Assembly (NCBI GenBank): GCA_051362555.1 | Contig: CM120643.1 | Span: 11,382,644 to 11,446,643 of the forward strand | DNA from: Lingula anatina | Lineage: Eukaryota > Animalia > Brachiopoda | DNA: 64,000 bases | Reading direction: 5' to 3' | Shown here: in pieces, positions 1 to 64,000 of the stretch | Layout of the letters: each line of letters starts with the position of its first letter | How positions within the stretch are numbered: position 1 is the first letter of the stretch | The notes under the pieces: generated by a model | Databases searched by the model: none | Seen by the model: only the letters and a program-made list of their open reading frames with translations | What the model was told of the DNA's origin: nothing | Position numbers and translations under genes: made by a program

Positions 1-3000
1 TCTTCAATTTTGGCCAGGTAGGGATGAAAATTTTTTTGCTTCATTATAGTTTCAGGTAGATGTGTTCGGTCATTTGTAGTAAGAATAAAGTGCTGGAAGA
101 GTGGTGGTGTCAACATTAAGGAAGAAATAGAGCAAAAACTCTGTCTCCCCCCCCCTCTCAGATTCTGTTCTCAGAGCTCATTTTTGGATCATCTTTAAAG
201 CTAGAATTGGGGGCCTTGATGAAGTGACCCGGGCGCGTTTCCACATTTTTTATGAATGACAGGTGTGGTAGATTGATTTTCGTCACTTTTTGGAAAAATC
301 GGAGACGGGCGATTTTTGGTGATTTTGAGTGATTTTGAACAGTGCCGGCACTGTGAGATTTCTTCAATTTTGGCCAGGTAAGGATGAAAATTTTTTTTCT
401 TCATTATAGTGTCAGGTAGATGTGTTCGGTCATTTGTAGTAAGAATAAAGTGCTGGAAGAGTGGTGGTGTCAACATTAAGGAAGAAATAGAGCAAAAACT
501 CTGTCTCCCCCCCCCCTCTCAGATTCTGTTCTCAGAGCTTATTTTTGGATCATCTTTAAAGCTAGAATTGGGGGCCTTGATGAAGTGACCCAGGCGCGTT
601 TCCACATTTTTTATGAATGACAGGTGTGGTAGATTGATTTTCGTCACTTTTTGGAAAAATCGGAGACGGGTCGATTTTTGGTGATTTTGAGTGATTTTGA
701 ACAGTGCTGGCACTGTGAGATTTCTTCAATTTTGGCCAGGTAGGGATGAAAATTTTTTTGCTTCATTATAGTTTCAGGTAGATGTGTTCGGTCATTTGTA
801 GTAAGAATAAAGTGCTGGAAGAGTGGTGGTGTCAACATTAAGGAAGAAATAGAGCAAAAACTCTGTCTCCCCCCCCCTCTCAGATTCTGTTCTCAGAGCT
901 CATTTTTGGATCATCTTTAAAGCTAGAATTGGGGGCCTTGATGAAGTGACCCAGGCGCGTTTCCACATTTTTTATGAATGACAGGTGTGGTAGATTGATT
1001 TTCGTCACTTTTTGGAAAAATCGGAGACGGGTCGATTTTTGGTGATTTTGAGTGATTTTGAACAGTGCCGGCACTGTGAGATTTCTTCAATTTTGGCCAG
1101 GTAAGGATGAAAATTTTTTTTCTTCATTATAGTGTCAGGTAGATGTGTTCGGTCATTTGTAGTAAGAATAAAGTGCTGGAAGAGTGGTGGTGTCAACATT
1201 AAGGAAGAAATAGAGCAAAAACTCTGTCTCCCCCCCCTCTCAGATTCTGTTCTCAGAGCTTATTTTTGGATCATCTTTAAAGCTAGAATTGGGGGCCTTG
1301 ATGAAGTGACCCGGGCGCGTTTCCACATTTTTTATGAATGACACGTGTGGTAGATTGATTTTCGTCACTTTTTGGAAAAATCGGAGACGGGTCGATTTTT
1401 GATGATTTTGAGTGATTTTGAACAGTGCCGGCACTGTGAGATTTCTTCAATTTTGGCCAGGTAGGGATGAAAATTTTTTTTCTTCATTATAGTGTCAGGT
1501 AGATGTGTTCGGTCATTTGTAGTAAGAATAAAGTGCTGGAAGAGTGGTGGTGTCAACATTAAGGAAGAAATAGAGCAAAAACTCTGTCTCCCCCCCCCCC
1601 CCCCTCTCAGATTCTGTCCGCGTTTCCACATTTTTTATGAATGACAGGTGTGGTAGATTGATTTTCGTCACTTTTTGGAAAAATCGGAGACGGGTCGATT
1701 TTTGGTGATTTTGAGTGATTTTGAACAGTGCCGGCACTGTGAGATTTCTTCAATTTTGGCCAGGTAGGGATGAAAATTTTTTTTCTTCATTATAGTGTCA
1801 GGTAGATGTGTTCGGTCATTTGTAGTAAGAATAAAGTGCTGGAAGAGTGGTGGTGTCAACATTAAGGAAGAAATAGAGCAAAAACTCTGTCTCCCCCCCC
1901 CCCCTCTCAGATTCTGTTCTCAGAGCTTATTTTTGGATCATCTTTAAAGCTAGAATTGGGGGCCTTGATGAAGTGACCCGGGCGCGTTTCCACATTTTTT
2001 ATGAATGACAGGTGTGGTAGATTGATTTTCGTCACTTTTTGGAAAAATCGGAGACGGGTCGATTTTTGGTGATTTTGAGTGATTTTGAACAGTGCCGGCA
2101 CTGTGAGATTTCTTCAATTTTGGCCAGGTAGGGATGAAAATTTTTTTTCTTCATTATAGTGTCAGGTAGGTGTGTTCGGTCATTTGTAGTAAGAATAAAG
2201 TGCTGGAAGAGTGGTGGTGTCAACATTAAGGAAGAAATAGAGCAAAAACTCTGTCTCCCCCCCCCTCTCAGATTCTGTTCTCAGAGCTTATTTTTGGATC
2301 ATCTTTAAAGCTAGAATTGGGGGCCTTGATGAAGTGACTCGGGCGCGTTTCCACATTTTTTATGAATGACAGGTGTGGTAGATTGATTTTCGTCACTTTT
2401 TGGAAAAATCGGAGACGGGTCGATTTTTGGTGATTTTGAGTGATTTTGAACAGTGCCGGCACTGTGAGATTTCTTCAATTTTGGCCAGGTAGGGATGAAA
2501 ATTTTTTTTCTTCATTATAGTGTCAGGTAGATGTTTTCGGTCATTTGTAGTAAGAATAAAGTGCTGGAAGAGTGGTGGTGTCAACATTAAGGAAGAAATA
2601 GAGCAAAAACTCTGTCTCCCCCCCCCCCCCCCCTCTCAGATTCTGTTCTCAGAGCTTATTTTTGGATCATCTTTAAAGCTAGAATTGGGGGCCTTGATGA
2701 AGTGACCCGGGCGCGTTTCCACATTTTTTATGAATGACAGGTGTGGTAGATTGATTTTCGTCACTTTTTGGAAAAATCGGAGACGGGTCGATTTTTGGTG
2801 ATTTTGAGTGATTTTGAACAGTGCTGGCACTGTGAGATTTCTTCAATTTTGGCCAGGTAGGGATGAAAATTTTTTTGCTTCATTATAGTTTCAGGTAGAT
2901 GTGTTCGGTCATTTGTAGTAAGAATAAAGTGCTGGAAGAGTGGTGGTGTCAACATTAAGGAAGAAATAGAGCAAAAACTCTGTCTCCCCCCCCCCTCTCA

Positions 3001-6000
3001 GATTCTGTTCTCAGAGCTCATTTTTGGATCATCTTTAAAGCTAGAATTGGGGGCCTTGATGAAGTGACCCGGGCGCGTTTCCACATTTTTTATGAATGAC
3101 AGGTGTGGTAGATTGATTTTCGTCACTTTTTGGAAAAATCGGAGACGGGTCGATTTTTGGTGATTTTGAGTGATTTTGAACAGTGCCGGCACTGTGAGAT
3201 TTCTTCAATTTTGGCCAGGTAAGGATGAAAATTTTTTTTCTTCATTATAGTGTCAGGTAGATGTGTTCGGTCATTTGTAGTAAGAATAAAGTGCTGGAAG
3301 AGTGGTGGTGTCAACATTAAGGAAGAAATAGAGCAAAAACTCTGTCTCCCCCCCCCTCTCAGATTCTGTTCTCAGAGCTTATTTTTGGATCATCTTTAAA
3401 GCTAGAATTGGGGGCCTTGATGAAGTGACCCGGGCGCGTTTCCACATTTTTTATGAATGACACGTGTGGTAGATTGATTTTCGTCACTTTTTGGAAAAAT
3501 CGGAGACGGGTCGATTTTTGGTGATTTTGAGTGATTTTGAACAGTGCCGGCACTGTGAGATTTCTTCAATTTTGGCCAGGTAGGGATGAAAATTTTTTTT
3601 CTTCATTATAGTGTCAGGTAGATGTGTTCGGTCATTTGTAGTAAGAATAAAGTGCTGGAAGAGTGGTGGTGTCAACATTAAGGAAGAAATAGAGCAAAAA
3701 CTCTGTCTCCCCCCCCCCCCCTCTCAGATTCTGTCCGCGTTTCCACATTTTTTATGAATGACAGGTGTGGTAGATTGATTTTCGTCACTTTTTGGAAAAA
3801 TCGGAGACGGGTCGATTTTTGGTGATTTTGAGTGATTTTGAACAGTGCCGGCACTGTGAGATTTCTTCAATTTTGGCCAGGTAGGGATGAAAATTTTTTT
3901 TCTTCATTATAGTGTCAGGTAGATGTGTTCGGTCATTTGTAGTAAGAATAAAGTGCTGGAAGAGTGGTGGTGTCAACATTAAGGAAGAAATAGAGCAAAA
4001 ACTCTGTCTCCCCCCCCCCCTCTCAGATTCTGTTCTCAGAGCTTATTTTTGGATCATCTTTAAAGCTAGAATTGGGGGCCTTGATGAAGTGACCCGGGCG
4101 CGTTTCCACATTTTTTATGAATGACAGGTGTGGTAGATTGATTTTCGTCACTTTTTGGAAAAATCGGAGACGGGTCGATTTTTGGTGATTTTGAGTGATT
4201 TTGAACAGTGCCGGCACTGTGAGATTTCTTCAATTTTGGCCAGGTAGGGATGAAAATTTTTTTTCTTCATTATAGTGTCAGGTAGGTGTGTTCGGTCATT
4301 TGTAGTAAGAATAAAGTGCTGGAAGAGTGGTGGTGTCAACATTAAGGAAGAAATAGAGCAAAAACTCTGTCTCCCCCCCCCCTCTCAGATTCTGTTCTCA
4401 GAGCTTATTTTTGGATCATCTTTAAAGCTAGAATTGGGGGCCTTGATGAAGTGACTCGGGCGCGTTTCCACATTTTTTATGAATGACAGGTGTGGTAGAT
4501 TGATTTTCGTCACTTTTTGGAAAAATCGGAGACGGGTCGATTTTTGGTGATTTTGAGTGATTTTGAACAGTGCCGGCACTGTGAGATTTCTTCAATTTTG
4601 GCCAGGTAGGGATGAAAATTTTTTTTCTTCATTATAGTGTCAGGTAGATGTTTTCGGTCATTTGTAGTAAGAATAAAGTGCTGGAAGAGTGGTGGTGTCA
4701 ACATTAAGGAAGAAATAGAGCAAAAACTCTGTCTCCCCCCCCCCCCCTCTCAGATTCTGTTCTCAGAGCTTATTTTTGGATCATCTTTAAAGCTAGAATT
4801 GGGGGCCTTGATGAAGTGACCCGGGCGCGTTTCCACATTTTTTATGAATGACAGGTGTGGTAGATTGATTTTCGTCACTTTTTGGAAAAATCGGAGACGG
4901 GTCGATTTTTGGTGATTTTGAGTGATTTTGAACAGTGCCGGCACTGTGAGATTTCTTCAATTTTGGCCAGGTAGGGATGAAAATTTTTTTTCTTCATTAT
5001 AGTGTCAGGTAGATGTGTTCGGTCATTTGTAGTAAGAATAAAGTGCTGGAAGAGTGGTGGTGTCAACATTAAGGAAGAAATAGAGCAAAAACTCTGTCTC
5101 CCCCCCCCCCCCCTCTCAGATTCTGTTCTCAGAGCTTATTTTTGGATCATCTTTAAAGCTAGAATTGGGGGCCTTGATGAAGTGACCCGGGCGCGTTTCC
5201 ACATTTTTTATGAATGACAGGTGTGGTAGATTGATTTTCGTCACTTTTTGGAAAAATCGGAGACGGGTTGATTTTTGGTGATTTTGAGTGATTTTGAACA
5301 GTGCCGGCACTGTGAGATTTCTTCAATTTTGGCCAGGTAGGGATGAAAATTTTTTTTCTTCATTATAGTGTCAGGTAGATGTTTTCGGTCATTTGTAGTA
5401 AGAATAAAGTGCTGGAAGAGTGGTGGTGTCAATATTAAGGAAGAAATAGAGCAAAAACTCTGTCTCCCCCCCCCCCCCCTCTCAGATTCTGTTCTCAGAG
5501 CTTATTTTTGGATCATCTTTAAAGCTAGAATTGGGGGCCTTGATGAAGTGACTCGGGCGCGTTTCCACATTTTTTATGAATGACAGGTGTGGTAGATTGA
5601 TTTTCGTCACTTTTTGGAAAAATCGGAGACGGGTCGATTTTTGGTGATTTTGAGTGATTTTGAAAAGTGCCGGCACTGTGAGATTTCTTCAATTTTGGCC
5701 AGGTAGGGATGAAAATTTTTTTTCTTCATTATAGTGTCAGGTAGGTGTGTTCGGTCATTTGTAGTAAGAATAAAGTGCTGGAAGAGTGGTGGTGTCAACA
5801 TTAAGGAAGAAATAGAGCAAAAACTCTGTCTCCCCCCCCCCTCTCAGATTCTGTTCTCAGAGCTTATTTTTGGATCATCTTTAAAGCTAGAATTGGGGGC
5901 CTTGATGAAGTGACCCGGGCGCGTTTCCACATTTTTTATGAATGACAGGTGTGGTAGATTGATTTTCGTCACTTTTTGGAAAAATCGGAGACGGGTCGAT

Positions 6001-9000
6001 TTTTGGTGATTTTGAGTGATTTTGAACAGTGCCGGCACTGTGAGATTTCTTCAATTTTGGCCAGGTAGGGATGAAAATTTTTTTTCTTCATTATAGTGTC
6101 AGGTAGATGTGTTCGGTCATTTGTAGTAAGAATAAAGTGCTGGAAGAGTGGTGGTGTCAACATTAAGGAAGAAATAGAGCAAAAACTCTGTCTCCCCCCC
6201 CCTCTCAATTTCTGTTCTCAGAGCTTATTTTTGGATCATCTTTAAAGCTAGAATTGGGGGCCTTGATGAAGTGATCCGGGCGCGTTTCCACATTTTTTAT
6301 GAATGACAGGTGTGGTAGATTGATTTTCGTCACTTTTTGGAAAAATCGGAGACGGGTCGATTTTTGGTGATTTTGAGTGATTTTGAACAGTGCCGGCACT
6401 GTGAGATTTCTTCAATTTTGGCCAGGTAGGGATGAAAATTTTTTTTCTTCATTATAGTGTCAGGTAGGTGTGTTCGGTCAATTGTAGTAAGAATAAAGTG
6501 CTGGAAGAGTGGTGGTGTCAACATTAAGGAAGAAATAGAGCAAAAACTCTGTCTCCCCCCCCCTCTCAGATTCTGTTCTCAGAGCTTATTTTTGGATCAT
6601 CTTTAAAGCTAGAATTGGGGGCCTTGATGAAGTGACCCGGGCGCGTTTCCACATTTTTTATGAATGACAGGTGTGGTAGATTGATTTTCGTCACTTTTTG
6701 GAAAAATCGGAGACGGGTCGATTTTTGGTGATTTTGAGTGATTTTGAACAGTGCCGGCACTGTGAGATTTCTTCAATTTTGGCCAGGTAGGGATGAAATT
6801 TTTTTTTCTTCATTATAGTGTCAGGTAGGTGTGTTCGGTCATTTGTAGTAAGAATAAAGTGCTGGAAGAGTGGTGGTGTCAACATTAAGGAAGAAATAGA
6901 GCAAAAACTCTGTCTCCCCCCCCCCCCCCCCTCTCAGATTCTGTTCTCAGAGCTTATTTTTGGATCACCTTTAAAGCTAGAATTGGGGGCCTTGATGAAG
7001 TGATCCGGGCGCGTTTCCACATTTTTTATGAATGACAGGTGTGGTAGATTGATTTTCGTCACTTTTTGGAAAAATCGGAGACGGGTCGATTTTTGGTGAT
7101 TTTGAGTGATTTTGAACAGTGCCGGCACTGTGAGATTTCTTCAATTTTGGCCAGGTAGGGATGAAAATTTTTTTTCTTCATTATAGTGTCAGGTAGATGT
7201 GTTCGGTCATTTGTAGTAAGAATAAAGTGCTGGAAGAGTGGTGGTGTCAACATTAAGGAAGAAATAGAGCAAAAACTCTGTCTCCCCCCCCCCCCCTCTC
7301 AGATTCTGTTCTCAGAGCTTATTTTTGGATCATCTTTAAAGCTAGAATTGGGGGCCTTGATGAAGTGACCCGGGCGCGTTTCCACATTTTTTATGAATGA
7401 CAGGTGTGGTAGATTGATTTTCGTCACTTTTTGGAAAAATCGGAGACGGGTCGATTTTTGGTGATTTTGAGTGATTTTGAACAGTGCCGGCACTGTGAGA
7501 TTTCTTCAATTTTGGCCAGGTAGGGATGAAAATTTTTTTTCTTCATTATAGTGTCAGGTAGGTGTGTTCGGTCAATTGTAGTAAGAATAAAGTGCTGGAA
7601 GAGTGGTGGTGTCAACATTAAGGAAGAAATAGAGCAAAAACTCTGTCTCCCCCCCCCTCTCAGATTCTGTTCTCAGAGCTTATTTTTGGATCATCTTTAA
7701 AGCTAGAATTGGGGGCCTTGATGAAGTGACCCGGGCGCATTTCCACATTTTTTATGAATGACAGGTGTGGTAGATTGATTTTCGTCACTTTTTGGAAAAA
7801 TCGGAGACGGGTCGATTTTTGGTGATTTTGAGTGATTTTGAACAGTGCCGGCACTGTGAGATTTCTTCAATTTTGGCCAGGTAGGGATGAAATTTTTTTT
7901 TCTTCATTATAGTGTCAGGTAGGTGTGTTCGGTCATTTGTAGTAAGAATAAAGTGCTGGAAGAGTGGTGGTGTCAACATTAAGGAAGAAATAGAGCAAAA
8001 ACTCTGTCTCCCCCCCCCCCCCCCTCTCAGATTCTGTTCTCAGAGCTTATTTTTGGATCACCTTTAAAGCTAGAATTGGGGGCCTTGATGAAGTGATCCG
8101 GGCGCGTTTCCACATTTTTTATGAATGACAGGTGTGGTAGATTGATTTTCGTCACTTTTTGGAAAAATCGGAGACGGGTCGATTTTTGGTGATTTTGAGT
8201 GATTTTGAACAGTGCCGGCACTGTGAGATTTCTTCAATTTTGGCCAGGTAGGGATGAAAATTTTTTTTCTTCATTATAGTGTCAGGTAGATGTGTTCGGT
8301 CATTTGTAGTAAGAATAAAGTGCTGGAAGAGTGGTGGTGTCAACATTAAGGAAGAAATAGAGCAAAAACTCTGTCTCCCCCCCCCCCCTCTCAGATTCTG
8401 TTCTCAGAGCTTATTTTTGGATCATCTTTAAAGCTAGAATTGGGGGCCTTGATGAAGTGACCCGGGCGCGTTTCCACATTTTTTATGAATGACAGGTGTG
8501 GTAGATTGATTTTCGTCACTTTTTGGAAAAATCGGAGACGGGTCGATTTTTGGTGATTTTGAGTGATTTTGAACAGTGCCGGCACTGTGAGATTTCTTCA
8601 ATTTTGGCCAGGTAGGGATGAAAATTTTTTTTCTTCATTATAGTGTCAGGTAGATGTTTTCGGTCATTTGTAGTAAGAATAAAGTGCTGGAAGAGTGGTG
8701 GTGTCAACATTAAGGAAGAAATAGAGCAAAAACTCTGTCTCCCCCCCCCCCCCTCTCAGATTCTGTTCTCAGAGCTTATTTTTGGATCATCTTTAAAGCT
8801 AGAATTGGGGGCCTTGATGAAGTGACTCGGGCGCGTTTCCACATTTTTTATGAATGACAGGTGTGGTAGATTGATTTTCGTCACTTTTTGGAAAAATCGG
8901 AGACGGGTCGATTTTTGGTGATTTTGAGTGATTTTGAAAAGTGCCGGCACTGTGAGATTTCTTCAATTTTGGCCAGGTAGGGATGAAAATTTTTTTTCTT

Positions 9001-12000
9001 CATTATAGTGTCAGGTAGATGTTTTCGGTCATTTGTAGTAAGAATAAAGTGCTGGAAGAGTGGTGGTGTCAACATTAAGGAAGAAATAGAGCAAAAACTC
9101 TGTCTCCCCCCCCCCCTCTCAGATTCTGCTCTCAGAGCTTATTTTTGGATCATCTTTAAAGCTATAATTGGGGGCCTTGATGAAGTGACCCGGGCGCGTT
9201 TCCACATTTTTTATGAATGACAGGTGTGGTAGATTGATTTTCGTCACTTTTTGGAAAAATCGGAGACGGGTCGATTTTTGGTGATTTTGAGTGATTTTGA
9301 ACAGTGCCGGCACTGTGAGATTTCTTCAATTTTGGCCAGGTAGGGATGAAAATTTTTTTTCTTCATTATAGTGTCAGGTAGATGTGTTCGGTCATTTGTA
9401 GTAAGAATAAAGTGCTGGAAGAGTGGTGGTGTCAACATTAAGGAAGAAATAGAGCAAAAACTCTGTCTCCCCCCCCTCTCAATTTCTGTTCTCAGAGCTT
9501 ATTTTTGGATCATCTTTAAAGCTAGAATTGGGGGCCTTGATGAATTGACCCGGGCGCGTTTCCACATTTTTTATGAATGACAGGTGTGGTAGATTGATTT
9601 TCGTCACTTTTTGGAAAAATCGGAGACGGGTCGATTTTTGGTGATTTTGAGTGATTTTGAACAGTGCCGGCACTGTGAGATTTCTTCAATTTTGGCCAGG
9701 TAGGGATGAAAATTTTTTTTCTTCATTATAGTGTCAGGTAGATGTGTTCGGTCATTTGTAGTAAGAATAAAGTGCTGGAAGAGTGGTGGTGTCAACATTA
9801 AGGAAGAAATAGAGCAAAAACTCTGTCTCTCCCCCCCTCTCAGATTCTGTTCTCAGAGCTTATTTTTGGATCATCTTTAAAGCTAGAATTGGGGGCCTTG
9901 ATGAAGTGACCCGGGCGCGTTTCCACATTTTTTATGAATGACAGGTGTGGTAGATTGATTTTCGTCACTTTTTGGAAAAATCGGAGACGGGTCGATTTTT
10001 GGTGATTTTGAGTGATTTTGAACAGTGCCGGCACTGTGAGATTTCTTCAATTTTGGCCAGGTAGGGATGAAAATTTTTTTTCTTCATTATAGTGTCAGGT
10101 AGGTGTGTTCGGTCAATTGTAGTAAGAATAAAGTGCTGGAAGAGTGGTGGTGTCAACATTAAGGAAGAAATAGAGCAAAAACTCTGTCTCCCCCCCCTCT
10201 CAGATTCTGTTCTCAGAGCTTATTTTTGGATCATCTTTAAAGCTAGAATTGGGGGCCTTGATGAAGTGACCCGGGCGCGTTTCCACATTTTTTATGAATG
10301 ACAGGTGTGGTAGATTGATTTTCGTCACTTTTTGGAAAAATCGGAGACGGGTCGATTTTTGGTGATTTTGAGTGATTTTGAACAGTGCCGGCACTGTGAG
10401 ATTTCTTCAATTTTGGCCAGGTAGGGATGAAATTTTTTTTTCTTCATTATAGTGTCAGGTAGGTGTGTTCGGTCATTTGTAGTAAGAATAAAGTGCTGGA
10501 AGAGTGGTGGTGTCAACATTAAGGAAGAAATAGAGCAAAAACTCTGTCTCCCCCCCCCCCCTCTCAGATTCTGTTCTCAGAGCTTATTTTTGGATCATCT
10601 TTAAAGCTAGAATTGGGGGCCTTGATGAAGTGACCCGGGCGCGTTTCCACATTTTTTATGAATGACAGGTGTGGTAGATTGATTTTCGTCACTTTTTGGA
10701 AAAATCGGAGACGGGTTGATTTTTGGTGATTTTGAGTGATTTTGAACAGTGCCGGCACTGTGAGATTTCTTCAATTTTGGCCAGGTAGGGATGAAAATTT
10801 TTTTTCTTCATTATAGTGTCAGGTAGATGTTTTCGGTCATTTGTAGTAAGAATAAAGTGCTGGAAGAGTGGTGGTGTCAATATTAAGGAAGAAATAGAGC
10901 AAAAACTCTGTCTCCCCCCCCCCCCCTCTCAGATTCTGTTCTCAGAGCTTATTTTTGGATCATCTTTAAAGCTAGAATTGGGGGCCTTGATGAAGTGACT
11001 CGGGCGCGTTTCCACATTTTTTATGAATGACAGGTGTGGTAGATTGATTTTCGTCACTTTTTGGAAAAATCGGAGACGGGTCGATTTTTGGTGATTTTGA
11101 GTGATTTTGAAAAGTGCCGGCACTGTGAGATTTCTTCAATTTTGGCCAGGTAGGGATGAAAATTTTTTTTCTTCATTATAGTGTCAGGTAGATGTTTTCG
11201 GTCATTTGTAGTAAGAATAAAGTGCTGGAAGAGTGGTGGTGTCAACATTAAGGAAGAAATAGAGCAAAAACTCTGTCTCCCCCCCCCCCTCTCAGATTCT
11301 GTTCTCAGAGCTTATTTTTGGATCATCTTTAAAGCTAGAATTGGGGGCCTTGATGAAGTGACCCGGGCGCGTTTCCACATTTTTTATGAATGACAGGTGT
11401 GGTAGATTGATTTTCGTCACTTTTTGGAAAAATCGGAGACGGGTCGATTTTTGGTGATTTTGAGTGATTTTGAACAGTGCCGGCACTGTGAGATTTCTTC
11501 AATTTTGGCCAGGTAGGGATGAAAATTTTTTTTCTTCATTATAGTGTCAGGTAGATGTGTTCGGTCATTTGTAGTAAGAATAAAGTGCTGGAAGAGTGGT
11601 GGTGTCAACATTAAGGAAGAAATAGAGCAAAAACTCTGTCTCCCCCCCCTCTCAATTTCTGTTCTCAGAGCTTATTTTTGGATCATCTTTAAAGCTAGAA
11701 TTGGGGGCCTTGATGAAGTGATCCGGGCGCGTTTCCACATTTTTTATGAATGACAGGTGTGGTAGATTGATTTTCGTCACTTTTTGGAAAAATCGGAGAC
11801 GGGTCGATTTTTGGTGATTTTGAGTGATTTTGAACAGTGCCGGCACTGTGAGATTTCTTCAATTTTGGCCAGGTAGGGATGAAAATTTTTTTTCTTCATT
11901 ATAGTGTCAGGTAGGTGTGTTCGGTCAATTGTAGTAAGAATAAAGTGCTGGAAGAGTGGTGGTGTCAACATTAAGGAAGAAATAGAGCAAAAACTCTGTC

Positions 12001-15000
12001 TCCCCCCCCCTCTCAGATTCTGTTCTCAGAGCTTATTTTTGGATCATCTTTAAAGCTAGAATTGGGGGCCTTGATGAAGTGACCCGGGCGCGTTTCCACA
12101 TTTTTTATGAATGACAGGTGTGGTAGATTGATTTTCGTCACTTTTTGGAAAAATCGGAGACGGGTCGATTTTTGGTGATTTTGAGTGATTTTGAACAGTG
12201 CCGGCACTGTGAGATTTCTTCAATTTTGGCCAGGTAGGGATGAAATTTTTTTTTCTTCATTATAGTGTCAGGTAGGTGTGTTCGGTCATTTGTAGTAAGA
12301 ATAAAGTGCTGGAAGAGTGGTGGTGTCAACATTAAGGAAGAAATAGAGCAAAAACTCTGTCTCCCCCCCCCCCCCCCCCTCTCAGATTCTGTTCTCAGAG
12401 CTTATTTTTGGATCACCTTTAAAGCTAGAATTGGGGGCCTTGATGAAGTGATCCGGGCGCGTTTCCACATTTTTTATGAATGACAGGTGTGGTAGATTGA
12501 TTTTCGTCACTTTTTGGAAAAATCGGAGACGGGTCGATTTTTGGTGATTTTGAGTGATTTTGAACAGTGCCGGCACTGTGAGATTTCTTCAATTTTGGCC
12601 AGGTAGGGATGAAAATTTTTTTTCTTCATTATAGTGTCAGGTAGATGTGTTCGGTCATTTGTAGTAAGAATAAAGTGCTGGAAGAGTGGTGGTGTCAACA
12701 TTAAGGAAGAAATAGAGCAAAAACTCTGTCTCCCCCCCCCCCCCTCTCAGATTCTGTTCTCAGAGCTTATTTTTGGATCATCTTTAAAGCTAGAATTGGG
12801 GGCCTTGATGAAGTGACCCGGGCGCGTTTCCACATTTTTTATGAATGACAGGTGTGGTAGATTGATTTTCGTCACTTTTTGGAAAAATCGGAGACGGGTC
12901 GATTTTTGGTGATTTTGAGTGATTTTGAACAGTGCCGGCACTGTGAGATTTCTTCAATTTTGGCCAGGTAGGGATGAAAATTTTTTTTCTTCATTATAGT
13001 GTCAGGTAGGTGTGTTCGGTCAATTGTAGTAAGAATAAAGTGCTGGAAGAGTGGTGGTGTCAACATTAAGGAAGAAATAGAGCAAAAACTCTGTCTCCCC
13101 CCCCTCTCAGATTCTGTTCTCAGAGCTTATTTTTGGATCATCTTTAAAGCTAGAATTGGGGGCCTTGATGAAGTGACCCGGGCGCATTTCCACATTTTTT
13201 ATGAATGACAGGTGTGGTAGATTGATTTTCGTCACTTTTTGGAAAAATCGGAGACGGGTCGATTTTTGGTGATTTTGAGTGATTTTGAACAGTGCCGGCA
13301 CTGTGAGATTTCTTCAATTTTGGCCAGGTAGGGATGAAATTTTTTTTTCTTCATTATAGTGTCAGGTAGGTGTGTTCGGTCATTTGTAGTAAGAATAAAG
13401 TGCTGGAAGAGTGGTGGTGTCAACATTAAGGAAGAAATAGAGCAAAAACTCTGTCTCCCCCCCCCCCCCCCCCTCTCAGATTCTGTTCTCAGAGCTTATT
13501 TTTGGATCACCTTTAAAGCTAGAATTGGGGGCCTTGATGAAGTGATCCGGGCGCGTTTCCACATTTTTTATGAATGACAGGTGTGGTAGATTGATTTTCG
13601 TCACTTTTTGGAAAAATCGGAGACGGGTCGATTTTTGGTGATTTTGAGTGATTTTGAACAGTGCCGGCACTGTGAGATTTCTTCAATTTTGGCCAGGTAG
13701 GGATGAAAATTTTTTTTCTTCATTATAGTGTCAGGTAGATGTGTTCGGTCATTTGTAGTAAGAATAAAGTGCTGGAAGAGTGGTGGTGTCAACATTAAGG
13801 AAGAAATAGAGCAAAAACTCTGTCTCCCCCCCCCCCCTCTCAGATTCTGTTCTCAGAGCTTATTTTTGGATCATCTTTAAAGCTAGAATTGGGGGCCTTG
13901 ATGAAGTGACCCGGGCGCGTTTCCACATTTTTTATGAATGACAGGTGTGGTAGATTGATTTTCGTCACTTTTTGGAAAAATCGGAGACGGGTCGATTTTT
14001 GGTGATTTTGAGTGATTTTGAACAGTGCCGGCACTGTGAGATTTCTTCAATTTTGGCCAGGTAGGGATGAAAATTTTTTTTCTTCATTATAGTGTCAGGT
14101 AGATGTTTTCGGTCATTTGTAGTAAGAATAAAGTGCTGGAAGAGTGGTGGTGTCAACATTAAGGAAGAAATAGAGCAAAAACTCTGTCTCCCCCCCCCCC
14201 CCCTCTCAGATTCTGTTCTCAGAGCTTATTTTTGGATCATCTTTAAAGCTAGAATTGGGGGCCTTGATGAAGTGACTCGGGCGCGTTTCCACATTTTTTA
14301 TGAATGACAGGTGTGGTAGATTGATTTTCGTCACTTTTTGGAAAAATCGGAGACGGGTCGATTTTTGGTGATTTTGAGTGATTTTGAAAAGTGCCGGCAC
14401 TGTGAGATTTCTTCAATTTTGGCCAGGTAGGGATGAAAATTTTTTTTCTTCATTATAGTGTCAGGTAGATGTTTTCGGTCATTTGTAGTAAGAATAAAGT
14501 GCTGGAAGAGTGGTGGTGTCAACATTAAGGAAGAAATAGAGCAAAAACTCTGTCTCCCCCCCCCCCTCTCAGATTCTGCTCTCAGAGCTTATTTTTGGAT
14601 CATCTTTAAAGCTATAATTGGGGGCCTTGATGAAGTGACCCGGGCGCGTTTCCACATTTTTTATGAATGACAGGTGTGGTAGATTGATTTTCGTCACTTT
14701 TTGGAAAAATCGGAGACGGGTCGATTTTTGGTGATTTTGAGTGATTTTGAACAGTGCCGGCACTGTGAGATTTCTTCAATTTTGGCCAGGTAGGGATGAA
14801 AATTTTTTTTCTTCATTATAGTGTCAGGTAGATGTGTTCGGTCATTTGTAGTAAGAATAAAGTGCTGGAAGAGTGGTGGTGTCAACATTAAGGAAGAAAT
14901 AGAGCAAAAACTCTGTCTCCCCCCCCTCTCAATTTCTGTTCTCAGAGCTTATTTTTGGATCATCTTTAAAGCTAGAATTGGGGGCCTTGATGAATTGACC

Positions 15001-18000
15001 CGGGCGCGTTTCCACATTTTTTATGAATGACAGGTGTGGTAGATTGATTTTCGTCACTTTTTGGAAAAATCGGAGACGGGTCGATTTTTGGTGATTTTGA
15101 GTGATTTTGAACAGTGCCGGCACTGTGAGATTTCTTCAATTTTGGCCAGGTAGGGATGAAAATTTTTTTTCTTCATTATAGTGTCAGGTAGATGTGTTCG
15201 GTCATTTGTAGTAAGAATAAAGTGCTGGAAGAGTGGTGGTGTCAACATTAAGGAAGAAATAGAGCAAAAACTCTGTCTCTCCCCCCCTCTCAGATTCTGT
15301 TCTCAGAGCTTATTTTTGGATCATCTTTAAAGCTAGAATTGGGGGCCTTGATGAAGTGACCCGGGCGCGTTTCCACATTTTTTATGAATGACAGGTGTGG
15401 TAGATTGATTTTCGTCACTTTTTGGAAAAATCGGAGACGGGTCGATTTTTGGTGATTTTGAGTGATTTTGAACAGTGCCGGCACTGTGAGATTTCTTCAA
15501 TTTTGGCCAGGTAGGGATGAAAATTTTTTTTCTTCATTATAGTGTCAGGTAGGTGTGTTCGGTCAATTGTAGTAAGAATAAAGTGCTGGAAGAGTGGTGG
15601 TGTCAACATTAAGGAAGAAATAGAGCAAAAACTCTGTCTCCCCCCCCTCTCAGATTCTGTTCTCAGAGCTTATTTTTGGATCATCTTTAAAGCTAGAATT
15701 GGGGGCCTTGATGAAGTGACCCGGGCGCGTTTCCACATTTTTTATGAATGACAGGTGTGGTAGATTGATTTTCGTCACTTTTTGGAAAAATCGGAGACGG
15801 GTCGATTTTTGGTGATTTTGAGTGATTTTGAACAGTGCCGGCACTGTGAGATTTCTTCAATTTTGGCCAGGTAGGGATGAAATTTTTTTTTCTTCATTAT
15901 AGTGTCAGGTAGGTGTGTTCGGTCATTTGTAGTAAGAATAAAGTGCTGGAAGAGTGGTGGTGTCAACATTAAGGAAGAAATAGAGCAAAAACTCTGTCTC
16001 CCCCCCCCCCCTCTCAGATTCTGTTCTCAGAGCTTATTTTTGGATCACCTTTAAAGCTAGAATTGGGGGCCTTGATGAAGTGATCCGGGCGCGTTTCCAC
16101 ATTTTTTATGAATGACAGGTGTGGTAGATTGATTTTCGTCACTTTTTGGAAAAATCGGAGACGGGTCGATTTTTGGTGATTTTGAGTGATTTTGAACAGT
16201 GCCGGCACTGTGAGATTTCTTCAATTTTGGCCAGGTAGGGATGAAAATTTTTTTTCTTCATTATAGTGTCAGGTAGATGTGTTCGGTCATTTGTAGTAAG
16301 AATAAAGTGCTGGAAGAGTGGTGGTGTCAACATTAAGGAAGAAATAGAGCAAAAACTCTGTCTCCCCCCCCCCCCTCTCAGATTCTGTTCTCAGAGCTTA
16401 TTTTTGGATCATCTTTAAAGCTAGAATTGGGGGCCTTGATGAAGTGACCCGGGCGCGTTTCCACATTTTTTATGAATGACAGGTGTGGTAGATTGATTTT
16501 CGTCACTTTTTGGAAAAATCGGAGACGGGTCGATTTTTGGTGATTTTGAGTGATTTTGAACAGTGCCGGCACTGTGAGATTTCTTCAATTTTGGCCAGGT
16601 AGGGATGAAAATTTTTTTTCTTCATTATAGTGTCAGGTAGGTGTGTTCGGTCAATTGTAGTAAGAATAAAGTGCTGGAAGAGTGGTGGTGTCAACATTAA
16701 GGAAGAAATAGAGCAAAAACTCTGTCTCCCCCCCCCTCTCAGATTCTGTTCTCAGAGCTTATTTTTGGATCATCTTTAAAGCTAGAATTGGGGGCCTTGA
16801 TGAAGTGACCCGGGCGCGTTTCCACATTTTTTATGAATGACAGGTGTGGTAGATTGATTTTCGTCACTTTTTGGAAAAATCGGAGACGGGTCGATTTTTG
16901 GTGATTTTGAGTGATTTTGAACAGTGCCGGCACTGTGAGATTTCTTCAATTTTGGCCAGGTAGGGATGAAATTTTTTTTTCTTCATTATAGTGTCAGGTA
17001 GGTGTGTTCGGTCATTTGTAGTAAGAATAAAGTGCTGGAAGAGTGGTGGTGTCAACATTAAGGAAGAAATAGAGCAAAAACTCTGTCTCCCCCCCCCCCC
17101 TCTCAGATTCTGTTCTCAGAGCTTATTTTTGGATCACCTTTAAAGCTAGAATTGGGGGCCTTGATGAAGTGATCCGGGCGCGTTTCCACATTTTTTATGA
17201 ATGACAGGTGTGGTAGATTGATTTTCGTCACTTTTTGGAAAAATCGGAGACAGGTCGATTTTTGGTGATTTTGAGTGATTTTGAACAGTGCCGGCACTGT
17301 GAGATTTCTTCAATTTTGGCCAGGTAGGGATGAAAATTTTTTTTCTTCATTATAGTGTCAGGTAGATGTGTTCGGTCATTTGTAGTAAGAATAAAGTGCT
17401 GGAAGAGTGGTGGTGTCAACATTAAGGAAGAAATAGAGCAAAAACTCTGTCTCCCCCCCCCCCCTCTCAGATTCTGTTCTCAGAGCTTATTTTTGGATCA
17501 TCTTTAAAGCTAGAATTGGGGGCCTTGATGAAGTGACCCGGGCGCGTTTCCACATTTTTTATGAATGACAGGTGTGGTAGATTGATTTTCGTCACTTTTT
17601 GGAAAAATCGGAGACGGGTCGATTTTTGGTGATTTTGAGTGATTTTGAACAGTGCCGGCACTGTGAGATTTCTTCAATTTTGGCCAGGTAGGGATGAAAA
17701 TTTTTTTTCTTCATTATAGTGTCAGGTAGGTGTGTTCGGTCATTTGTAGTAAGAATAAAGTGCTGGAAGAGTGGTGGTGTCAACATTAAGGAAGAAATAG
17801 AGCAAAAACTCTGTCTCCCCCCCCCCCTCTCAGATTCTGTTCTCATAGCTTATTTTTGGATCATCTTTAAAGCTAGAATTGGGGGCCTTGATGAAGTGAC
17901 CCGGGCGTGTTTCCACATTTTTTATGAATGACAGGTGTGGTAGATTGATTTTCGTCACTTTTTGGAAAAATCGGAGACGGGTTGATTTTTGGTGATTTTG

Positions 18001-21000
18001 AGTGATTTTGAACAGTGCCGGCACTGTGAGATTTCTTCAATTTTGGCCAGGTAGGGATGAAAATTTTTTTTCTTCATTATAGTGTCAGGTAGATGTTTTC
18101 GGTCATTTGTAGTAAGAATAAAGTGATGGAAGAGTGGTGGTGTCAACATTAAGGAAGAAATAGAGCAAAAACTCTGTCTCCCCCCCCCCCTCTCAGATTC
18201 TGTTCTCAGAGCTTATTTTTGGATCATCTTTAAAGCTAGAATTGGGGGCCTTGATGAAGTGACTCGGGCGCGTTTCCACATTTTTTATGAATGACAGGTG
18301 TGGTAGATTGATTTTCGTCACTTTTTGGAAAAATCGGAGACGGGTCGATTTTTGGTGATTTTGAGTGATTTTGAAAAGTGCCGGCACTGTGAGATTTCTT
18401 CAATTTTGGCCAGGTAGGGATGAAAATTTTTTTTCTTCATTATAGTGTCAGGTAGATGTTTTCGGTCATTTGTAGTAAGAATAAAGTGCTGGAAGAGTGG
18501 TGGTGTCAACATTAAGGAAGAAATAGAGCAAAAACTCTGTCTCCCCCCCCCCCCCTCTCAGATTCTGTTCTCAGAGCTTATTTTTGGATCATCTTTAAAG
18601 CTAGAATTGGGGGCCTTGATGAAGTGACCCGGGCGCGTTTCCACATTTTTTATGAATGACAGGTGTGGTAGATTGATTTTCGTCACTTTTTGGAAAAATC
18701 GGAGACGGGTCGATTTTTGGTGATTTTGAGTGATTTTGAACAGTGCCGGCACTGTGAGATTTCTTCAATTTTGGCCAGGTAGGGATGAAAATTTTTTTTC
18801 TTCATTATAGTGTCAGGTAGATGTGTTCGGTCATTTGTAGTAAGAATAAAGTGCTGGAAGAGTGGTGGTGTCAACATTAAGGAAGAAATAGAGCAAAAAC
18901 TCTGTCTCCCCCCCCTCTCAATTTCTGTTCTCAGAGCTTATTTTTGGATCATCTTTAAAGCTAGAATTGGGGGCCTTGATGAAGTGACCCGGGCGCGTTT
19001 CCACATTTTTTATGAATGACAGGTGTGGTAGATTGATTTTCGTCACTTTTTGGAAAAATCGGAGACGGGTTGATTTTTGGTGATTTTGAGTGATTTTGAA
19101 CAGTGCCGGCACTGTGAGATTTCTTCAATTTTGGCCAGGTAGGGATGAAAATTTTTTTTCTTCATTATAGTGTCAGGTAGATGTGTTCGGTCATTTGTAG
19201 TAAGAATAAAGTGCTGGAAGAGTGGTGGTGTCAACATTAAGGAAGAAATAGAGCAAAAACTCTGTCTCCCCCCCCTCTCAGATTCTGTTCTCAGAGCTTA
19301 TTTTTGGATCATCTTTAAAGCTAGAATTGGGGGCCTTGATGAAGTGACCCGGGCGCGTTTCCACATTTTTTATGAATGACAGGTGTGGTAGATTGATTTT
19401 CGTCACTTTTTGGAAAAATCGGAGACGGGTCGATTTTTGGTGATTTTGAGTGATTTTGAACAGTGCCGGCACTGTGAGATTTCTTCAATTTTGGCCAGGT
19501 AGGGATGAAAATTTTTTTTCTTCATTATAGTGTCAGGTAGGTGTGTTCGGTCATTTGTAGTAAGAATAAAGTGCTGGAAGAGTGGTGGTGTCAACATTAA
19601 GGAAGAAATAGAGCAAAAACTCTGTCTCCCCCCCCTCTCAGATTCTGTTCTCAGAGCTTATTTTTGGATCATCTTTAAAGCTAGAATTGGGGGCCTTGAT
19701 GAAGTGACTCGGGCGCGTTTCCACATTTTTTATGAATGACAGGTGTGGTAGATTGATTTTCGTCACTTTTTGGAAAAATCGGAGACGGGTCGATTTTTGG
19801 TGATTTTGAGTGATTTTGAACAGTGCCGGCACTGTGAGATTTCTTCAATTTTGGCCAGGTAGGGATGAAAATTTTTTTTCTTCATTATAGTGTCAGGTAG
19901 ATGTTTTCGGTCATTTGTAGTAAGAATAAAGTGCTGGAAGAGTGGTGGTGTCAACATTAAGGAAGAAATAGAGCAAAAACTCTGTCTCCCCCCCCTCTCA
20001 GATTCTGTTCTCAGAGCTTATTTTTGGATCATCTTTAAAGCTAGAATTGGGGGCCTTGATGAAGTGACCCGGGCGCGTTTCCACATTTTTTATGAATGAC
20101 AGGTGTGGTAGATTGATTTTCGTCACTTTTTGGAAAAATCGGAGACGGGTCGATTTTTGGTGATTTTGAGTGATTTTGAACAGTGCCGGCACTGTGAGAT
20201 TTCTTCAATTTTGGCCAGGTAGGGATGAAAATTTTTTTTCTTCATTATAGTGTCAGGTAGGTGTGTTCGGTTATTTGTAGTAAGAATAAAGTGCTGGAAG
20301 AGTGGTTGTGTCAACATTAAGGAAGAAATAGAGCAAAAACTCTGTCTCCGCCCCCCTCTCAGATTCTGTTCTCAGAGCTTATTTTTGGATCATCTTTAAA
20401 GCTAGAATTGGGGGCCTTGATGAAGTGACCCGGGCGCATTTCCACATTTTTTATGAATGACAGGTGTGGTAGATTGATTTTCGTCACTTTTTGGAAAAAT
20501 CGGAGACGGGTCGATTTTTGGTGATTTTGAGTGATTTTGAACAGTGCCGGCACTGTGAGATTTCTTCAATTTTGGCCAGGTAGGGATGAAAATTTTTTTT
20601 CTTCATTATAGTGTCAGGTAGATGTGTTCGGTCATTTGTAGTAAGAATAAAGTGCTGGAAGAGTGGTGGTGTCAACATTAAGGAAGAAATAGAGCAAAAA
20701 CTCTGTCTCCCCCCCCTCTCAGATTCTGTTCTCAGAGCTTATTTTTGGATCATCTTTAAAGCTAGAATTGGGGGCCTTGATGAAGTGACTCGGGCGCGTT
20801 TCCACATTTTTTATGAATGACAGGTGTGGTAGATTGATTTTCGTCACTTTTTGGAAAAATCGGAGACGGGTCGATTTTTGGTGATTTTGAGTGATTTTGA
20901 ACAGTGCCGGCACTGTGAGATTTCTTCAATTTTGGCCAGGTAGGGATGAAAATTTTTTTTCTTCATTATAGTGTCAGGTAGATGTTTTCGGTCATTTGTA

Positions 21001-24000
21001 GTAAGAATAAAGTGCTGGAAGAGTGGTGGTGTCAACATTAAGGAAGAAATAGAGCAAAAACTCTGTCTCCCCCCCCTCTCAGATTCTGTTCTCAGAGCTT
21101 ATTTTTGGATCATCTTTAAAGCTAGAATTGGGGGCCTTGATGAAGTGACCTGGGCGCGTTTCCACATTTTTTATGAATGACAGGTGTGGTAGATTGATTT
21201 TCGTCACTTTTTGGAAAAATCGGAGACGGGTCGATTTTTGGTGATTTTGAGTGATTTTGAACAGTGCCGGCACTGTGAGATTTCTTCAATTTTGGCCAGG
21301 TAGGGATGAAAATTTTTTTTCTTCATTATAGTGTCAGGTATATGTGTTCGGTCATTTGTAGTAAGAATAAAGTGCTGGAAGAGTGGTGGTGTCAACATTA
21401 AGGAAGAAATAGAGCAAAAACTCTGTCTCTCCCCCCTCTCAGATTCTGTTCTCAGAGCTTATTTTTGGATCATCTTTAAAGCTAGAATTGGGGGCCTTGA
21501 TGAAGTGACCCGGGCGCGTTTCCACATTTTTTATGAATGACAGGTGTGGTAGATTGATTTTCGTCACTTTTTGGAAAAATCGGAGACGGGTCGATTTTTG
21601 GTGATTTTGAGTGATTTTGAACAGTGCCGGCACTGTGAGATTTCTTCAATTTTGGACAGGTAGGGATGAAAATTTTTTTTCTTCATTATAGTGTCAGGTA
21701 GATGTTTTCGGTCATTTGTAGTAAGAATAAAGTGCTGGAAGAGTGGTGGTGTCAACATTAAGGAAGAAATAGAGCAAAAACTCTGTCTCCCCCCCCTCTC
21801 AGATTCTGTTCTCAGAGCTTATTTTTGGATCATCTTTAAAGCTAGAATTGGGGGCCTTGATGAAGTGACCTGGGCGCGTTTCCACATTTTTTATGAATGA
21901 CAGGTGTGGTAGATTGATTTTCGTCACTTTTTGGAAAAATCGGAGACGGGTCGATTTTTGGTGATTTTGAGTGATTTTGAACAGTGCCGGCACTGTGAGA
22001 TTTCTTCAATTTTGGCCAGGTAGGGATGAAAATTTTTTTTCTTCATTATAGTGTCAGGTAGATGTGTTCGGTCATTTGTAGTAAGAATAAAGTGCTGGAA
22101 GAGTGGTGGTGTCAACATTAAGGAAGAAATAGAGCAAATACTCTGTCTCTCCCCCCCCCCTCTCAGATTCTGTTCTCAGAGCTTATTTTTGGATCATCTT
22201 TAAAGCTAGAATTGGGGGCCTTGATGAAGTGACCCGGGCGCGTTTCCACATTTTTTTATGAATGACAGGTGTGGTAGATTGATTTTCGTCACTTTTTGGA
22301 AAAATCGGAGACGGGTCGATTTTTGGTGATTTTGAGTGATTTTCAACAGTGCCGGCACTGTGAGATTTCTTCAATTTTGGCCAGGTAGGGATGAAAATTT
22401 TTTTTCTTCATTATAGTGTCAGGTAGGTGTGTTCGGTCATTTGTAGTAAGAATAAAGTGCTGGAAGAGTGGTGGTGTCAACATTAAGGAAGAAATAGAGC
22501 AAAAACTCTGTCTCCCCCCCCCCTCTCAGATTCTGTTCTCAGAGCTTATTTTTGGATCATCTTTAAAGCTAGAATTGGGGGCCTTGATGAAGTGACCCGG
22601 GCGCGTTTCCACATTTTTTATGAATGACACTTGTGGTAGATTGATTTTTGTCACTTTTTGGAAAAATCGGAGACGGGTCGATTTTTGGTGATTTTGAGTG
22701 ATTTTGAACAGTGCCGGCACTGTGAGATTTCTTCAAATTTGGCCAGGTAGGGATGAAAATTTTTTTTCTTCATTATAGTGTCAGGTAGGTGTGTTCGGTC
22801 ATTTGTAGTAAGAATAAAGTGCTGGAAGAGTGGTGGTGTCAACATTAAGGAAGAAATAGAGCAAAAACTCTGTCTCCCCCCCCCCTCTCAGATTCTGTTC
22901 TCAGAGCTTATTTTTGGATCATCTTTAAAGCTAGAATTGGGGGCCTTGATGAAGTGACCCGGGCGCGTTTCCACATTTTTTATGAATGACAGGTGTGGTA
23001 GATTGATTTTTGTCACTTTTTGGAAAAATCGGAGATTTTTGGTGATTTTGAGTGATTTTGAACAGTGCCGGCACTGTGAGATTTCTTCAATTTTGGCCAG
23101 GTAGGGATGAAAATTTTTTTTCTTCATTATAGTGTCAGGTAGGTGTGTTCGGTCATTTGTAGTAAGAATAAAGTGCTGGAAGAGTGGTGGTGTCAACATT
23201 AAGGAAGAAATAGAGCAAAAACTCTGTCTCCCCCCCCCTCTCTGATTCTGTTCTCAGAGCTTATTTTTGGATCATCTTTAAAGCTAGAATTGGGGGCCTT
23301 GATGAAGTTACCCGGGCGCGTTTCCACATTTTTTATGAATGACAGGTGTGGTAGATTGATTTTCGTCACTTTTTGGAAAAATCGGAGACGGGTCGATTTT
23401 TGGTGATTTTGAGTGATTTTGAAAAGTGCCGGCACTGTGAGATTTCTTCAAATTTGGCCAGGTAGGGATGAAAATTTTTTTTCTTCATTGTAGTGTCAGG
23501 TAGGTGTGTTCGGTCATTTGTAGTAAGAATAAAGTGCTGGAAGAGTGGTGGTTTCAACATTAAGGAAGAAATAGAGCAAAAACTCTGTCTCCCCCCCCCT
23601 CTCACATTCTGTTCTCAGAGCTTATTTTTGGATCATCTTTAAAGCTAGAATTGGGGGCCTTGATGAAGTGACCCGGGCGCGTTTCCACATTTTTTATGAA
23701 TGACAGGTGTGGTAGATTGATTTTCGTCACTTTTTGGAAAAATCGGAGACGGGTCGATTTTTGGTGATTTTGAGTGATTTTGAACAGTGCCGGCACTGTG
23801 AGATTTCTTCAATTTTGGCCAGGTAGGGATGAAAATTTTTTTTCTTCATTATAGTGTCAGGTAGGTGTGTTCGGTCATTTGTAGTAAGAATAAAGTGCTG
23901 GAAGAGTGGTGGTGTCAACATTAAGGAAGAAATAAAGCAAAAACTCTGTCTCCCCCCCCTCTCAGATTCTGTTCTCAGAGCTTATTTTTGGATCATCTTT

Positions 24001-27000
24001 AAAGCTAGAATTGGGGGCCTTGATGAAGTGACCCGGGCGCGTTTCCACATTTTTTATGAATGACAGGTGTGGTAGATTGATTTTCGTCACTTTTTGGAAA
24101 ATCGGAGACGGGTCGATTTTTGGTGATTTTGAGTGATTTTGAACAGTGCCGGCACTGTGAGATTTCTTCAATTTTGGCCAGGTAGGGATGAAAATTTTTT
24201 TTCTTCATTATAGTGTCAGGTAGATGTGTTCGGTCATTTGTAGTAAGAATAAAGTGCTGGAAGAGTGGTGGTGTCAACATTAAGGAAGAAATAGAGCAAA
24301 AACTCTGTCTCCCCCCCCCATCTCAGATTCTGTTCTCAGAGCTTATTTTTGGATCATCTTTAAAGCTAGAATTGGGGGCCTTGATGAAGTTACCCGGGCG
24401 CGTTTCCACATTTTTTATGAATGACAGGTGTGGTAGATTGATTTTCGTCACTTTTTGGAAAAATCGGAGACGGGTCGATTTTTGGTGATTTTGAGTGATT
24501 TTGAACAGTGCCGGCACTGTGAGATTTCTTCAATTTTGGCCAGGTAGGGATGAAAATTTTTTTTCTTCATTATAGTGTCAGGTAGGTGTGTTCGGTCATT
24601 TGTAGTAAGAATAAAGTGCTGGAAGAGTGGTGGTGTCAACATTAAGGAAGAAATAGAGCAAAAACTCTGTCTCCCCCCCCCCTCTCAGATTCTGTTCTCA
24701 GAGCTTATTTTTGGATCATCTTTAAAGCTAGAATTGGGGGCCTTGATGAAGTGACCCGGGCGCGTTTCCACATTTTTTATGAATGACAGGTGTGGTAGAT
24801 TGATTTTCGTCACTTTTTGGAAAAATCGGAGACGGGTCGATTTTTGGTGATTTTGAGTGATTTTCAACAGTGCCGGCACTGTGAGATTTCTTCAATTTTG
24901 GCCAGGTAGGGATGAAAATTTTTTTTCTTCATTATAGTGTCAGGTAGGTGTGTTCGGTCATTTGTAGTAAGAATAAAGTGCTGGAAGAGTGGTGGTGTCA
25001 ACATTAAGGAAGAAATAGAGCAAAAACTCTGTCTCCCCCCCCCTCTCAGATTCTGTTCTCAGAGCTTATTTTTGGATCATCTTTAAAGCTAGAATTGGGG
25101 GCCTTGATGAAGTGACCCGGGCGCGTTTCCACATTTTTTATGAATGACAGGTGTGGTAGATTGATTTTCGTCACTTTTTGGAAAAATCGGAGACGGGTCG
25201 ATTTTTGGTGATTTTGAGTGATTTTGAACAGTGCCGGCACTGTGAGATTTCTTCAATTTTGGCCAGGTAGGGATGAAAATTTTTTTTCTTCATTATAGTG
25301 TCAGGTAGGTGTGTTCGGTCATTTGTAGTAAGAATAAAGTGCTGGAAGAGTTGTGGTGTCAACATTAAGGAAGAAATAGAGCAAAAACTCTGTCTCCCCC
25401 CCCCCCCCCTCTCAGATTCTGTTCTCAGAGCTTATTTTTGGATCATCTTTAAAGCTAGAATTGGGGGCCTTGATGAAGTGACCCGGGCGCGTTTCCACAT
25501 TTTTTATGAATGACAGGTGTGGTAGATTGATTTTCGTCACTTTTTGGAAAAATCGGAGAAGGGTCGATTTTTGGTGATTTTGAGTGATTTTGAACGGTGC
25601 CGGCACTGTGAGATTTCTTCAATTTTGGCCAGGTAGGGATGAAAATTTTTTTTCTTCATTATAGTGTCAGGTAGGTGTGTTCGGTCATTTGTAGTAAGAA
25701 TAAAGTGCTGGAAGAGTGGTGGTGTCAACATTAAGGAAGAAATAGAGCAAAAACTCTGTCTCCCCCCCCCCCCCCCTCTCAGATTCTGTTCTCAGAGCTT
25801 ATTTTTGGATCATCTTTAAAGCTAGAATTGGGGGCCTTGATGAACTGACCCGGGCGCGTTTCCACATTTTTTATGAATCACAGGTGTGGTAGATTGATTT
25901 TCGTCACTTTTTGGAAAAATCGGAGAAGGGTCGATTTTTGGTGATTTTGAGTGATTTTGAACAGTGCCAGCACTGTGAGATTTCTTCAATTTTGGCCAGG
26001 TAGGGATGAAATTTTTTTTTCTTCATTATAGTGTCAGGTAGGTGTGTTCAGTCATTTGTAGTAAGAATAAAGTGCTGGAAGAGTGTTGGTGTCAACATTA
26101 AGAAAGAAATAGAGCAAAAATTCTGTCTCCCCCCCCCTCTCAGATTCTGTTCTCAGAGCTTATTTTTGGATCATCTTTAAAGCTAGAATTGGGGGCCTTG
26201 ATGAAGTGACCCGGGCGCGTTTCCACATTTTTTATGAATGACAGGTGTGGTAGATTGATTTTCGTCACTTTTTGGAAAAATCGGAGAAGGGTCGATTTTT
26301 GGTGATTTTGAGTGATTTTGAACAGTGCCGGCACTGTGAGATTTCTTCAATTTTGGCCAGGTAGGGATGAAAATTTTTTTTCTTCATTATAGTGTCAGGT
26401 AGGTGTGTTCGGTCATTTGTAGTAAGAATAAAGTGCTGGAAGAGTGGTGGTGTCAACATTAAGGAAGAAATAGAGCAAAAACTCTGTCTCCCCCCCCCCC
26501 CTCTCAGATTCTGTTCTCAGAGCTTATTTTTGGATCATCTTTAAAGCTAGAATTGGGGGCCTTGATGAACTGACCCGGGCGCGTTTCCACATTTTTTATG
26601 AATCACAGGTGTGGTAGATTGATTTTCGTCACTTTTTGGAAAAATCGGAGAAGGGTCGATTTTTGGTGATTTTGAGTGATTTTGAACAGTGCCAGCACTG
26701 TGAGATTTCTTCAATTTTGGCCAGGTAGGGATGAAATTTTTTTTTCTTCATTATAGTGTCAGGTAGGTGTGTTCGGTCATTTGTAGTAAGAATAAAGTGC
26801 TGGAAGAGTGTTGGTGTCAACATTAAGAAAGAAATAGAGCAAAAATTCTGTCTCCCCCCCCTCTCAGATTCTGTTCTCAGAGCTTATTTTTGGATCATCT
26901 TTAAAGCTAGAATTGGGGGCCTTGATGAAGTGACCCGGGCGCGTTTCCACATTTTTTATGAATGACAGGTGTGGTAGATTGATTTTCGTCACTTTTTGGA

Positions 27001-30000
27001 AAAATCGGAGACGGGTCGATTTTTGGTGATTTTGAGTGATTTTGAACAGTGCCCGCACTGTGAGATTTCTTCAATTTTGGCCAGGTAGGGATAAAATTTT
27101 TTTTTCTTCATTATAGTGTCAGGTAGGTGTGTTCGGTCATTTGTAGTAAGAATAAAGTGCTGGAAGAGTGGTGGTGTCAACATTAAGGAAGAAATAGAGC
27201 AAAAACTCTGTCTCCCCCCCCCCCCCTCTCAGATTCTGTTCTCAGAGCTTATTTTTGGATCATCTTTAAAGCTAGAATTGGGGACCTTGATGAAGTGACC
27301 CGGGCGCGTTTCCACATTTTTTATGAATGACAGGTGTGGTAGATTGATTTTCGTCACTTTTTGGAAAAATCAAAGACGGGTCGATTTTTGGTGATTTTGA
27401 GTGATTTTGAACAGTGCCGGCACTGTGAGATTTCTTCAATTTTGGTCAGGTAGGGATGAAAATTTTTTTTCTTCATTATAGTGTCAGGTAGGTGTGTTCA
27501 GTCATTTGTAGTAAGAATAAAGTGCTGGAAGAGTGGTGGTGTCAACATTAAGGAAGAAATAGAGCAAAAACTCTGTCTCCCCCCCCCTCTCAGATTCTGT
27601 TCTCAGAGCTTATTTTTGGATCATCTTTAAAGCTAGAATTGGGGGCCTTGATGAAGTGACCCGGGCGCGTTTCCACATTTTTTATGAATGACAGGTGTGG
27701 TAGATTGATTTTCGTCACTTTTTGGAAAAATCGGAGAAGGGTCGATTTTTGGTGATTTTGAGTGATTTTGAACAGTGCCGGCACTGTGAGATTTCTTCAA
27801 TTTTGGCCAGGTAGGGATGAAAATTTTTTTTCTTCATTATAGTGTCAGGTAGGTGTGTTCGGTCATTTGTAGTAAGAATAAAGTGCTGGAAGAGTGGTGG
27901 TGTCAACATTAAGGAAGAAATAGAGCAAAAACTCTGTCTCCCCCCCCCCCCCTCTCAGATTCTGTTCTCAGAGCTTATTTTTGGATCATCTTTAAAGCTA
28001 GAATTGGGGGCCTTGATGAACTGACCCGGGCGCGTTTCCACATTTTTTATGAATCACAGGTGTGGTAGATTGATTTTCGTCACTTTTTGGAAAAATCGGA
28101 GAAGGGTCGATTTTTGGTGATTTTGAGTGATTTTGAACAGTGCCAGCACTGTGAGATTTCTTCAATTTTGGCCAGGTAGGGATGAAATTTTTTTTTCTTC
28201 ATTATAGTGTCAGGTAGGTGTGTTCAGTCATTTGTAGTAAGAATAAAGTGCTGGAAGAGTGTTGGTGTCAACATTAAGAAAGAAATAGAGCAAAAATTCT
28301 GTCTCCCCCCCCTCTCAGATTCTGTTCTCAGAGCTTATTTTTGGATCATCTTTAAAGCTAGAATTGGGGGCCTTGATGAAGTGACCCGGGCGCGTTTCCA
28401 CATTTTTTATGAATGACAGGTGTGGTAGATTGATTTTCGTCACTTTTTGGAAAAATCAGAGACGGGTCGATTTTTGGTGATTTTGAGTGATTTTGAACAG
28501 TGCCGGCACTGTGAGATTTCTTCAATTTTGGCCAGGTAGGGATGAAAAATTTTTTTCTTCATTATAGTGTCAGGTAGGTTTGTTCGGTCATTTGTAGTAA
28601 GAATAAAGTGCTGGAAGAGTGGTGGTGTCAACATTAAGGAAGAAATAGAGCAAAAACTCTGTCTCCCCCCCCCCCCCCCCTCTCAGATTCTGTTCTCAGA
28701 GCTTATTTTTGGATCATCTTTAAAGCTAGAATTGGGGGCCTTGATGAAGTGACCCGGGCGCGTTTCCACATTTTTTATGAATGACAGGTGTGGTAGATTG
28801 ATTTTCGTCACTTTTTGGAAAAATCGGAGACGGGTCGATTTTTGGTGCTTTTCAGTGATTTTGAACAGTGCCGGCACTGTGAGATTTCTTCAATTTTGGC
28901 CACGTAGGGATGAAAATTTTTTTTCTTCATTATAGTGTCAGGTAGGTGTGTTCGGTCATTTGTAGTAAGAATAAAGTGCTGGAAGAGTGGTGGTGTCAAC
29001 ATTAAGGAAGAAATAGAGCAAAAACTCTGTCTCCCCCCCCCTCTCAGATTCTGTTCTCAAAGCTTATTTTTGGATCATTTTTAAAGCTAGAATTGGGGGC
29101 CTTGATGAAGTGACCCGGGCGCGTTTCCACATATTTTATGAATGACAGGTGTGGTAGATTGATTTTCGTCACTTTTTGGAAAAATCAGAGACGGGTCGAT
29201 TTTTGGTGATTTTGAGTGATTTGAACAGTGCCGGCACTGTGAGATTTCTTCAATTTTGGCCAGGTATGGATGAAAATTTTTTTTCTTCATTATAGTGTCA
29301 GGTAAGTGTGTTCGGTCATTTGTAGTAAGAATAAAGTGCTGGAAGAGTGGTAGTGTCAACATTAAGGAAGAAATAGAGCAAAAACTCTGTCTCCCCCCCC
29401 CCCCCCCTCTCAGATTCTGTTCTCAGAGCTTATTTTTGGATCATTTTTAAAGCTAGAATTGGGGGCCTTGATGAAGTGACCCGGGCGCGTTTCCACATTT
29501 TTTATGAATGACAGGTGTGGTAGATTGATTTTCGTCACTTTTTGGAAAAATCGGAGACGGGTCGATTTTTGGTGATTTTGAGTGATTTTGAACAGTGCCG
29601 GCACTGTGAGATTTCTTCAATTTTGGCCAGGTAGGGATGAAAATTTTTTTTCTTCATTATAGTGTCAGGTAGGTGTGTTCGGTCATTTGTAGTAAGAATA
29701 AAGTGCTGGAAGAGTGGTGGTGTCAACATTAAGGAAGAAATAGAGCAAAAACTCTGTCTCCCCCCCCTCTCAGATTCTTTTCTCAGAGCTTATTTTTGGA
29801 TCAACTTTAAAGCTAGAATTGGGGGCATTGATGAAGTGACCCGGGCGCGTTTCCACATTTTTTATGAATGACAGGTGTGGTAGATTGATTTTCGTCACTT
29901 TTTGGAAAAATCGGAGACGGGTCGTTTTTTGGTGATTTTCAGTGATTTTGAACAGTGCCGGCACTGTGAGATTTCTTCAATTTTGGCCAGGTAGGGATGA

Positions 30001-33000
30001 AAATTTTTTTTCTTCATTATAGTGTCAGGTAGGTGTGTTCGGTCATTTGTAGTAAGAATAAAGTGCTGGAAGAGTGGTGGTGTCAACATTAAGGAAGAAA
30101 TAGAGCAAAAACTCTGTCTCCCCCCCCCTCTCAGATTCTGTTCTCAGAGCTTATTTTTGGATCATCTTTAAAGCTAGAATTGAGGGCCTTGATGAAGTGA
30201 CCCGGGCGCGTTTCCACATTTTTTATGAATGACAGGTGTGGTAGATTGATTTTCGTCACTTTTTGGAGAAATCGGAGACGGGTCGATTTTTGGTGATTTT
30301 GAGTGATTTTGAACAGTGCCGGCACTGTGAGATTTCTTCAATTTTGGCCAGGTAGGGATGAAAATTTTTTTTCTTCATTATAGTGTCAGGTAGGTGTGTT
30401 CGGTCATTTGTAGTAAGAATAAAGTGCTGGAAGAGTGGTGGTGTAAAAATTAAGGAAGACATAGAGTAAAAACTCTGTCTCCCCCCCCCTCTCAGATTCT
30501 GTTCTCAGAGCTTATTTTTGGATCATCTTTAAAGCTAGAATTGGGGGCCTTGATGAAGTGACCCGGGCGCGTTTCCACATATTTTATGAATGACAGGTGT
30601 GGTAGATTGATTTTCGTCACTTTTTGGAAAAATCGGAGACGGGTCGATTTTTGGTGATTTTGAGTGATTTTGAACAGTGCCAGCACTGTGAGATTTCTTC
30701 AGTTTTGGCCAGGTAGGGATGAAAATTTTTTTTCTTCATTATAGTGTCAGGTAGGTGTGTTCGGTCATTTGTAGTAAGAATAAAGTGCTGGAAGAGTGGT
30801 GGTGTCAACATTAAGGAAGAAATAGAGCAAAAACTCTGTCTCCCCCCCCCTCTCAGATTCTGTTCTCAGAGCTTATTTTTGGATCATCTTTAAAGCTAGA
30901 ATTGGGGGCCTTGATGAAGTGACCCGGGCGCGTTTCCACATTTTTTATGAATGACAGGTGTGGTAGATTGATTTTCGTCACTTTTTGGAAAAATCGGAGA
31001 CGGGTCGATTTTTGGTGATTTTGAGTGATTTTGAACAGTGCCGGCACTGTGAGATTTCTTCAATTTTGGCCAGGTAGGGATGAAAATTTTTTTTCTTCAT
31101 TATAGTGTCAGGTAGGTGTGTTCGGTCATTTGTAGTAAGAATAAAGTGCTGGAACAGTGGTGGTGTCAACATTAAGGAAGAAATAGAGCAAAAACTCTGT
31201 CTCCCCCCCCCCCTCTCAGATTCTGTTCTCAGAGCTTATTTTTGGATCAACTTTAAAGCTAGAATTGGGGGCATTGATGAAGTGACCCGGGCGCGTTTCC
31301 ACATTTTTTATGAATGACAGGTGTGGTAGATTGATTTTCGTCACTTTTTGGAAAAATCGGAGACGGGTCGTTTTTTGTTGATTTTGAGTGATTTTGAACA
31401 GTGCCAGCACTGTGAGATTTCTTCAATTTTGGCCAGGTAGGGATGAAAATTATTTTCTTCATTATAGTGTCAGGTAGGTGTGTTCGGTCATTTGTAGTAA
31501 GAATAAAGTGCTGGAAGAGTGGTGGTGTCAACATTAAGGAAGAAATAGAGCAAAAACTCTGTCTCCCCCCCTCTCAGATTCTGTTCTCAGAGCTTATTTT
31601 TGGATCATCTTTAAAGCTAGAATTGAGGGCCTTGATGAAGTGACCCGGGCGCGTTTCCACATTTTTTATGAATGACAGGTGTGGTAGATTGATTTTCGTC
31701 ACTTTTTGGAGAAATCGGAGACGGGTCGATTTTTGGTGATTTTGAGTGATTTTGAACAGTGCCAGCACTGTGAGATTTCTTCAGTTTTGGCCAGGTAGGG
31801 ATGAAAATTATTTTCTTCATTATAGTGTCAGGTAGGTGTGTTCGGTCATTTGTAGTAAGAATAAAGTGCTGGAAGAGTGGTGGTGTCAACATTAAGGAAG
31901 AAATAGAGCAAAAACTCTGTCTCCCCCCCTCTCAGATTCTGTTCTCAGAGCTTATTTTTGGATCATCTTTAAAGCTAGAATTGAGGGCCTTGATGAAGTG
32001 ACCCGGGCGCGTTTCCACATTTTTTATGAATGACAGGTGTGGTAGATTGATTTTCGTCACTTTTTGGAAAAATCAAAAACCGGAGACGGGTCGATTTTTG
32101 GTGATTTTGAGTGATTTTGAACAGTGCCGGCACTGTGAGATTTCTTCAATTTTGGCCAGGTAGGGATGAAAATTTTTTTTCTTCATTATAGTGTCAGGTA
32201 GGTGTGTTCGGTCATTTGTAGTAGTAATAAAGTGCTGGAATAGTGGTGGTGTCAACATTAAGGAAGAAATAGAGCAAAAACTCTGTCTCCCCCCCCCCCC
32301 CCCCTCTCAGATTCTGTTCTCAGAGCTTATTTTTGGATCATCTTTAAAGCTAGAATTGGGGGCCTTGATGAAGTAACCCGGGCGCATTTCCACATTTTTT
32401 ATGAATGACAGGTGTGGTAGATTGATTTTCGTCACTTTTTGGAAAAATCGGAGACGGGTCGCTTTTTGGTGATTTTGAGTGATTTTGAACAGTGCCGGCA
32501 CTGTGAGATTTCTTCAATTTTGGCAGGGTAAGGGATGAAAAATTTTTTTCTTCAATATTGTGTCAGGTAGGTGTGTTTGGTCATTTGTAGTGAGGGTAAA
32601 GTGCTGGAAGAGTGATTGTGTCATTATTTAGGATGAAATAGAGCAAAAACTCTCTCCACTCCCCCCCCCCTCTCTCCAAATCCTGTTCTCAGGTGTGCTT
32701 TCTGGCAATCTTTAAAGCTGAAATTGGGGGCTTTAATGAAGTGACCCGGGCGCGTTTCCACATATTTTATGAATGTCAGGTGTGGTAAATTAATTTTCAT
32801 CACTTTTTGGAAAAATTGGTGACGGGTCATTTTTGGGTGATTTTGAGAGATTTTTGTAAGGTCCGGATATGGCAGTTTTCTTCAATTTTGGCCATGTAGG
32901 GATGAAAATTTTTTTCTTCAATATTGTGTCAGGTAGGTGTGTTTGGTCATTTGTAGTGAGGGTAAAGTGCTGGAAGAGTGATTGTGTCATTATTTAGGAA

Positions 33001-36000
33001 GAAATAGAGCAAAAACTCTCTCCACCCCCCCTCTCTCTAAATCCTGTTCTCAGGTGTGCTTTCTGGCAATCTTTAAAGCTGAAATTGGGGGCTTTAATGA
33101 AGTGACCCGGGCGCGTTTCCACATTTTTTATGAATGTCAGGTGTGGTAAATTAATTTTCATCACTTTTTGGAAAAATTGGTGACGGGTCATTTTTGGGTG
33201 ATTTTGAGAGATTTTTGTAAGGTCCGGATATGGCAGTTTTTTTCAATTTTGGCCATGTAGGGATGAAAAATTTTTTTCTTCAATATTGTGTCAGGTAGGT
33301 GTGTTTGGTCATTTGTAGTGAGGGTAAAGTGCTGGAAGAGTGATTGTGTCATTATTTATGAAGAAATAGAGCAAAAACTCTCTCCACCCCCCCTCTCTCC
33401 AAATCCTGTTCTCAGGTGTGCTTTCTGGCAATCTTTAAAGCTGAAATTGGGGGCTTTAATGAAGTGACCCGGGCGCGTTTCCACATTTTTTATGAATGTC
33501 AGGTGTGGTAAATTAATTTTCATCACTTTTTGGAAAAATTGGTGACGGGTCATTTTTGGGTGATTTTGAGAGATTTTCGTAAGGTCCGGATATGGCAGTT
33601 TTCTTCAATTTTGGCCATGTAGGGATGAAAAATATTTTTTTCTTCAATATTGTGTCAGGTAGGTGTGTTTGGTCATTTGTAGTGAGGGTAAAGTGCTGGA
33701 AGAGTGATTGTGTCATTATTTAGGAAGAAATAGAGCAAAAACTCTCTCCACCCCCCCCTCTCTCCAAATCCTGTTCTCAGGTGTGCTTTCTGGCAATCTT
33801 CAAAGCTGAAATTGGGGGCTTTAATGAAGTGACCCGGGCGCGTTTCCACATTTTTTATGAATGTCAGGTGTGGTAAATTAATTTTCATCACTTTTTGGAA
33901 AAATTGGTGACGGGTCATTTTTGGGTGATTTTGAGAGATTTTCGTAAGGTCCGGATATGGCAGTTTTCTTCAATTTTGGCCATGTAGGGATGAAAAATAT
34001 TTTTTTCTTCAATATTGTGTCAGGTAGGTGTGTTTGGTCATTTGTAGTGAGGGTAAAGTGCTGGAAGAGTGATTGTGTCATTATTTAGGAAGAAATAGAG
34101 CAAAAACTCTCTCCACCCCCCCCTCTCTCCAAATCCTGTTCTCAGGTGTGCTTTCTGGCAATCTTTAAAGCTGAAATTGGGGGCTTTAATGAAGTGACCC
34201 GGGCGCGTTTCCACATATTTTATGAATGTCAGGTGTGGTAAATTAATTTTCATCACTTTTTGGAAAAATCGGAGACGGGTCGCTTTTTGGTGATTTTGAG
34301 TGATTTTGAACAGTGCCGGCACTGTGAGATTTCTTCAATTTTGGCAGGGTAAGGGATGAAAAATTTTTTTCTTCAATATTGTGTCAGGTAGGTGTGTTTG
34401 GTCATTTGTAGTGAGGGTAAAGTGCTGGAAGAGTGATTGTGTCATTATTTAGGATGAAATAGAGCAAAAACTCTCTCCACTCCCCCCCCCCTCTCTCCAA
34501 ATCCTGTTCTCAGGTGTGCTTTCTGGCAATCTTTAAAGCTGAAATTGGGGGCTTTAATGAAGTGACCCGGGCGCGTTTCCACATATTTTATGAATGTCAG
34601 GTGTGGTAAATTAATTTTCATCACTTTTTGGAAAAATTGGTGACGGGTCATTTTTGGGTGATTTTGAGAGATTTTTGTAAGGTCCGGATATGGCAGTTTT
34701 CTTCAATTTTGGCCATGTAGGGATGAAAATTTTTTTCTTCAATATTGTGTCAGGTAGGTGTGTTTGGTCATTTGTAGTGAGGGTAAAGTGCTGGAAGAGT
34801 GATTGTGTCATTATTTAGGAAGAAATAGAGCAAAAACTCTCTCCACCCCCCCTCTCTCTAAATCCTGTTCTCAGGTGTGCTTTCTGGCAATCTTTAAAGC
34901 TGAAATTGGGGGCTTTAATGAAGTGACCCGGGCGCGTTTCCACATTTTTTATGAATGTCAGGTGTGGTAAATTAATTTTCATCACTTTTTGGAAAAATTG
35001 GTGACGGGTCATTTTTGGGTGATTTTGAGAGATTTTTGTAAGGTCCGGATATGGCAGTTTTTTTCAATTTTGGCCATGTAGGGATGAAAAATTTTTTTCT
35101 TCAATATTGTGTCAGGTAGGTGTGTTTGGTCATTTGTAGTGAGGGTAAAGTGCTGGAAGAGTGATTGTGTCATTATTTATGAAGAAATAGAGCAAAAACT
35201 CTCTCCACCCCCCCTCTCTCCAAATCCTGTTCTCAGGTGTGCTTTCTGGCAATCTTTAAAGCTGAAATTGGGGGCTTTAATGAAGTGACCCGGGCGCGTT
35301 TCCACATTTTTTATGAATGTCAGGTGTGGTAAATTAATTTTCATCACTTTTTGGAAAAATTGGTGACGGGTCATTTTTGGGTGATTTTGAGAGATTTTCG
35401 TAAGGTCCGGATATGGCAGTTTTCTTCAATTTTGGCCATGTAGGGATGAAAAATATTTTTTTCTTCAATATTGTGTCAGGTAGGTGTGTTTGGTCATTTG
35501 TAGTGAGGGTAAAGTGCTGGAAGAGTGATTGTGTCATTATTTAGGAAGAAATAGAGCAAAAACTCTCTCCACCCCCCCCTCTCTCCAAATCCTGTTCTCA
35601 GGTGTGCTTTCTGGCAATCTTTAAAGCTGAAATTGGGGGCTTTAATGAAGTGACCCGGGCGCGTTTCCACATTTTTTATGAATGTCAGGTGTGGTAAATT
35701 AATTTTCATCACTTTTTGGAAAAATTGGTGACGGGTCATTTTTGGGTGATTTTGAGAGATTTTCGTAAGGTCCGGATATGGCAGTTTTCTTCAATTTTGG
35801 CCATGTAGGGATGAAAAATATTTTTTTCTTCAATATTGTGTCAGGTAGGTGTGTTTGGTCATTTGTAGTGAGGGTAAAGTGCTGGAAGAGTGATTGTGTC
35901 ATTATTTAGGAAGAAATAGAGCAAAAACTCTCTCCACCCCCCCCTCTCTCCAAATCCTGTTCTCAGGTGTGCTTTCTGGCAATCTTTAAAGCTGAAATTG

Positions 36001-39000
36001 GGGGCTTTAATGAAGTGACCCGGGCGCGTTTCCACATTTTTTATGAATGTCAGGTGTGGTAAATTAATTTTCATCACTTTTTGGAAAAATTGGTGACGGG
36101 TCATTTTTGGGTGATTTTGAGAGATTTTCGTAAGGTCCGGATATGGCAGTTTTCTTCAATTTTGGCCATGTAGGGATGAAAAATATTTTTTTCTTCAATA
36201 TTGTGTCAGGTAGGTGTGTTTGGTCATTTGTAGTGAGGGTAAGGTGCTGGAAGAGTGATTGTGTCATTATTTAGGAAGAAATAGAGCAAAAACTCTCTCC
36301 ACCCCCCTCTCTCCAAATCCTTTTCTCAGGTGTGCTTTCTGGCAATCTTTAAAGCTGAAATTGGGGGCTTTAATGAAGTGACCCGGGCGCGTTTCCACAT
36401 ATTTTATGAATGACAGGTGTGGTAGATTGATTTTCGTCACTTTTTGGAAAAATCGGAGACGGGTCGATTTTTGGTGATTTTGAGTGATTTTGAACAGTGC
36501 CGGCACTGTGAGATTTCTTCAATTTTGGCAGGGTAAGGGATGAAAAATTTTTTTCTTCAATATTGTGTCAGGTAGGTGTGTTTGGTCATTTGTAGTGAGG
36601 GTAAAGTGCTGGAAGAGTGATTGTGTCATTATTTAGGAAGAAATAGAGCAAAAACTCTCTCCACTCCCCCCCCCCTCTCTCCAAATCCTGTTCTCAGGTG
36701 TGCTTTCTGGCAATCTTTAAAGCTGAAATTGGGGGCTTTAATGAAGTGACCCGGGCGCGTTTCCACATATTTTATGAATGTCAGGTGTGGTAAATTAATT
36801 TTCATCACTTTTTGGAAAAATTGGTGACGGGTCATTTTTGGGTGATTTTGAGAGATTTTTGTAAGGTCCGGATATGGCAGTTTTCTTCAATTTTGGCCAT
36901 GTAGGGATGAAAATTTTTTTCTTCAATATTGTGTCAGGTAGGTGTGTTTGGTCATTTGTAGTGAGGGTAAAGTGCTGGAAGAGTGATTGTGTCATTATTT
37001 AGGAAGAAATAGAGCAAAAACTCTCTCCACCCCCCCTCTCTCTAAATCCTGTTCTCAGGTGTGCTTTCTGGCAATCTTTAAAGCTGAAATTGGGGGCTTT
37101 AATGAAGTGACCCGGGCGCGTTTCCACATTTTTTATGAATGTCAGGTGTGGTAAATTAATTTTCATCACTTTTTGGAAAAATTGGTGACGGGTCATTTTT
37201 GGGTGATTTTGAGAGATTTTCGTAAGGTCCGGATATGGCAGTTTTCTTCAATTTTGGCCATGTAGGGATGAAAAATATTTTTTTCTTCAATATTGTGTCA
37301 GGTAGGTGTGTTTGGTCATTTGTAGTGAGGGTAAAGTGCTGGAAGAGTGATTGTGTCATTATTTAGGAAGAAATAGAGCAAAAACTCTCTCCACCCCCCC
37401 CTCTCTCCAAATCCTGTTCTCAGGTGTGCTTTCTGGCAATCTTTAAAGCTGAAATTGGGGGCTTTAATGAAGTGACCCGGGCGCGTTTCCACATTTTTTA
37501 TGAATGTCAGGTGTGGTAAATTAATTTTCATCACTTTTTGGAAAAATTGGTGACGGGTCATTTTTGGGTGATTTTGAGAGATTTTCGTAAGGTCCGGATA
37601 TGGCAGTTTTCTTCAATTTTGGCCATGTAGGGATGAAAAATATTTTTTTCTTCAATATTGTGTCAGGTAGGTGTGTTTGGTCATTTGTAGTGAGGGTAAG
37701 GTGCTGGAAGAGTGATTGTGTCATTATTTAGGAAGAAATAGAGCAAAAACTCTCTCCACCCCCCCTCTCTCCAAATCCTGTTCTCAGGTGTGCTTTCTGG
37801 CAATCTTTAAAGCTGAAATTGGGGGCTTTAATGAAGTGACCCGGGCGCGTTTCCACATATTTTATGAATGACAGGTGTGGTAGATTGATTTTCGTCACTT
37901 TTTGGAAAAATCGGAGACGGGTCGATTTTTGGTGATTTTGAGTGATTTTGAACAGTGCCGGCACTGTGAGATTTCTTCAATTTTGGCCAGGTAGGGATGA
38001 AAATTATTTTCTTCATTATAGTGTCAGGTAGGTGTGTTCGGTCATTTGTAGTAAGAATAAAGTGCTGGAAGAGTGGTGGTGTCAACATTAAGGAAGAAAT
38101 AGAGCAAAAACTCTGTCTCCCCCCCCTCTCAGATTCTGTTCTCAGAGCTTATTTTTGGATCATCTTTAAAGCTAGAATTGAGGGCCTTGATGAAGTGACC
38201 CGGGCGCCTTTCCACATTTTTTATGAATGACAGGTGTGGTAGATTGATTTTCGTCACTTTTTGGAGAAATCGGAGACGGGTCGATTTTTGGTGATTTTGA
38301 GTGATTTTGAACAGTGCTGGCACTGTGAGATTTCTTCAATTTTGGCCAGGTAGGGATGAAAATTTTTTTTCTTCAATATAGTGTCAGGTAGGTGGGTTCG
38401 GTCATTTGTAGTAAGAATAAAGTGCTGGAAGAGTGGTGGTGTCAACATTAAGAAAGAAATAGAGCAAAAATTCTGTCTCCCCCCCCCCTCTCAGATTCTG
38501 TTCTCAGAGCTTATTTTTGGATCATCTTTAAAGCTAGAATTGGGGGCCTTGATGAAGTGACCCGGGCGCATTTCCACATTTTTTATGAATGACAGGTGTG
38601 GTAGATTGATTTTCGTCACTTTTTGGAAAAATCAAAAATCGGAGACGGGTCGATTTTTGGTGATTTTGAGTGATTTTGAACAGTGCCGGCACTGTGAGAT
38701 TTCTTCAATTTTGGCCAGGTAGGGATGAAAATTTTTTTTCTTCATTATAGTGTCAGGTAGGTGTGTTCGGTCATTTGTAGTAGGAATAAAGTGCTGGAAT
38801 AGTGGTGGTGTCAACATTAAGGAAGAAATAGAGCAAAAACTCTGTCTCCCCCCCCCCCCCCTCTCAGATTCTGTTCTCAGAGCTTATTTTTGGATCATCT
38901 TTAAAGCTAGAATTGGGGGCCTTGATGAAGTGACCCGGGCGCGTTTCCACATTTTTTATGAATGACAGGTGTGGTAGATTGATTTTCGTCACTTTTTGGA

Positions 39001-42000
39001 AAAATCGGAGACGGGTCGATTTTTGGTGATTTTGAGTGATTTTGAACAGTGCCGGCACTGTGAGATTTCTTCAATTTTGGCCAGGTAGGGATGAAAATTA
39101 TTTTCTTCATTATAGTGTCAGGTAGGTGTGTTCGGTCATTTGTAGTAAGAATAAAGTGCTGGAAGAGTGGTGGTGACAACATTAAGGAAGAAATAGAGCA
39201 AAAACTCTGTCTCCCCCCCCTCTCAGATTCTGTTCTCAGAGCTTATTTTTGGATCATCTTTAAAGCTAGAATTGAGGGCCTTGATGAAGTGACCCGGGCG
39301 CGTTTCCACATTTTTTATGAATGACAGGTGTGGTAGATTGATTTTCGTCACTTTTTGGAAAAATCAAAAATCGGAGACGGGTCGATTTTTGGTGATTTTG
39401 AGTGATTTTGAACAGTGCCGGCACTGTGAGATTTCTTCAATTTTGGCCAGGTAGGGATGAAAATTTTTTTTCTTCATTATAGTGTCAGGTAGGTGTGTTC
39501 GGTCATTTGTAGTAGGAATAAAGTGCTGGAATAGTGGTGGTGTCAACATTAAGGAAGAAATAGAGCAAAAACTCTGTCTCCCCCCCCCCTCTCAGATTCT
39601 GGTCTCAGAGCTTATTTTTGGATCATCTTTAAAGCTAGAATTGGGGGCCTTGATGAAGTGACCCTGGCGCATTTCCACATTTTTTATGAATGACAGGTGT
39701 GGTAGATTGATTTTCGTCACTTTTTGGAAAAATCGGAGACGGGTCGATTTTTGGTGATTTTGAGTGATTTTGAACAGTGCCGTCACTGTGAGATTTCTTC
39801 AATTTTGGCCAGGTAGGGATGAAAAATTTTTTTCTTCATTATAGTGTCAGGTAGGTGTGTTCGGTCATTTGTAGTAAGAATAAAGTGCTGGAAGAGTGGT
39901 GGTGTCAACATTAAGGAAGAAATAGAGCAAAAACTCTGTCTCCCCCCCCCCCCCCCCCCCTCTCAGATTCTGTTCTCAGAGCTTATTTTTGGATCATCTT
40001 TAAAGCTAGAATTGGGGGCCTTGATGAAGTGACCCGGGCGCGTTTCCACATTTTTTATGAATGACAGGTGTGGTAGATTGATTTTCGTCACTTTTTGGAA
40101 AAATCGGAGACGGGTCGATTTTTGGTGATTTTGAGTGATTTTGAACAGTGCTGGCACTGTGAGATTTCTTCAATTTTGGCCAGGTAGGGATGAAAATTTT
40201 TTTTCTTCATTATAGTGTCAGGTAGGTGTGTTCGGTCATTTGTAGTAAGAATAAAGTGCTGGAAGAGTGGTGGTGTCAACATTAAGGAAGAAATAGAGCA
40301 AAAACTCTGTCTCCCCCCCCCCCCCCCCTCAGATTCTGTTCTCAGAGCTTATTTTTGGATCATCTTTAAAGCTAGAATTGGGGGCCTTGATGAAGTGACC
40401 CGGGCGCGTTTCCACATTTTTTATGAATGACAGGTGTGGTAGATTGATTTTCGTCACTTTTTGGAAAAATCGGAGACGGGTCGATTTTTGGTGATTTTGA
40501 GTGATTTTGAACAGTGCCGGCACTGTGAGATTTCTTCAATTTTGGCCAGGTAGGGATGAAAATTTTTTTTCTTCATTATAGTGTCAGGTAGGTGTGTTCG
40601 GTCATTTGTAGTAAGAATAAAGTGCTGGAAGAGTGGTGGTGTCAACATTAAGGAAGAAATAGAGCAAAAACTCTGTCTCCCCCCCCCCTCTCAGATTCTG
40701 TTCTCAGAGCTTATTTTTGGATCATCTTTAAAACTAGAATTGAGGGCCTTGATGAAGTGACCCGGGCGCGTTTCCACATTTTTTATGAATGACAGGTGTG
40801 GTTGATTGATTTTCGTCACTTTTTGGAGAAATCGGAGACGGGTCGATTTTTGGTGATTTTGAGTGATTTTGAACAGCACTGTGAGATTTCTTCAATTTTG
40901 GCCAGGTAGGGATGAAAATTTTTTTTCTTCATTATAGTGTCAGGTAGGTGGGTTCGGTCATTTGTAGTAAGAATAAAGTGCTGGAAGAGTGGTGGTGTCA
41001 ACATTAAGAAAGAAATAGAGCAAAAATTCTGTCTCCCCCCCCCCTCTCAGATTCTGTTCTCAGAGCTTATTTTTGGATCATCTTTAAAGCTAGAATTGGG
41101 GACCTTGATGAAGTGACCCGGGCGCATTTCCACATTTTTTATGAATGACAGGTGTGGTAGATTGATTTTCGTCACTTTTTGGAAAAATCAAAAATCGGAG
41201 ACGGGTCGATTTTTGGTGATTTTGAGTGATTTTGAACAGTGCCGGCACTGTGAGATTTCTTCAATTTTGGCCAGGTAGGGATGAAAATTTTTTTTCTTCA
41301 TTATAGTGTCAGGTAGGTGTGTTCGGTCATTTGTAGTAGGAATAAAGTGCTGGAATAGTGGTGGTGTCAACATTAAGGAAGAAATAGAGCAAAAACTCTG
41401 TCTCCCCCCCCCCTCTCAGATTCTGTTCTCAGAGCTTATTATTGGATCATCTTTAAAGCTAGAATTGGGGGCCTTGATGAAGTGACCCGGGCGCATTTCC
41501 ACATTTTTTATGAATGACATGTGTGGTAGATTGATTTTCGTCACTTTTTGGAAAAATCGGAGACGGGTCGATTTTTGGTGATTTTGAGTGATTTTGAACA
41601 GTGCCGGCACTGTGAGATTTCTTCAATTTTGGCCAGGTGGGGATGAAAAATTTTTTTCTTCATTATAGTGTCAGGTAGGTGTGTTCGGTCATTTGTAGTA
41701 AGAATAAAGTGCTGGAAGAGTGGTGGTGTCAACATTAAGGAAGAAATAGAGCAAAAACTCTGTCTCCCCCCCCCCCCCCCCCCCCCCCCCTCTCAGATTC
41801 TGTTCTCAGAGCTTATTTTTGGATCATCTTTAAAGCTAGAATTTGGGGCCTTGATGAAGTGACCCGGGCGCGTTTCCACATTTTTTATGAATGACAGGTG
41901 TGGTAGATTGATTTTCGTCACTTTTTGGAAAAATCGGAGACGGGTCGATTTTTGGTGATTTTGAGTGATTTTGAACAGTGCCGGCACTGTGAGATTTCTT

Positions 42001-45000
42001 CAATTTTGGCCAGGTAGGGATGAAAATTATTTTCTTCATTATAGTGTCAGGTAGGTGTGTTCTGTCATTTGTAGTAAGAATAAAGTGCTGGAAGAGTGGT
42101 GGTGTCAACATTAAGGAAGAAATAGAGCAAAAACTCTGTCACCCCCCCCTCTCAGATTCTGTTCTCAGAGCTTATTTTTGGATCATCTTTAAAGCTAGAA
42201 TTGAGGGCCTTGATGAAGTGACCCGGGCGCGTTTCCACATTTTTTATGAATGACAGGTGTGGTAGATTGATTTTCGTCACTTTTTGGAAAAATCAAAAAT
42301 CGGAGACGGGTCGATTTTTGGTGATTTTGAGTGATTTTGAACAGTGCCGGCACTGTGAGATTTCTTCAATTTTGGCCAGGTAGGGATGAAAATTTTTTTT
42401 CTTCATTATAGTGTCAGGTAGGTGTGTTCGGTCATTTGTAGTAGGAATAAAGTGCTGGAATAGTGGTGGTGTCAACATTAAGGAAGAAATAGAGCAAAAA
42501 CTCTGTCTCCCCCCCCCCTCTCAGATTCTGTTCTCAGAGCTTATTTTTGGATCATCTTTAAAGCTAGAATTGGGGGCCTTGATGAAGTGACCCGGGTGCA
42601 TTTCCACATTTTTTATGAATGACAGGTGTGGTAGATTGATTTTCGTCACTTTTTGGAAAAATCGGAGACGGGTCGATTTTTGGTGATTTTGAGTGATTTT
42701 GAACAGTGCCGGCACTGTGAGATTTCTTCAATTTTGGCCAGGTAGGGATGAAAAATTTTTTTCTTCATTATAGTGTTTGGTAGGTGTGTTCGGTCATTTG
42801 TAGTAAGAATAAAGTGCTGGAAGAGTGGTGGTGTCAACATTAAGGAAGAAATAGAGCAAAAACTCTGTCTCCCCCCCCCCCTCTCAGATTCTGTTCTCAG
42901 AGCTTATTTTTGGATCATCTTTAAAGCTAGAATTGGGGGCCTTGATGAAGTGACCCGGGCGCGTTTCCACATTTTTTATGAATGACAGGTGTGGTAGATT
43001 GATTTTCGTCACTTTTTGGAAAAATCGGAGACGGGTCGATTTTTGGTGATTTTGAGTGATTTTGAACAGTGCCGGCACTGTGAGATTTCTTCAATTTTGG
43101 CCAGGTAGGGATGAAAAATTTTTTTCTTCATTATAGTGTCAGGTAGGAATGTTCGGTCATTTGTAGTAAGAATAAAGTGCTGGAATAGTGGTGGTGTCAA
43201 CATTAAGGAAGAAATAGAGCAAAAACTCTGTCTCCCCCCCCCCCCTCTCAGATTCTGTTCTCAGAGCTTATTTTTGGATCATCTTTAAAGCTAGAATTGG
43301 GGGCCTTGATGAAGTGACCCGGGCGCGTTTCCACATTTTTGAACAGTGCCGGCACTGTGAGATTTTTTCAATTTTGGCCAGGTAGGGATGAAAATTTTTT
43401 TTCTTCATTATAGTGTCAGGTAGGTGTGTTCGGTCATTTGTAGTAAGAATAAAGTGCTGGAAGAGTGGTGGTGTCAACATTAAGGAAGAAATAGAGCAAA
43501 AACTCTGTCTCCCCCCCCCTCTCAGATTCTGTTCTCAGAGCTTATTTTTGGATCATCTTTAAAGCTAGAATTGGGGGCCTTGATGAAGTGACCCGGGTGC
43601 GTTTCCACATTTTTTATGAATGACAGGTGTGGTAGATTGATTTTCGTCACTTTTTGGAAAAATCGGAGACGGGTCGATTTTTGGTGATTTTGAGTGATTT
43701 TGAACAGTGCCGGCACTGTGAGATTTCTTCAATTTTGCCCAGGTAGGGATGAAATTTTTTTTCTTCATTATAGTGTCAGGTAGATGTGTTCGGTCATTTG
43801 TAGTAAGAATAAAGTGCTGGAAGAGTGGTGGTGTCAACATTAAGGAAGAAATAGAGCAAAAACTCTGTCTCCCCCCCCCCCCTCTCAGATTCTGTTCTCA
43901 GAGCTTATTTTTGGATCATCTTTAAAGCTATAATTGGGGGCCTTGATGAAGTGACCCGGGCGCGTTTCCACATTTTTTATGAATGACAGGTGTGGTAGAT
44001 TGATTTTCGTCACTTTTTGGAAAAATTGGAGACGGGTCGATTTTTGGTGATTTTGAGTGATTTTGAACAGTGCCGGCACTGTGAGATTTCTTCAATTTTG
44101 GCCAGGTAGGGATGAAAATTTTTTTTCTTCATTATAGTGTCAGGTAGGTGTGTTCGGTCATTTGTAGTAAGAATAAAGTGCTGGAAGAGTGGTGGTGTCA
44201 ACATTAAGGAAGAAATAGAGCAAAAACTCTGTCTCCCCCCCCCCCCCCTCTCAGATTCTGTTCTCAGAGCTTATTTTTGGATCATCTTTAAAGCTAGAAT
44301 TGGGGGCATTGATGAAGTGACCCGGGCGCGTTTCCACATTTTTTATGAATGACAGGTGTGGTAGATTGATTTTCGTCACTTTTTGGAAAAATCGGAGACG
44401 GGTCGATTTTTGGTGATTTTGAGTGATTTTGAACAGTGCCGGCACTGTGAGATTTCTTCAATTTTGGCCAGGTAGGGATGAAAATTTTTTTTCTTCATTA
44501 TAGTGTCAGGTAGGTGTGTTCGGTCATTTGTAGTAAGAATGAAGTGCAGGAAGAGTGGTGGTGTCAACATTAAGGAAGAAATAGAGCAAAAACTCTGTCT
44601 CTCCCCCCCCTCTCAGATTCTGTTCTCAGAGCTTATTTTTGGATCATCTTTAAAGCTATAATTGGGGGCCTTGATGAAGTGACCCGGGCGCGTTTCCACA
44701 TTTTTTATGAATGACAGGTGTGGTAGATTGATTTTCGTCACTTTTTGGAAAAATCGGAGACGGGTCGATTTTGGTGATTTTGAGTGATTTTGAACAGTGC
44801 CGGCACTGTGAGATTTCTTCAATTTTGGCCAGGTAGGGATGAAAATTTTTTTTCTTCATTATAGTGTCAGGTAGGTGTGTTCAGTCATTTGTAGTAAGAA
44901 TAAAGTGCTGGAAGAGTGGTGGTGTCAACATTAAGGAAGAAATAGAGCAAAAACTCTGTCTCCCCCCCCCCTCTCAGATTCTGTTCTCAGAGCTTATTTT

Positions 45001-48000
45001 TGGATCATCTTTAAAGCTAGAATTGGGGGCCTTGATGAAGTGACCCGGGCGCGTTTCCACATTTTTTATGAATGACAGGTGTGGTAGATTGATTTTCGTC
45101 ACTTTTTGGAAAAATCGGAGACGGGTCGATTTTTGGTGATTTTGAGTGATTTTGAACAGTGCCGGCACTGTGAGATTTCTTCAATTTTGGCCAGGTAGGG
45201 ATGAAAAATTTTTTTCTTCATTATAGTGTCAGGTAGGAATGTTCGGTCATTTGTAGTAAGAATAAAGTGCTGGAATAGTGGTGGTGTCAACATTAAGGAA
45301 GAAATAGAGCAAAAACTCTGTCTCCCCCCCCCCCCCCCCCCTCTCAGATTCTGTTCTCAGAGCTTATTTTTGGATCATCTTTAAAGCTAGAATTGGGGGC
45401 CTTGATGAAGTGACCCGGGCGCGTTTCCACATTTTTGAACAGTGCCGGCACTGTGAGATTTCTTCAATTTTGGCCAGGTAGGGATGAAAATTTTTTTTCT
45501 TCATTATAGTGTCAGGTAGGTGTGTTCGGTCATTTGTAGTAAGAATAAAGTGCTGGAAGAGTGGTGGTGTCAACATTAAGGAAGAAATAGAGCAAAAACT
45601 CTGTCTCCCCCCCCCTCTCAGATTCTGTTCTCAGAGCTTATTTTTGGATCATCTTTAAAGCTAGAATTGGGGGCCTTGATGAAGTGACCCGGGTGCGTTT
45701 CCACATTTTTTATGAATGACAGGTGTGGTAGATTGATTTTCGTCACTTTTTGGAAAAATCGGAGACGGGTCGATTTTTGGTGATTTTGAGTGATTTTGAA
45801 CAGTGCCGGCACTGTGAGATTTCTTCAATTTTGGCCAGGTAGGGATGAAAATTTTTTTTCTTCATTATAGTGTCAGGTAGATGTGTTCGGTCATTTGTAG
45901 TAAGAATAAAGTGCTGGAAGAGTGGTGGTGTCAACATTAAGGAAGAAATAGAGCAAAAACTCTGTCTCCCCCCCCCCCCTCTCAGATTCTGTTCTCAGAG
46001 CTTATTTTTGGATCATCTTTAAAGCTATAATTGGGGGCCTTGATGAAGTGACCCGGGCGCGTTTCCACATTTTTTATGAATGACAGGTGTGGTAGATTGA
46101 TTTTCGTCACTTTTTGGAAAAATTGGAGACGGGTCGATTTTTGGTGATTTTGAGTGATTTTGAACAGTGCCGGCACTGTGAGATTTCTTCAATTTTGGCC
46201 AGGTAGGGATGAAAATTTTTTTTCTTCATTATAGTGTCAGGTAGGTGTGTTCAGTCATTTGTAGTAAGAATAAAGTGCTGGAAGAGTGGTGGTGTCAACA
46301 TTAAGGAAGAAATAGAGCAAAAACTCTGTCTCCCCCCCCCCTCTCAGATTCTGTTCTCAGAGCTTATTTTTGGATCATCTTTAAAGCTAGAATTGGGGGC
46401 CTTGATGAAGTGACCCGGGCGCGTTTCCACATTTTTTATGAATGACAGGTGTGGTAGATTGATTTTCGTCACTTTTTGGAAAAATCGGAGACGGGTCGAT
46501 TTTTGGTGATTTTGAGTGATTTTGAACAGTGCCGGCACTGTGAGATTTCTTCAATTTTGGCCAGGTAGGGATGAAAATTTTTTTTCTTCATTATAGTGTC
46601 AGGTAGGTGTGTTCGGTCATTTGTAGTAAGAATGAAGTGCAGGAAGAGTGGTGGTGTCAACATTAAGGAAGAAATAGAGCAAAAACTCTGTCTCCCCCCC
46701 CCCCCCCCCCCGTCTCAGATTCTGTTCTCAGAGCTTATTTTTGGATCATCTTTAAAGCTAAAATTGGGGGCCTTGATGAAGTGACCCGGGCGCGTTTCCA
46801 CATTTTTTATGAATGACAGGTGTGGTAGATTGATTTTCGTCACTTTTTGGAAAAATCGGAGACGGGTCGATTTTTTGTGATTTTGAGTGATTTTGAACAG
46901 TGCCGGCACTGTGAGATTTCTTCAATTTTGGCCAGGTAGGGATGAAAATTATTTTTCTTCATTATAGTGTCAGGTAGGTGTGTTCGGTCATTTGTAGTAA
47001 GAATAAAGTACAGGAAGAGTGGTGGTGTCAACATTAAGGAAGAAATAGAGCAAAAACTCTGTCTCCCCCCCCCCCTCTCAGATTCTGTTCTCAGAGCTTA
47101 TTTTTGGATCATCTTTAAAGCTAGAATTGGGGGCCTTGATGAAGTGACCCGGGCGCGTTTCCACATTTTTTATGAATGACAGGTGTGGTAGATTGATTTT
47201 CGTCACTTTTTGGAAAAATCGGAGACGGGTCGATTTTTGGTGATTTTGAGTGATTTTGAACAGTGCCGGCACTGTGAGATTTCTTCAATTTTGGCCAGGT
47301 AGGGATGAAATTTTTTTTTCTTCTTTATAGTGTCAGGTAGGTGTGTTCTGTCATTTGTAGTAAGAATAAAGTGCTGGAAGAGTGGTGGTGTCAACATTAA
47401 GGAAGAAATAGAGCAAAAACTCTGTCTCTCCCCCCCCTCTCAGATTCTGTTCTCAGAGCTTATTTTTGGATCATCTTTAAAGCTAGAATTGGGGGCCTTG
47501 ATGAAGTGACCCGGGCGCGTTTCCACATTTTTTATGAATGACAGGTGTGGTAGATTGATTTTCGTCACTTTTTGGAAAAATCGGAGACGGGTCGATTTTG
47601 GTGATTTTGAGTGATTTTGAACAGTGCCGGCACTGTGAGATTTCTTCAATTTTGGCCAGGTAGGGATGAAAATTTTTTTTCTTCATTATAGTGTCAGGTA
47701 GGTGTGTTCAGTCATTTGTAGTAAGAATAAAGTGCTGGAAGAGTGGTGGTGTCAACATTAAGGAAGAAATAGAGCAAAAACTCTGTCTCCCCCCCCCCCC
47801 CCTCAGATTCTGTTCTCAGAGCTTATTTTTGGATCATCTTTAAAGCTAGAATTGGGGGCCTTGATGAAGTGACCCGGGTGCGTTTTTTTTCTTCATTATA
47901 GTGTCAGGTAGGTGTGTTTGGTCATTTTTAGTCAGTATAAAGTACTAGAACAGTGGTTTTGTCAACATGAAGGAAGAAATAGAGCAAATATTTTGGCCTA

Positions 48001-48060
48001 TCCCCCGTTTTAGCTATGTTCTCTGAGGTTATTTTTTGGATTATCTTTAAAGCTCTATTA
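1..48060. repeat. Tandem satellite array, ~360-365 bp monomer (~130 copies), continuing off the left edge
   Basis: Near-identical unit (...CTCTGTCT-polyC-TCTCAGATTCTGTTCTCAGAGC...GAAGTGACCCGGGCGCGTTTCCAC...ACAGTGCCGGCACTGT...) recurs every ~361 bp. Length varies mainly in the poly-C tract. The last monomer (~47880-48060) is degenerate. Confidence 0.99.
32520..37860. repeat. Divergent satellite subfamily block (type B, ~15 monomers)
   Basis: Same monomer frame with many fixed diagnostic changes (TAAGGTCCGGATATGGCAG, CAAATCCTGTTCTCAGGTGTGCTTTCTGGC, GTGAGGGTAAAG). A/B chimeric monomers at ~32520, ~34270, ~36410 and ~37860. Confidence 0.95.
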
Positions 48061-49147
48061 AGAGATTATTGCAAAAAAAAATTTTTTTTTTTTTTTGAAA
48101 AAAGTCAGAAACTAACATTAAATGTAGAAATGGATTCATTAACATTTGGTAACATTTTTTGGCAAAAACAAACAGTTAAATATCACCAAAATTGCACATA
48201 TAGGAATGTACCATTATTATATACACATGATCAGTATTTCATAATCGTAAGCTAGGTGCAGTCTTAGTTTGATTATTTGGTAGCAGACACAGGATATTGG
48301 AGCTACTATTATTTTGGCAAAGCAAAGGACACCAGGCTAGGCAGTGAAAAAAAAATAGAATTTTCTCTTCTAGTTGGTCATGTTAACATTTGTGGCAGAT
48401 GAAATTATTTTTTTAAAAAATCTCTCTATTACGGTGCCTTAAACTCACTGTCAGTACTACTGACAATATTATTATGAAACTATTATGAAACTACAAAGAC
48501 AAATTTTAAAACCAATAAAAAGGAAATAACAGCTAAAAAGACCATTTTACAATAATATTCTTTCATTCTGTTTATACTGAATAAATATCAAATTTCCATG
48601 ACAGTTTATAAGTGTCTTTACTACTTCACGCTAATAGCATTTTTAAGTAATGCATGTTTAATTGGTGAATAGCTTTTGCTTGGAGAAATGTGACCTCTCT
48701 TTGGGAGGGACCGTATCTTGATTGTTTTAAGATTGCACCGACTCACTTGTTTAATAAAATTTATTTTGTTTCAAGGCAGTTATTGGTTATTTGAAAAATA
48801 ATGGCAGATTTAAGCTTGAAATATCAGGGTGTTCTCTTTTTGTTAAGTTTATTACTGATGATGACGCTGCATTGTACCAACTCAATATGCAGAAACTAAT
48901 TGGGCCTGCATCAACTTTTCTCAAAGTTGCAAATACATAACGGGAGGCTTTATTTTGTCTAAAGTCTTTGCATGTATATGTTGAATCGTTTGAAAAGCAG
49001 ATCTAAAATAATCAGATTTGGCACATAATACTCGGCATTAAGACGTATGATCTTGTATGACCTGCAAAGTAAAAAAATATGTAGGTTTTGAATTATTCAG
49101 GGGGTTTTAGTGGCAAATAAGCGTAAAACAATTCAACCTCATTGGTA

Positions 49148-49185
49148 TAGCTTTTCTTTGATATTTGTTGGTCCTGAAAAGGACC
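49148..49185 (-). terminator. H4 histone 3' stem-loop and histone downstream element (HDE)
   Basis: Minus strand GGTCCTTTTCAGGACC (49170-49185), followed by purine-rich AAAGAAAAGCTA. Confidence 0.95.
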
Positions 49186-49211
49186 GTTTGTTTTCTCATT
49201 GAAAGATTTCC

Positions 49212-49532
<321 letters not shown>

Positions 49533-49544
49533 TCAAGGCTATAG

Positions 49545-49636
49545 TCAGAATGATGAAAAATTTTCAATTTTGGATTATAAATACCTTCTTATCCGACGCC
49601 AACGACCTTCAGTAATGAATCTTAATTTGATTGGTC
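49545..49636 (-). promoter_or_regulatory. H4 core promoter (CCAAT, TATA, CATTC cap motif)
   Basis: Minus strand CCAAT (~49631-49635), TATTTATAA (~49576-49584) and CATCATTC (~49548-49555) about 30 nt downstream of the TATA. Confidence 0.7.
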
Positions 49637-49898
49637 CAAACCATCAAATGTTTGCTTCACTCTCCATGCAGAGTCCCTGCTCGTTGAGAGTTAGAAAGGA
49701 TCTCTCTGCTTTGAGAGTAGACAATAATGTTCATGTCAATAATAAACTCTTCTTCTACGGGTGAGGGGGCCAAGACTACATTTATTTAAACGACTACAAT
49801 AGCAGAAAAACTTAGTACACTTCACTTTTTTACTTTCTCAATAAACACTTTATTTGTCGACACATAAATATGCGTGCCATTTGTGCACTATGCCTCGG

Positions 49899-52119
49899 CT
49901 TGTAGCCTGTAGTATAAGTTTGCAACGGCAAAGCCGTTGCGGGAAAGTTACGAGGTCTCATGCATCGAGATGCAAGAGCCTCTTTCAATCCCCGAGTTCT
50001 TGTATATTGTCTTCTACCTCTATTGCTGTTGCACGTCTGTCCGTGGTGGTATTTTGGGTGGCTTGGATTTTTTCTTTTTTCTTTTTTTTTTTTTTTCTTT
50101 CTCCTTCCTCTTACGCTGGCCGCCCCTCCAGCTTGTGTATTTTTTTCCAGATGATTCTTTTCTTTCTTTTTTTTTTTTCCTTGTTTCCGCCGTGATTATT
50201 CCAATTCTTTCACCTTGTCTCCGATCGTCGGGTGACCAGATTTTTTCCTTAATTTTGAATTGGTGTTGCCCTTTTCAGGGGCAGTGGTATTTTCTCCGGT
50301 CGTCGGGAGACCGAAGCCGCCAGGTTTTTCGTGCACGATCTGTATCATTATTTATATAAATCAAGGGTAGTATTTTTGCCTGGTTTGCTTAGTATTATGT
50401 TTTTCAGCTTTAGTTCTTTAAATAGGAGGTTATTTTCAAACCTGCTGATTGTTTTTGTGCCCAGAAAAAATAGTCTGCTTGATATATATTCAATGTTGGC
50501 CAGCTCGTGCAGAGTTGTAATTCGGGTACTTGTAGGAAGTTTGAGTGCTATGCGTAGCGCTCTATTTTGAATTTTTTGGAGGTCGTTGAGCCTTGTTTTT
50601 TTGGTAGCCGCTAGTATGACCGCACCGTATTCGAGTATGGGTCGAATGAATGATTTGTATAATTTTAGGAGGCAGGCACTCGAAGCCCCCCAGTTTGTAC
50701 CTCTCAGTCTGATAAGAAGGCCAGTTCTTTTCCTGGCTCTTTTCACTATATTGTCGACGTGTTTTTTAAATGATAGTTTCCTATCAAATGTGATTCCTAG
50801 CAGTGTTACTTCCTCACATGTTTCTAAACGGTCACCAAAAAGTGTGAGGTTGAGCTTAGGTTGTTGATTTGATTTTGAAAAGATGATTAATTGTGTTTTT
50901 TTTGGTGTTTAGTTTAATCCGCCATAGAGAGCACCATAGTTCGAGATCCTTTATCACACCCGTCAGTCTAGTTTCTATGTTTTTGACATTTTTGCATGAT
51001 GTCCACATGCCCAAATCGTCTGCAAATTGAGAGACCTCGGTGTTGTATCTTGGGTTTATTGGTAGGTCGTTCACATATATTAGGAATAGCAACGGGCTGA
51101 TTACAGACCCCTGAGGCGTGCCAGCATTAAGACTTACATATTCGGATGCCTCGCCTTTGATTCTGACCTTGATCTTTCTGTCTTTCAAAAAAGATGACAG
51201 CAAGCGGACAATCTTAACTGGCAGGTTACTATGTGCTAATTTGTACCTTAACCCAGCGTGCCAAACTGAGTCAAAAGCCTTCTCCACGTCCAGCATCATA
51301 GCGCCCGTAGCCCAGCCTTTGTTCATTGCCAATTGTGCACTTTCAGCTAATCTGAGCACATGCTCCATTCCTTCTTTCTTGCTCATGTACGCTCTTTGCC
51401 ATTTATTGAAAAATTGGTCATTTTCTAGTTTTTCTTTTATTCTAGTGGCGATTATTCTCTCGAATAGTTTGCCTAGGCAGCTTAGCAGGCTGATCGGTCT
51501 GTAATTCGTTGTTACTTTGTGATCTTTCTCAGGTTTGGGTATCATTATACCAGTTGCTTTTTTCCATATTGTGGGGAAATATCCCAACTGCAGACAGTTG
51601 TTATAAATGTCGCATAGTTTGTTTTTCAGACATTCAGGCGCTTTTTTAATTATCCCGTTTGTTATTGTGTCGTCACCTGGTGACGTGTTTTTTGTATTTT
51701 TCAGATTTCCGTTAAGTTCATCTATTGTGATTTTATCTAGAATTTTGTGATCGTCCCCTTCTTCTAGTGTCGGGTTAGATAAGGGATCGAATTTGTGTTT
51801 GTTTTTAACGACGTAGTTTTCCACCACCACTTTAAAACCGTCGTCGAATATGACCCCCTCGTGGGTGTTATGTATCTTGCCAAGGGTATTTGCAAATGCA
51901 TTTGCTTTCTCCGCATCGTTTGTTGTAAGTTGCCCATTTTCTTTGAGTACAGGCTTTTCAGATGTTTCTTTAGCAGTGCCAGTGCTAGTTAGCCTTTTAA
52001 ACATGTCCCAGAAGGTCTTGTCCATTTTTCTTTCATTTAGCATAGAGGTAGCGGTTTCCCAAGCTTTTTGTTTTTCTTTTTTGATGGCTTCTTTGACCCG
52101 TTTTGTCATATAGTTGTAC
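49899..52119 (-). mobile_element. 5'-truncated non-LTR retrotransposon (Jockey/I-group LINE) with 14-bp TSD
   Basis: RT half of ORF2 is homologous to 56616-58386. TSD GCACTATGCCTCGG at 49885-49898 and 52120-52133. 3' hairpin at 49922-49940. Confidence 0.95.
50348..52119 (-). pseudogene. Truncated, frameshifted LINE ORF2 (RT and C-terminal domain)
   Basis: Motifs YRPISLL, DVEKAFDSVWH, GTPQGSVISP, QFADD. A +1 base in the T-run at ~50896-50903, relative to the intact copy, splits it into the ORFs 50856-52160 and 50348-50746. No endonuclease domain. Confidence 0.9.
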
Positions 52120-52125
52120 GCACTA

Positions 52126-52756
<631 letters not shown>

Positions 52757-52780
52757 ATTCTGCGTTACTCTCAACAAAAC

Positions 52781-52818
52781 GGTCCTTTTCAGGACCACTA
52801 CAAAAATCAGAAAAGCTA
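52781..52818 (+). terminator. H3 histone 3' stem-loop and HDE
   Basis: GGTCCTTTTCAGGACC at 52781-52796, then CAGAAAAGCTA at 52808-52818. Confidence 0.95.
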
Positions 52819-54066
52819 AACCATAACTGTTGACATGAATTGTGAATTCTGCATTGCCTTCGTAGTTTCATCATAAGTAAAGTTGATAATTAAGTTAATT
52901 GTTAATTAATACCTCATTTCTTTATGATGATTGCTATTTATCTCAATTATACCGACAATTTGTAATTATTGGACTAATGAGCAACTTACGTATCGTTCAC
53001 ATTTCACTTTAGATTCACAAAGGCACTAGATGAATCGGAACAACTCCATACCCAGCACGTTAATTTGTTTTTACCTTAAAGAAGTAATAAGAAGGTTGTA
53101 CAATTCCTTCAAGATCAAAACCAAATTTAATGTTAGGAGCTATCTTAGAGTAGCAATAAAAGGTTAAGAAAATTATAAACATCTCCAAAAAGTACCACAT
53201 TTTTTTTTCACGGAAGGGGAGTAAACCAATCCAGGCATCATTTGATTTTATTTTTTCGTTTATTTGTTGAAGTAATTTGATCTTTTTTTTTATTAAATAA
53301 TACTGAGACAGTAACTTTTTATAGTATGTACACTTTTAATAACAGTTAATTGAAGTTCCTTAAATTCCCATAAGATCCCTGTTTATGCAGTTTTTTTTTT
53401 TTTTAATCAATGTCTCTGCTTTAAGTTACTGCAATTTGTATAAATAAGCTTGATATTAAACTTTACTTATTCATTTATTTTAACAAATTGAGAGATCTGG
53501 AGTCTCCTAAGACGACATGGACAATCCAGCTATCCGTTCGACTTACTCTGATCGACTTACTCTGATCTTTCTGATCTCTAGTTACAAAGTTCTCCTGACA
53601 TATAGTAATACACACAAAAAACAAGTCAGAGATATTGAAGACAATCAACAGAATTAAGACATATTACTAGAGACCTGTAACATAATTAAACTCAGATGGC
53701 TTAAATAGAACTTAACTTGGAGATGAAGCCGTAAATAAAGTTATTCAATCCTTTTAAAACTAAAAACATCCTTAAAAACTTGGTTTGAGTTCTTTCCAAT
53801 GAATAAAATACATTAACATATTCTTGAATATCATTATAACCGAGGCATTCTTCACCAAATGTTGATATAATTTGATTTAAATGTGGAAGTTTCTAAAATG
53901 AAGTTCGGCCGTGAAATCACCACTACATTACAATCATATTCATTTGGATTGTTACAAACTTTTACAAAGACATACACATAAATGCATGGCTACCATATGT
54001 ATACACGGTACAGATTGGTAAAAGAAAGACACTGTGGGGAAAGGAAAAATTAATTACAGTCATAGA

Positions 54067-54918
54067 TACGGAGCTTTGTTAGTATCATATTAACTTTTTT
54101 CCTATTTTCATTTAAGTTTTATTTTATGGAATTTTCACCGCGGTGAAAATAATTTACACCGCGGTGGAAAATAATTTACACCGCGGTGGAAAATAATTTT
54201 CACCGCGGTGGTAATTCCTGGCCATCTCGGCCCGGGTGATGAATAGGTAATGAGAACCTTACATTTGCCAGATGTCGTCACGGTGCATGCTATTGTACAT
54301 ACAGAAGGCTGGTGGATCTGTTCGTGGGGCCACTGCCGTTAACTTAGGTTTCCCATCTATATTTACCACCTATATAATTAAAGTCCCGCTTGCAGTTTTA
54401 TGCAAAGGGAATCCCATTGTTATTACTAAATACTTAACGTTAATTTTGGACAATGTATTTTTAAATATTTGTGTGATGTGTTAACCCATTCATCTTATCT
54501 TAAAAGATGTAATCTCGGTTTCCTTGGAGAGGTTTCTTTCTACCAATACTCCCAATAATACGCGTTATTACAAAGGGAAAAGCGACGTACAACATTGCAG
54601 CATTTTGGTGATTTTTAATCTATGCGAATACTGCCCGCCTCCTCCACATTCCTGGGATGATTGGCACATAGACCGGTTAAACCGCGTGCATGTGCATGTG
54701 AGTGTCTTTATCAACTTCCTTCCCAGAAATCTGGTAATTTTTGGATTCGTATAACCTACATGTATGCATCACCCGGGCTGAGATGGCCAGGAATTACCAA
54801 CGCGGCGAAAATTATTTTCCACCGCGGTGAAAATTAATTCCCACCGCGGTGTAAATTCCGTATAATAAAACTTAAATGAAAATAAGAAAAGTTAATATGA
54901 TACTAACAAAGCTCCGTA
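54067..54918. mobile_element. Non-autonomous TIR DNA transposon (MITE), IS3EU-like termini
   Basis: Long TIRs at 54067-54241 and 54767-54918 starting TACGGAGCTTTGTTAGTATC. 6-bp direct repeat CATAGA at 54061-54066 and 54919-54924. Subterminal CACCGCGGTG palindromic repeats. No transposase. Confidence 0.9.
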
Positions 54919-55612
54919 CATAGAAGTAATGCAATAGTTTGTATTATATTTTTAAAATTAAAAATACATCTTCTCAAAAAGTTCAAGATAAAGTATAGTG
55001 TCATCAGAAGTATAGATATAATATATTGTAATAAAATTAGAAAAAACACTGAAGATTGTGCAACTACATATTGAAGTTAGGTTCAAGTTGAGAAGTAAAT
55101 TGGGGTATATTATTTCTTTATTACACAACATGGAGTAATTATGTGAAAAGCTTTTGGTTTAATTTGTATATGGGAATTAAAAAATGTAACAGATGTCAAT
55201 TAGTTGGGAAAAAAAGTGGTGTTTAATATTTTGAAAGAACAATACATTCAATCTCAGAGAAATGAGGTGTATATTTCACCTGACCAAAAGCACATAAGTT
55301 TAAATGTATGTAATTGATTCAGATGTAAATACCTATGGAAGTTGTAATATGATACTATAAATTTTAGGAAACTTCATGAATACTGACAAGTTTACTTATT
55401 TCATAATACTGGTCCAAAGATTAGATGGATGATATTTTAAGTTACATTATTGGTTATTAGATAAGAGATTTTCTGGAACTAAATTTTGCTTTGAGATAAA
55501 GATATATAAATTCAAAACCTATATAATCATATAAGAATAAGCATTAGAGATGTCCATTATTGAGGGAGATGTTAAAACATACATATATGTTCCATCATAA
55601 TGAACATTGGCA

Positions 55613-55651
55613 TAGCTTTTCCTTGACTATGAGGTGGTCCTGAAAAGGACC
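55613..55651 (-). terminator. H2A histone 3' stem-loop and HDE
   Basis: Minus strand GGTCCTTTTCAGGACC (55636-55651), then CAAGGAAAAGCTA. Confidence 0.95.
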
Positions 55652-55678
55652 GTTTGTTGTAAATTTGCAAACAGCATT

Positions 55679-56056
55679 TTACTTGGCAGCTGCCTTGCTT
55701 TTCTTGGGCAGAAGGACAGCCTGGATGTTTGGCAGAACACCACCCTGGGCAATGGTGACCCCTCCCAACAGCTTGTTCAATTCCTCGTCGTTACGGACAG
55801 CCAACTGCAAGTGACGGGGGACAATTCTGGATTTCTTGTTGTCACGGGCAGCATTTCCCGCCAACTCGAGGACCTCAGCGGCCAGATACTCGAGGACGGC
55901 AGCCAGGTACACTGGGGCACCGGCTCCAACACGCTGGGCGTAGTTACCCTTGCGGAGCAGACGGTGGATTCTGCCCACTGGGAACTGAAGTCCAGCACGG
56001 GATGATCTGCTCTTCCCCTTTGCTCTTGCCTTTCCTCCCTTTCCACGTCCAGACAT
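55679..56056 (-). CDS. H2A: Histone H2A (canonical); ORF intact but separated from its promoter by the LINE
   Basis: 125 aa from ATG at 56056 ([29 protein letters not shown]...[11 protein letters not shown]); 3' stem-loop. Confidence 0.98.
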
Positions 56057-56254
56057 CTTGTACGTTTTCTTTTGATACAACAATTGACCAAAGAATGGCG
56101 AAATGATGATGTATAGGTATGTGTCGGCGAAGCCGACACGGGAAAGTTACGAAGTCTCGTGCATTAAAATACAAGAGCTTCTTTCAATCCCCAAAACGTG
56201 TTTATTGTCTTCTACCTCTATTGTTTGTCTGTACGTGGTTTTGGCCTCGCTTGG

Positions 56255-56305
<51 letters not shown>

Positions 56306-56615
56306 ACCGTCTCTTTCCAGTTTGCGCGCTGGCCGCCCCTTCCAGCTTGTTAATTTTTTCCAGATGTTTGTTAATATAAATATTTTTATATATAATATAC
56401 ATATATTATATACCTTTTTTCCTCCGCCTTTATAGTATTATTGTGTTTTCTCATTCCATTTCCTTGTCTCTGGTCATCGGGAGCCCAGATGTGTTTATCC
56501 TTATTTTGTGGACTGAGGTTGCCCTTTTCAGGGTTGTATTTTTCCTTTCTTCCTCCGGTCATCGGGAGACCGGGGTCGCTACCGTTAGACCGTTTCATAT
56601 GCACAATTTGTACCA

Positions 56616-59342
56616 TTATTTATATAAGTCAAGGGTAGTATTTTTGCCTGGTTTGCTTAATATTATGTTTTTTAGCTTAAGTTCTTTGAATAGATGGCTA
56701 TTTTCGAACCTGCTAATTGTTTTTGTGCCCAGAAAAAATAGTCTGCTTGATATATATTCAATGTTGGCCAGCTTGTGCAGCGTTACGATCGAAGTTTTTG
56801 TTGGTAATTTGAGCGCTATTCGTAGCGCTCTATTCTGGATTTTTTGCAGATCTTTGAGCCTTGTCTTGTTGATGCCAGCTAGTATAACTGCCCCGTACTC
56901 AAGTACGGGCCGAATGAAGGATTTATATAGTTTGAGGAGGCAGGCACTCGATGCCCCCCAGTTTGTTCCTCTGAGTCTTATGAGAAGGCCAGTTCTTTTC
57001 CTAGCTCTTTTCACTGTGTTGTCTACGTGTTTTTTGAAACCTAGTTTTCTGTCGAATGTGATTCCCAGCAGTGTGACTTCCTCACATGTTTCTAATCGGT
57101 CGCCAAATAATGTGAGGTTAAGCTTGGGTTGTTCATTTGATTTTGAAAAGATGATTAATTGTGTTTTCTTGGTGTTTAGTTTTATCCGCCATAGAGAGCA
57201 CCATAATTCGAGATCCTTTATCACGCCCGTCAGTCTGATTTCTATGCTTTTTACATTTTTGCATGATGTCCACATGCCTAAATCGTCTGCAAATTGAGAG
57301 ACCTCGGTGTTGTATCTTGGGTTTATTGGTAGGTCGTTCACATATATTAGAAATAGCAACGGGCTGATTACAGACCCCTGAGGCGTGCCAGCATTGAGAC
57401 TAACATATTCGGATTCCTCGCCTTTGATTCTGACCTTGATCTTTCTGTCTTTCAAAAAAGATGACAGCAAGCGGACAATCTTAACTGGCAGGTTACTATT
57501 TGCTAGTTTGTACCTTAACCCAGCGTGCCAAACTGAGTCAAAAGCCTTCTCCACGTCCAGCATCATAGCGCCCGTAACCCAGCCTTTGTTTATTGCCAGT
57601 TGTGCACTTTCAGCTAGTCTTAACACATGTTCCATTCCTTCTTTCTTGCTCATGTACGCTCTTTGCCATTTATTGAAAAATTGGTCATTTTCTAGTTTTT
57701 CTTTTATTCTAGTGGCGATTATTCTCTCGAATAGTTTGCCTAGGCAGCTTAGCAGGCTGATCGGTCTATAATTCGTTGTTACTTTGTGATCTTTCTCAGG
57801 TTTGGGTATCATTATACCAGTCGCTTTTTTCCATATTGTGGGGAAATATCCCAACTGCAGACAGTTGTTATAAATGTCGCATAGTTTGTTTTTCAGACAT
57901 ACAGGCGCTTTTTTAATTATCCCGTATGTTATTGTGTCGTCACCTGGTGACGTGTTTTTTGTATTTTTCAGATTTCCGTTAAGTTCATCTATTGTGATTT
58001 TATCTAGAATTTTGTGATCGTCCCCTTCTTCTAATGTCGGGTTAGATAAGGGATCGAATTTGTGTTTGTTTTTACCGACGTAGTTTTCCACCACCGCTTT
58101 AAAACCGTCGTCGAATATGACCCCCTCGTGGGTGTTATGTATCTTGCCAAGGGTATTTGCAAATGCATTTGCTTTCTCCGCATCGTTTGTTGTAAGTTGC
58201 CCATTTTCTTTGAGTACAGGCTTTTCAGATGTTTCTTTAGCTTTGCCAGTGCTAGTTAGCCTTTTAAACATGTCCCAGAAGGTCTTGTCCATTTTTCTTT
58301 CATTTAGCATAGAGGTAGCGGTTTCCCAAGCTTTTTGTTTTTCTTTTTTGATGGCTTCTTTGACCCGTTTTGTCATATAGTTGTACATGATTTTATAGAA
58401 AGGGCCTTCTTTCTTTTGAGCCAGGCGTCTTAGTTTTCTTTTCAGTTTTATAAGCTTAAGGGTGTCCTCGCTTACTCTCCATACATTTTCTCGTACCTTT
58501 GTTTTTGGGCATGCGGTTTCAAGTGCATTTACTAGTGTCTCGGTCACATTCTCACAAGCTTCGTCTATTCCAGTGGTGGTAGGTGTGACTGCGTCGCCAT
58601 TTAGATTTTCAGAAATTAGATGGTCAAACAGTGGTTGGTTTATTTTTCTTGTATTCCGCCGTAAGACAGTTGGTGCTCTTGCTATTCGGTTATTCTGAAT
58701 GATTTTTACGTGTAGGGGTAGATGGTCGCTACCGACGTCTTCACCTACATAACAGTCCGCTATTTTCGAGTAAAGTTGAGTCGTGACAAAAGCCATGTCC
58801 AGCGTATCAGTATTGCCATTAGTGGCCATGTGCGTAGTTTCGCCATTATCATTAAGATTTATCAGATCTAGTTCCTCAGTTATGTCAAAGAGAACGTTTC
58901 CGTTATTGTTCGTTTTCTTGCAACCAAAGAAAGCGTGCTTACTGTTAAAATCGCCTATAAATAGACAATTTTGATATTGATCAGTAAAGTGCTTAAATAC
59001 TGCTTTGTCAGGGGTTGTATGAGGTGGGTTATACAGTGAAACTATAGCCGTTTTTATTTGATTTATCGTAGTTTCTATCCCCAGTATTTCAGCATTAAGG
59101 TTGCTGGTATTGATAGCTTGGAACTTTACATCTTTCTTAACGAGTATAGCCACTCCGCCTCCATGCGCATCTCTGTCCCTGCGCAACACCTGATAGCCGC
59201 TCACAGATATTTTTGTCTTCTCACTCAACTTTGTCTCGTTTATGCATACGATGTCAGGTTTATGCTCTACCAGATATTCAACTAAGAGTTGTTTCTTGGT
59301 TTTAAGACTGTTTATGTTGATATGCATCAGGTGTGCCGCCAT
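56616..59342 (-). CDS. LINE ORF2: APE endonuclease plus reverse transcriptase, 908 aa, no evident RNase H
   Basis: APE motifs HININSL, INETKL, GGGVAI, GDFNS, TLDM, SDHLP. RT motifs YRPISLL, DVEKAFDSVWH, PQGSVISP, FADD. C-terminal LYKSFIRPVLEYG. Confidence 0.97.
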   Translation of the reverse strand: MAAHLMHININSLKTKKQLLVEYLVEHKPDIVCINETKLSEKTKISVSGYQVLRRDRDAHGGGVAILVKKDVKFQAINTSNLNAEILGIETTINQIKTAIVSLYNPPHTTPDKAVFKHFTDQYQNCLFIGDFNSKHAFFGCKKTNNNGNVLFDITEELDLINLNDNGETTHMATNGNTDTLDMAFVTTQLYSKIADCYVGEDVGSDHLPLHVKIIQNNRIARAPTVLRRNTRKINQPLFDHLISENLNGDAVTPTTTGIDEACENVTETLVNALETACPKTKVRENVWRVSEDTLKLIKLKRKLRRLAQKKEGPFYKIMYNYMTKRVKEAIKKEKQKAWETATSMLNERKMDKTFWDMFKRLTSTGKAKETSEKPVLKENGQLTTNDAEKANAFANTLGKIHNTHEGVIFDDGFKAVVENYVGKNKHKFDPLSNPTLEEGDDHKILDKITIDELNGNLKNTKNTSPGDDTITYGIIKKAPVCLKNKLCDIYNNCLQLGYFPTIWKKATGIMIPKPEKDHKVTTNYRPISLLSCLGKLFERIIATRIKEKLENDQFFNKWQRAYMSKKEGMEHVLRLAESAQLAINKGWVTGAMMLDVEKAFDSVWHAGLRYKLANSNLPVKIVRLLSSFLKDRKIKVRIKGEESEYVSLNAGTPQGSVISPLLFLIYVNDLPINPRYNTEVSQFADDLGMWTSCKNVKSIEIRLTGVIKDLELWCSLWRIKLNTKKTQLIIFSKSNEQPKLNLTLFGDRLETCEEVTLLGITFDRKLGFKKHVDNTVKRARKRTGLLIRLRGTNWGASSACLLKLYKSFIRPVLEYGAVILAGINKTRLKDLQKIQNRALRIALKLPTKTSIVTLHKLANIEYISSRLFFLGTKTISRFENSHLFKELKLKNIILSKPGKNTTLDLYK

Positions 59343-59386
59343 CTTTGGGTAGGGGTTTGATGCGTGTTAGTGTGTTTGAGTCTGTT

Positions 59387-61090
59387 TTACTTAAAGGCAA
59401 CGTGGTGGATAGTTTCACCATCTATGCTGACCTTGTAAGTAGTTGCTACAGCCTCTGCTATGTCTTTACATATGTCGCTTTCGTTTGCCTGTATTTTTAG
59501 TCTTTTTGAAGTCACTTTGATCAGTAATTTGGCTAGGCATATGGCCAGTTTGATAGATTCAGCAACATTCCCTTTCTTGGCATTGTCTATTGATATGCGT
59601 TTTTGTTCGGTGTTCATTTCTTTTTTATACACCTTGCATCCTTTGAAAGATGCCGGGTGTTCTTCTTTACAATTGGCACATTTGCGGGTGCTTTCTTTGC
59701 ACTCCTTATGACTGTGCGCCCCGCCACAGTTTTTGCAAGTCTCGGCTGACTTGCAGTGTTCGGCTACGTGCCCGAACTGTTGACACTTGTAGCACTGTTG
59801 TACTGGTGCTGTGACTGGCTTGTAGTCACGAATTTTGTATTTTTGATAACCCAGCAATAAACCGTTTTCAATCAACTCTTTCTTTTGATTTTTGTTTTCA
59901 CACGTAATTTTCACCTTGTTAATTTCGCTTCCTGTTTTAGCGCTGAACATACGCTTAGCTAACAGACCTTTTTCTTTTCTAATTTCATCGTCTGTTATTG
60001 AAACTGCTATGTTGCAGATGACCACGCACAAATTCTCTTTACTTTGTTTTTTGTTCGCTACTTTTCTTATGCCAACCTCATTTAGTTGGCTTTCTTTATT
60101 TTTCAGGGCAAGTAGCTTCTCAGCCGAAACCTCATCTTTGGGAAAGATAAGGGTGTTACCTTTCTTTGTTTTCACAATTTTGGTGATATCGGCATCACCA
60201 AGTACCTTCTTTAACTTGAGTGGATTGTCATCCAGGTGCCTAGGCAAATTTTCTAAAAGTATGGGCCTAGGTCTTTCTGCTTTTTTGTTTTCTTGTCCGC
60301 TTTTTTTAGTTTTAGAGTGGACAACGGTCCACTCTGATTCCTCGGAGTTTCCCTCCTCGCCCCGTGGAGGGTCGTCTGCTGGAGCCTTCTCGGCGATTTT
60401 GCGGAAATCGCCTCCCACAGTCTCCACCTTCTCGTTCAATTTGGCCCTTTTCTCGGCCTTTTTCCTTGCTTTCTTTGAGAGATTATCTCCCTCCTTCTCC
60501 CCTCTAATGGGGCTGGTTTGGTCACCGACCAGAGGACCTGTCTTCCTCTTTTCCCCTTTTTTCTTTCTTTGCTCACTAACTGCCCAATCCATTTCGTTGT
60601 CCCCGGTCGTCGGGAGACCGGGTGTCTTGCCCTTTTTTGGATGGGTTTTGCCCTCTTCAGGGTCTATCATTTCTCTGGTCATCGGGAGACCAGAGATATC
60701 TGCCGCCTTTTTGTGGCCCTGAAAAGGACCACTGAGAGCTGGTACACGGCCCTGCTCTGTGTTTTGAATCTCCTCGCCCCTTGGAGAATTAACCAACCGA
60801 TTTGCAGGTACACGGCCCTGCTCCGCATCTGAATTCTCCTCGCCCATGGGAGAAGTTGTACTCGTATCTTCGCTTGCAGGTACACGGTCCTGCTCCGACA
60901 CCTGCATCTCCTCGCCCCTGGGAGAGCAATCCTGTTCATACTTACCTTCGCCACAGGGATCAGCTAGCAGAGCTTGCCGAAGCTGTGGCGGTAGAGATGC
61001 CAGTACCTCCCTAAGGTGGTTCAACATCTCTACCTCATCGTCCTTAAAAGGACGTTTTGTGTTGGAAACAACAGCCTTAGCGTAGGACAT
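59387..61090 (-). CDS. LINE ORF1 gag-like nucleic-acid-binding protein with three zinc knuckles
   Basis: CYKCQQFGHVAEHC, CKNCGGAHSHKEC and CANCKEEHPASFKGC. Likely start MSYAKAV at 61090; an in-frame upstream ATG exists at 61162. Confidence 0.93.
   Translation of the reverse strand: MSYAKAVVSNTKRPFKDDEVEMLNHLREVLASLPPQLRQALLADPCGEGKYEQDCSPRGEEMQVSEQDRVPASEDTSTTSPMGEENSDAEQGRVPANRLVNSPRGEEIQNTEQGRVPALSGPFQGHKKAADISGLPMTREMIDPEEGKTHPKKGKTPGLPTTGDNEMDWAVSEQRKKKGEKRKTGPLVGDQTSPIRGEKEGDNLSKKARKKAEKRAKLNEKVETVGGDFRKIAEKAPADDPPRGEEGNSEESEWTVVHSKTKKSGQENKKAERPRPILLENLPRHLDDNPLKLKKVLGDADITKIVKTKKGNTLIFPKDEVSAEKLLALKNKESQLNEVGIRKVANKKQSKENLCVVICNIAVSITDDEIRKEKGLLAKRMFSAKTGSEINKVKITCENKNQKKELIENGLLLGYQKYKIRDYKPVTAPVQQCYKCQQFGHVAEHCKSAETCKNCGGAHSHKECKESTRKCANCKEEHPASFKGCKVYKKEMNTEQKRISIDNAKKGNVAESIKLAICLAKLLIKVTSKRLKIQANESDICKDIAEAVATTYKVSIDGETIHHVAFK
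60715..60730 (-). other. Histone-type 3' stem-loop embedded in LINE ORF1 (sense strand)
   Basis: Minus strand GGTCCTTTTCAGGGCC followed by ACAAA; 15/16 identical to the stem-loop of the four neighbouring histone genes. Confidence 0.75.
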
Positions 61091-61166
61091 TATTGGTATT
61101 AGCTTGGTATTCAATGAATGATGGAATGTCGAATGATCGAATGAATGATCGAATCGAATCATGATG

Positions 61167-61201
61167 AGAATGGCGAAAATTATTCAAAATAGGTATTTAT
61201 A
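61167..61201 (-). promoter_or_regulatory. Displaced H2A core promoter (TATAAATA plus CATTC cap motif), now directly upstream of the LINE
   Basis: Minus strand GGCTATAAATACCTATTTTGAATAATTTTCGCCATTCT. TATA at 61194-61201; the cap-motif A at 61171 is 30 nt away. Removing the LINE rejoins it to the H2A 5' UTR. Confidence 0.85.
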
Positions 61202-61782
61202 GCCATCGGTGGGGATTCAGTGCTGCACGCAAATCTGTCCAGTAAGAAAGCGTAGTCGGAATAACTGCCAATAGGTAAAGAGAGCGCTTAACTTGCCCTC
61301 GTTCTCACTGTGCAGCATTCGAGCCTCTAATTTGCATAAATCTATATTAGATTATTTGGTACCAGCATAAAGTTTACAGGGGCCATGAACTAACTATAGG
61401 TATAGTTTTGCACGATAGAAACAAGTGCTTCACACATCCTCCTTCCAATAACATAATTTTTATATATATAATGGTCACGGTTTGAGGGGTTGAATACCTC
61501 ATAAAGGCTTTTATTGTATTGCTCTAAACAAAGTTGACGTACGTCATGTTAGACTTGATTGAAATCGTAGGACACCTTAATTGCTGTCAGCTATTTCATT
61601 ACATAGAAGTTTTCTCTACTTCTATGTTGATTACAATCATTACTTTGATGTGACAGCTCATTGAACATAACGTCTGATTTGACACATGAACTGCTGTCAA
61701 GGAATTGAAACTAACAGCATACGCACGCTGTTCGTTAATGATGAGACCATTTTGATCTGTTTTCGTGAGGTCAATGCTATTT

Positions 61783-61923
61783 TGCCTCGGCTTCGACGCT
61801 GCATCTGTTGCGCGCTGGGAACTTCAACCAATCCGATTGTGAATTTCACAACGTGTAGCGCTGGATCCCCTTATTTGCATAACGCGTTGTATTTATACAA
61901 AACGCTCCCTTCCTGCAGTATTC
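61783..61923 (+). promoter_or_regulatory. H2B promoter: shared motif, CCAAT, octamer, TATA
   Basis: TGCCTCGGCTTCGACGCTGCA at 61783-61803; CCAAT ~61829; CCTTATTTGCATAA with octamer at 61873-61880; TATTTATA at 61890-61897; GTATTC ~61918. Confidence 0.8.
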
Positions 61924-61956
61924 AACGTTCATATTGCACGCTAGAATACAAGTACC

Positions 61957-62325
61957 ATGCCTCCCAAAGTGAGCTCCAAGGGCGCCAAGAAAGCCGGTAA
62001 GGCTAAGGCAGCACGCAGTGGTGACAAGAAGAGAAGGAGGAAGAGAAAGGAAAGCTACAGCATCTACATCTACAAGGTGATGAAACAGGTGCACCCTGAC
62101 ACCGGTATCTCCAGCAAAGCCATGAGCATCATGAACAGCTTTGTCAATGACATCTTTGAACGTATTGCCGGTGAAGCTTCCCGCCTTGCCCACTACAACA
62201 AGCGTTCCACCATCACCAGCCGAGAGGTCCAGACTGCTGTCCGTCTCTTGCTGCCTGGTGAGCTTGCCAAGCACGCTGTCAGTGAGGGCACAAAGGCCGT
62301 CACCAAGTACACCAGCTCCAAGTAA
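61957..62325 (+). CDS. H2B: Histone H2B (replication-dependent)
   Basis: 122 aa H2B ([32 protein letters not shown]...TKYTSSK); 3' stem-loop. Confidence 0.99.
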
Positions 62326-62352
62326 ATCGACAAATCGTTGGTTTACACAAAC

Positions 62353-62392
62353 GGTCCTTTTCAGGACCACCCATGTTTTCCAAGAAAAGATA
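62353..62392 (+). terminator. H2B histone 3' stem-loop and HDE
   Basis: GGTCCTTTTCAGGACC at 62353-62368, ACCCA, then CAAGAAAAGATA at 62381-62392. Confidence 0.95.
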
Positions 62393-63730
62393 TACCAGTA
62401 CGTTAACGTACATGCTTATATATATTCCATTTTATCTAAATTCTGTACATTTCCTGGTTCTGTTATATTAGATGATTTAACATTTATGTGATGCCTCACT
62501 TTATTTAACATAACGATCATGTAGCAAAGCTGTCTGAAAAATGCTTTACGCTCACAATATTCAGCATATATACCCATGAAATTTTATAGCCACACCGCAT
62601 GATTTCTAGAAAAAATATAGTAAAATCTTTTTAATTTATCTCTTTATGTTTATGTCAGGAAAAGTTAGTAAATAACAATACAAAAATCTTGATAGCTTCC
62701 AAGTTCTAACCATGTGTGAAAGGCAATTCAACAAGAAACCTCTTTGCAATATACAGCCCTTTTACTAACATTCATACATGTATTACATTATTGATAGAAG
62801 TGCAATATAAACATATATTTGTTAAAAAAAAAAAAAAGATTTTCGCAAACTAGTTTAAAAGACCCAATTGAAACAAACTCTCAAGCACAGTTTCTGTTCA
62901 CACTTTCTTATCATACGTATGTATTGGTGGAAATGTGCAATGTAGTTTTCACGATAGTTCTCAACACAAAAACATACTTAGACTACAACATAACCAGTGC
63001 ATATTATACTGATCAATATGAAGGTATTTACTTTTAAATAGTACATAATTTTCCCTTAAACATTACTGTGCTTTGATGCAGTGCTTTTGAGCAACTCTTT
63101 TATCAGAGGATATGTGGCACGTACCTTTCTAGAACTTTCAGTAACAGCCAATGAATTAGTTTAATGCCCCCTCCCCCTTTTTTTACATTAGAAACACAAG
63201 CCCACTTAAATATGGCATGGGTTCAGGGGCATTTTGGAAATTATAAATTGAATGTCATCTTTGGACAACTTTTTCCACAGATCCTACATATTTCTGACAT
63301 TTTCATTTTATGCCTTTATAATTGTCATGTCTCAGGTGTGTATGTACCGGTCGGCAACATTGATGAAACGTGTTTTAAATTGTCAATCTGAAATGAATAA
63401 ATTGTTTTCCAAAGAACAACCATTAATTGCATACCGTCATGTTGAACGCTGTTCAAAATCATGATTAAATTACAATGAATACTAAAATCTTGTAACGTAT
63501 CATATTTTATAGCGATTTACAACCCAAGGGAATTCCCAGCCTCACTTTCGTCACTGAGACGATATCAACTTCCGGTGTATTGCACATGGGGAGTGCAACG
63601 TACACATTAAATTCTGGACTCTTGCTAAAAGAATCGACACAAGGTGGTATATTAAGTCTGAGTTACGCACTTGAGGTTTGCTATTTTCAAAAGAGAATTA
63701 ATGCTTAAATGTTTTGTGATGATGTGACCT

Positions 63731-64000
63731 CTTGTCTTCATTAAAGCGTATCCCCTTTCTTCTGGCTGTATCTAATACAACGCGCAGAGTCGCATCGTGG
63801 TCAGATCCGTCTTCCTGCCAACCTGCTATGATAAGGTCGGCGGCGATTCCGGTACACCCTGGAATGTCTTTGAAGACTTCTTCAATCTTGGCTTGGAAGA
63901 CGTCTTGAGATAGCGAGAGGCCAAAGGGTAGTCTGTTGTATCTAAATCTTCCAAAGGGCGTATTGAAGGTAGTCAGAAGAGAACTTTCTTCATCTAACGT
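63731..64000 (-). mobile_element. Ty3/Gypsy LTR-retrotransposon reverse transcriptase fragment, probably inactive; runs off the right edge
   Basis: Manual translation: TLDEESSLLTTFNTPFGRFRYNRLPFGLSLSQDVFQAKIEEVFKDIPGCTGIAADLII...GIRFNEDK. The catalytic xADD reads IAAD, and the frame stops shortly after FNEDK. Confidence 0.88.

What the first reader, a model, noticed from the sequence alone, without database searches (positions are those of the whole stretch)
56092..61201. Candidate new system: an intact LINE that captures a histone promoter by inserting at the H2A transcription start site
Seen: the 12-bp TSD (minus strand TTTCGCCATTCT) contains the H2A CATTC cap motif. The element is co-oriented with H2A and begins ~35 nt below TATAAATA. 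Its 5' UTR is only ~75 nt, and both ORFs are open. Established: replication-dependent histone promoters are multicopy and strongly active in S phase, and R1/R2 elements similarly exploit host rDNA transcription. Inference: this family uses redundant histone genes as a safe harbour and gains S-phase or cleavage-stage expression. The embedded histone stem-loop, the non-poly(A) end and the second promoter insertion all point the same way. I cannot confirm novelty without a database search.
Basis: partly seen in the sequence, partly recalled or inferred. Interest (0 to 1): 0.92.

Follow-up and report, generated by a model that had tools for sequence, protein, structure and literature searches.

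The report
LINE that targets histone gene promoters
An intact jumping gene (a LINE) sits six bases after the predicted start site of a histone H2A gene, sister copies lie in the H3/H4 promoter and just before an H2B start site, and it carries two copies of the hairpin that marks histone messenger RNAs, so the family likely homes in on histone promoters and likely borrows them to be transcribed.

Summary
Observation confirmed and extended. A 5,063-bp Jockey-like LINE (both ORFs open, 12-bp TSD) starts at +6 of the predicted H2A cap site. A truncated sister copy with its own 14-bp TSD lies in the H3/H4 promoter, not at a cap site. RNA reads from a public run reveal a third site: the element's 3' end joined 10 nt upstream of the H2B cap site, co-oriented and read through. 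In that run the element is transcribed sense-strand end to end, with nothing upstream of the H2A promoter. The 5' UTR is an array of the histone cap word ATTC. Target sites share little sequence, so targeting looks positional. Not shown: the genome-wide share of copies in histone genes, the true start site, SLBP binding, S-phase expression. None of 16 close relatives lies beside a histone gene, although 2 of 5 scorable ones start just below a TATA/CCAAT promoter. Ten literature searches found no histone-targeting LINE; unchecked scan notes report some in other clades. Verdict: a new variant of multicopy-gene-targeting LINEs.

The parts
61195..61201 (-). H2A TATA box, now driving into the element
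   Evidence: 30 nt upstream of ATTC; same spacing in H2B, 31-32 in H3 and H4
61167..61178 (-). 5' copy of the 12-bp TSD; holds the predicted H2A cap A at 61171
56104..61166 (-). Full-length LINE, copy 1 (5,063 bp)
61091..61166 (-). 5' UTR: 7 ATTC words in the first 60 nt; three ATCATTC, the 7-mer of the H3 and H4 cap sites, start at 61149, 61137 and 61122
   Evidence: (0 of 20,000 shuffles reach 7)
59387..61162 (-). ORF1, 591 aa (567 aa from the ATG at 61090), three CCHC knuckles at aa 457-509
   Evidence: aa 296-590 match ORF1 of relatives
61039..61054 (-). Histone-type stem-loop 1 (new): 6-bp stem, UUUA loop, A-rich 5' flank, 20 of 23 nt identical to the H2B 3' end
   Evidence: not listed by Rfam at E up to 5
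60715..60730 (-). Histone-type stem-loop 2: 15 of 16 to the host 16-mer with a G-U pair; 441 nt below the cap site against 445 nt in H2A itself
   Evidence: RNA reads of a variant copy continue to a perfect 16 of 16 (3 reads)
60585..60691 (-). Hairpin block in ORF1 repeated in the 3' UTR (about 70-75% identity)
56452..56571 (-). 3' UTR copy of the hairpin block
56616..59342 (-). ORF2, 908 aa: APE endonuclease + RT; no RNase H, no C-terminal CCHC
56104..56615 (-). 3' UTR (512 nt) with internal A48 tract, terminal hairpins and a short CAT-repeat tail
56092..56103 (-). 3' copy of the TSD
55679..56056 (-). Histone H2A, open, displaced 5 kb from its promoter; its stem-loop at 55636-55651
61910..61920 (+). 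H2B pre-cap region, empty in this window. Another copy's 3' end is joined at 61910 (cap -10, TATA +20)
   Evidence: (8 RNA reads, run X12)
61957..62325 (+). Histone H2B, divergent from H2A; stem-loop at 62353-62368
49899..52119 (-). Copy 2: 5'-truncated, one frame break in an A run near 50900, mosaic (96-99% to copy 1 in its 5' part, 82-89% in 3' ORF2)
52120..52133 (-). Copy 2 TSD, 5' copy (3' copy at 49885-49898), overlapping a motif that recurs in the H2A/H2B spacer near 61803 and before the H2A TATA near 61227
49945..49992 (-). Clade-conserved 3' RNA structure, shown on copy 2
   Evidence: 9 of 11 pairs with a change on both sides, 9 sequences
52346..52756 (+). Histone H3
49212..49523 (-). 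Histone H4

Best explanation
This is an intact, transcribed Jockey-like LINE with copies at three different histone promoter sites, which likely picks them by position rather than by sequence and likely uses the histone promoter to transcribe full-length copies. Step 1 (shown): insertions lie at the H2A cap site, 10 nt before an H2B cap site and in the H3/H4 spacer. Step 2 (inferred): the APE nick falls 20-23 nt below the TATA box; the three targets share little sequence, so the RNP is probably tethered by histone-promoter or histone-locus-body factors. Step 3 (inferred): with a 12-bp duplication the new 5' end lands at +6, under the intact TATA and cap site, so the host promoter reads the element from a few bases upstream. 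Each such round would add an ATTC-type tag to the 5' end, which would explain the tag array. Step 4 (shown for one H2B-linked copy): transcription runs through the 3' end into the histone gene. Step 5 (inferred): the conserved 3' structure, not poly(A), would mark where reverse transcription starts. Step 6 (speculative): the two histone-type hairpins would bind SLBP and aid expression or delivery to histone loci. My odds per step: histone-promoter preference 0.85, dependence on the host promoter 0.6, functional SLBP binding 0.4.
For: Three sites of three identified, two in this window and one in another sample's RNA (8 reads, 29 of 30 shown letters match the copy-1 end; the junction lies upstream of the predicted cap, so it is not a switch between two mRNAs). 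Chance per random insertion of landing within 20 nt of a core-histone start is 5e-6 to 5e-4 under assumed genome sizes and copy numbers. Both cap-site copies are co-oriented, at TATA+23 and TATA+20. Sense RNA covers all 26 bins of the laid element part in X12, with zero depth in the three bins upstream of 61224. Two stem-loops: 6 hits in 16.1 kb = 4 histone genes + 2 in ORF1; shuffles give one or more in 1 of 2,000 and two in 0 of 2,000; 1 weak hit in 332 kb of relatives. ATTC array: 0 of 20,000 shuffles. 3' structure covaries. 48 synonymous to 13 non-synonymous codon differences in 3' ORF2 between the copies.
Against: No genome-wide count: no genome was held and no survey of 3' junctions was obtained. 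The third site could only be seen because the H2B promoter lay in the stretch tested, and RNA favours copies under strong promoters. Copy 2 is not at a cap site. 0 of 16 close-clade loci has a histone gene beside it, and two relatives at 45-47% identity form clusters of 559 and 322 proteins, the listed members lying on many large contigs. RNA-seq did not resolve the start site and reads cannot be assigned to this copy. Run X15 laid only 6 reads. Hairpin 2 lacks the A-rich 5' flank and is below the Rfam cut-off; hairpin 1 has no purine-rich downstream element like the host genes' and Rfam does not list it. My hairpin definition was written after seeing hairpin 1. The ATTC array could equally be an internal initiator array or a simple repeat.
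Confidence: 0.55

Rival explanations
1. The family targets histone promoters but carries its own internal promoter (the ATTC array as an initiator cluster). The cap-site position reflects where the nick falls, and the hairpins are relics or serve a step other than transcription.
For: Internal 5' promoters are the norm for non-LTR elements (PMC1636488 Introduction). RNA coverage cannot tell +1 from +6 or +25. Copy 2 shows that insertion is not confined to the cap site.
Against: No Drosophila-type DPE at +28 to +33 of any of 7 candidate initiators (consensus recalled, weak test). The intact host TATA and cap site sit directly on the 5' end. The UTR word is specifically the cap word of all four host histone genes.
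Confidence: 0.2
2. The wider clade prefers Pol II start sites in general; histone genes are only the most numerous and most tolerant targets.
For: In 5 close relatives with a scorable 5' junction a TATA word lies 25-40 nt upstream in 3 (L006, L009, and L004, where it falls in an AT microsatellite). TATA plus CCAAT occurs in 2 of 5 against 0.56% of background positions (P about 3e-4; junctions placed by me, post hoc). L013 ends about 70 nt before the ATG of a co-oriented integrase-type gene. Drosophila elements, the I LINE among them, favour promoters de novo (PMC10018349 abstract passage).
Against: It does not explain the two histone-type hairpins, which are absent from relatives, nor three of three known sites in histone promoters. 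L012 and L015 show no TATA. Drosophila jockey dimers are no closer to genes than single insertions (PMC5932611 passage).
Confidence: 0.2
3. Chance insertions into a decaying histone cluster at the edge of a satellite array, with no targeting.
For: The cluster abuts 48 kb of a 361-bp satellite and holds other repeats; such regions collect elements.
Against: All four histone ORFs and stem-loops are intact. The H2B junction comes from another sample. The hairpins and the ATTC array are inside the element.
Confidence: 0.05

Closest known systems
Jockey-clade / I-group LINEs (jockey, TART; clade features recalled except as cited)
   Same: Two ORFs; ORF1 with three CCHC knuckles (as described for TART in PMC1636488); ORF2 APE+RT of about 900 aa without RNase H; a repeat shared between the ORF1 5' region and the 3' UTR, as in TART.
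   Different: Short tandem-repeat tail and a covarying 3' structure instead of poly(A); forms its own clade (support 0.998) beside insect Jockey-like proteins; jockey has an internal promoter and no reported histone targeting.
R1 and R2 (rDNA), Keno/Tx1 and Utopia (U2 snRNA): target-specific non-LTR elements of multicopy genes
   Same: Multicopy, highly transcribed target; R2 depends on flanking transcription (PMC4494074 passage); read-through transcripts.
   Different: Their targets are RNA genes, repeats or transposons at a fixed sequence (PMC4640811 passage). Here the target is a Pol II protein-coding gene family, three sites share little sequence, and the RT is not R2-like (APE, not RLE).
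Ty3, Tf1, Dictyostelium TRE5-A: position-specific elements tethered by transcription machinery
   Same: Insertion at a set distance from a promoter. Ty3 at Pol III and Tf1 at Pol II promoters (PMC10018349 passage); TRE5-A recalled.
   Different: Ty3 and Tf1 are LTR elements with their own promoters; TRE5-A targets tRNA genes; none is known to me to carry mimics of the target's RNA signals.
HeT-A telomeric retrotransposon
   Same: Transcription starts in upstream flanking DNA and reads into the element (PMC1636488 Introduction); stacked 5' tags are reported for it (recalled).
   Different: HeT-A borrows the promoter of a sister element at telomeres; here the donor would be a host histone gene.

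Membership tests
Autonomous APE-type non-LTR retrotransposon | ORF2 with APE endonuclease and RT | tested here: met
   Pfam PF03372, PF14529, PF00078
Autonomous APE-type non-LTR retrotransposon | TSD and 5'-truncated sister copies | tested here: met
   12-bp and 14-bp TSDs, truncated copy 2
Jockey clade | ORF1 with three CCHC knuckles | tested here: met
Jockey clade | ORF2 without RNase H | tested here: met
   no PF00075
Jockey clade | RT groups with reference Jockey elements | tested here: inconclusive
   No named reference elements were on hand; own clade beside insect proteins P0087 and P0109, deep nodes weak, midpoint root
Jockey clade | poly(A) tail (recalled as typical) | tested here: not met
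   CAT-repeat end; short repeat tails in relatives
Jockey clade | internal 5' promoter | not testable with these tools
   RNA-seq cannot resolve the start; no DPE consensus
R2 and other RLE site-specific elements | single ORF with restriction-like endonuclease | tested here: not met
   two ORFs, APE
R1 / Tx1 sequence-specific APE elements | one fixed target sequence | tested here: not met
   the three target sites share only a T followed by pyrimidines at the 3' junction; n = 3
Target-specific family by the Repbase working rule | more than 20% of flanks are one kind of sequence (PMC4494074 methods passage) | tested here: inconclusive
   3 of 3 identified sites, all ascertained through this window; no unbiased survey
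Replication-dependent histone 3' stem-loop (Rfam RF00032) | 6-bp stem, 4-nt U-rich loop, second pair G-C, top pair U-A | tested here: met
   both hairpins
Replication-dependent histone 3' stem-loop (Rfam RF00032) | Rfam gathering score of 34 bits, with flanks | tested here: not met
   18.4 bits for hairpin 2; hairpin 1 not listed; two of the four host hairpins also fall just short at 33.2 and 33.6
Replication-dependent histone 3' stem-loop (Rfam RF00032) | SLBP binding and U7-directed cleavage | not testable with these tools
   needs binding and processing assays

The most novel reading that the evidence does not exclude
A LINE that parasitises the histone locus body by mimicry. Its RNA carries two histone stem-loops that recruit SLBP, is thereby delivered to histone genes, inserts at a fixed distance below their TATA boxes, is transcribed from the captured histone promoter in S phase, and keeps a record of each round as a cap-site tag at its 5' end.
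Probability: 0.3. Interest if true: 0.93.

Novelty: new variant of a known kind. Interest (0 to 1): 0.78.

Why it matters
The target-specific LINEs in the papers I could check aim at RNA genes, repeats or other transposons through endonuclease sequence specificity. A LINE that finds a Pol II protein-coding gene family by position would extend the safe-harbour strategy to histone clusters. If it also carries working copies of that family's RNA signal, it would be the first case known to me of a retrotransposon mimicking histone mRNA. It gives a direct test of whether a nuclear body can act as the address for insertion and whether promoter capture ties retrotransposition to S phase. It may also be a source of histone-cluster turnover. 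Unchecked notes from this scan describe histone-start targeting in unrelated clades, so the strategy may have evolved repeatedly and gone unreported.

Tried and rejected
No whole genome was held, and no survey of 3' junctions in DNA runs was obtained, so the share of copies outside histone genes stays open. Of 70 loose ends, 18 were shown. I rejected the three element-body loose ends of run X1 (56792, 57215, 58868) as insertion flanks: each forms a doubled GATC word at a GATC site, as proximity-ligation chimeras do; I had first read two of them as histone-like flanks. The two body loose ends of X9 match copy-2-type sequence (by eye), not flanks. The 61183 loose end in X1 and X9 is an empty paralogous H2A promoter. 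Summed contig depth is not used as a copy number. No RNA run is listed as an indexed holder. Viral contigs: no relative. tblastn of the four histones on 80 loci: no real hit; the H2A start in L022 was found only by eye and motif. Rfam on 19 loci: nothing. A TSD search in 46 loci gave one plausible pair (L018), so most contigs join flanks of different copies. Initiator-like words after the 3' ends of relatives were rejected as evidence, since they may be tandem-repeat tails. A hammerhead reading of the 3' structure was rejected: only two stems. ORF1 homolog search gave 1 weak hit. PDB gave only L1, R2 and a group II intron RT. The Atlas gave generic APE-RT clusters; its ORF1 query did not complete. 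ORF1's 5' region has no histone-coding similarity beyond the hairpins. Five of seven look-ups of earlier findings were blank. bioRxiv 10.1101/2025.02.07.636160 was irrelevant.

Full report
SETTING. The window holds 48 kb of a 361-bp satellite (1-47885), then one core-histone unit: H4 (-), H3 (+), H2A (-), H2B (+), as two divergent pairs. All four ORFs are open and each is followed 25-28 nt later by the same 16-nt stem-loop. No whole genome was held.

OBSERVATION. ORF1 (59387-61162) has three CCHC knuckles. ORF2 (56616-59342, 908 aa) has APE and RT domains and no RNase H. In all four histone genes an ATTC lies 30-32 nt below a TATA-like box (the H3 box is non-canonical), so A61171 is the predicted H2A cap. 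The duplication begins at cap -7 (TATA+23) and the element at cap +6 (TATA+35). The host TATA and cap site thus sit intact on the element's 5' end, and H2A is displaced by 5 kb. A second, 5'-truncated copy (49899-52119) has its own 14-bp TSD in the H3/H4 spacer, 169 nt from the H3 cap and 334 nt from the H4 cap. Its site overlaps a motif that recurs twice in the H2A/H2B spacer. It is a mosaic, 96-99% identical to copy 1 in its 5' part and 82-89% in 3' ORF2, with 48 synonymous to 13 non-synonymous codon differences over 169 codons there.

INDEPENDENT DATA. Of 21 listed runs, 9 DNA runs of one organism, from 3 studies, hold half or more of the stretch's words; one may be the source. I laid 4 runs on 56310-61950. 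(a) RNA run X12 has 8 reads in which the element's 3' end (29 of 30 shown letters match copy 1) is joined to 61910 on the plus strand. That is 10 nt upstream of the predicted H2B cap and TATA+20, co-oriented with H2B. The window's own H2B is empty, so this is a third insertion, and it is read through into the histone gene. The junction lies upstream of normal H2B mRNA, which argues against a library artefact. (b) X12 covers all 26 element bins on the sense strand and is zero in the three bins above 61224; X15 laid only 6 reads. Reads cannot be assigned to a copy and the start is not resolved. (c) Both DNA runs show an empty paralogous H2A promoter. (d) 18 of 70 loose ends were shown. The three element-body ends in X1 are doubled GATC words and were dropped; two in X9 are copy-2-type sequence. 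None of the shown rows is a non-histone flank, but this is no survey. No survey of 3' junctions was obtained, so the share of copies outside histone genes remains unknown.

HISTONE SIGNALS INSIDE THE ELEMENT. The hairpin at 60715-60730 matches the host 16-mer at 15 of 16, expected 1e-5. Three RNA reads of a variant copy continue to 16 of 16 (loose end at 60718, read by eye). It lies 441 nt below the cap, against 445 nt in H2A. I found a second at 61039-61054, 20 of 23 nt identical to the H2B 3' end, A-rich flank included. Under one structural definition, 16.1 kb on both strands give 6 hits: 4 histone genes and these 2. Dinucleotide shuffles give at least one in 1 of 2,000 and two in 0 of 2,000; 80 related loci (332 kb) give 1 weak hit. 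Against: the definition was written after seeing the second hairpin; Rfam gives 18.4 bits to one and does not list the other; neither has the host genes' full flanks. The first 60 nt of the element hold 7 ATTC words (rest of element: mean 0.14, maximum 2; 0 of 20,000 shuffles), including three ATCATTC, the 7-mer of the H3 and H4 cap sites. These are either tags left by successive rounds of transcription from histone cap sites or a self-carried initiator array. No DPE consensus (recalled) follows any of 7 candidate starts.

RELATIVES. ORF2 has 139 homologs at E up to 1e-30, the best 57% identical. Of 98 metagenome loci 80 were kept. An RT tree of 136 sequences (query, 67 of 80 loci, 68 chosen proteins; 13 loci left out for short coverage) places the query in a clade with support 0.998 containing L001-L016, beside insect Jockey-like proteins; no named references were available. 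The clade shares a 3' RNA structure (9 of 11 pairs with double changes in 9 sequences) and short repeat tails. Histone neighbours: 0 of 16 in the close clade, though most contigs end near the element; 1 of 80 overall. That one, L022, belongs to the neighbouring clade and ends about 80 nt before a co-oriented H2A start codon. Of 5 close relatives with a scorable 5' junction, 2 (L006, L009) start 32-36 nt below a TATA with CCAAT upstream (background 0.56%, P about 3e-4, post hoc), 1 is ambiguous and 2 have none. L013 ends shortly before a co-oriented integrase-type gene. Two relatives form clusters of 559 and 322 proteins whose listed members lie on many large contigs. So histone specificity is not shown clade-wide; a looser start-site preference may be ancestral.

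MECHANISM. Shown: three histone-promoter sites, two at nearly the same distance from TATA; sense transcription; read-through into H2B; the two hairpins and the tag array. Inferred: positional nicking through tethering to histone-promoter factors; transcription from the captured promoter; 3'-structure-defined reverse transcription of read-through RNA. Speculative: SLBP binding. SLBP binds the stem-loop and acts in processing, translation and decay, and histone locus bodies concentrate the processing factors (PMC5706932 passages). I give the combined model 0.55, histone targeting with an internal promoter 0.2, general start-site preference 0.2 and chance 0.05.

LITERATURE. Ten searches (listings and abstract starts only) returned no paper describing a histone-targeting LINE or SLBP use by a retrotransposon. 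The library lacks most subscription journals and Repbase Reports, and no supplements were read. Passages read: PMC4640811 (targets listed as rRNA genes, spliced leaders, tRNA genes, transposons, microsatellites, telomeres; 'histone' 0 times); PMC8869645 ('histone' 0); PMC4494074 ('histone' 0; 20% rule; R2 depends on flanking transcription); PMC6719617 (safe havens; 'histone gene' 0); PMC10018349; PMC5932611; PMC7265360; PMC6136364 (TE fragments found in fish histone amplicons, no targeting claim in the passages); PMC1636488 (passages and Introduction). Recalled, from no call: single insertions of the 297 element in a Drosophila H3 TATA box and of TU elements in a sea-urchin H2B orphon; TRE5-A; HeT-A 5' tags. 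Five unchecked scan notes describe histone-start targeting by RLE, Tx1 and other LINEs in other genomes. They are leads, not support, and they lower the uniqueness of histone targeting as such; none mentions stem-loop mimicry in the lines shown.

VERDICT. New variant of a known kind. Interest 0.78.

Noticed in passing
L022:2073-2519: A Jockey-like LINE of the neighbouring clade (33% identity) ends about 80 nt before a co-oriented H2A start codon; a 22-nt word at its 3' junction is repeated 328 nt upstream. Possibly a second histone-associated lineage.
   Followed up: partly
L006:340-412; L009:60-134: Truncated relatives begin 32-36 nt below a TATA box with CCAAT upstream; the host genes are unidentified.
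   Followed up: partly
L013:2430-3491: Element 3' end lies just upstream of an intron-containing integrase-type gene (rve, Integrase_H2C2) in the same orientation.
   Followed up: partly
window 1-47885: 361-bp satellite, about 130 copies at 96-98% identity, directly abutting the histone unit.
   Followed up: no
window 54119-54260 and 54780-54900: Two blocks of a 22-bp repeat with a palindromic core, in inverted arrangement between H2A and H3; looks like a MITE or foldback element.
   Followed up: no
window 60741-60925: A 66-72-bp tandem repeat in ORF1 whose length varies among copies (joints); run X9 also shows a 586-bp skip at 59637-60224.
   Followed up: no
window 61780-61803, 61208-61227, 52123-52146: A motif shared by both divergent histone spacers and the H2A TATA region; a candidate histone-promoter factor site, hit by copy 2.
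   Followed up: partly
window about 57150: Copy 2 switches from 96-99% to 82-89% identity with copy 1: recombination or template switch between subfamilies.
   Followed up: partly
window 63730-64000: Looks by eye like a degenerate LTR-retrotransposon RT fragment; the one frame translated was not informative.
   Followed up: no
window 47900-64000: No H1 ORF of 90 aa or more appears in this histone unit.
   Followed up: no

Follow-up and report, generated by a model that had tools for sequence, protein, structure and literature searches.

The window analysed here, 64,000 nt of Lingula anatina contig CM120643.1, joins a satellite array to a cluster of core histone genes. The satellite, a 361-nt unit present in ~130 copies with 96-98% identity, occupies positions 1-47900 (about 48 kb) and adjoins the histone cluster, in which the order is H4, a truncated LINE, H3, a small inverted-repeat element, H2A, a full LINE and H2B. 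The small element (54067-54918, between H2A and H3) is 850 nt long and MITE-like, with long terminal inverted repeats and 22-nt internal repeats; at 63700-64000 the minus strand has a likeness, judged by eye, to a fragment of an LTR-retrotransposon reverse transcriptase. Each host gene carries a histone stem-loop (H4, 49185-49170; H3, 52781-52796; H2A, 55636..55651 on the minus strand; H2B, 62353-62368) with an HDE at +14 to +16, matching in 9/9 letters in all four genes. The Rfam Histone3 scores of these loops span 33.2-41.4 bits, the gathering cut-off being 34, and their top pair has a probability of 0.63-0.83 in predicted folds.

The full LINE (copy 1, 56104..61166), which lies on the minus strand together with all its features named below, is 5,063 nt long, has both ORFs open, ends in a (CAT)n tail and is inserted in the sense direction at the H2A cap site. 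ORF1 (59387..61162) encodes 591 aa from the ATG at 61162, or 567 aa from the ATG at 61090, with a low-complexity N-terminus and three CCHC knuckles; ORF2 (56616..59342) encodes 908 aa comprising an apurinic endonuclease and a reverse transcriptase, and no match to RNase H was found in it. The element is flanked by a 12-nt target-site duplication (TSD), TTTCGCCATTCT, whose 5′ copy is at 61178-61167 (61167..61178) and whose 3′ copy is at 56103-56092 (56092..56103), 47-36 nt upstream of the H2A ATG; an APE/RT element bounded by TSDs is what is found in site- or position-specific non-LTR retrotransposons. The first-pass annotation regarded the start site at 61171 as captured by the element. The TSD contains the H2A cap motif CATT, and the empty H2A site is present in contigs of two other DNA runs (joints 56096/56097/56102 to 61183); the start site therefore belongs to the host promoter and now faces into copy 1. 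The host H2A promoter is duplicated as a target-site repeat around the element, and its TATAAATA (61194..61201, minus strand) now stands upstream of copy 1, the start site being placed from the sequence.

The truncated LINE (copy 2, 49899..52119, minus strand) lacks its 5′ part, is 88% identical to copy 1 and has the TSD CCGAGGCATAGTGC. It sits in the H3/H4 divergent promoter, 362 nt before the H4 ATG and off any cap site; one of the two copies of this family, both within the 64-kb window, is thus at a cap site. The two copies share a 3′-terminal structure (56192-56121, that is 56121..56192, in copy 1; 49992-49921 in copy 2), made of two stems around a purine-rich internal loop, then a hairpin; copy 2 has compensatory changes in it, and it is common to the distant relatives L001, L004, L006, L010, L011, L014 and L017. 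This motif is likely the recognition signal of the reverse transcriptase.

A 16-mer within ORF1, GGTCCTTTTCAGGGCC at 60730-60715 followed by ACAAA, had been singled out as mimicry of histone mRNA. This hairpin, here called SL2 (60715..60730, minus strand; GGTCCT-TTTC-AGGGCC, codons GPFQGH), is indeed present, is 15/16 identical to the four host loops, is read in frame as SGPFQGH as reported, and lies at the 5′ edge of an internal insertion in ORF1. A scan of the window with GGYYCTTTTCAGRRCC, allowing up to two mismatches, gave 7 matches against 0.66 expected; the exact matches were five, namely the H4, H3, H2A and H2B loops and SL2, and 0.003 consensus matches are expected on the sense strand of the 5,063-nt element (3000 shuffles). 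In Rfam Histone3 SL2 reaches 18.4 bits (E 0.81), under the cut-off of 34. As had been noted, it has neither the 5′ AAAC flank (in its place is TCAGT, paired in prediction) nor an HDE, the best match being 5/9 letters, against 9/9 in the host genes. The two distances on which the mimicry had been partly built, 441 nt from 61171 to SL2 and 445 nt in H2A, are correct as figures; a histone-like distance was nevertheless discarded as a feature, since loops occur at 112 nt (the second loop of this element, SL1), 149-158 nt (the G001 relatives described below) and 436 nt from the element start, and host ATG-to-loop distances themselves range over 338-435 nt.

SL2 is kept in frame in an X5 contig covering 60425-60830 (4 differences) and in an X1 contig covering 60351-60775 (0 differences). 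A sister subfamily, ~10% diverged and recovered in X1 and X5 contigs, misses 60509-60775 with the frame kept, and among 150 ORF1 relatives none matches the SL2 region, none contains GPFQ and no best-scoring stretch begins before residue 174. A diverged variant retains 60708-60731 between unlike flanks (one X1 contig and 57 antisense X12 reads), the segment being known by its span and not by its letters. The 57 X12 reads derive from an antisense transcript in which a diverged fragment, 60927-60873 plus 60731-60708, combines one repeat unit with SL2.

The fold of SL2 depends on a downstream segment of ORF1, motif B (CCCTGAAGAGGGC, 60650..60662, minus strand), which complements the SL2 core and is predicted to form a 13-bp helix with it. 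The top pair of SL2 has a probability of 0.82-0.83 in the 8 predicted folds that stop before motif B, and of 0.0-0.11 in all 20 folds that reach it, the values being 0.003-0.098 in 16 of these, 0.11 or less in two and 0.0 in two, so that SL2 is predicted to be mostly masked by pairing with CCCUGAAGAGGGC, 53 nt downstream. SL2 is a weak SLBP candidate, likely a younger, secondary and mostly masked copy, and it is rather doubtful that it is itself functional. Motif B, which reads as the reverse complement of the core of the histone loop, could pair with the loops of host histone mRNAs in a 12-bp duplex of predicted energy -20.8 kcal/mol, against -9.3 and -5.7 for the hairpins. No antisense match resembling motif B was found in six G001 elements.

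The surroundings of SL2 suggest how it may have arisen. An in-frame insertion of 192 nt in ORF1 (60533..60724, minus strand) is paralogous to the family's 3′ UTR and has an A-rich end: ORF1 from 60716 to about 60530 aligns to the two 3′ UTRs with scores of 135 and 154 (best shuffles 74 and 79), and the SPxGEE/EQGRVPA repeat regains a fourth unit when the 192-nt span is skipped. On the sense strand of the element GGTCCT is found at two places only, 60730-60725 and 60538-60533; these are 64 codons apart and bound the insertion, the second directly after the A-rich tract. Motif B occurs also in the 3′ UTR of copy 1 (CCCTGAAAAGGGC, 56521..56533, minus strand), between two GGTC-TCCCGAY-GACC hairpins, and in that of copy 2 (50280-50268). 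SL2 would thus have formed when a piece of 3′ UTR entered ORF1 with a short 5′ inversion, its parts being GGTCCT from the duplicated target, TTTCAGGG as the reverse complement of the UTR motif B (CCCTGAAA), and the CC of the UTR spacer CCACAAAA. This layout would be the one expected of a twin-primed 5′ inversion, given the junction details typical of such events. The single mismatch of SL2 to the host loops (G14) is the letter predicted by motif B, and the spacer after SL2 is best matched by the spacer between B and the hairpin; the model requires a donor UTR with B before the first hairpin, and neither present UTR has one. Twin-primed L1 5′ inversions and U6/L1 chimeras, whose mechanism is described in the available part of PMC13174262, are two candidate routes to SL2, the product here being 16 nt long and in frame within ORF1.

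The GGTC-TCCCGAY-GACC hairpins number six (60691, 60619, 56571, 56486, 50312 and 50237, minus strand), share a conserved 7-nt loop and sit in tandem units of 72-85 nt. A hammerhead or other ribozyme was considered for motifs A/B and set aside, there being no Rfam match and no GAAA after the second stem.

A second loop, absent from the first-pass account, lies much closer to the cap. SL1 (CGTCCT-TTTA-AGGACG, codons RPFKDD; 61039..61054, minus strand) is 112 nt from the element 5′ end, and a relaxed loop scan of both strands of the 64 kb returned six matches, that is the four host loops, SL1 and SL2; 0.0055 loops are expected per element, and none of 2000 shuffles had two. In predicted folds the SL1 pair probabilities are 0.83-1.0 in 6 of 7 windows, the bottom pair falling to 0.42 in one. 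Its first pair is C-G, it is not listed in Rfam at E up to 10, and its best HDE match is 5/9, so it does not have the feature of U7 cleavage either. Histone stem-loops have U at loop positions 1 and 3, and SL1, SL2 and the four G001 loops all combine these with a 6-bp stem, a G-C second pair and a U-A top pair. SLBP contacts the A-rich 5′ flank (A3-A5) and the second G (G7), according to the available portions of PMC12775136 and PMC5435866; a flank rule was not found in the accessible part of PMC10388802. Among the element loops an A-rich flank belongs to SL1 alone (CACAAAA), not to SL2 or to the G001 loops (GCTCT). In the nearest ORF1 relative, P0123 (43%), compared as protein only, RPFQGD is aligned to RPFKDD (pairwise E 0.008), the changes falling on a free loop position and on a stem position that tolerates wobble pairing; among 5415 double changes there are 239 that leave such a loop possible at that place.

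Histone genes neighbour ORF2 relatives at one of 89 loci (L084, 36% identity) and at none of the other 88. L084 lies in G001, a bacterial MAG that holds ~90 kb of misbinned animal contigs, a contamination. Contigs C2, C3 and C5 of G001 consist of core-histone arrays with a 4.6-kb unit, in which there are 14 H3 genes and nine LINE insertions. Eight of the nine insertions, a count that covers the histone-array contigs only, are in sense and have a 5′ junction that lies over a CATT-like motif and precedes a histone ATG by 23-46 nt (p about 7e-14 with a 40-nt window per gene); four are at H4, with differing 5′ junctions, two at H2B, one at H2A and one at H3, whereas the ninth is 322 nt upstream of the ATG and in the opposite direction. 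Independent insertions recur, in this way, at one position of a multicopy target, and cap-site targeting in G001 can be accepted with very little doubt. A single family, whose (ATC)n tail is like that of the window's family, accounts for eight of the nine.

In this G001 family a histone-type loop is present at each of the four intact 5′ ends, at a distance of 149-158 nt from the start, and the ORF1 ATG follows it by 9-14 nt. The sequences are GGTTCT-TTTT-AGAACC, GGTTCT-TATT-AGAACC and, twice, GGCTCT-TCTT-AGGGCC, with pair probabilities of 0.95-1.0 in predicted folds. The differences amount to one U-A to C-G swap and one U-A to U-G change in the stem, and to position 2 only in the loop; all 32 cells of the alignment pair, with one two-sided and one wobble change. 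The chance that four such changes leave the loop rule intact is 0.6%, or 5.5% when only transitions are allowed, and a covariation shuffle test on the four sequences was not significant, 81 of 500 shuffles reaching the observed value. Loop position 2 was relaxed after the G001 loops had been seen, the wider rule adding 0 matches in the window and 6 in the 365,656 nt of the other 88 loci. One G001 loop scores 15.6 bits in Rfam, under the cut-off. The GCTCT flank of these loops is paralleled by a C-rich flank in their host, the loop of which, GGCCTT-TTTC-AAGGCC, differs from those of the elements, which keep pairing across subfamilies 77-84% identical. The loop that works would be the one next to the start of ORF1, which is SL1 in the window and the loop before the AUG in G001; this 5′ loop is quite probably under selection.

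The one insertion outside this family, C5b (L094, G001:C5:15425-20702), is of a distant family with 28-30% ORF2 identity; it occupies an H2B cap site with the TSD CATTTTA, and no stem-loop was found in it. The loop is therefore not required for targeting in every lineage, which weakens the earlier step from a loop in the RNA to targeting of the locus; C5b may possibly represent a third origin of histone start-site insertion. In the closer relatives with the ORF1 start on the contig (L001/L002, L004 and L008) neither a loop nor a histone neighbour was found, most flanks being short, and the trees place them between the two loop-bearing families. A single clade of both loop-bearing families was rejected by the AU test (p 0.012; LG+G4, 28/147 rows, the group having been named after the trees were seen), which implies either convergence or an old trait lost in the others. 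These trees comprise almost only unnamed proteins; among the ORF1 relatives, P0279 bears the label 'from mobile element jockey'. The first ORF1 search gave 2 weak matches and a search with P0123 gave 6, with the N-terminal motif in P0123 itself only; no relatives were found among viral contigs.

As to transcription, element reads in the poly(A) run X12 share the first-mate direction of H2A reads, that is sense; they cover 28 of 30 bins, drop above 61115 and are not attributable to individual copies, and run X15 contributed 10 reads. The sense poly(A) reads run past SL2, and no molecule ends are listed there, in data that are blind to non-poly(A) RNA. An insertion on a cap site in sense is one that the host promoter would drive, and copy 1 is likely transcribed from the histone promoter. 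An X5 contig joins the element 3′ end to the element 5′ UTR (61110 / 56111), which indicates copies arranged head to tail, the arrangement that insertion of a new copy into an already occupied start site would give.

The window element is likely a member of a group whose insertions go to histone start sites, and for its own family we consider cap-site targeting reasonably probable. A CATT-like motif is all that the target sites have in common, so the targeting would be positional, through the histone-promoter machinery. The LINE would be launched from the histone promoter, and its read-through RNA would end at the own loop of the downstream intact histone gene. An SLBP site at the ORF1 start could then make translation and the fate of the mRNP follow the histone programme (S phase, oocyte storage) and may help the RNP to return to the histone locus body; that SLBP is the ligand of the 5′ loop is considered somewhat probable. 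If SLBP does bind, gating of ORF1 translation and mRNP fate is put forward tentatively as the job of the loop, docking at the histone locus body is a weaker possibility and attenuation is improbable; gating ranks first because the read-through RNA would already end in a histone loop and because one cap-site family is loopless. SLBP engages U7 snRNP through FLASH, as stated in the accessible portion of PMC5435866.

The idea of histone stem-loop mimicry by a cap-site LINE survives through SL1 and the G001 loops and not through the flagged 16-mer, which is predicted to be masked, is absent from the sister subfamily and can be built from the element's own parts. The overall reading, a LINE of histone start sites with two loops in its first 450 nt, histone promoter transcription, a cap-proximal SLBP candidate and SL2 as secondary, is one we lean towards by a slight preponderance. 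A broader evolutionary proposal is advanced more cautiously, as a conjecture: that animal LINEs have more than once evolved insertion at the cap site of each of the four core histone genes, histone promoter use, and a 5′ histone loop for SLBP-timed translation and RNP return to the histone locus body.

Other explanations have to be weighed against this reading. SL2 might be a working, switchable SLBP site or attenuator, folding first on the nascent RNA and binding SLBP, or else being closed by motif B. Its near identity to the host loops, its being a free hairpin until B is made (P about 0.83), its preservation in frame in an intact, expressed subfamily (X5 and X1 contigs) and the segment retained in the diverged variant would agree with such a role; for a viral frameshift RNA, moreover, the available text of PMC12166091 reports that SLBP binds within a coding region. 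We judge it improbable, considering that SL2 is without an A-rich flank and HDE, that it is missing with the frame kept in the sister subfamily in two DNA runs, that sense poly(A) reads, blind to non-poly(A) RNA, continue past it with no ends listed, and that the 24 nt of the diverged variant are known by span only.

Equally improbable, in our estimate, is that the loops are neutral fossils, mature histone mRNA ends acquired by template switching as in U6/L1 chimeras. SL2 followed by ACAA without an HDE, and then by a truncated 3′ UTR, does have the layout of a sense chimera under the mechanism in the available part of PMC13174262, and the host ends GGACCAC overlap the UTR spacer CCAC; however, template switching needs an extra change at position 14, which motif B explains directly, no further histone sequence stands beside any loop, and the G001 loops stay paired while differing from those of their host. 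The hairpins could, instead, act for the element itself, as binding places for ORF1p/ORF2p or in the control of scanning during translation, with an incidental likeness to histone loops: the family is rich in short hairpins, including the motif B reverse complement of the loop core, there is no HDE anywhere, and the flanks are unlike those of the host. Against this, the match covers exactly the G2-C pair, the U-A pair and loop U1/U3 in two lineages, both at histone start sites, and the loop is absent in the non-histone relatives checked, which leaves this explanation with a small probability as well.

Compared with the histone mRNA 3′ stem-loop bound by SLBP (RF00032), the LINE loops have the same 6-bp stem, 4-nt U-rich loop, G-C second pair and U-A top pair, and SL1 also the A-rich 5′ flank, but they are cap-proximal, lie in or beside the start of a transposon ORF1, have no HDE and score below the Rfam cut-off. 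Being internal in the RNA, not at its 3′ end, SL1, SL2 and the G001 loops fail as histone 3′ ends, but they may work like SLBP sites. Competing base-pairing is able to inactivate a histone loop, as shown in PMC5368982. As for the element itself, the three-CCHC ORF1, the APE-RT ORF2 without RNase H, the short-repeat tail and the 7-14 nt TSDs (one of 24) are those of the Jockey/I group, from which cap-site insertion and histone-type loops set it apart.

Position-specific insertion is known from other elements; Ty3 inserts at Pol III start sites. The LINE TRE5-A of Dictyostelium inserts ~50 bp upstream of tRNA genes via TFIIIB/C (PMC3159450). What the window LINE has in common with both is an insertion point set by its distance from the start site in a multicopy gene family, and target sites with little sequence in common; it differs in having Pol II protein-coding histone genes as targets and in carrying a mimic of a host mRNA. 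Like R1, R2, the Tx1 group, Utopia and NeSL it has a multicopy target, with host-promoter co-transcription as in R2, whereas four different histone genes are struck here at one relative position. The targets of site-specific non-LTR elements given in the available part of PMC8869645 are rRNA, tRNA, SL exons, snRNA, microsatellites, telomeres and other TEs; histone genes are absent from that list, and the word 'histone' occurs 0 times in that part. In the main texts of the open-access literature searched, no report was found of a LINE that has histone start sites as its target or bears a histone loop. If the reading is true, Pol II histone start sites would be a new target class for LINEs, retrotransposition would be tied to the S phase and oocyte histone programmes, and nature would have supplied an integrase directed to a locus that is present in many copies and very active. 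A non-histone RNA with its SLBP site near the cap would also be a natural test of the role of SLBP away from the 3′ end.

Some further features of these elements were observed. The 3′-terminal RNA motif is clade-wide and consists of a short stem, a UUGAAG / GAAACUU internal loop, a variable second stem and a hairpin; an Rfam search with it gave no match. At L084:5520-5700 three 60-nt 3′ UTR repeats have interleaved GACCA/TGGTC and GTCCT/AGGAC arms, which by eye could form a pseudoknot. Residues 28-44 of ORF1 (61009-60959) have a weak match, below the cut-off, to the Pfam UBM (ubiquitin-binding) family (E 0.0086), and this stretch lies in the N-terminal helix that aligns with P0123.
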